Source: Gemmatimonadota bacterium (GTDB lineage Bacteria > Gemmatimonadota > Gemmatimonadetes > Palauibacterales > Palauibacteraceae). Taken from it: a stretch of 29,872 nt of DNA. The position numbers and the translations under genes were made by a program. Shown here one piece after another: positions 1 to 29,872 of the stretch (position 1 is the stretch's first letter; every line of letters begins with the position of its first letter). The DNA is taken from positions 1 to 29,872 of the forward strand of contig JBHIAV010000037.1 of the NCBI GenBank assembly GCA_046758745.1, read 5' to 3'. The notes below the pieces were generated by a model, which saw only the letters and a list, made by a program, of their open reading frames with translations, ran no database searches and had not been told where the DNA came from.

Positions 1-163
1 GGCCCACGTGGTCCACTTCGCCGATGTACACGAACGCGGCGTCCACGTCGGTCCTGGAGAGGTGCTCCACCGCGGCGGCCATGCTGAGGGAGTCGGCGAC
101 GTGATAGCTCAGGGAATACGCGTCTGCGACGAGGCAGGCGAGCAGGCGCCCCGGCTCGAAGCT
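1..163 (-). pseudogene. Fragment of an alkaline phosphatase / nucleotide pyrophosphatase family gene; runs off the window edge and its N-terminus appears to be missing
   Basis: Manual translation of the minus strand gives ...ADAYSLSYHVADSLSMAAAVEHLSRTDVDAAFVYIGEVDHVG. The 'FVYxGxxDHVG' segment resembles the metal-binding DxxGH region of this family. The only ATG is at 82, which would be mid-domain. Confidence 0.4.
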
Positions 164-165
164 CC

Positions 166-993
166 CTAGGCCGGCCGCTCCCGAGCGGACTCCGGTTTGG
201 TGGCAACGAGGAGGGCGTAGCCGAGCCTTCCCTGCCGCACGGCTTCGCCTGCGCACCTGGCCAGCGCCTTCGCGCGCTCGAGGTCGGCGGCGGGCAGCTC
301 CAGCTTCTTCAGTTTCGCGGCCAGCTCCGCCGCCAGGAGCTTCCCCCGAATGTCGCGGACCATCTGCGCCAGGGCCTCGTCGTGCGGCTCGACCCGCTCC
401 ACGACGAGCCCGGCGGCCTCGAGGTAACCGCGATACTCGGCGAGCGACCGCGCGTCCCCGATGCAGGCGATCCACGCCGCCAGGTCGTCCGGCCCCGCCG
501 GCAGCGGGCCCGTGCGCGTGACGTCGCTCAGCCCCAGGCGCCCGCCGGGCCGGAGCACGCGGCCGAACTCGCCGGCGGCGGCGGCCTTGTCGGGAAAGGT
601 GCAGAAGGCGCACTCGCAGATGAGCGCGTCGAACGCGCCATCGGCGAACGGCAGCCGTTCGGCGTCCCCCTGCTGGAAGACGACCCGGTCGGCTACCTCC
701 GTCTCGGCCGCGCCCGAGCGGGCGGTCGCCACGGATCGGCTCCCGTACTCGAGCCCCACCACCTCGCAGCCGAAGCGCCGCGCCAGAAAGACGGCGCTGG
801 CTCCGCTGCCGGCAGCCACGTCCAACACGCGGGCTCCCGGCCCCAGGCCGGCGAGCGCGCCCAGTCGCTCCGTGAGACCCAGACCGCCGGGGTGAAACGA
901 CTCGCCCAGCAGCAGGCGGGCCCAGTCACTCTCGTACAGGGCCGCGCAGCACGCCTTCAGGCTTTCCGAGGTTTCGGGCGTCGGGTTTCCCAT
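166..993 (-). CDS. Class I SAM-dependent methyltransferase with an ArsM-like Cys pattern
   Basis: SAM motif I VLDVAAGSG, GDAERLPFADGAFD and RVLRPGGRL. Also an N-terminal CC, ECAFCTFPDK and WIACIGDA. Lies 9 nt downstream of the radical SAM gene. Confidence 0.9.
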   Translation of the reverse strand: MGNPTPETSESLKACCAALYESDWARLLLGESFHPGGLGLTERLGALAGLGPGARVLDVAAGSGASAVFLARRFGCEVVGLEYGSRSVATARSGAAETEVADRVVFQQGDAERLPFADGAFDALICECAFCTFPDKAAAAGEFGRVLRPGGRLGLSDVTRTGPLPAGPDDLAAWIACIGDARSLAEYRGYLEAAGLVVERVEPHDEALAQMVRDIRGKLLAAELAAKLKKLELPAADLERAKALARCAGEAVRQGRLGYALLVATKPESARERPA

Positions 994-1002
994 CGATCGG
1001 TC

Positions 1003-2544
1003 CTACGTCGCCGAAGGCGCCGACGCATCGAACGAGCAGGCCGGCGGCGACGCGTCGAATGAGAAGCTCAGCGGCGCCGGCTGGAACGGCGCTCCTCGGG
1101 CCTGGGCCCGGGCCCGCTCTCGCTGCCTGCGCGCCAGTTGGGAGCGCGCCTGCTCTCGATACCCGACGCTGTTGTACGCACAGAACGGAATCTGCTTGCC
1201 GTCGGGCAACAGGATCGCCTTGCAGCACTTCATCACGTTCTTCTGGTTGAACGTCCAGGGATCCATGAAGTCCTGGAGCATGACCACGAACAGCCGGCCT
1301 GTGAGCAGGGCCAGGTCGACGTCCAACCCGCACGCGGAACAGGATGCGGCAAAATCCTGCCGCACCTTGTCGGAGCCGGGCACGGCGGAGGAGGACCACA
1401 GCCCCTCCAGCGCGCTGCGAAGGTCGACGTCGAGGACGACCCGATTCGCCAGGTGGTCCAGATAGTCGTCGACGTCCAGTAGACGGGTCAGCGGCAGGAC
1501 GGTGTCCCCCTCGACGTACGCGTACGTGACCGAGTTGCAGGTAGGAAAGCAGCAGGGGACGGGAACGAAATCGGAGACCGTGAACAGACCCTGCGTCTGC
1601 TCCTCGATCCATCGCAGCACATCCGGGTTGGTGACCCGTCGCAGTGGATCGTGGCGGCCGTAGCGGCCGGAATGAAAGGCGGGCTGAAAGGTGACGCCGA
1701 GCACGGCCGGGTGCTCGAGCCCGAAGCGGACGATGCGGCCGACCTCGTGCTCGTTCACCTCCCGCTCCACGGCCGCGACGAGGACGACCGGACAGGCGGC
1801 CTCGGCCAGTCGATCGAGCGCCTGGAGCTTGTCGTCCAGGATGTCCGGCTCGCCCCGGAGGATGCGGTAGGTGTCCCGCTCGAACCCGTCGAACTGGAAG
1901 TAGATGCCCGTTTGGATCGCCGCCAGCTCCGCGAGAAACGCGTCGTCGCGGGCGATGCGCCGGCCGTTGGTGTTGAGCATCACGTACGGGATGCCTCTCG
2001 CCATGGCCGCCTGCAGCATGGGGATGATCTCGGGATGAATCGACGGCTCGCCGCCCGAGAACTGGACGACCTCGGGGGTCCCCTCGGTCGCGACGAGGCG
2101 GTCCAGAATGCCCTCCACCTCCCCGAGGGTCAGGTTGAACCCGGAGCCCGCGTCGGCGAAGCACAGGGGGCAGTCCATGTCGCAGGCGCTGTTCACCTCG
2201 ATGATGCCCACACACACGTGCTGCTGGTGGTCGGGGCACAGGCCGCAGTCGTGGGGACATCCGTGCCGGATGCCGGTCGTGTACTCGAGGGGGGCGGTGC
2301 CCGGCCTGTTCAATCGGGTCTGGCTCGTGTACGCCTCCGCGTCGCCGTAGACGAGAGCCTCGAAGAGCCCGTGCTCGGGACAGCGCTTTCGCATGTACAC
2401 CTTGCCATCGCGCAGCAGGATATGCGCGTCGATCACCCGACGGCACTCCGGGCAGATGCTGCGCGTCAGCTCATGGAACACGTAGTCGGCATCGACCCTC
2501 GGCGCGCTGTCGATCCGAGCCGTTGTGGAAAGGCCTGGTTTCAT
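1003..2544 (-). CDS. Radical SAM protein of the COG1964 / MJ0619 (Tes, GDGT-MAS)-like family
   Basis: N-terminal rubredoxin-like SICPEC...KRCPEH, GCPHDCGLCPDH, radical SAM motif CDMDCPLC, QFSGGEP, LNTNG and C-terminal KCC...IPFCAYN. Start placed at ATG 2544 (MKPG); the ORF track extends to 2625. Confidence 0.9.
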   Translation of the reverse strand: MKPGLSTTARIDSAPRVDADYVFHELTRSICPECRRVIDAHILLRDGKVYMRKRCPEHGLFEALVYGDAEAYTSQTRLNRPGTAPLEYTTGIRHGCPHDCGLCPDHQQHVCVGIIEVNSACDMDCPLCFADAGSGFNLTLGEVEGILDRLVATEGTPEVVQFSGGEPSIHPEIIPMLQAAMARGIPYVMLNTNGRRIARDDAFLAELAAIQTGIYFQFDGFERDTYRILRGEPDILDDKLQALDRLAEAACPVVLVAAVEREVNEHEVGRIVRFGLEHPAVLGVTFQPAFHSGRYGRHDPLRRVTNPDVLRWIEEQTQGLFTVSDFVPVPCCFPTCNSVTYAYVEGDTVLPLTRLLDVDDYLDHLANRVVLDVDLRSALEGLWSSSAVPGSDKVRQDFAASCSACGLDVDLALLTGRLFVVMLQDFMDPWTFNQKNVMKCCKAILLPDGKQIPFCAYNSVGYREQARSQLARRQRERARAQARGAPFQPAPLSFSFDASPPACSFDASAPSAT

Positions 2545-2663
2545 CCGATCCCGCCTGTGAAGGTGCCCTAGTCCCACCGCCCTTCCGAGGCTCGCGCCCG
2601 CAGCGCACGCGAGTCCCGAGGCCATGAGGGGAACGTCCGCGGCACCGGGCGTGGTTCCTCACG

Positions 2664-2705
2664 GCCGGATGCTCCCCGCGCCCTGCCGGATGCTCCCTGC
2701 GCCCT
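2664..2705. repeat. Two tandem 21-bp repeats in a divergent intergenic region
   Basis: gccggatgctccccgcgccct followed by gccggatgctccctgcgccct, one mismatch. Confidence 0.85.
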
Positions 2706-2888
2706 GAAGGGCAGCAGGCCCTGTCGCGTCTCCGAGTCTGACACTCAGGAACGGTTCCGGGTATCTTGGCGATTACGGAAGAGCAAGGGTAGATTGCTGC
2801 CTAGATCGGGCTGCGGACGGGGCGCTGTAGATCAGCCGACCCCCTTGGATCCTCTCCCGCAGGTGCCGCAGCGAAAGGAAGTCATTGC

Positions 2889-3299
2889 ATGCGAATCCCT
2901 CGCGCGGTCTCTCTCACCGTCCTGGTTGGCGGGCTCGCCTGCAGCGGTGGATCGACGGGCTCCTCTGGCGACACGGGCACTCGTTCGCCCCCAACGTCGC
3001 CGCCGTCCGGGCCAGCCACGGTCTCGGTCGGCATTCAGGACTTCAGCTTCGCGCCCGCGAACGTCAACATCCGCGTCGGTACGGAGGTGAGCTGGACCAA
3101 CAACGGTCCTTCCAACCATACGACCACCTCCGATGCAGGCCTATGGGACAGCGGGTCGATCTCACCGCCGGCAAGTGGTGGTTACGGTGGCGGAGCCGCC
3201 GGGGGAAGCTACCGTCGAACCTTCGATCAGATGGGAACCTTCGCTTATCGCTGCTCCTTTCACCCTTCCATGCGGGGCACGATCGTCGTCTCGCAGTAA
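2889..3299 (+). CDS. Plastocyanin/amicyanin-like cupredoxin lipoprotein
   Basis: Lipobox GLAC and a Ser/Pro/Thr linker. Type-1 copper ligands are present: NHT and YRCSFHPSMRG. AAGGAA lies upstream. Confidence 0.92.
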   Translation: MRIPRAVSLTVLVGGLACSGGSTGSSGDTGTRSPPTSPPSGPATVSVGIQDFSFAPANVNIRVGTEVSWTNNGPSNHTTTSDAGLWDSGSISPPASGGYGGGAAGGSYRRTFDQMGTFAYRCSFHPSMRGTIVVSQ

Positions 3300-3477
3300 C
3301 CATCGAAGCGACGAAGCGGTGTTGTCTACCCCGGCTACGGCCTACCGCCGGCCGGGTGTGCCGCCTGAAACGTGGGGCGGCTCCCGAAAGCAGCGCGTGG
3401 ATGACCCGGTCCCCCAGATGCACGAAAGCCCCGCCGGAGCGGGACTCTGTGCGCGCTGATAGGAACCGCCAAGGGGG

Positions 3478-3966
3478 CTAGAAGATCACCCCTCCGGTGA
3501 TCAGAAACTGCTCGCCGCCGGACACCTCGACCCGAAGTTCCGCAAAGGGTATGACCGGCCCGCTGCCGAAGCGCGTGCCGCCGAGCAGGTTGAGTCCGAG
3601 GTCCGTGTCGGACGTATCCCGCCCGTCACTGAAGGTACGAGATCCGTGGGCGATGTTCAGACCTCCCCCCGCGTACGGGGCGAGGCTCGTCGCGCTCCCG
3701 ACATCGAAGAAGTAGGCCAGGTTTCCGTTCAGCTCCCAGTAGTCGCGGTCACCGCCGACAGGTTCGTCCGGAAAAAAGTAGTCGAATGAGCCGTTGAATT
3801 CCACGCGCTTGAGGGACTCGACGCCCAGCATCAGCCGCGCCCCCAGCCCCACATCCTGGCTGTCCCCGAAGCTCAGCTGGCCTCCGAAGCGAGCCTGGGC
3901 GTTGAGATCCGAGACGCCTAGCAGGAACAGAGAAGCGCAGGCGATCAGCACCATTCGCTTACCCAT
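3478..3966 (-). CDS. Small outer-membrane beta-barrel protein (OmpA/OmpW-like)
   Basis: Signal peptide MGKRMVLIACASLFLLGVSDLNA, alternating beta strands (WELNGNLAY, PYAGGGL, LGLNLLGG) and C-terminal Phe. AGGAG precedes ATG 3966. Confidence 0.88.
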   Translation of the reverse strand: MGKRMVLIACASLFLLGVSDLNAQARFGGQLSFGDSQDVGLGARLMLGVESLKRVEFNGSFDYFFPDEPVGGDRDYWELNGNLAYFFDVGSATSLAPYAGGGLNIAHGSRTFSDGRDTSDTDLGLNLLGGTRFGSGPVIPFAELRVEVSGGEQFLITGGVIF

Positions 3967-4112
3967 GATCGGCTCTCCTGTCCGGATGAAGGCGGTGTGC
4001 TCAGGCCCCTCGGGCCCCCCACGACGATGAGCCTTGGGCCCCAGACCGCAAAACCAGTGCCGATTGTTGCCGTAACGTAGTGTGGGATCGATAACTATCG
4101 CGCTACGAGGCA

Positions 4113-4140
4113 ATTATAGGGAACGACCGAGGTCTCTCGA
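4113..4140 (-). promoter_or_regulatory. Possible sigma70 promoter for the outer-membrane protein gene
   Basis: Perfect TATAAT (4118-4113) in high-GC DNA with TCGAGA 16 nt upstream, a weak -35 match. Confidence 0.35.
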
Positions 4141-4529
4141 CCTGGGTGCCCAGGCCTCGGTTCCGAACCGCTATTGCGAGATGCAGTGAATCTGGCGGGT
4201 AGGGAACCGAGGCCCTCTCCCCGAAGCCGTCGTTCGCTCACACGGATAGGTAAGGATCCGTCGGTCGGCAGGAAGAAGGATCCGGAGGTCGCCAACACCC
4301 GGTTCGGAATCCCGGCGTGCGGTCCCGGACCACCGTGGCTATCGGCGTCGTCGATCGCGCACCCCGCCGGATGCAGGAAAGCCTTGCCGTGGCGCGCTCC
4401 CGCTGAAACGACAGCCGTCGCCCTGAGTCGACAAGCAGCCGGGGCTGTGGTATCGTTTGTTGGGGCAGGTCACCAGCCCCACCAACGACCCGCGAACGCC
4501 ACACTCGTTTCGGGCACTAGGGGGCGCGA

Positions 4530-5198
4530 ATGCCCGGCTCTCTGCCACCCGAGCTTGCCAGCCTCCTTCATTCGAGCGATCCGGACTCCCGCGAACAGGC
4601 GTGGTCGAGGTTTCTCGCACGGTATAGCGGTCTGCTGCTGCACACGGCACGGAGCCTCGGTGGCTCGTACGACGCGGGCATGGACCGTTATCGATATGTG
4701 ATCGAAGAACTGAGGAGGGAGGATTTCAAACGACTCCGAAAGTTCGCCGCGGGCGGGCGGAGCAGTTTCACCACGTGGCTCGTGGTCGTGAGCCGCCACC
4801 TGTGTCACGATTACCGCCGCGCTCGCTACGGCCGAGATCGTGAATCTGCCGAGGGAACGGACGTTCCGAGCGGGTCCCAGGCCACCCGTCGTCGACTCAT
4901 CGATCTGATTGCGAGCGAGTTGGATCCCTCGACGCTACGAGACCGGACGCTCGCCGATCCTGAGAGGCAACTCAGAGCGGCCGAGCTATCGCAAGCTCTG
5001 GAAGCGGCGCTCAGCCCACTTCCGGAACGTGACCGTCTGCTCCTGAAGCTGCGCTTCGAAGACGACGTTCCGGTTCGGGAGATCTCTCAGCTGATGAGAT
5101 TCCCGACGGTCTTCCACGTCTATCGCCGATTGAAAGCCGTGCTCCAAGACCTCCGAGAACGGATGCAGGAGAAGGGGATCGACGGTTCCCTTCCCTGA
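4530..5198 (+). CDS. ECF-type sigma-70 family RNA polymerase sigma factor
   Basis: Region 2 (AWSRFLARY...SFTTWLVVVSRHLCHDYRR) and region 4 HTH (LPERDRLLLKLRFEDDVPVREISQLM). Directly upstream of an anti-sigma gene. Confidence 0.92.
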   Translation: MPGSLPPELASLLHSSDPDSREQAWSRFLARYSGLLLHTARSLGGSYDAGMDRYRYVIEELRREDFKRLRKFAAGGRSSFTTWLVVVSRHLCHDYRRARYGRDRESAEGTDVPSGSQATRRRLIDLIASELDPSTLRDRTLADPERQLRAAELSQALEAALSPLPERDRLLLKLRFEDDVPVREISQLMRFPTVFHVYRRLKAVLQDLRERMQEKGIDGSLP

Positions 5199-5247
5199 GC
5201 GGGCTGCCGCCGCACGGGCAAAAAAGAGGAACAGGGTGAATAGGGCC

Positions 5248-5280
5248 GCGCAAGAAACTCATCCCCTTTCCGTATTACAT
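5248..5280 (+). promoter_or_regulatory. Putative cognate ECF promoter, copy 1 (GCGCAAGAA-N12-TCCGT-N3-ACAT)
   Basis: The same motif with identical spacing recurs at 8866-8898. Both copies sit just upstream of a gene start. Confidence 0.6.
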
Positions 5281-5329
5281 AACCAGAGGCGTACGCGCCG
5301 ATGACTCTCAGCGAGCGACAGCGACTACG

Positions 5330-5929
5330 ATGAATCGCCCCGACGGCTCCCGGGAGACACACGTGGACAGTGAGGCCATCGCCGCCTACCTCGACGGCGT
5401 GCTCTCGCCCGGTGAGACAGCCTCCGTCGAGGGCCACCTGGCGGACTGTCCCTCCTGCCGGAGCGGCGTGACGGAAGCGGCACGATTGCTCCGCTCACGG
5501 CACCGACGTCGGCGTTGGTTCATCGCGGGTCCGGCGGTTGCAGCGGCCGCGGCAGCCATTCTCATCTTCTCCTCGTCGCCGACCGGTGTGCCGGAGCCGG
5601 CGGACGGAGTCGTGCGTGGCGGAGAGCTGGCCGAATCAGAAGCCGTGCCGAGAATCACCCCGCTCGCGCCTCGGCCCGGCAGCGTAGTCGGTACCGACTC
5701 GATCGTCTTCCTCTGGGAGAGCGTTGGCGGCCGCGTCACGTATCGCGTGACGCTCACCCTCGAGAGCGGCGACGTGCTGTGGACGGAGGATACGTCCGAC
5801 ACGACGATCGCCCTTCCTTCCGGCATCGAGATGGCACCCGATCGAGTCTACTTCTGGTATGTCGATGCTCTGATGGCTGACGCCTCATCGGCGACGACAG
5901 GTGTTCAGGAATTCCGGACGGCTCCGTGA
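5330..5929 (+). CDS. zf-HC2 (ZAS) anti-sigma factor with a TM helix and an extracytoplasmic beta-sandwich domain
   Basis: IAAYLDGVL...EGHLADCPSC (HxxxCxxC), a basic patch, TM helix WFIAGPAVAAAAAAILIF, linker VVRGG and an Fn3-like C-terminus (FLWESV..YRVTL..YFWYVDA). Confidence 0.9.
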   Translation: MNRPDGSRETHVDSEAIAAYLDGVLSPGETASVEGHLADCPSCRSGVTEAARLLRSRHRRRRWFIAGPAVAAAAAAILIFSSSPTGVPEPADGVVRGGELAESEAVPRITPLAPRPGSVVGTDSIVFLWESVGGRVTYRVTLTLESGDVLWTEDTSDTTIALPSGIEMAPDRVYFWYVDALMADASSATTGVQEFRTAP

Positions 5930-8901
5930 GTTCGGCAGCCCACGTTCGGGCAGCCGCGGGTCTTCTGCTGTTCGGGCTTCTCGCGTGTGAGGGGCGGGGC
6001 GCGCCGGAGGACACGCGCACCGGCCAACTTCCATCATCCACTACCAGCGAAGGGCATAGCGCCAGCCTCGATTCTCTGATGGCGGCGGGGGCAGGGGCGT
6101 ACTCCGCCGGCGACTTCGAGATGGCGCGGAAGCTGCTCCACGAAGCCCTTGGAGTCGCCGGCCGCGGCGCCGACAGCACCCAGGTAGCGCGAATCCTCAC
6201 CTCGCTGGGGCTCGCATCGTATCGACTGGGCGATTACGAAGAGGCGCGGCGCCTCGGTGAGGGAGCACTCGAGCTCAAGCTGCGGCTCCACCACCATGAG
6301 ACCCTCTTCCGCTCGTACAATGCGCTCGGACTTCTGGCCTGGAACGAGGGGCGTCTGTTCGACGCATCCGACCACTACGAGAAGGCCTTCGAGGTCGCCG
6401 AGGCGAGACGCGACACGGCCAGCCTGGCGAAAGTCTCCAACAACCTCGGGCTCCTGCTCACGGAACTGGGCGACTTCCCGGAGGCGCGGCGCCGTTTCCT
6501 CGATGGGCTGAACGCCTCTCGGGCGGCGGGCGATGCCGTGGTCGAGGGGCGAGTTCTCAACAATCTGGGCATGCTCGACTACGAAGTGGGCAACCCCCTC
6601 TCGGCGATCGCCTTCGTCCAGCAGGCTCGACCGGTGCTTCGAGCAGCGGGCGACGTCACGGGCGAGCAGAACGCCCTCGGCCAGCTCGGCGTGGCCTATG
6701 CCGCCATCGGCGAGCCGGGGCGCTCGATCGCCTACCTGGACAGTGCGTTGCAGCAGTCCCGCGTCCAGGGACTGCGACAGGAGGAGGCGGGCAACCTGGA
6801 ACTGCTGGGCGAACGGTACCACGGAGCCGGAGACTTCGGACGGGCGCTGGAACTGTACGCCGAGGCGCAGGCGATCAACCGGGAGCTGGGACTCGCGCTC
6901 GAGATGGGGACCGACCTGCGCGCGGAAGCCGAGATCCACGCGGCGCTTGGTAACCTCGGTACCGCAAGGGAACTGGCCGACCGGGCTCTGGAGATTCACC
7001 GGAGAGCCGGCGCCCGGTTCGAGGAACTGCGCGATCTGCTCATGCTTGCCGAGCTCGCGCACGAGGACGGTCGCTCCGAGGAGACGAGCCTCCACCTCGC
7101 TGCGGCGCGACAGCTCGCCGAACGGCTGGAGGCGCCCCGGGCCTGGGCCGGCGTCGCGCTTTCGCGGGCGCGACTGGCCGAGCGGGAGGAAGACGCGCTA
7201 CAGGTCTTACGGGTGCTGGACGCCGCGACCCGGGAGCTCTCAGTGGGTGGGTACGGGACGGCGTGGGAGCTCCATGCGCTGAAGGCGCGGGCTCACGCGC
7301 GTCTCGGCGCCCTGGACTCGGCCGCGGCCGCCGGTAGGCGGGCAATGGCCGCCGTGGAACGTGTGCGGGGGCAATTCGGCTCCGGAGCCCTGCGGACCTC
7401 GTACACGTCAGAAAGGGCCACGGCATACTGGGATCTCGTCGACGTGCTTCTTCTCCTCGGGCTCACCGAGGAGGCATTCGAGGTGGCCGATGCGGCCCGA
7501 GGTCGGGCTCTGCTCGAGCAGCTGGCTGCCTCTCCTTCGGCCGGGCCGGGGAGTGGAGCGACGGTCCGAATGCTCGCCGAGGGAGAGAGACACCTGCTCC
7601 GACAGATCGATTCGCTGTTGGTGTGGATCGACGAGCTCAGCGACACGGCGGGGCCGGACGCCAGGGCCGATCTCGAGGCCGACCTCGAGCGCCTCAACGC
7701 GCAACTCCAACGAGCGAGGGCGGATTACGAGGCGGCACTCGTGCGGGCCGAGGAGCTGGATCCCGTGGGACTGACGTTGGCGGGGGGAAGGCGGCAGAGC
7801 GCGGCGCGAGTGAAGAGCGCTCTCAGGCCGGGCGAGGTGTTGCTGCAATACCTCGTCATGCCGGAGAAGACCGTGACGTTCGTCGTCACGCGGGACGCGG
7901 TGAGGGTGTTCGAGACGCGGATCACACGCGCGAACCTGGCCAGCCGGGTTCGGGTCGCGCGCGATCTGTTGGCCCGGCGTTCGCCCCACACACAGCGGGG
8001 GTACGCGGCGCTCGAAGCGTTGTACGAAACCCTGATCGCGCCCGCGGCCAGGGCCGGGAGGCTCGACAGTGCGGTTCGGTTGATCATCGTGCCGCAGGGA
8101 GAGCTGAACTATCTCCCGTTCGCGGCGCTGCGCGACGTGCGGGAAGGTATCTATCTGGCCGAACGATACGTGGTTACGAATTTGCCGTCGGCGGCGGCGC
8201 TTCCTGTCCTGCGGGAAAGAGAGAAGGCGGGCACGAACGTGGCGACGGCTGGAGCGGCCGCGTTCGCGCCATACCCGGAGGAGCTTCCGGCCACCTCCCA
8301 GGAGGTTTCGGTCTTCCGACAGCAGTTGTCGGGCGCGTCCGTGTACCTGAGCGGGCGCGCGACGGAGTCGAACTTTCGTCGCTCGCTCGCTGAAGGCGCC
8401 ATCGTCCACGCGGCCACCCACGGCATTCTGAACGCCCGGAGTCCGATGTTCTCCAGGATCGAGCTCGCCCGCGGCTCGGGCGATCGTTCCTCCGACGACG
8501 GCCGCTTCGAGGTTCACGAGCTGATGAGGGTTTCTGTGACCAGCCCGCTCGTATTCCTCTCCGGCTGCGAGACCGGGGTGGGCGCGGCGTGGTCCACGGC
8601 CTTCGAGAGAGGAGAGGATTACGCGACGCTCGCCCAGGCCTTCCTGTACGCCGGGGCCAGCAACGTCATCGCGACCCTGTGGCGCGTAGAGGACGAGGGG
8701 GCTGCCGCCTTCGCCGAGAGCTTCTACCGCCACCTTAGATCCCGGTCGGCCGCGGAGTCGCTGGCAGCGGCTCAGCGCGAGATGATCGCACATCCACGCT
8801 ACGGCGAGCCGTACTACTGGGCGCCCTACCGCTTGAGCGGAACCGGAGAGCTGGTCGTCTCATCTGCGCAAGAATCCGGACCGATGTCCGTGAGACATTG
8901 A
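5926..8901 (+). CDS. TPR-CHAT domain caspase-like cysteine protease, probable lipoprotein
   Basis: GTGA overlap with the anti-sigma stop, lipobox GLLAC and many TPRs (YNALGLL, SNNLGLL, LNNLGML). CHAT motifs are LIIVPQGELNYLPFAAL, catalytic His in HAATHG, Cys in LSGCETG, VIATLWRV and PYYWAPY. Confidence 0.95.
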   Translation: MSSAAHVRAAAGLLLFGLLACEGRGAPEDTRTGQLPSSTTSEGHSASLDSLMAAGAGAYSAGDFEMARKLLHEALGVAGRGADSTQVARILTSLGLASYRLGDYEEARRLGEGALELKLRLHHHETLFRSYNALGLLAWNEGRLFDASDHYEKAFEVAEARRDTASLAKVSNNLGLLLTELGDFPEARRRFLDGLNASRAAGDAVVEGRVLNNLGMLDYEVGNPLSAIAFVQQARPVLRAAGDVTGEQNALGQLGVAYAAIGEPGRSIAYLDSALQQSRVQGLRQEEAGNLELLGERYHGAGDFGRALELYAEAQAINRELGLALEMGTDLRAEAEIHAALGNLGTARELADRALEIHRRAGARFEELRDLLMLAELAHEDGRSEETSLHLAAARQLAERLEAPRAWAGVALSRARLAEREEDALQVLRVLDAATRELSVGGYGTAWELHALKARAHARLGALDSAAAAGRRAMAAVERVRGQFGSGALRTSYTSERATAYWDLVDVLLLLGLTEEAFEVADAARGRALLEQLAASPSAGPGSGATVRMLAEGERHLLRQIDSLLVWIDELSDTAGPDARADLEADLERLNAQLQRARADYEAALVRAEELDPVGLTLAGGRRQSAARVKSALRPGEVLLQYLVMPEKTVTFVVTRDAVRVFETRITRANLASRVRVARDLLARRSPHTQRGYAALEALYETLIAPAARAGRLDSAVRLIIVPQGELNYLPFAALRDVREGIYLAERYVVTNLPSAAALPVLREREKAGTNVATAGAAAFAPYPEELPATSQEVSVFRQQLSGASVYLSGRATESNFRRSLAEGAIVHAATHGILNARSPMFSRIELARGSGDRSSDDGRFEVHELMRVSVTSPLVFLSGCETGVGAAWSTAFERGEDYATLAQAFLYAGASNVIATLWRVEDEGAAAFAESFYRHLRSRSAAESLAAAQREMIAHPRYGEPYYWAPYRLSGTGELVVSSAQESGPMSVRH
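8866..8898 (+). promoter_or_regulatory. Putative cognate ECF promoter, copy 2, embedded in the last codons of the CHAT gene
   Basis: gcgcaagaa-tccggaccgatg-tccgt-gag-acat, matching 5248-5280 and ending 37 nt before ATG 8936. Confidence 0.6.
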
Positions 8902-8935
8902 TAAGAAGTATCGCTTTCGACTGCGGAGAGACTCA

Positions 8936-9931
8936 ATGAAGGTTAAGCACGCCGCCCGTCATCTATCGTTCGGAACCCTGCTGGCAGCGGTCGCATGGGT
9001 TGCGGCGTGCTCCGAGCCGGGGCCGACCTCGCCCGAGTCACCTTCGATTCTCGCCGCCAAGGGCGGGAACGGAGGGGGAGACGGGCCCACCGTGGACGCG
9101 ACCGACCCCACGAGCGCACCTCAGGGAGCGACTCTCCCCGTGGGGGTGTTCGGATCCGGCTTCGATCCCGGGTCCGTGGTGGACTTCCTTCTTGACGGCA
9201 AGAAGACCACGAAGGTCGTGACGAACTCCACCTCGTTCGTCGGTGCCGGTGAGCTGATCGCCGACATCACGATCGCCGCCGACGCGCCCCTCGCCTCGTA
9301 CGACGTCCGGGTCACGACCTCGCGAAAGAAGAAGGGGATCGGCACCGAGCTGTTCAAGATCGTCGGCACGACCTTCGACCTGCCGATCTCTTCGGGAAGT
9401 GACGGGCTGTTCTCCGACGGCGGCGGGCCATTCATCGATGAGTTCGACCCGGACCAGATGGCGCTGAGCGTGGACTGCCCGCGGAGGTTCGTGCTGGTGC
9501 GTCCAGCCGACTGGCCCGTCGTCTCCGGCGACGAGGTCCACTGCAGCGGTCGGGACGGCTTCTCGCGGCTCGACCTCAACGACCTGGGCAGCCGGCCCTG
9601 CGCCGACCCCGGCGGATGTCCGATCGGTACGACGGGTCACGACCCCTCGAGCCATTTCGGCCCGGACCTCAACTACTACTTCCGGGTGAGCACCGGTCCT
9701 GGCAAGGGGAATTTCGCTTCCTACAACGTGGTCTGGACCGATGCCCTGTTCACGATTGACCAGACCGAGAACGGGGATCCCAGCGGCACCGCCTGCCGCT
9801 GGCACGTCTGGGCGAACACGGCCGAGTTCTGGGAGAGGACGGGGGGCACGGACACTATCGTGCAGGTGGACGAGAAACGGGCGATGGCTCTGGACGTCAT
9901 CGTGGAGCGCCAGGACCTGAACTGTCCTTGA
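8936..9931 (+). CDS. Hypothetical lipoprotein with an IPT/TIG-like Ig domain and a six-Cys C-terminal domain
   Basis: GGAGAG SD, lipobox VAAC, KGGNGGG linker and an IPT-like segment (DPTSAPQG..VFGSGF..YDVRV). The C-terminal domain is paralogous to 10331-11104. Confidence 0.85.
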   Translation: MKVKHAARHLSFGTLLAAVAWVAACSEPGPTSPESPSILAAKGGNGGGDGPTVDATDPTSAPQGATLPVGVFGSGFDPGSVVDFLLDGKKTTKVVTNSTSFVGAGELIADITIAADAPLASYDVRVTTSRKKKGIGTELFKIVGTTFDLPISSGSDGLFSDGGGPFIDEFDPDQMALSVDCPRRFVLVRPADWPVVSGDEVHCSGRDGFSRLDLNDLGSRPCADPGGCPIGTTGHDPSSHFGPDLNYYFRVSTGPGKGNFASYNVVWTDALFTIDQTENGDPSGTACRWHVWANTAEFWERTGGTDTIVQVDEKRAMALDVIVERQDLNCP

Positions 9932-9950
9932 TGGGACGCAACGACGGAGC
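9371..9950 (+). repeat. Dispersed direct repeat, copy A (domain duplication)
   Basis: Colinear with 10520-11121. Includes a 54-nt identical block (9784-9837 = 10954-11007) and the shared sequence gcaacgacggagc after the stop codon. Confidence 0.92.
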
Positions 9951-10004
9951 AGCCGGCCGCGAGGGGCCGGCAACATCGTGATGCACGCGTAAGGACACAA
10001 GAAC

Positions 10005-10056
10005 AAGAAAAAGCCGCCGGCTGGCGGATCTTCGTGGGAAACACCAGCCGGCGGCT
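10005..10056 (-). terminator. Intrinsic terminator
   Basis: Perfect 13-bp inverted repeat agccgccggctgg (10012-10024) / ccagccggcggct (10044-10056), followed by a T-tract on the minus strand. Confidence 0.8.
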
Positions 10057-10097
10057 ACCGAGACACGAAACCCGGAAGGGGCTCCGTGCATGGTAGC
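10005..10097 (-). ncRNA. Putative ~90-nt cis-antisense small RNA with SymR-like architecture
   Basis: Has its own promoter (TTGCCG-N17-TACATT). The 5' stem pairs GCUACC with GGUAGC and CACGGAGCCC with GGGUUUCGUG, followed by a 15-bp terminator stem and UUUUCUU. It covers the SD and ATG of the + strand ORF at 10090. Confidence 0.65.
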
Positions 10098-10344
10098 TAA
10101 CAATGTACTAGTTGATTTTTCGGCCGGCAATGGCCCGCCTGCATCACGACGGTCGGTCGGCGCCGGCCTCCCTTCGACGCCCCACATCCCACCGTCTTCC
10201 GCGACTTCAGCACGAGGACCGCTCTCGGGAGCCGGTGGAGCAACTCGGGGCGATGGCCCGGGCCCGGCGCGGCCTTCCGCGCCGCGTCACCGCCGACCCG
10301 ACCGGTCGGCTTACCCGAAGGAGGTGGCTCATGAGTTCGGATAG
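10090..10344 (+). CDS. Possible leader ORF (MVANNVLVDFSAG...) overlapping the start of the next gene
   Basis: GGAAGGGG precedes ATG 10090 and is the target region of the antisense RNA. The low-complexity product has no recognisable domain. Confidence 0.3.
   Translation: MVANNVLVDFSAGNGPPASRRSVGAGLPSTPHIPPSSATSARGPLSGAGGATRGDGPGPARPSAPRHRRPDRSAYPKEVAHEFG
10102..10130 (-). promoter_or_regulatory. sigma70-type promoter for the antisense RNA
   Basis: TTGCCG (10130-10125), a 17-nt spacer and TACATT (10107-10102) in an AT-rich patch. The predicted start coincides with the first base of the RNA stem. Confidence 0.6.
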
Positions 10345-11104
10345 GAGACATCCGTGTGCACGCCGGCCGACGTATCGCGGCCTGTGCGGCTTGCTCACCG
10401 TAGCCGTGGTGGCGTGGGCCTGCGGTTGCACCGACGTTCCCACGGCGACCGACGCGAGCCCGCCGGGCCCCGAACTCGCAAAGAAAGGGAAGAAGCCGCC
10501 CCCGTCGGTCCCTCAGGCCACCTTCGACCTGCCAGCGGAAACGGGAAGTGCCGGCCTGTTCTCCTTCGACGACGGCGGCGGGCCATTCGTCGATGCGTTC
10601 GACCCGGACCAGATGGCGCTGATCGTGGACTGCCCGCGGAGGTTCGTGCTGGTGCGTCCAGCAACCGCATGGCCCGTCGTGTCCGGCGACGAGGTCCACT
10701 GCAGCAGCAAAGGCGGTGGGTTCTCGCGGCTCGACCTCAACGACCTGGGCAGCCGGCCCTGCTCCGACCCCCTCGGATGCCCGATTGGTACGACGGGTCA
10801 CACTAGTGACAGTGGTCCTGGCTTCAGCAAGGACATGAACTACTACTTCACGGTGCGTGTGCCCAAGCCCAAAGGCAAAGGGACCACGACGGGAGCGAGC
10901 TACAACGTGGTCTGGATCGATACCAAGTTCACGATCGACCAGGCCGATTCCAACGGCACCGCCTGCCGCTGGCACGTCTGGGCGAACACGGCCGAGTTCT
11001 GGGAGAGAACGGGGGACATCGACAGTACCCGCAGGGTGGACGGGGATCAGACGATGGCGCTGGACGTCATCGTGGAGCGCCAGGACCTGAACTGTCCTGT
11101 GTAG
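10331..11104 (+). CDS. Hypothetical lipoprotein, paralogue of 8936-9931 lacking the IPT-like domain
   Basis: Strong SD AAGGAGGT before ATG 10331, hydrophobic signal ending WACGC, AKKGKK linker and the same six-Cys domain (DCPRRF, HCS, RPC, GCP, ACRW, LNCP). Confidence 0.85.
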   Translation: MSSDRRHPCARRPTYRGLCGLLTVAVVAWACGCTDVPTATDASPPGPELAKKGKKPPPSVPQATFDLPAETGSAGLFSFDDGGGPFVDAFDPDQMALIVDCPRRFVLVRPATAWPVVSGDEVHCSSKGGGFSRLDLNDLGSRPCSDPLGCPIGTTGHTSDSGPGFSKDMNYYFTVRVPKPKGKGTTTGASYNVVWIDTKFTIDQADSNGTACRWHVWANTAEFWERTGDIDSTRRVDGDQTMALDVIVERQDLNCPV

Positions 11105-11121
11105 GGAGGCAACGACGGAGC
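10520..11121 (+). repeat. Dispersed direct repeat, copy B
   Basis: Colinear with 9371-9950. Confidence 0.92.
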
Positions 11122-11201
11122 CCTAGATCCGCACCAGGGATTCGACGTCTGCACAGGCTGACGTGGGCGCATTGCCCGCCCTGCTCTTGAGGTCGAAAGC
11201 C

Positions 11202-12263
11202 ATGTCCGCATTTCATAGCTGGCCGATTCCCCTCCGCTTTTCCAGCCTTGTGCCTGCTGCGATCACGGCGGTGCTGGTCGCCTGTGGGGGTGAGGGAGTT
11301 CAACCGGCCGGGCCCAGCGGGCCTCCGCCCGGGCCCAGCCCAGGTCCCTCAATCGGCTCGATCTTCGTCAAGAGCTCCACGACCGGCGTGGACCTCGATC
11401 GGGACGGCTACACGGTTACCTTGGACGGAGACCAGAGCCAGAGCATGGGAGTGAACATCACGGTGGTGTTCCCGAGCGTGGCTACCGGCGAGCACAGCCT
11501 GGAGCTCTCTGGCGTAAGGAACAACTGCACGGTGAGCGGCGACAATCCCCGCACGGTCACCCTCCTGGCAGATAGCACCACGCAGACGACCTTCGATGTC
11601 AGCTGCTCTCTTCGCACCGTCGCCGCGGTTTCTGTCAGCCCCGACCCGGCCAGGGTCTTCCCGAACGCCGTAATTCGCTTGACCGCGACTCCGTTTGCCG
11701 CCGATGGCGACACGATTACCGGAGCAACCTTCACCTGGCAGTCGTCAGACCCGGCGATCGTGACGGTGGATGACGCCGGCAATGTGAGAGGCATCGCTCA
11801 GGGAGAGACGACGGTCACGGCCACAAGCGGGGCAAAGAGCGGAACAGCTGCAGTGGGAGTAAACCCCGTTCTTTCCGATAACGTTCGAGTTTCCCGGGAG
11901 CTGAGTGCCGTGCGCCCCCACCAGTTCGACCCGTACATCGTGGCCGATGGACAGGGCCGGCTGTTCGTCGCCTGGAGAGACGCAGATTTTGCTGGTGGCG
12001 CATGGCTCGTCGCTTTCGGTCGCTCGCTCGATGGGGGCAGGAGCTGGTCCGCGAGCACCGTAATGGATTTTGCCGACCCTGGCCCGTCGGATGGAGGAGA
12101 TACGTGGTCGGCGAACGTGCGGGTTACCACGCGGGAAACTTCCGCGGACAATAAAGTGAGCACCAAGCTGGGGCTGGCGGTGGATCAGGCCGGTACGGCA
12201 TACCTGGTTTGGACGGATTATCGGAGCGGAGACGCCGACATTTACTCCGCGCACATTCCATAG
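11202..12263 (+). CDS. Lipoprotein with an Ig-like domain, a Big_2 domain and a partial BNR/Asp-box (sialidase-like) propeller
   Basis: GAGGT SD and lipobox LVAC. Ig-like module TTGVDLDRDGYTV..NCTV..FDVSC, Big_2 motif TWQSSDPAIVTVD.GNVRG and Asp-boxes SLDGGRSW and SDGGDTW. Confidence 0.82.
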   Translation: MSAFHSWPIPLRFSSLVPAAITAVLVACGGEGVQPAGPSGPPPGPSPGPSIGSIFVKSSTTGVDLDRDGYTVTLDGDQSQSMGVNITVVFPSVATGEHSLELSGVRNNCTVSGDNPRTVTLLADSTTQTTFDVSCSLRTVAAVSVSPDPARVFPNAVIRLTATPFAADGDTITGATFTWQSSDPAIVTVDDAGNVRGIAQGETTVTATSGAKSGTAAVGVNPVLSDNVRVSRELSAVRPHQFDPYIVADGQGRLFVAWRDADFAGGAWLVAFGRSLDGGRSWSASTVMDFADPGPSDGGDTWSANVRVTTRETSADNKVSTKLGLAVDQAGTAYLVWTDYRSGDADIYSAHIP

Positions 12264-12365
12264 AACGGCACTCCTCCTGTGGACGGATTGGCGGGCCGGG
12301 GAGCAGCACGCTAGTTTTGCTCACACTCCCCAACGGCCAGGCTCCATGACGGTGGAGGGCGCGCC

Positions 12366-13475
12366 ATGACCAGACTCCTGTCCAGATCAGCGAGCATCCT
12401 CGCCGCAGCATTGCTCGCCGGCCCCATCTGGCTCGGCTGTACAGATCAGACCGGCGAGCCGACCGCGCCCGCCGAGCCGCAGCTGAGCCTCTCCATCCCG
12501 ATCGATCAGGACGTGTTCGCGGCGGCGATCGCCGCTCAGGAGCGCCGAACCGAGCATCTGCTGAGCGTGCCGGGCGTGGTGGGGACCGCCGTAGGGCTCT
12601 CCGGCAGCGGCCGGCCCGCGGTCAAGGTGTACGTGGAGACGGCGGACCTGGCCGGGCTTCCCCGGAAGATCGACGGCGTCCCCGTCGTGGTCGAGGTGAC
12701 CGGGGAGATCTTCGCGCTGCAGGAGGCGAAGAGGTGTGAGAATCCGCCCAACTGCAAGGGTGGAAACGGCGGTGGTGGCGGTGCGGACGACCCGCCCGTG
12801 GACCGGACGGCGAGGTTCGATCGGCCCGTGCCGATCGGAGTGTCGACCGGTCATCCGGATATCACGGCCGGTACGATCGGGGCTCGCGTTATCAAGGGCG
12901 CAAATGTCTATGCCCTGAGCAACAACCACGTCTATGCGAAATCAAACACAGCTTCGATCGGCGATGCGGTGATCCAGCCGGGCACCTTCGATGGCGGAAG
13001 CTCACCGGCCGACGACATCGGTACCCTTTCCGACTTCGAGCCGATCAACTTCTCGGGAGGCAACAACGTGATCGACGCGGCGATCGCGGCCTCGTCACCA
13101 GCCTTGCTCGGCAACGCCACTCCCTCCGATGGCTACGGAACGCCGAGATCGACCACGAAAGTGGCCAGCATCAACCTGCGGGTGATGAAGTACGGTCGGA
13201 CGACCGGACAGACCAAAGGCCGGATCACCGGCATCAATGCCACGGTCAACGTGTTCTACGGCTCGCCCGGTGTCGCGAGATTCGTGAATCAGATCGTCAT
13301 CGGTGGCGGCGGCTTCAGTGCAGGCGGCGATTCGGGGTCCCTCATCGTCGTGCAGAAGGGGGAGGACCAGGGGAAGCCCGTCGGCCTGCTGTTCGCCGGC
13401 AGCTCGAGTGTGACGATCGCGAACCCGATCGACGCGGTCCTGACGCGGTTCGGCGTGACGATCGACGGCTTGTAG
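12366..13475 (+). CDS. Secreted (lipoprotein) trypsin-like serine protease, Nal1-like, with an N-terminal propeptide-like domain
   Basis: GGAGG SD and lipobox WLGC. Catalytic triad motifs LSNNHV, IDAAI and GDSGS, plus GTIGARV, KYGRTTG and VGLLFAG. Confidence 0.9.
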   Translation: MTRLLSRSASILAAALLAGPIWLGCTDQTGEPTAPAEPQLSLSIPIDQDVFAAAIAAQERRTEHLLSVPGVVGTAVGLSGSGRPAVKVYVETADLAGLPRKIDGVPVVVEVTGEIFALQEAKRCENPPNCKGGNGGGGGADDPPVDRTARFDRPVPIGVSTGHPDITAGTIGARVIKGANVYALSNNHVYAKSNTASIGDAVIQPGTFDGGSSPADDIGTLSDFEPINFSGGNNVIDAAIAASSPALLGNATPSDGYGTPRSTTKVASINLRVMKYGRTTGQTKGRITGINATVNVFYGSPGVARFVNQIVIGGGGFSAGGDSGSLIVVQKGEDQGKPVGLLFAGSSSVTIANPIDAVLTRFGVTIDGL

Positions 13476-13487
13476 GCCGAGTTTTCC

Positions 13488-13811
13488 GTGTGGAAGGTGG
13501 GTGCGATCGTACTGTGCATCGCCGCGTGTGCAAAGCCCACGGTGGACCGTGAGCCGGCCGACCGAGAGGACACGGCGGTGACCGAACAGAGCATCGAGGC
13601 GGCGCAGGGACGGCTGACCGAGCGCGTGATGGCGCTTCCCGGTGTGGTGGGCACCGCCATCGGGGAGTGCGCCGGGGCTCCGTGCATCAAGGTCCTGGTA
13701 GCGGAGCTCACGGCGGATCTCGGTGCCGCGATCCCGGCGGAGTTCGAAGGCTACAAGGTGGAGGTCCAGGAGACGGGAGAGATTCGCGCGCTGGACGAGG
13801 AAGCGCGGTAG
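13488..13811 (+). CDS. Small lipoprotein homologous to the propeptide-like domain of the adjacent protease (candidate inhibitor or chaperone)
   Basis: Lipobox IAAC. AAQGRLTERVMALPGVVGTAIG..IKVLV..TGEIRAL aligns with AAQERRTEHLLSVPGVVGTAVG..VKVYV..TGEIFAL in the protease. Confidence 0.85.
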   Translation: MWKVGAIVLCIAACAKPTVDREPADREDTAVTEQSIEAAQGRLTERVMALPGVVGTAIGECAGAPCIKVLVAELTADLGAAIPAEFEGYKVEVQETGEIRALDEEAR

Positions 13812-13885
13812 ACCTTCTCGGATTCCCCGTAGATCTTCCCCAGGCGATGCTTCGCGCGGCCCCGGCGGGGGCAGTCCGGTCCGCC

Positions 13886-13990
13886 TCAGGCAGGCGCGTC
13901 CCCGGGTGGCGGAACCACGGCCGTGGCAGCCCTGGAAGCCCGCATCCGATCAAAGGAGTACGCCCCGGCCCCGCCCAGAATCAGTGACAC
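13886..13990 (-). pseudogene. Possible C-terminal remnant of a DoxX-family membrane protein gene
   Basis: VSLILGGAGAYSFDRMR resembles the DoxX C-terminal GxGxYSLD motif. No upstream TM helices are in frame. Confidence 0.35.
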
Positions 13991-14242
13991 CGGGCCCCTG
14001 GGTCGTATCGGCGCGGGCCGGGGGGCCGCGAGCGCTTCCATCTCAGATGAATGTGGCCGGCCTCGGAGGCAATGGGCAATGTGGGACGTCTCGCCACAGG
14101 GCGCGCACCCGTAGAGGGCACACTTCACGCCCCTCGGCCTGAACTCTTCTGCCAAGGGCCGGGCACGGAATCCGGAGTCGTGGTGGATGTGGCTGGACGA
14201 GGGGTTAGCGAGTGCTGGCAGCTCTCCCGGGGCGAGAGCGGT

Positions 14243-14443
14243 TCACTGGGACTCGAGTCTTCCCATCTCAGCGGCCAGTCGCTCAGCGATCTTGCTGCGC
14301 TTCAGACTGTCCACCATCTCCGCACAGGGATCGCAAAGGCAGTCCTTCACATCCGGATCGGCCGCAACATACGCCTTGGCTGGCATGGAAGTCTTGTTTC
14401 CGCACCAATCGCACCTTCCGCTGCCTGGCAACCGGTATTCCAA
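14243..14443 (-). CDS. Small hypothetical Zn-finger protein (66 aa)
   Basis: AGGAG upstream of TTG 14443. CDWC...CDPC followed by a helical tail. Confidence 0.55.
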   Translation of the reverse strand: MEYRLPGSGRCDWCGNKTSMPAKAYVAADPDVKDCLCDPCAEMVDSLKRSKIAERLAAEMGRLESQ

Positions 14444-14662
14444 CCCGCGCGCTCTCCTGTGCTGTGGTCTTCCACCCGGACCGGCATGCAACGCGTCCCT
14501 GCTCGGCGAGGCAGGGAGGCACAATATGTTGCGGTCGAGCGACGAAAGGATACTAGATATTGTAGCTGTGTGTCAATCGGGCGCTCAAGGCCGGGGGGGC
14601 GATGCGAGAGGCGGAAGACAGCCGGATGAGAGGGCGCTCCCGGAAAGACATCTCGGCTGCGC

Positions 14663-14701
14663 GGAAAAGGGCGGGCACCCGTCGGCGCAGGTGCCCGCCC
14701 T
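14663..14701 (-). terminator. Intrinsic terminator downstream of 14727-15005
   Basis: 12-bp inverted repeat agggcgggcacc / ggtgcccgccct with a T-run on the minus strand. Confidence 0.75.
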
Positions 14702-14726
14702 GGCCTGATCTCGGACTCCTCGGGCC

Positions 14727-15005
14727 TCAGAAGTTCACGAAGTAATCGTTGTCGGCTGCGACGGTACGCAGCACCGAGATTGGGGTAGCCGGGTTGTCCG
14801 AGAGCTTGGCGACCCGAGTCTCCCCGACGGAGGTTATCGAGATCAGAGGCGAGTGGCCTCCCTGCAAAGCCTCCAGCGGGATCCTCACAAGGTCGCCGGC
14901 TCCAATGATCAGGTAGCAGCCGGGCCGGTCGATATCGTTCCAAGCCATCTCGGTAAGACGGTGGACCCGGCGCTCAGCAGTGGGAGTGGCTCCTTTGGCA
15001 GGCAT
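14727..15005 (-). CDS. Hypothetical protein (92 aa)
   Basis: Globular-looking sequence (WNDIDRPGCYL...AADNDYFVNF) with AAGGGGG before ATG 15005 and a terminator after the stop. Confidence 0.75.
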   Translation of the reverse strand: MPAKGATPTAERRVHRLTEMAWNDIDRPGCYLIIGAGDLVRIPLEALQGGHSPLISITSVGETRVAKLSDNPATPISVLRTVAADNDYFVNF

Positions 15006-15153
15006 TGTGGCCCCCTTGCGCTGCATCGAGCACATTGACAGCTACGTCCTTCTCACCCAGCGAGAAGGAGATTTGGAGGAGGCTTACTTCCAATATACGG
15101 CTCGGACCGCGCCCCGCAATCCCGTCCGAGCGTGGCGGAGTGCCCCGTAGCGG

Positions 15154-15363
15154 TCAGCGGGAGCCGGCCTTCCCTCGCGCCGACGCGCGCGGCGTGGGGA
15201 CGGTCTTTTCCCCTTCTTTCTCCACGGCACAGTCCGGGCAGAGCCGACCTGCCTCAATCGGGACCCAACACGAACGGCAATAGGAGCCGCGGGGCGGCGA
15301 GCGCAGGAGCGCCGCCAGGGCGGCCAGCGTTACGAGCGACAGAACAAACCCGGCCAGTTCCAT
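15154..15363 (-). CDS. Small membrane-anchored Zn-ribbon protein (69 aa)
   Basis: GAGGTG SD, an N-terminal hydrophobic helix and CRSC-x9-CPDC. Confidence 0.6.
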   Translation of the reverse strand: MELAGFVLSLVTLAALAALLRSPPRGSYCRSCWVPIEAGRLCPDCAVEKEGEKTVPTPRASARGKAGSR

Positions 15364-15553
15364 TTATGACACCTCGCTGCGAAGCGGCAGCGTTCTTAAT
15401 TGGCTTGGCACCGCTGGATCCGGAATCCCCGCTGCAAACCGGGGGCCGCCCGTCGCCCGACCCGCCATGGGGGCCGTTTCTTCGCACTTTCCTCGCTTTC
15501 GCCCCACGTCGTGGTCAACTTGTCGAAGGTGTGCCCCGGCCCCGAGGGTGAAA

Positions 15554-15715
15554 ATGCTGCGCACACGCAACAGCTTGGAGGAATGGGCCGTCCGCGTTGG
15601 GGCCTGCAGACAGCCGATCATCCATGCGCACGAGAATCGGCACGCCGCCTACCTTGCTATGGCTTTTCGGCGCTTGCTGACAGCTCCCGGAGCGGGACGG
15701 TTCGAGGCCTCATGA
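15554..15715 (+). CDS. Possible small hypothetical ORF (53 aa)
   Basis: GAGGG SD before ATG 15554 and an ATGA overlap with the next gene. No motif recognised. Confidence 0.25.
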   Translation: MLRTRNSLEEWAVRVGACRQPIIHAHENRHAAYLAMAFRRLLTAPGAGRFEAS

Positions 15716-16110
15716 CGCCGCGAGTCGCGCACTTCGCGCTCGCCGTTCGTTGGGCCGCCAGGTTCCTCGGCCTCGGGCCCCTCGCTGTCATCGCCCTGCA
15801 CGTTGTGAGCGGGGGGACCCTCGGTCCGCTCCAGGCCAATGCGCTCGGACCGATCGGGACGTTCTTTCTCCTCACGGCCTGCTTCGGCCTCCTCCTCGGG
15901 TGGCGCTGGGAAGGGCCCGGCGGGTTGATCGCTGTCGGCAGTCTAGCCGCCTTCTACGTCGCCGGAATGGCGACAACCGGCGTTCTTCCGCGAGGGTGGA
16001 CGTTCTCGACCGTGGGGATCGCCGGCTTCCTCTTCATCCTCGCTCGCGTGCTGACGATCGTGATCACACAGGAGAGGGGTGCGCCTGGGAGCGGGACACG
16101 ACGGAAGTGA
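15712..16110 (+). CDS. Hypothetical 4-TM membrane protein
   Basis: Four hydrophobic segments and a GLLLGWRWEGPGG motif. Confidence 0.75.
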   Translation: MTPRVAHFALAVRWAARFLGLGPLAVIALHVVSGGTLGPLQANALGPIGTFFLLTACFGLLLGWRWEGPGGLIAVGSLAAFYVAGMATTGVLPRGWTFSTVGIAGFLFILARVLTIVITQERGAPGSGTRRK

Positions 16111-16170
16111 GCGCCACCACCCCCCCGGCGGGGCGGTCGAGGAAGAGAATGAAAGCCTCTGCCCTCAGAT

Positions 16171-16236
16171 CTACGGCGTGAGCTTGTGCACTCTACGGCG
16201 CGAGCTCGTACACTTTACGGCGTAAGCTTGTAGACG
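16171..16236. repeat. Three degenerate tandem 22-bp repeats copying the 3' end of the 16215-16469 gene
   Basis: ctacggcgtgagcttgtgcact / ctacggcgcgagctcgtacact / ttacggcgtaagcttgtagacg. Confidence 0.85.
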
Positions 16237-16469
16237 CGGTCGTGTCTACGCACTCGCTCCTTCACCTGGACCGCCACATCCGCCCCCGGTCCAGCCTGCT
16301 CGACGGGGACATGGTCGATCTGCAATGAGCCGACCTCCTGCTCGAAGTCCGTGGTATGGCCGCGAAACCGCAGGAGATCTCCCACCCTGATCTCCGCCTC
16401 GAGCTTGAGGGCTCCGACCTGAGGCTTGGCGAAGTAGTGGGTGACGATACCGACGAGTTCCTCTTGCAT
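16215..16469 (-). CDS. Translation elongation factor-like small beta-barrel protein (EF-Tu domain II / peptidase U32 C-terminal-like)
   Basis: VGIVTHYFAKPQV..IRVGD..GHTTDFEQEV.SLQIDH..VKERVR.HD.VY. GGAG precedes ATG 16469. Confidence 0.88.
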   Translation of the reverse strand: MQEELVGIVTHYFAKPQVGALKLEAEIRVGDLLRFRGHTTDFEQEVGSLQIDHVPVEQAGPGADVAVQVKERVRRHDRVYKLTP

Positions 16470-16613
16470 AGCTCCAGTTCCTGGCACGAGGTTTCCTGAA
16501 AGGGTCAACGATTCTCTCACCGGGGGCTTGCCATGACCTTTGCCAGGCATCCACGACTCCCCCCAAACATCCCCCATTTAAGTGACCCGCGGACGCTCCG
16601 CTAGACCACTAAG

Positions 16614-16638
16614 AAGCCCGGTCCGGGGCCGGGCTTTC
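16614..16638. terminator. GC-rich hairpin, possible terminator
   Basis: aagcccggtc / ggccgggctt stem with short T-runs on both strands. It lies between divergent genes, so its role is unclear. Confidence 0.35.
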
Positions 16639-16791
16639 GGCCCTTTCCCGATTGCGGCATGTTCGTCGGTGCCGTTCGAGCCAGCCGATGGGCTGCTCGT
16701 TTGTCTACTTTTCCTTGCACGGCCGATGTCGCGGCCGCGGTGAGAACGCTTTCGGCCGCGAGGCCACACCCCTGGAGCGCGCTGACACGAC

Positions 16792-17310
16792 ATGGCCGTT
16801 TCCGTCGCCGGCTCGACGATCATCTATCGAGCGCTGAAGTCGTGCGGCGTCCGCATCGTCTCCGCTCTCCCGGAGACGTGGCTCGTGCACCTCATCCGAA
16901 TGGCCGAAGAGGATCCCGACGTCACGCTTGTTCGTCTGGCCAAGGAGGAGGAAGGGGTGGGGATCTCGGCCGGCGCACATCTGGCGGGGGTGAGATCCGC
17001 CATGCTGATGCAGAACCACGGATTCCTGGCCTCCATCAACGGGATCGTCTCGTGCTCGCAGCTGTACCGGATCCCCCTGCTCATGCTCATCAGCCACCGG
17101 GGCGAGTTCGGCGAGCGGGATCCGTGGCAGACGGAGGGCGGACTGGCTACGGAGCCTCTGCTCGACGCCCTCCGCATTCCCTACGAGTATCTCGAGGCGC
17201 CGGATCACGTGGCCGGCCGCGTGGAGAGGGCGCAGACGCTGGCCTACTCGGGCAACCGGCCGGTGGCGCTGCTGCTGCGGCGGAGTCTGATGTGGGAGGA
17301 GGGGAGATGA
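16792..17310 (+). CDS. comD: Sulfopyruvate decarboxylase alpha-like subunit (TPP enzyme, PYR domain)
   Basis: SALPETWL, AKEEEGVGISAGAHLAG, LMQNHG and ISHRG. This is a family-level call and the substrate is uncertain. Confidence 0.85.
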   Translation: MAVSVAGSTIIYRALKSCGVRIVSALPETWLVHLIRMAEEDPDVTLVRLAKEEEGVGISAGAHLAGVRSAMLMQNHGFLASINGIVSCSQLYRIPLLMLISHRGEFGERDPWQTEGGLATEPLLDALRIPYEYLEAPDHVAGRVERAQTLAYSGNRPVALLLRRSLMWEEGR

Positions 17311-17909
17311 AGCGCGTCGAAGCGCTTCAGGCGATCTATCCGGACCTCGAGAACTGCATCGTGGTGACCATCATGGGCGCGGTCGCCGCGGAGCTGCAGT
17401 CCCTCGGGCACCGGCCGAACTTCTTCTACCTCCAGCACGCCATGGGGCTCGCCTCTTCCCTCGGCCTCGGGATCGCCCTGGCCAGGCCAGAGCTGCGCGT
17501 GGTCGTCCTGGACGGCGACGGCTCGGTGCTGATGAATCTGGGTGGGCTGACGACGCTCGCGCGTTACCGACCGGCGAATCTGGCGCATGTCATCTTCGAC
17601 AACGAGAGCCTGCTCTCCGTGGGAGGCTTCCCGACCGCGACGGCCACCGGAAGCGACCTCGGGGGCATCGCGGCGGCCGCCGGTGTGCCTCGCACCGCGA
17701 CGGTACGCGACGTGGAGAGCTTCGCCGAGGCCGTACGGGAAGCGCTCGAGGCCGGGCAGCTGACCACGATCGTGGCCAAGGTCGAGGCGGTGGGGCCGAG
17801 CGCCTTCGTCACCGACCTCGGGCTTCTCGAGAACCGGTTCCAGTTCGCCCGGCATCTGCGGAGCCTCCAATCCACGTCCTCGAGAAGCGAAGCAGGAGAC
17901 GTTCCATGA
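17307..17909 (+). CDS. comE: Sulfopyruvate decarboxylase beta-like subunit (TPP-binding PP domain)
   Basis: ATGA overlap with the alpha gene, AMGLASSLGLG and the TPP motif DGDGSVLMN...FDN. Family-level call. Confidence 0.85.
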   Translation: MKRVEALQAIYPDLENCIVVTIMGAVAAELQSLGHRPNFFYLQHAMGLASSLGLGIALARPELRVVVLDGDGSVLMNLGGLTTLARYRPANLAHVIFDNESLLSVGGFPTATATGSDLGGIAAAAGVPRTATVRDVESFAEAVREALEAGQLTTIVAKVEAVGPSAFVTDLGLLENRFQFARHLRSLQSTSSRSEAGDVP

Positions 17910-18682
17910 CCGTACTGCAAGAGCTGGTCGAGGGGCTGGCCCGCGGGCGGCTGCGGGTCGTCGACCTCACGCAGCCGCTCGGGCCGGACACCCCGGTGAT
18001 CGGGCTGCCGCCGATCTTCGCCTCCTCGCCCGGTGTCACGCTGGAGGTGATCTCGCGGTACGACGACAGGGGACCCGCGTGGTACTGGAACACGCTACGC
18101 CTCGGCGAGCACACCGGGACGCACTTCGACGCCCCCGTGCACTGGATCACGGGGAAGGACCTGCCGGACAACGCCTGCGACACGATCCCCGCGGAGCGAT
18201 TCATCGGTCCGGCGTGCGTGATCGACCTGGTGGAGGAGGTGGAGCGGGATCCGGACTATCTGCTGACCGGCGATCGCGTCCTCGACTGGGAGTCCGAGCA
18301 CGGGCGGATTCCGGGCGGCGCCTGGGTGCTGCTGCACACCGGGTGGAGTGAGCGCCGGGAGCCCGAGCGCTTCCTCAACGTGGCCGAGGATGGGCCGCAC
18401 AGCCCGGGTCTCCATCCATCCGCCTCCGAGCTGCTCGCGCACGAGCGCGAAGTGCTCGGCGTGGGGGTGGAGACGGTCGGCACCGATGCGGGTCAGGCGG
18501 GCGGCTTCGACCCCCCGTTCCCAAACCACTCGATCATGCACGGTGCCGGGAGGTTCGGGCTGGCCAGCCTGCGCAACCTCACCGGCTTCCGCCGACCGGC
18601 GCCGCTCAAGATCGTGGGGGGGAGCGGAAGTCCGGTCCGCGTCCTCGCGCTCGTTCCGGCTGGCGAGGACGACGCGCGCTGA
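17906..18682 (+). CDS. Cyclase-family metal-dependent amidohydrolase (kynurenine formamidase / isatin hydrolase-like); C-terminus possibly damaged
   Basis: VVDLTQPL, YWNTLRLGEHTGTHFDAPVH (ExHxGTHxDAPxH), GVETVGTDAGQA and PLKIVGGSGSPVR. ATGA overlap with the beta gene. Confidence 0.9.
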   Translation: MTVLQELVEGLARGRLRVVDLTQPLGPDTPVIGLPPIFASSPGVTLEVISRYDDRGPAWYWNTLRLGEHTGTHFDAPVHWITGKDLPDNACDTIPAERFIGPACVIDLVEEVERDPDYLLTGDRVLDWESEHGRIPGGAWVLLHTGWSERREPERFLNVAEDGPHSPGLHPSASELLAHEREVLGVGVETVGTDAGQAGGFDPPFPNHSIMHGAGRFGLASLRNLTGFRRPAPLKIVGGSGSPVRVLALVPAGEDDAR

Positions 18683-18751
18683 CGGACAGAGGCCGTTCTC
18701 GGCAGGCCGCTGCCCGGGCGGGCGCCGGGGCAGCGGCCACGCGCAGCCTGA

Positions 18752-20095
18752 TCACACGCCCGCCATGACACCCAGGAGATCCGTCAGCACCCACCAAACG
18801 CCCACGGCCAGGACGGCTCCCGGTACGGCGTAGCGCATCCAGTAGTACAGCCAGAGCGGAAACGGCTCTCCTCCCCCGGCGGCCAGCTCCCGGAGCGCCT
18901 CCGCCCGCCCGATCACCCAGACGATCGTGACCACGGCCACCAGCGCGCCGAGCGTCTGCATTCCCGAGCCGAAGGTGAGGTCCCACGCAAAGAAGACGTT
19001 CATGTTCAGCGACGGGGGGAGGGAGAGCAGGAAGACCGCGGAGGCCATCCACCACACGGCGGCCCGTCGGCCCAGCCGCGTATTGTCGGTGAGCCCGGCC
19101 ACCAGCACCTCGAAGGCGGCGACGTCGGAGAGGTAGGCCGCGCCGAGGAGCGCCGCGAAGAAAAGAAAGCCGAAGAGCCAGCCGGCGGGAATCTCCCGGA
19201 ACACGGCGGGCAGCGTCGAGAAGAGCAGTCCCGGGCCGCTGCTCGCCTCGTGACCGAGCGCGAAGACCGCCGGGATGATGGCGAGCCCCGCCAGCAGCCC
19301 GGCCGCCGTGTCGCCGAACGCCGTCCATCCCGCGCTGCGCCGGAGATCGTCCCGATCTCCGAGGTAGGAGCCGTACACCACCATGAACGTGCCACCCAAC
19401 GAGAGCGAGAAGATGGCCTGTCCCATGGCGGCCACCATCACCCTGGGGGTCAGGTCGCCCGGATCGAAGCGCAGGAGGTACCAGCGAATCCCCTCCGCCG
19501 CCCCGGGGAGCGTCACGGATCGCACCACGAGGACGACCAGCGCGGCGAACAGCGCGGGCGTGATGAACCGGCTCACCCTCTCGATCCCGCGACGCAAGCC
19601 GCGCAGCAGCACGGCCGCGCAGGCGAGGATGACCAGCCCGGTGGCCAGCGCCTGGAGGGCGAACGACCGGAGGTCGAAGCCGGAGGCGGGCGGCAGGATG
19701 GCGGAGGCGGCGAGGGTGCGGCCCTTTCCGAGCGCGAGCTGCCCGACGGCGTGGTACGCTACCCAGCCGATGACGCTCGTATAGTAGGCGGTCGCTGCCG
19801 CCACCACGAAGAAGAAGAACCACCCGATGCTCCGGCCCAGGGGAAGCCCGGCCGCCGCGAAGGCGCCCACCGGGCCGCGGCGCGTGTGGCGGCCGAGGGC
19901 CCACTCGGCCATGAGGGCCGGCACGCCTACGAACACGACGACCGCGACGTAGAAGGTCACGAAGGCCAGGCCGCCGAACTTGCCGACCATGTACGGGAAC
20001 CTCCACACGTTCCCGAGCCCCACCGCCACGCCGATCATGGTCATGGCCAGGCCGAAGCGGGACCCGGAGAAGGTCTCGCGACCGGACCGGATCAC
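18752..20095 (-). CDS. Sodium-dependent transporter, NSS/SNF family
   Basis: RETF..SRFG, GVAVGLGNVWRFPY, AMGQAIFSLSLG and GPGLLF, with many TM helices. Confidence 0.95.
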   Translation of the reverse strand: MIRSGRETFSGSRFGLAMTMIGVAVGLGNVWRFPYMVGKFGGLAFVTFYVAVVVFVGVPALMAEWALGRHTRRGPVGAFAAAGLPLGRSIGWFFFFVVAAATAYYTSVIGWVAYHAVGQLALGKGRTLAASAILPPASGFDLRSFALQALATGLVILACAAVLLRGLRRGIERVSRFITPALFAALVVLVVRSVTLPGAAEGIRWYLLRFDPGDLTPRVMVAAMGQAIFSLSLGGTFMVVYGSYLGDRDDLRRSAGWTAFGDTAAGLLAGLAIIPAVFALGHEASSGPGLLFSTLPAVFREIPAGWLFGFLFFAALLGAAYLSDVAAFEVLVAGLTDNTRLGRRAAVWWMASAVFLLSLPPSLNMNVFFAWDLTFGSGMQTLGALVAVVTIVWVIGRAEALRELAAGGGEPFPLWLYYWMRYAVPGAVLAVGVWWVLTDLLGVMAGV

Positions 20096-20116
20096 CGGGC
20101 CACGCGAATGGGAGTT

Positions 20117-21352
20117 CTACTCGCGGAAGGCCTCGGCCAGGGCGTCGAGGGCCGCATCGACATCGCCGAGGGTCGAATAGAAGTGCGGGGCAAGTCGAAT
20201 GGCGGGGCCGCGCGCGGAGGCGATGATGCCCCGCCGCCTGAGCCGCCTCTCGATCTCGTGCGAGTCGACGCCGATCCCGGGCGGTATGAGGAAGGCGGTC
20301 GATGCGGTCCGCCGATCCACATCCTCGGTCCCGAGCAGCTCCAAGCCGCGCGCCCGACCGCCGTCGATGAGCCGCCGGGCGAGGGCCGCGTGCCACTCTC
20401 GGATGCGCTCCGGGCCCACCTCGCGAATGATCCGCACCCCGGCCCGGCAGACGTACGCGTTGATGAGCGGCGGCGTGCCGGTGTCGAAGCGGCGCGCCTC
20501 GCCTGGCCAGTCCAGCTCGGATGTCCCGAAGGCGTACGGATCGACGCGCCCGAACCAGCCGGTCACCGTCGGATACAGCTCGGCGATGAGCGCCTCCCGC
20601 ACGTAGAGGAAGGCGAGCCCCGGGATGCCCATCAGGAACTTGAGGCAGCCGGAGGCGAGAAAGTCCACCTCCAGCGATTTTACGTCGACCGGACGTGTGC
20701 CGAGCGTCTGATACGCGTCCACGAAGACGAGCGCGCCTCGCTCGTGCGCCATCCGAGCGATGGCCCGGATGTCCTGGACGAAGCCCGTCTGGTAGTACCC
20801 GTGGCAGGCCGACACGATGAGCGTATCGCCGTCGATCGCCCCGTCGTAGTCCTGCGGATGGAGCACCCCGTCGTGCACGGGGACATAGCGCACCCGCGCG
20901 CCTCGGGCCTGCTGCGCCAGCCACACGTGCGAGACGGTGGGAAACTCGGCGCCGGAGATCACCACCCCGCTCCGGCCGCTCGTGAAGTCGAGGGCGCTGG
21001 CCAGGCCGCTCGTCGCCACCGAGACCGAGGTGGACACGGCCACCTCCTCGGGCCGCGCTCCGATGAGCGAGGCGAAGTCGGCCCGTGCCCCTTCGACCTC
21101 TTCGATCCATGCATCCCAGTCCATCCCGGCGCGGTCCCAGGAGTCGAGATATTCGAGGGCCGCAGATCGAGTACGCTCCGTCTGCGGCGCCTGCGAGCAG
21201 TTGTTCATCGGGATCGCCCGCCGGAGGAGCGGGATCTCTCGCCGCCACGCCTCCAGGTCGTAGCCGGGGACCGGGGGTCGAGCGCCGCTCACGCCCGCGG
21301 GCCGCGCCCGCTCATCGCTCACGTCTGGGCCCCGTCCTCGCTCCTCGCTCAC
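20117..21352 (-). CDS. Aminotransferase class V PLP-dependent enzyme (kynureninase / cysteine desulfurase-like)
   Basis: MNNCSQAP, EFPTV, FVDAYQTLG, ASGCLKFLMG (PLP Lys), RRFDTGTP and IRLAPHFY. Three in-frame GTG starts (21352, 21322, 21292). Confidence 0.92.
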   Translation of the reverse strand: MSEERGRGPDVSDERARPAGVSGARPPVPGYDLEAWRREIPLLRRAIPMNNCSQAPQTERTRSAALEYLDSWDRAGMDWDAWIEEVEGARADFASLIGARPEEVAVSTSVSVATSGLASALDFTSGRSGVVISGAEFPTVSHVWLAQQARGARVRYVPVHDGVLHPQDYDGAIDGDTLIVSACHGYYQTGFVQDIRAIARMAHERGALVFVDAYQTLGTRPVDVKSLEVDFLASGCLKFLMGIPGLAFLYVREALIAELYPTVTGWFGRVDPYAFGTSELDWPGEARRFDTGTPPLINAYVCRAGVRIIREVGPERIREWHAALARRLIDGGRARGLELLGTEDVDRRTASTAFLIPPGIGVDSHEIERRLRRRGIIASARGPAIRLAPHFYSTLGDVDAALDALAEAFRE

Positions 21353-21415
21353 GCCCGGGTGCCGCGGCCGCTCATCGGTGACGCCAGCCCATGTCCTCGC
21401 CCGTCGCTCACGCCG
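21286..21415. repeat. Degenerate ~30-bp tandem repeats at the junction of the cupin and PLP-enzyme genes
   Basis: cgctcacg at 21286, 21316, 21346 and 21405, with cggtgacg at 21376 (periods 30, 30, 30, 29). Alternate units are more alike. Confidence 0.8.
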
Positions 21416-21899
21416 GGGCGCCCGGCTCGACCGTCGGGGTGAAGCGGGACGAGGGAACCGGAGCTTCCGCCGCGCGATCGTACGCGATGATGTTCTCCCA
21501 TTCGCTCGCGTCCGAGCGCGCCACCACCGCCACGACCGGTTCCGTATCGCTCATGTTGAAGACCTCATGCGGCACGCCGGGCTCGATGTAGATGAAATCG
21601 CCGGGCCCGTTCTCGACGACCTCCCGGCAGCCCGGGCCGTACTCGTGGCGCACCCTGCCCTCGAGGATGTACAGCATGACCTCGAAGTTCAGGTGAATGT
21701 GCGCCCGCGCGACGCCACCGGGAGGAATGGTCGCGACGTTCATGGAGAGCTCGCGGGCGTCCACGTTCTTCGCCGATAGCCCGGCCCGATAGAGGATCCC
21801 GTTCCACCCGCGGACCGTCTTGTTCGCTCGCAGGACATGGATACCGGCTCCGTGCTCGACGACGCTCCGAAGGTCCACCGTTTCGCCCGATCCGTCCAT
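21408..21899 (-). CDS. Cupin domain protein
   Basis: GGAGG SD before ATG 21899. Motif 1 PPGGVARAHIHLNFEVMLYILEG and motif 2 GDFIYIEPGVPHEVFN. Confidence 0.92.
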   Translation of the reverse strand: MDGSGETVDLRSVVEHGAGIHVLRANKTVRGWNGILYRAGLSAKNVDARELSMNVATIPPGGVARAHIHLNFEVMLYILEGRVRHEYGPGCREVVENGPGDFIYIEPGVPHEVFNMSDTEPVVAVVARSDASEWENIIAYDRAAEAPVPSSRFTPTVEPGAPA

Positions 21900-22195
21900 T
21901 TGGTCCTCCCACCGTGCATGGTACAAGAGGGGTGCAACCTGCCCCGTGCGAGCCATCACTGGCAAGCGGGATCGGCCCCGCTCCGGTGCTGCCTGATCGA
22001 TCTATAGGGGCCTTCGGAATGACCTCCGACCTCCTCCCCGGGTTGGCTCCCGGCGACACGAGTACAGGATCTATCGAGAATATGCGGAGCCGCGCGCTCC
22101 TCGCCTCGTCATCGCCTGCCTATGGGTGGCGAGTGACGTCGACAACGCCCTGCATTTCAAGCGCTGGCTCACCGACGAGAAGGCCGAGCCGCCGC

Positions 22196-23938
22196 TCAGG
22201 GTCCCACCAGCACCTCCGTGAACGATCCCGAAACGATGCCATAGTCCGGCATCGTCGGGTAGCACGGCACTTCGGAGGTCCGGAGCTCCGTATCGTAGTT
22301 GTAGTACCGCGGGTGTCCGTACGCGGACCATACCCCCGAGTTCGGCGAGGTCCTCGTCACGAGGTTGCCATCGTTGCGGAGCGTCCACGCCCTCAGGACG
22401 TTGTTCTCGTTCCGATCGCCGGGCCTCCCCACGAACGTGTTTCCTTCCAGGACGCCATCCCCGTCCAGGTCATACTTGCGAGTGGCGGGCGGGAGGTCTC
22501 CGCGATTGTTCGCCCAGTAGTTGAACTGGTGCGTGGAGGGGCTCCTGCCATACGGACTCCAGGTCCCGTTCACGGCCAGCACGGCGGCTTCGATGAAGAT
22601 CGCTCGCGGCGAATAGCTGTCGATCCGAACGTTGTTCCGGGCGACCAGCGCCATCCGTACGGGCAATCCACTCTCGTTCTCGCCGGCGAAGATGTTGTGG
22701 TCGATATAGATGTTCCCGCTCGAATAGATGCCGAGGTTCACTCCCCTCCCGGCCGGCGCCAGCTTGCCGTCGACCGACCCGCCGTTCGCACCATCTTCGA
22801 ACCTGTCGAGCCGGTTGTTGCTGTACAGATTCACGGGTACGGTGGGTGGCGTCATGTAGTTGCGCGTATCGGTCACGGTCGCGTCCTCCACCGACCGCCC
22901 TCCCAGATGTCCCCACACGTGAAGCTCGCCGTCCACAAATAGAACTCCGTTGAAGTCGGTGAGCGGAGTGCCGTCGAATCCGATGAGCGGAGCTCCGGCA
23001 TACCTGATGGGGGAGGCGCTGAAGTCGAACAGGGTGAGGTCGATGACCGTGCAGGAAGGACCGTCTCGGCACCCCGATCTGTTCGAGGGCTTTCTGCCGC
23101 CCGTGTTCCGGAACAGATCGGCCGTCTGCCGGCCGACGGCAGAGAACCCGTCCTGACCGATGTACAGCCCGCGACCGGCCGTGCACACGCCCGCGTTCTT
23201 GGATGCCTGCTCGAAGAACGTCATATCCGCCAGATCCGTCATCGAAGGTTTGGGATCTACGCGCGAGTGCCCCTGACGGAAATCGCCCCACGCGGTATTG
23301 CGAATCAGGCGTGCGTATTCGACCCGCTGCATCAGCGTGATGTTCGGTCCGGTCAGTGTGATGACATTCCCGCTGTACAGCCGACCCCCGATTGTGATGT
23401 TCGCACCGATATAGATGTTCCACTCGGAGTAGACCGCGAAATCGAGGAGGCTCACCACATCGACCACCGCCTGATATGTGGTGGAACTGCCGTCGAGCAA
23501 GGTGGAGGTCGTCTGGATGGTGTAAGGTGGAGGGCCTCGGGTCGGATTGGTGTTCAGCACGCGCGCTGTGAGGGATCCGACCACCTCATCGCCGGTGCTC
23601 AGCGGAGCGACCAACGACCTCACGGTGAAAACGGCGGAATCCGGCCCGAGTAGCTGATAGGACGCGGGATCGAACAGGTAGCGCGGAGACCGCAACTGAT
23701 CGTTCTGGCGACCGACAATCTCCTCTATGGCCGATTCGGCAAGATATTTCGCTTCGACGCTCCTCTGAAAGTTGCTGCTCACCCTCGATTCGGGAAGCGA
23801 GATGGCGACCGCCATGCTGCCTAATGCGAAGAGGATCAGCGTGACCAGCAACGCCAGGATCAGCGCTGCCCCTCGTTCGTTCGCCGAGAGCGCGCCTCGA
23901 ACGACAAGAATCCTCTTCCCTTCGACTACGATCAGCAT
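22196..23938 (-). CDS. pilX: PilX-like minor pilin with a large C-terminal domain
   Basis: NERG/AALILALLVTLILFALG (no Glu5) and AKYLAESAIE, last gene of the minor pilin operon. Has a C-terminal extension of more than 400 aa with YDLDGDG and YNYD. Confidence 0.8.
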   Translation of the reverse strand: MLIVVEGKRILVVRGALSANERGAALILALLVTLILFALGSMAVAISLPESRVSSNFQRSVEAKYLAESAIEEIVGRQNDQLRSPRYLFDPASYQLLGPDSAVFTVRSLVAPLSTGDEVVGSLTARVLNTNPTRGPPPYTIQTTSTLLDGSSTTYQAVVDVVSLLDFAVYSEWNIYIGANITIGGRLYSGNVITLTGPNITLMQRVEYARLIRNTAWGDFRQGHSRVDPKPSMTDLADMTFFEQASKNAGVCTAGRGLYIGQDGFSAVGRQTADLFRNTGGRKPSNRSGCRDGPSCTVIDLTLFDFSASPIRYAGAPLIGFDGTPLTDFNGVLFVDGELHVWGHLGGRSVEDATVTDTRNYMTPPTVPVNLYSNNRLDRFEDGANGGSVDGKLAPAGRGVNLGIYSSGNIYIDHNIFAGENESGLPVRMALVARNNVRIDSYSPRAIFIEAAVLAVNGTWSPYGRSPSTHQFNYWANNRGDLPPATRKYDLDGDGVLEGNTFVGRPGDRNENNVLRAWTLRNDGNLVTRTSPNSGVWSAYGHPRYYNYDTELRTSEVPCYPTMPDYGIVSGSFTEVLVGP

Positions 23939-23951
23939 CAAGGACCAGCCA

Positions 23952-24899
23952 TCAGGGTGCCGCGATCATGTTTCTCGGAACCACGTCCGTCTCCAGCGTA
24001 ACGCGAGGTCTCGAAGAGTTCCGGCCGATCCGGACCGCTTCGCCCGTGACCGAGACTCGGATCCACTTGATGGCCCGCCGCTCCTGTGGCGTCGAGGGAA
24101 AGAAAGGCGCGGGCGACGCTGCGAATGCATCCTGACTCTCGTCGAAGTAGGAGAAGCGGAGGTCGGTGATTCCCTCGACGAATCGTACCCAGCCGCCGTC
24201 ATCCACCCGCCTCTCCAAGAACGGCACGTCACCGTTCCGGTTCACTCGATAACGAACTTCATTCAACAGGAGCACCCGTGTGGGATTCGAGCCCGTTGTC
24301 GGAAAATCGAACACCAGCGTGTCGTTGGCGAAGACCAGCGTGTCGGCCACGATGGCGGTCAGCGTGACGACCTGGCTGTTGCCGGAGTTCGGATCGAACA
24401 GAATCAGTCGGGATCCGGCTGCGAGCGACGAGGGATCCCAGCCCGCCTCGACCGCGACGTCCGTCGAGCCGACGTCGCCGTTCTGCGGGACCGCCGCATT
24501 CAGTGAGAGCTGCACACCGGGAACGGCCGGGTCCGGAATGGAGAGGAGGGAGATCGTGCCGTCGGTAAAGGTGTTCACGGAGACGGAGCCGTCGTTCGGG
24601 ACGATGAGGTCCGGAACTTCGAGGTCGTAGTTGTTGAGTCCCCTCCCCACCAGCCGGATGTCGGAAGACAGGCGATGCAGAGCGGCGCGGGTGTTCTGCC
24701 GGACGCCTAGCATGTCCGTCTGCCGGTTGAAGAAAGCGGTTTGCGTGAGAAGGAATCGCGTGGCCGCGATTCCGATGGCAGAGAAGATGACGAGGACGAG
24801 CATGAGCTCGACCAGCGTGAACCCGCCCTCGTCGGCGCCGCGCAGCGCAGCGACGGCGTGCCGCCGCGATCCGACTCGGCTCGAGGGTCGTGTGAACAT
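23952..24899 (-). CDS. pilW: PilW-like prepilin-type N-methylation domain protein
   Basis: G/FTLVELMLVLVIF, QNTRAALHRLSSDIRLVG, EGITDLRFSY and ETDVVPRN. Confidence 0.85.
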   Translation of the reverse strand: MFTRPSSRVGSRRHAVAALRGADEGGFTLVELMLVLVIFSAIGIAATRFLLTQTAFFNRQTDMLGVRQNTRAALHRLSSDIRLVGRGLNNYDLEVPDLIVPNDGSVSVNTFTDGTISLLSIPDPAVPGVQLSLNAAVPQNGDVGSTDVAVEAGWDPSSLAAGSRLILFDPNSGNSQVVTLTAIVADTLVFANDTLVFDFPTTGSNPTRVLLLNEVRYRVNRNGDVPFLERRVDDGGWVRFVEGITDLRFSYFDESQDAFAASPAPFFPSTPQERRAIKWIRVSVTGEAVRIGRNSSRPRVTLETDVVPRNMIAAP

Positions 24900-24901
24900 G
24901 G

Positions 24902-25315
24902 CTACGGACTCCGGTTCGCGTAGAAGAGCTTCAGGGCAACCTCCGTGGAGCTGGACGGCCCGGGGGGCACGCGACGCAACCGGAAGTCCATCTGTTTGAG
25001 TTTCCCGAGAACCACCTCCGTGACGGTCCAGGTCGCCTCCAGCGTCACGCCGCCTCCGATGTCCTTGGTTCGGCGGCCGCTGGTTAGGTGCGCGTAGGGA
25101 ACCGACCGCGCATCCTCCAGGATCTGCTGCATGAAGAAGGCGCTCTCCGTGCGCGTTCGGCTGCCTCTGTCGATCCTCACCAGCTCGGACAGCACCCCTC
25201 CCGTCCCGATTACCACGAAGGTCAGAACCACGATCGCGATCATCGTCTCGACGAGGGTGAACCCATCCTGCCTCCGGCCCCTCCTGGACATCCGGATGCG
25301 GCGTGCCGCGCTCAT
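24902..25315 (-). CDS. pilV: PilV-like prepilin-type protein
   Basis: G/FTLVETMIAIVVL, short length and an ATGA overlap with the upstream gene. Confidence 0.82.
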   Translation of the reverse strand: MSAARRIRMSRRGRRQDGFTLVETMIAIVVLTFVVIGTGGVLSELVRIDRGSRTRTESAFFMQQILEDARSVPYAHLTSGRRTKDIGGGVTLEATWTVTEVVLGKLKQMDFRLRRVPPGPSSSTEVALKLFYANRSP

Positions 25316-25980
25316 CGCCATCCTCCGCCGGAGAGGCTGAATACGCGCGTGGCGCCCCCCGCGCTGACCGTCACGGCGTAGGATCGGTTGCGCGGCCCGA
25401 CGATGATGGCGTGCCCCGAAGTCGATGCGGTGCCGTCGGGAAAGAACGCCACCTGATCTCCGGGAAAGCTCACGCCATCCGGCTCGATCGGAATTCCAAG
25501 GGGACCGGCCGATACGGCCTCAGGAGCGGCGAATCGCAGGGTCTCGGGGAGTTCAAAGCCCGCGATCCCGGACCGGCTCGAGGCTCGCGGAAGGGCGGCC
25601 ACCTCTACCTCGCCGGCATCCAGCGCCATGTTCCGATTCGTGTCGGCGTACGCCGTGAAGAATCCGTCGGCGGGGGTGAGAGTTGCAGGAGCGAAGGAGA
25701 CGCGAACCACCTGATTCAGACCGGCGGCACGGGATCTGGCCGAACCGAACACCAGGCTGATCTGGGTGGCCCCGGACCGTATCAGCTGTGCCTGCTGATA
25801 CTGACGGAACCCCGGCGTCGCCAGGAGATAGGCCGTTCCGAGGATCGTGAGGACGATCAGCAGCTCGATCAGCGTGAACCCGCATGGGTTGCCGTACCAT
25901 GCCCGGGTCGCTGGCCTGATCGGCTCAAACCATCGTACGCACCGCTCCCTGATGGTCATGGTCCTTCTCGGGCTTTTCAT
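25312..25980 (-). CDS. fimT: FimT/GspH-like prepilin-type protein
   Basis: G/FTLIELLIVLTILG, ARSRA, YADTNRN, VAFFPDG and VTVSAGG. The start could be 25959. Confidence 0.85.
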   Translation of the reverse strand: MKSPRRTMTIRERCVRWFEPIRPATRAWYGNPCGFTLIELLIVLTILGTAYLLATPGFRQYQQAQLIRSGATQISLVFGSARSRAAGLNQVVRVSFAPATLTPADGFFTAYADTNRNMALDAGEVEVAALPRASSRSGIAGFELPETLRFAAPEAVSAGPLGIPIEPDGVSFPGDQVAFFPDGTASTSGHAIIVGPRNRSYAVTVSAGGATRVFSLSGGGWR

Positions 25981-26044
25981 CTATCGACAAATCGAAACTC
26001 CCGCGTTGGAGAGTCTCGCTCGTTTTCCGTCGCTGCCCTGCGGT

Positions 26045-26168
26045 TCCGCGCGCGGCCACGTCATCTCCGCGAGCGGTCACCTGCCTCCGCGAGCGGTCCC
26101 GTTACCTCCGAGGGCGGTCACCTACCTCCGAGGGCGATCGCACTACTTCGGCGGGGGGTCACGTTACC
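26045..26168. repeat. Six degenerate tandem 20-21 bp repeats upstream of the pilin operon
   Basis: tccgcgcgcggccacgtcatc / tccgcgagcggtcacctgcc / tccgcgagcggtcccgttacc / tccgagggcggtcacctacc / tccgagggcgatcgcactact / tcggcggggggtcacgttacc. Confidence 0.85.
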
Positions 26169-26266
26169 CGCCCCGACCGGGATCGCGCCGCTCCGGGCCC
26201 GGAAGGACCGGGAAGCGCGGGGCGTGGGAAAAAAGTGCAACAAGCGGACCGGATGGAGCTGTTTAG

Positions 26267-26295
26267 CGTGACTTTATGTGTGACAGGCAGTTACG
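26267..26295. promoter_or_regulatory. Spaced palindrome CGTGACT-N15-AGTTACG, a possible protein-binding site
   Basis: 6/7 inverted match in an AT-rich patch upstream of the pilin operon. Confidence 0.35.
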
Positions 26296-26498
26296 TGCCA
26301 AGCTCTTGTCGGGATGCGCCCGCGTCGACGTGGAGTATTTGCCGGTTTCAGCAACTCTTTAGCAGATCGCGCGTGTCACGACCGCTCGGCGATGCTCGCA
26401 CGACCGGCGCGGAGAATGGGGCCTAGCAGGTTCGTGGCTCCACACCCGGCGGCTGCGCGACGCTACACCCGGTCGATGATGACCGGGGACGGTGGCTC

Positions 26499-28979
26499 CT
26501 ACGAAGCGCCGACAAGGGCGTCCTTCCGCTGGCGCGCCTTCTCCACCCAGGGCTGGAGCTCCCCGTCCGCGTCGTGCCACAGCTCGATGACCCGCGAGTA
26601 GTGGTCGGAGGCTCGCTTCACATCACCCAGCGCCTCGTAGATCTCGGCTCGGCGGAAGTGTGACGGGGCGAGATACACGAGGTCGTAGGCGGAGTGTTGC
26701 TCGAAGGTGCTGTACCAGCGGAGCGCCTCTTCGAAGCGGCCCGCCTCGCGCAGAAGCTCCGCCAGCGCGAATCGCTCGTAGGTCTGAGAGAAGAACGAGG
26801 ACGCGTGAGCCAGGTTATACCACGTGGTCAGCTGCGCCGATTCGAGCAGCGAGATGGCATCGGCCGGGTTACCCTCGGCGAGCGCGACCTGCGCCCGGAC
26901 GCTTCGAGCCAGGTTCGTCACGAGCGACTCGGCATGGCGCGGCACTTTCAAGGATTCCAGGTCTTCTGCGAGACCGACGGCTCCGCCACCGTCTCCCAGT
27001 CGCGCGTCGAGCATGCCGAGCAGATACGCGCGCAAGGCTGTGTGCACGCCATCGTGCGGGATCCACACGACACGGGTCGCGCTCCGGGGAACCCGTGCCG
27101 CGTCCCACCTCTCCACTATGGCCCGCTGCTCCTGAAGCGCTGAGGCCGATTCTGGCAGGAACGGAAACAGCGAGAGCAGCGCTCGATATTCCAGCGCGTA
27201 GGCCGGGGCGAGCGTCTCGGCCCTCTCCAGGTCGACCCTGGCATCGCGCCACCGGCCGAGGGCAAGATGAAGATGAGCCAGGTAGAGGTCCCCCAGGCCC
27301 TGCATCCCGGCCTCGCGGGAGACCGCCGGGTCGGCCAGAGCTCGGGCGAAATCGATGGCACCGGCCACGTCGCCGGAGTAGGAGGCGACGCTCCACGCCG
27401 CGGTCGGCGCCGAGGCGGCGCCGGTCCCGCGGAGCTCCTCGATGACCATCCGCCGGAGGACGCTGTCCCCGTGAACGCTGGCCTGGAGTGCCCGGAGCTC
27501 GAAGCGGCGCTCGCTGTCCGGGTAACGGTCCAGCGCGAGCGTCGCCAGCGAATCGAACTCCGCTCCATCGCCATTGACCGCCGCGATGCGCGCCAGGTGA
27601 ATGAGGGGCGCGATGTCATCGGGTTGAAGCTCGAGAACCCGTTGCCAAGCGTCGCGCGAATCCACGACCGAGCGGCCTCGCAGAGGCCCGTAGTGGAAGA
27701 GCACCTCCGCAAGCTGGAACCACGCCTCGAAATCATCCGGGTAGTTCGCCACGATCCCCCGATACAGACGCTCCGCCTCCGCCGAGGCACCCTGTCGTGC
27801 CGCCTGGAAAGCATCGAGGAGTCGGCGGCCGTGCTCGGAGAGACGATCACCGAATCTGGCGGCGCGCTCCGCCGCCTCGCGCACGAGATCGGCTTCGGAA
27901 AGGTGCCACTCGGCCGCGATGCTCAGCCGATACCAGGCGAGGGCGAACGTCGAGTCCTCGGCAGTAGCCCGCTGGAAGGCGTCGAGCGCTCGCTCGAAGT
28001 TCCCGGAGCGGAAGAACTTTTCGCCCTCCAGGTACGCTCTGAGCGCGGGCAGGGAGTGTGTGGTGACCGCGGCGATCCGCGCCATGCGCGTCCCGGGCCC
28101 GCCGGCCCGCGCGCCCAGGAGCTGCGCGGCCACGTCGTCGACCAGCTCGAAGATCTGGTCCGCTTCGCCTTCGGCCGTGCCCTGCCCAACAGCCTCCCGG
28201 CCCGCCGCCGCGTCGTACAGCGAGGCGTGGATGCGGAGCCGCCCGCCGGCCTCGAGGATGTCTCCGAGCACATACAGTCCGGCCGCGAAGCGCTCCGCGA
28301 TCGAGCGGCTAGCCTCGGGGTTCGGCACCCTGCCTTCCTCCCGCTCGACGACGGCCAGCAGCGCGCGAGGGTCGACGCTCCGCAGATCTCCCGCCCCGTC
28401 CAGCTTCGTGCTGAGCAGATCGACGATCCCCTCGCCCAGATACGCGTAATCTTCGCTGCCCCGCATCGCGAAGGGAAAGACTGCGACGCGCGCGGAGGCC
28501 GCGCCGGACCCGGAGCCCTCGGTGACGAGCTGGGGCTTCGGCGCCAGGACGAGCCACCCGGTTACGGCGACCCCCCAGAGCGCGAACCCGATGACACCTC
28601 CCGTGATGGTGTTGCGCCAGGTCAGGAATCGGCGAACCCGTCCGGCGCGTGGAGCGGGGGGGCCGCGGTGGGGGGCGACTTCCGTGTCGGCAGGGTAGCC
28701 CGCCGACGCTCCGCCCGTGGTGCCTCTCCCGAGTGCCGGCTTCGCGGTTACATCCCTGGTCGCGGTGCCCTCCTGAACGAACGCCGTGGCCAGCACGATC
28801 GGGAGGCCGATGAGAAGCAGAACGAGGGCAAAGGGAGGGACCCATTCGGGCAGGCTCAGGCTCTCGGTGAGCGTCTCGACGACCTGCAGCACGACCCAGG
28901 ACCCGACAGCGTAGATCCCCAGCACCTGCCACAGGGAGCGGCGGTGGATCTCACCGATGAAGCGTTTGAAGCCAGGCAT
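26499..28979 (-). CDS. Membrane-anchored protein with a TolB_N-like domain and TPR repeats
   Basis: N-terminal EIHRRSLWQVLGIY..LPEWV with three TM segments, VAVFPF..YLGEGIVDLLS, TTHSLPALRAYLEG and multiple TPRs. GAGG SD. Confidence 0.88.
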   Translation of the reverse strand: MPGFKRFIGEIHRRSLWQVLGIYAVGSWVVLQVVETLTESLSLPEWVPPFALVLLLIGLPIVLATAFVQEGTATRDVTAKPALGRGTTGGASAGYPADTEVAPHRGPPAPRAGRVRRFLTWRNTITGGVIGFALWGVAVTGWLVLAPKPQLVTEGSGSGAASARVAVFPFAMRGSEDYAYLGEGIVDLLSTKLDGAGDLRSVDPRALLAVVEREEGRVPNPEASRSIAERFAAGLYVLGDILEAGGRLRIHASLYDAAAGREAVGQGTAEGEADQIFELVDDVAAQLLGARAGGPGTRMARIAAVTTHSLPALRAYLEGEKFFRSGNFERALDAFQRATAEDSTFALAWYRLSIAAEWHLSEADLVREAAERAARFGDRLSEHGRRLLDAFQAARQGASAEAERLYRGIVANYPDDFEAWFQLAEVLFHYGPLRGRSVVDSRDAWQRVLELQPDDIAPLIHLARIAAVNGDGAEFDSLATLALDRYPDSERRFELRALQASVHGDSVLRRMVIEELRGTGAASAPTAAWSVASYSGDVAGAIDFARALADPAVSREAGMQGLGDLYLAHLHLALGRWRDARVDLERAETLAPAYALEYRALLSLFPFLPESASALQEQRAIVERWDAARVPRSATRVVWIPHDGVHTALRAYLLGMLDARLGDGGGAVGLAEDLESLKVPRHAESLVTNLARSVRAQVALAEGNPADAISLLESAQLTTWYNLAHASSFFSQTYERFALAELLREAGRFEEALRWYSTFEQHSAYDLVYLAPSHFRRAEIYEALGDVKRASDHYSRVIELWHDADGELQPWVEKARQRKDALVGAS

Positions 28980-29149
28980 GCGCGCCTCTAGGAGATTCGA
29001 ACGGCTTCAGCGTCCCAGAGCAGCGCTTGGAAGTTGGTGCGCGACCGAGGCGCCGGCAATCGGCCCAAGTCGGCGAGGGGCGTTCCCCGCCGCCCGCGAG
29101 CACCCATGGAGGAGCCGGCCGTCCCTCGGCGGCGGCCGGCCGCGTGTGG

Positions 29150-29764
29150 TCAGTCGGCCTGCGGCGGCTCCTTCGGCAGAACCGGTATCCGGAGCGACGA
29201 CTCGAGCTGCGCATGGAGCGTCGAGCCGGCCGGCAGGGAGGCCCAGTGCGCCTTCGTCGCCACAGCGACGCCCGTGCCCGCCGCGGCGCCCGCCGCCGCA
29301 CCGATCACCGCGCCCTTCACGTTGCCTCCGATGACGCCGCCGAGAAGCGCTCCGGCGGCCGCGCCGCCGCCGATCTTCGCGCCCTCGTCCCGCATCTCGG
29401 AGTGCTTCGTCAGCGTGGCTCCCGCCGGCCGGGCTTCGAGCGCGTACGACGCGCCCCGGATCTCGATCTGGTCGAACTGAACGGTGAGCGCCGGTGGGTT
29501 TTCGGAGATCGCCGTGACGACGCCGCGCACGGGGGAGCCGGCGGGAATCAAGGTCTCCCCGCTGTGAACGACCGACTCGACGACCGAGCCGCTGATCGCC
29601 TGGCCAACCTGCGTGGTCCTCGTGTCGATGCCGCCGTCGAGCCGAACCGTGAGGCTGGTTCCGGAGGGCACTTCTGCAAACTTGTCTTCCTCGGCTGCCA
29701 ATCCGGCGCAAGCCGCGCTCCACGCGAGCAATCCGACTGCCGCCAGCCGCCTGTGAATACGCAT
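29150..29764 (-). CDS. Putative lipoprotein with a VirB10/TrbI-like beta domain and a glycine zipper
   Basis: GGAGGT SD before ATG 29764 and lipobox SAAC. VPSGTSLTVRL..LIPAGSPVRG and KIGGGAAAGALLGGVIGG..GAVIGAAAGAAAG. Confidence 0.88.
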   Translation of the reverse strand: MRIHRRLAAVGLLAWSAACAGLAAEEDKFAEVPSGTSLTVRLDGGIDTRTTQVGQAISGSVVESVVHSGETLIPAGSPVRGVVTAISENPPALTVQFDQIEIRGASYALEARPAGATLTKHSEMRDEGAKIGGGAAAGALLGGVIGGNVKGAVIGAAAGAAAGTGVAVATKAHWASLPAGSTLHAQLESSLRIPVLPKEPPQAD

Positions 29765-29872
29765 CTTGGGCACACCTCCCACGAGACGGTTCTCTACCCT
29801 CCGCCACAGGTCGGCACGGAACCAGCAAGTTTTCGGCCAGCGTCGGAGGGGACACGCAGCTCATCGCGGCGG

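Follow-up and report, generated by a model that had tools for sequence, protein, structure and literature searches.

A conserved tetrad of ECF sigma factor, anti-sigma factor, TPR-CHAT protease and lipoprotein: a putative trans-envelope signalling unit in Gemmatimonadota

The window (the whole stretch of DNA analyzed, 29,872 nucleotides from a Gemmatimonadota bacterium) contains a plus-strand cluster encoding an ECF sigma factor, a zf-HC2 anti-sigma factor, a TPR-CHAT lipoprotein and five further proteins with lipobox motifs, all located where a preliminary description of this DNA had placed them. The genes and promoter-like elements of the cluster are as follows, the term lipoprotein marking a lipobox-like motif recognized by eye.

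4428..4456, plus strand: candidate sigma-70-like promoter, TCGACA-17-TATCGT with TG, a weak candidate from a consensus scan (9/12 positions)
4530..5198, plus strand: ECF-type sigma factor, 222 aa (TIGR02937 sigma70-ECF, E 1.6e-19)
5250..5273, plus strand: promoter-like motif P1, GCAAGAA-N13-CCGT, 80 nt upstream of the anti-sigma start
5330..5929, plus strand: class I (zf-HC2) single-pass anti-sigma factor, 199 aa (PF13490, E 9.6e-11)
5926..8901, plus strand: lipoprotein TPR-CHAT caspase-fold protease, 991 aa (PF12770, E 1.1e-57, plus TPR families)
8868..8891, plus strand: second motif copy P2, an exact match, in the last CHAT codons and 68 nt upstream of the fourth gene
8936..9931, plus strand: fourth gene of the module, a lipoprotein with a Gly-rich tether, an IPT/TIG-like N-domain (52-143) and a variable beta-rich head (145-325)
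10331..11104, plus strand: head-only lipoprotein, 257 aa, 72% identical to residues 146-331 of the fourth protein
11163..12263, plus strand: Big_2 Ig-like lipoprotein (PF02368, E 7.5e-10) with a weak BNR-like C-terminus
12366..13475, plus strand: trypsin-fold (GDSGS) serine protease lipoprotein with an N-terminal pro-region-like domain (PF25819 Nal1_C, E 1.5e-7; motifs by eye)
13488..13811, plus strand: small lipoprotein, a copy of the N-terminal domain of the serine protease (40% identity over ~100 residues, E 1e-14)

No convincing intrinsic terminators were found between these genes on the plus strand. Elsewhere in the window, a strong AT skew at 19-20 kb is produced by a minus-strand gene for an SNF-family membrane transporter.

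The sigma factor matched TIGR02937 over residues 24-212 with 70.1 bits (cut-off 42.9) and thus belongs to the ECF superfamily; matches to Pfam regions 2 and 4 were under the Pfam cut-offs, and a search of PDB sequences returned only FliA and SigF fragments. A gap of 131 nt separates its gene from the downstream anti-sigma gene, whose product has an N-terminal H-x3-C-x2-C zinc-binding domain and one Ala-rich hydrophobic stretch, judged by eye to be a membrane helix, followed by approximately 115 outer residues. An Fn3/Ig-like domain occupies residues ~115-199 of this outer part, with weak Fn3 matches from the profile built on the anti-sigma alignment (A2). Residues invariant in this alignment are H36, C40, C43, R96 and a set within the beta-domain, R96 standing alone in an otherwise variable linker some 12 residues past the membrane helix. 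The same genome encodes a Peptidase_M50 protein of the RseP type (E 1.9e-66).

The anti-sigma and CHAT reading frames overlap in a GTGA sequence, the GTG start at 5926-5928 and the TGA stop at 5927-5929, as had been described. The TPR-CHAT protein consists of a lipobox with Cys21, a TPR region (41-540) and a CHAT domain (~626-975) that matched PF12770 with 196.1 bits (cut-off 24), identifying it as a CHAT peptidase. The intact His/Cys dyad that had been proposed is formed by H832, within a T-H-G motif, and C881, within LSGCETG; C881 is invariant and the complete dyad was retained in 22/22 members of the close subfamily. Lipobox-like L/V/I-x-A/G-C motifs were recognized by eye in CHAT, the five downstream proteins and their homologues, and export of CHAT is indicated by its N-termini, which bear a lipobox in close family members and an SPI-like signal in more distant ones, again in agreement with the earlier claim. 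An AlphaFold2 model of the protein (pLDDT 81, pTM 0.72) matched separase, Csx29 and DdvA, an anti-sigma factor of Myxococcus xanthus discussed below, in Foldseek searches at E ~1e-14 (for the DdvA chains, 8rw5 E 1.9e-14 and 8rot E 3.2e-13), and VIA-align superposed it on Csx29 with Z 32 and on the separase protease domain with Z 28. With phmmer, a search of PDB sequences with CHAT recovered only TPR proteins and reached neither DdvA nor Csx29.

The preliminary description had suggested that sigma factor, anti-sigma factor and CHAT form a conserved triad, and gene-neighbourhood analysis bore this out. The three genes were co-oriented and in the same order in 15/15 close loci (14 distinct loci, L028 and L029 being identical), with sigma homologues 43-59% identical to that of the window always in the same position, an arrangement far beyond chance. 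A search with the single CHAT protein gave only four weak related loci. In a wider sample of 301 genomes of the phylum, the 44 best anti-sigma matches were taken from genomes not examined earlier, and for 36 of these 44 a CHAT match followed on the same strand at a distance of no more than 600 bp. A sigma gene was detected by tblastn in 17 of 20 such loci that were inspected and by Pfam in one more. Several paralogous copies of the module occur per genome, the anti-sigma profile matched 814 protein clusters at E 1e-30, and the hosts are labelled Gemmatimonadota by record names.

Conservation extends to the gene behind CHAT. Sequences related to the N-terminal ~160 aa of the fourth protein were encoded directly downstream of CHAT in 13/15 close loci and 8/20 wider loci, and the conserved unit is thus a tetrad rather than a triad with cargo. 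Conservation did not extend to the whole array of five secreted lipoproteins proposed as cargo: only the first is part of the module, and the other four are not conserved with it. The Big_2 query matched only at L045, upstream of a distant CHAT, and at 0/14 other close loci; a serine protease homologue was found near the module in 1/14 other close loci (L033, divergent from sigma). A Foldseek search with the model of the fourth protein (pLDDT 87) returned IPT/TIG domains and Bacteroides auxiliary nutrient-binding/SGBP lipoproteins. These matches were driven by the Ig-like domain with low TM-scores, and no clear structural match was obtained for the head. The head also occurs on its own as the product of the next gene, for which the most likely start is 10331 and not the ORF start at 10112, and stand-alone head homologues have 232-257 aa. 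The fourth protein looks more like a modular sensor than like cargo.

Enumeration of k-mers over the spacers between sigma and anti-sigma genes yielded the motif GCAAGAA-N13-CCGT. As P1, at 55-113 nt before the anti-sigma start, this motif was present in 10/14 loci against a background of 0.012 per 100 nt (51 matches in 429,486 nt). The second copy, P2, was found between 80 nt before and 120 nt after the CHAT end in 7/14 loci (background 0.024 per 200 nt), at 25-33 nt before the CHAT end in five of these seven; only P2 is an independent test, the P1 regions having served to define the motif. P1 is preceded by the sigma gene, unlike in classic autoregulated ECF operons, where sigma is downstream, and no consistent motif was shared upstream of the sigma genes in a two-block k-mer enumeration and a scan for AAC...CGT. 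The proposal that the sigma factor induces the secreted cargo found partial support, as the motif lies just upstream of the first lipoprotein gene but was not found before the other four with relaxed patterns. A further candidate site at 9997-10020 had two mismatches and was unconvincing. Genome-wide, the strict motif gave seven matches against two for the reversed control; three of the seven are known sites, and the four others lie outside the two modules, two or three of them inside ORFs, and outline no clear regulon.

Modelling of the outer part of the anti-sigma factor together with CHAT gave scores of 0.74, 0.73 and 0.74 in three runs, compared with 0.00 for the best of three controls. 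The score is the model's own confidence, and the mark used for it was reached by 116/157 solved complexes and 2/215 mismatched pairs, counts that are only rough because our own alignments were used. Contact agreement between the three runs was at least 88% and partner pLDDT at least 76. The interface list places the anti-sigma beta-domain against CHAT 667-698 and TPR 304-346, and also contains anti-sigma 95-98 together with CHAT 831-833 and 880-881, without specifying which residue touches the dyad. The low-error contacts are mostly domain-to-domain, joining anti-sigma 141-149, 175 and 192 to CHAT 669-698. The models thus favour binding of CHAT to the outer part of the anti-sigma factor, with both the R96 stretch and the dyad in the predicted interface.

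In a related subfamily, whose CHAT proteins are ~30-36% identical to that of the window, the catalytic His was replaced by Y, L, S, R, V, F or N in 14/14 members while the Cys was kept. Gene order and the anti-sigma domain are the same in this subfamily, and the anti-sigma Arg was conserved in the seven of its loci whose anti-sigma factor was aligned. It also includes all three relatives (L059-L061) in which anti-sigma factor and TPR-CHAT are fused in a single ORF (1338-1426 aa) that is preceded by a sigma gene in every case. Because the anti-sigma Arg persists where the catalytic His is lost, the function shared by both subfamilies may be binding without cleavage, with Arg96 perhaps serving as a contact and not as the scissile site. 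The active and His-less caspase-fold regulators form a natural pair for comparison.

The locus may be read as a trans-envelope signalling unit of Gemmatimonadota-type bacteria, in which sigma factor and membrane-bound inhibitor would act together with a caspase-like protease exported from the cytoplasm and a lipoprotein resembling a sensor; this explanation, a four-protein ECF sigma switch with CHAT as the site-1 protease of the anti-sigma factor, we consider about evenly balanced. At rest, the zf-HC2 anti-sigma factor would keep sigma at the inner membrane, with its Fn3-like domain docked, as the models predict, on TPR-CHAT, a lipid-anchored protein of the periplasm, where it would contact both the TPR and the CHAT domain. 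A signal would probably be relayed via the fourth protein, with the conserved IPT-like domain for docking and the variable head for ligand binding. CHAT, using H832 and C881, would then make the site-1 cut in the juxtamembrane linker of the anti-sigma factor, most likely at or beside the invariant Arg96, and an RseP-type site-2 protease and cytoplasmic proteases would release sigma. The freed sigma factor would start transcription at the GCAAGAA-N13-CCGT promoters that precede the anti-sigma/CHAT pair and the fourth gene, perhaps with read-through into the four lipoprotein genes behind. This scheme follows the logic of FecA/FecR/FecI and RseA/DegS/RseP, in which an outer receptor or successive site-1 and site-2 cleavages act on a single-pass anti-sigma factor and thereby on an ECF sigma factor. 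It would share with them a receptor of conserved signalling domain and variable ligand part, and an M50 protease is encoded in the genome, but the candidate receptor is an IPT-like lipoprotein instead of a TonB-dependent transducer and the candidate site-1 protease is an operon-encoded caspase-fold cysteine protease instead of DegS, Prc or CtpA.

Several features of the data could also be accommodated if TPR-CHAT bound the anti-sigma factor without cutting it, acting as a co-anti-sigma factor or steric shield, like RseB or the bulky-domain role proposed for DdvA, that blocks another site-1 protease or RseP until a signal releases it, the dyad serving another substrate or none. Retention of gene order, anti-sigma domain and Arg in the subfamily that lacks the canonical His (14/14 members) and the domain-to-domain nature of most low-error contacts are consistent with such a role, as is the DdvA study, the available passages of which propose steric hindrance of RseP and describe dyad mutants without effect (PMC11506125). 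Strict retention of the dyad (22/22) in the subfamily of the window nevertheless argues for catalysis there, and the interface list includes the dyad residues as well as anti-sigma 95-98; we regard a purely non-cleaving role as rather unlikely. It is more improbable that CHAT instead acts on the fourth protein or other exported lipoproteins, with a cut behind the IPT-like domain freeing or maturing the head and the sigma pair only controlling expression. Cleavage behind basic residues is common among clan CD proteases, and the conserved N-domain ends in a basic K-K-G-I-G right before the variable head; the fourth gene is linked to CHAT as tightly as the anti-sigma gene (13/15 loci), and a free copy of the head is encoded by the next gene. 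The K-K-G-I-G sequence, however, falls inside a predicted beta-strand (133-143) of a confidently modelled domain and for that reason would be a poor protease site, and the fused anti-sigma-CHAT forms and the predicted anti-sigma/CHAT interface would be left unexplained.

A very improbable further reading makes the module an antiviral or envelope-damage sensor like DdvA/DdvS, whose defence or stress regulon would lie elsewhere and to which the lipoproteins encoded nearby would be incidental. In the available part of the DdvA paper, DdvA/DdvS controls a CBASS-CRISPR island and only a subset of DdvA-like pairs lie near defence genes (PMC11506125), which, with the occurrence of several paralogous modules per genome, would fit this reading. 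Against this, a scan of 15 window proteins found no defence family, with only generic similarity to TPR, radical-SAM and methyltransferase proteins, the strict motif sites outside the two modules were only four, two or three of them within ORFs, and the motif does precede the fourth gene.

The module has its closest known counterpart in DdvS/DdvA of Myxococcus xanthus, an ECF sigma factor with a transmembrane ZAS anti-sigma factor that carries a periplasmic TPR-CHAT region, as described in the accessible parts of two papers (PMC11506125, PMC6061681). The A2 profile matched the DdvA N-terminus (8rot_B E 4.7e-6, 8rlz E 6.9e-5). Both systems combine an ECF sigma factor adjacent to a zf-HC2 single-pass anti-sigma factor with a periplasmic TPR-CHAT region of the separase/craspase type bearing a His-Cys dyad, both share the working idea of CHAT as a site-1 protease ahead of RseP, and three relatives of the window system are fused as in DdvA. 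In the window, by contrast, the protease is a separate, putatively lipid-anchored polypeptide translationally coupled to the anti-sigma factor through the GTGA overlap; the anti-sigma factor has its own Fn3-like outer domain, none being described in the passages available from the DdvA paper (PMC11506125); the unit has a further conserved member, the lipoprotein with the variable head; and neither the defence-system scan of 15 window proteins nor the Pfam scans revealed an adjacent defence island. From the same passages, the fused forms recovered were from Myxococcota and one Comamonas, and autoproteolysis of DdvA was not observed, H862A and C907A behaving as wild type in the conditions tested (PMC11506125). 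A further trait of the DdvS/DdvA type is a dimeric arrow-shaped assembly in which each active site faces the linker of the partner. A CRISPR-independent trans-envelope TPR-CHAT/anti-sigma system of the kind proposed is accordingly new in its split form, for which no describing paper was found in the literature, and not in its principle, because the fused DdvA/DdvS is already published (PMC11506125).

Type III-E craspase couples Cas7-11 with the TPR-CHAT protein Csx29, Csx30 and CASP-sigma (PMC10028731). It resembles the window system in the TPR-CHAT fold (top VIA-align hits were Csx29 chains, Z 30-32.5 over 517-591 residues, rmsd 5.8-11.2) and in the control of a sigma-factor inhibitor by a CHAT protease. 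Craspase is cytoplasmic and RNA-activated, however, whereas the window CHAT is predicted from its signal sequence to be exported; the inhibitor is a membrane ZAS anti-sigma factor rather than Csx30; and CHAT scored only 20.9 bits against the NCBIfam Csx29 model NF041237 (cut-off 300), placing it outside that family. No cas genes and no Cas7-11 (gRAMP) or Csx30 families were found in the window, within which the repeat search was confined to positions 18000-22000. In Actinobacteria, ECF54 shows a conserved genomic association with a carboxypeptidase-regulatory-like domain protein, a subtilase and TPR-CHAT, according to the partially available supplement of the ECF classification (PMC7826278, citing Huang et al. 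2015), and so likewise unites an ECF sigma factor with TPR-CHAT, an Ig-like beta-sandwich protein and a secreted serine protease. It differs in phylum and in gene order (CHAT at +3 or -2) and, on our reading of the partial passage, its context has no anti-sigma factor. The accessible main text of the same paper mentions no CHAT, TPR, caspase or Gemmatimonadetes, and its supplement, among the matches listed, mentions CHAT only for ECF54 (PMC7826278).

The key unproven step is the action of CHAT as the site-1 protease that cuts the inhibitor. The idea is simply testable here, because the window provides a two-protein version of a studied fused system; with enzyme and substrate separate, an interface predicted, and candidates available for both the scissile Arg and the receptor, cleavage assays of wild type versus C881A and binding assays should be straightforward. 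Tentatively, and with considerable doubt, the module may represent an undescribed modular family of cell-surface signalling systems in which IPT/Big_5 docking lipoproteins with exchangeable heads (beta-propellers, HAF repeats, novel folds) would gate a periplasmic caspase-fold protease that makes the site-1 cut of a dedicated anti-sigma factor at a conserved Arg, with several orthogonal channels per genome and one subfamily of His-less pseudo-enzymes sometimes fused to the anti-sigma factor. The family is large and may constitute a major, unrecognized route by which signals reach the ECF sigma factors of Gemmatimonadota and of bacteria related to them.

All plausible genes between positions 4530 and 13811 of the window, which has a G+C content of about 66%, lie on the + strand. 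The first four are:

4530-5198, + strand: ECF-type sigma factor (TIGR02937, E 1.6e-19, above cut-off)
5330-5929, + strand: anti-sigma factor with a zf-HC2 domain (E 9.6e-11)
5926-8901, + strand: protein with TPR repeats and a CHAT domain (CHAT E 1.1e-57)
8936-9931, + strand: lipoprotein, referred to as the fourth protein

Pfam matches of the sigma protein to region 2 and region 4 fell under the Pfam cut-offs. In the anti-sigma the zf-HC2 domain is followed by a single Ala-rich membrane helix and approximately 115 outer residues, as read by eye, and its stop codon is overlapped by the GTG start codon of the CHAT gene as GTGA. The CHAT protein begins with what looks like a signal peptide ending in a lipobox Cys and is followed by five more ORFs with a lipobox-like signal at each start, every lipobox call in the window being made by eye. 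Neither flank is related to the module: one carries radical-SAM, methyltransferase and OMP-like genes, the other TPP enzyme, cyclase, transporter, aminotransferase and pilin-like genes. A strong A-over-T skew (0.378) of the + strand falls on a gene for an SNF-family transporter, encoded by the minus strand at 18752-20095; a long + strand ORF at 19250-21442 looks like an antisense artefact, and a 30-nt tandem repeat (21286-21385; 3.3 copies, 72% matches) lies near the aminotransferase gene start.

A second copy of the module was present on another contig of the same genome, and CHAT homologues of 46-58% identity were found in 41 related genomes, often several per genome. When 21 fetched loci were compared by tblastn, the order and strand of the sigma, anti-sigma and CHAT genes were kept in every one of the 15 loci whose CHAT is 46% identical or more (14 distinct, L028 and L029 being identical), bearing out the triad proposed in the preliminary description. 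That description had added an array of five cargo lipoproteins. The N-terminal ~160 residues of the first were matched directly downstream of CHAT in 13 of these 15 loci, the contig ending there in the remaining two. Among the fetched loci, the Big_2 lipoprotein query had its one match in L045, ahead of a distant CHAT gene; the serine protease query matched in L033 only, in a gene divergent from sigma, and the head-only and small lipoproteins had no match outside the window among the matches listed. Since the first lipoprotein is kept in 13 of 15 loci and the other four are hardly matched, the conserved unit is a tetrad; of the array, it takes in the first member, and the other four genes are local additions.

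AF2 modelled the fourth protein (pLDDT 87) as an Ig-like domain (52-143) and a beta-rich head (145-325) behind a Gly-rich, disordered tether. Foldseek matches were to IPT/TIG domains and to Bacteroides auxiliary nutrient-binding and SGBP-type surface lipoproteins, with low whole-chain TM-scores; the head itself matched no Pfam family and had no clear structural match of its own in Foldseek. The next gene encodes the head alone at 72% identity, a duplication lying within 8936-11104, and head-only homologues of 232-257 aa were found elsewhere. Further downstream (within 12366-13811) a lipoprotein with a trypsin fold and a GDSGS motif is followed after 12 nt by a small last lipoprotein of 107 aa, 40% identical to the N-terminal ~100 residues of the protease, which it may serve as a separate pro-domain or as an inhibitor.

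The CHAT proteins fall into two subfamilies. Cys881, in the motif LSGCETG, is invariant in the CHAT alignment (A1), and the canonical His, H832 of a T-H-G motif, is kept in 22/22 members of the window's subfamily, which comprises lipoproteins of at least 40% CHAT identity with an IPT-type fourth gene; heads in this subfamily include a PQQ propeller and HAF/DUF3466 repeats. In the second subfamily (~29-36% identity; loci L041-L044, L047, L051, L053, L056, L058-L061 and L065) the Cys is retained, as are His828 and mostly His864, but Y, L, S, R, V, F or N stands in place of the canonical His in 14/14 members. The gene that follows CHAT in this second subfamily codes for a Big_5 Ig-like domain with RCC1, Kelch or PD40 propellers or Big_2 behind it. 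In one paralogous module (L037:10845-14844) the fourth gene has an S8 subtilase gene and one for a Ser/Thr protein kinase behind it, the former echoing the subtilase of the actinobacterial ECF54 context.

In a sample of 301 genomes from the phylum, the profile of the anti-sigma alignment (A2) matched in 196 at E 1e-8, many of the matches covering the zinc-finger part only, and that of the CHAT alignment (A1) in 77 at E 1e-40; because only two candidates per genome were scored, copies are undercounted. None of the conclusions depends on the three genomes that are marked unpublished. For the 44 best anti-sigma matches from genomes outside the first comparison, coordinates placed a CHAT match on the same strand no more than 600 bp downstream in 36 cases and within 3.6 kb in two, the other six lying at contig edges or having no listed CHAT match. 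A sigma gene was present by tblastn in 17 of 20 wider loci and by Pfam in one more. These loci were picked for closeness of both matches and so give no independent test of anti-sigma/CHAT adjacency. In two of the 20, L066 and L067 from another class of the phylum, the anti-sigma-like and CHAT genes form a convergent pair instead of sharing an orientation, and the window sigma query detected no sigma gene.

Three loci, all within the second subfamily, encode the anti-sigma and TPR-CHAT as one fused ORF of 1426, 1373 or 1338 aa, each preceded by a sigma gene, and the fused N-termini align to the window anti-sigma across the zinc motif, helix, Arg and beta-domain. A search of 1.84 billion cluster representatives with A2 returned 6064 proteins at E 1e-10, falling to 814 at E 1e-30. 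Homologues that carry a name are labelled 'hypothetical protein' and originate from Gemmatimonadota, Gemmatimonadales and Longimicrobiales MAGs. Among the best 150 A2 matches, 144 are of split-form length (179-247 aa) and six (P0060, P0061, P0074, P0101, P0126 and P0159; 1932-4489 aa) are giants in which the outer domain is repeated 10-32 times in tandem, making it a general, widespread unnamed Ig/Fn3-like repeat.

Across 18 anti-sigma sequences from both subfamilies the invariant positions are H36, C40 and C43, two helix Ala residues, Arg96, Pro114 and several aromatic and Gly positions in the outer beta-domain, Arg96 being the lone invariant of a variable linker, ~12 residues past the helix. 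The AF2 model of CHAT (pLDDT 81, pTM 0.72) runs from a signal helix through a disordered tether (19-42), ~25 TPR-like helices (41-540) and two long helices to a caspase-fold domain (626-975). Its top Foldseek matches were human separase (E 1.2e-14), DdvA (8rw5, E 1.9e-14) and Csx29, and VIA-align gave Z 30-32.5 against Csx29 chains and Z 28 against the separase protease domain (rmsd 3.0-3.1 over 309-319 residues). Modelling of CHAT 103-975 with anti-sigma 84-199 scored 0.74, 0.73 and 0.74 against 0.00 for the best control, with at least 88% contact agreement between runs and partner pLDDT of at least 76; the mark used for the score (reached by 116/157 solved complexes and 2/215 mismatched pairs) is rough here, as alignments were custom. 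The predicted interface sets the anti-sigma beta-domain (137-152, 175-192) against CHAT helices 667-698 and TPR 304-346, and its residue list, which carries no pairing, also includes anti-sigma 95-98 with CHAT 831-833 and 880-881 of the dyad. The model supports, as a predicted contact, binding of the anti-sigma outer part to CHAT through an interface that takes in both the Arg stretch and the dyad. That the score reflects model memory of DdvA seems unlikely, because the accessible DdvA passages show no counterpart of the beta-domain (PMC11506125).

Between the sigma and anti-sigma genes lies a spacer of 29-215 nt, its length being about 80-215 nt for 13 of the 14 loci, which is unusual for such pairs. 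Two-block word enumeration recovered CGCA/GCAA...CGT in 9 of 13 spacers, refined to GCA[AC]N-N14-16-CCGT (GCAAGAA-N13-CCGT in the window), and in 10 of 14 loci this motif stands 55-113 nt ahead of the anti-sigma start. An independent test used the region from 80 nt before to 120 nt after the CHAT end: the motif was there in 7 of 14 loci, and in five, the window among them, it preceded the CHAT stop codon by 25-33 nt. The rest of these loci held 51 matches in 429,486 nt. The strict motif occurs exactly twice in the window, before the anti-sigma gene (P1, 5250-5273) and before the fourth gene (P2, 8868-8891), a count that is not significant (at least two in 22 of 100 shuffles); what matters is conserved position rather than copy number. 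The motif looks like an ECF-type -35/-10 pair, presumably read by the module's own sigma factor. An exact strict copy at G000:C25 ~37740-37763 (L070), apparently intergenic and ~200 nt before an ORF for a 127-aa membrane protein, may be an extra target.

A mechanism can be proposed in which input would arrive through the variable head of the fourth protein, the outer part of the anti-sigma would, as modelled, dock on CHAT, and CHAT would make a site-1 cut near Arg96. Release of the sigma factor would be completed by RseP, an M50 protease gene being present in the genome, and by cytoplasmic proteases, and the freed sigma factor would drive P1 and P2. The main counter-evidence to cleavage by CHAT, as the preliminary description had it, is twofold. 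The subfamily without the canonical His retains both these partners and the Arg, and for DdvA no effect of dyad mutants was reported and autoproteolysis was not observed in the conditions tested (PMC11506125).

Craspase has fold and theme in common with the module, and family and defence scans found none of its defining partners among the window proteins. The closest system is DdvS/DdvA (PMC11506125, PMC6061681), the architecture of which is that of the three fused relatives; the DdvA study searched fused forms only, reporting them from Myxococcota and one Comamonas (PMC11506125), and the ECF classification, in the portion consulted, mentions CHAT only for the actinobacterial ECF54 context (PMC7826278 supplement). 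No description of a split, lipoprotein form was found in the literature searched, most of it outside subscription journals. The fused DdvS/DdvA kind is known, and the split lipoprotein form appears to be new.
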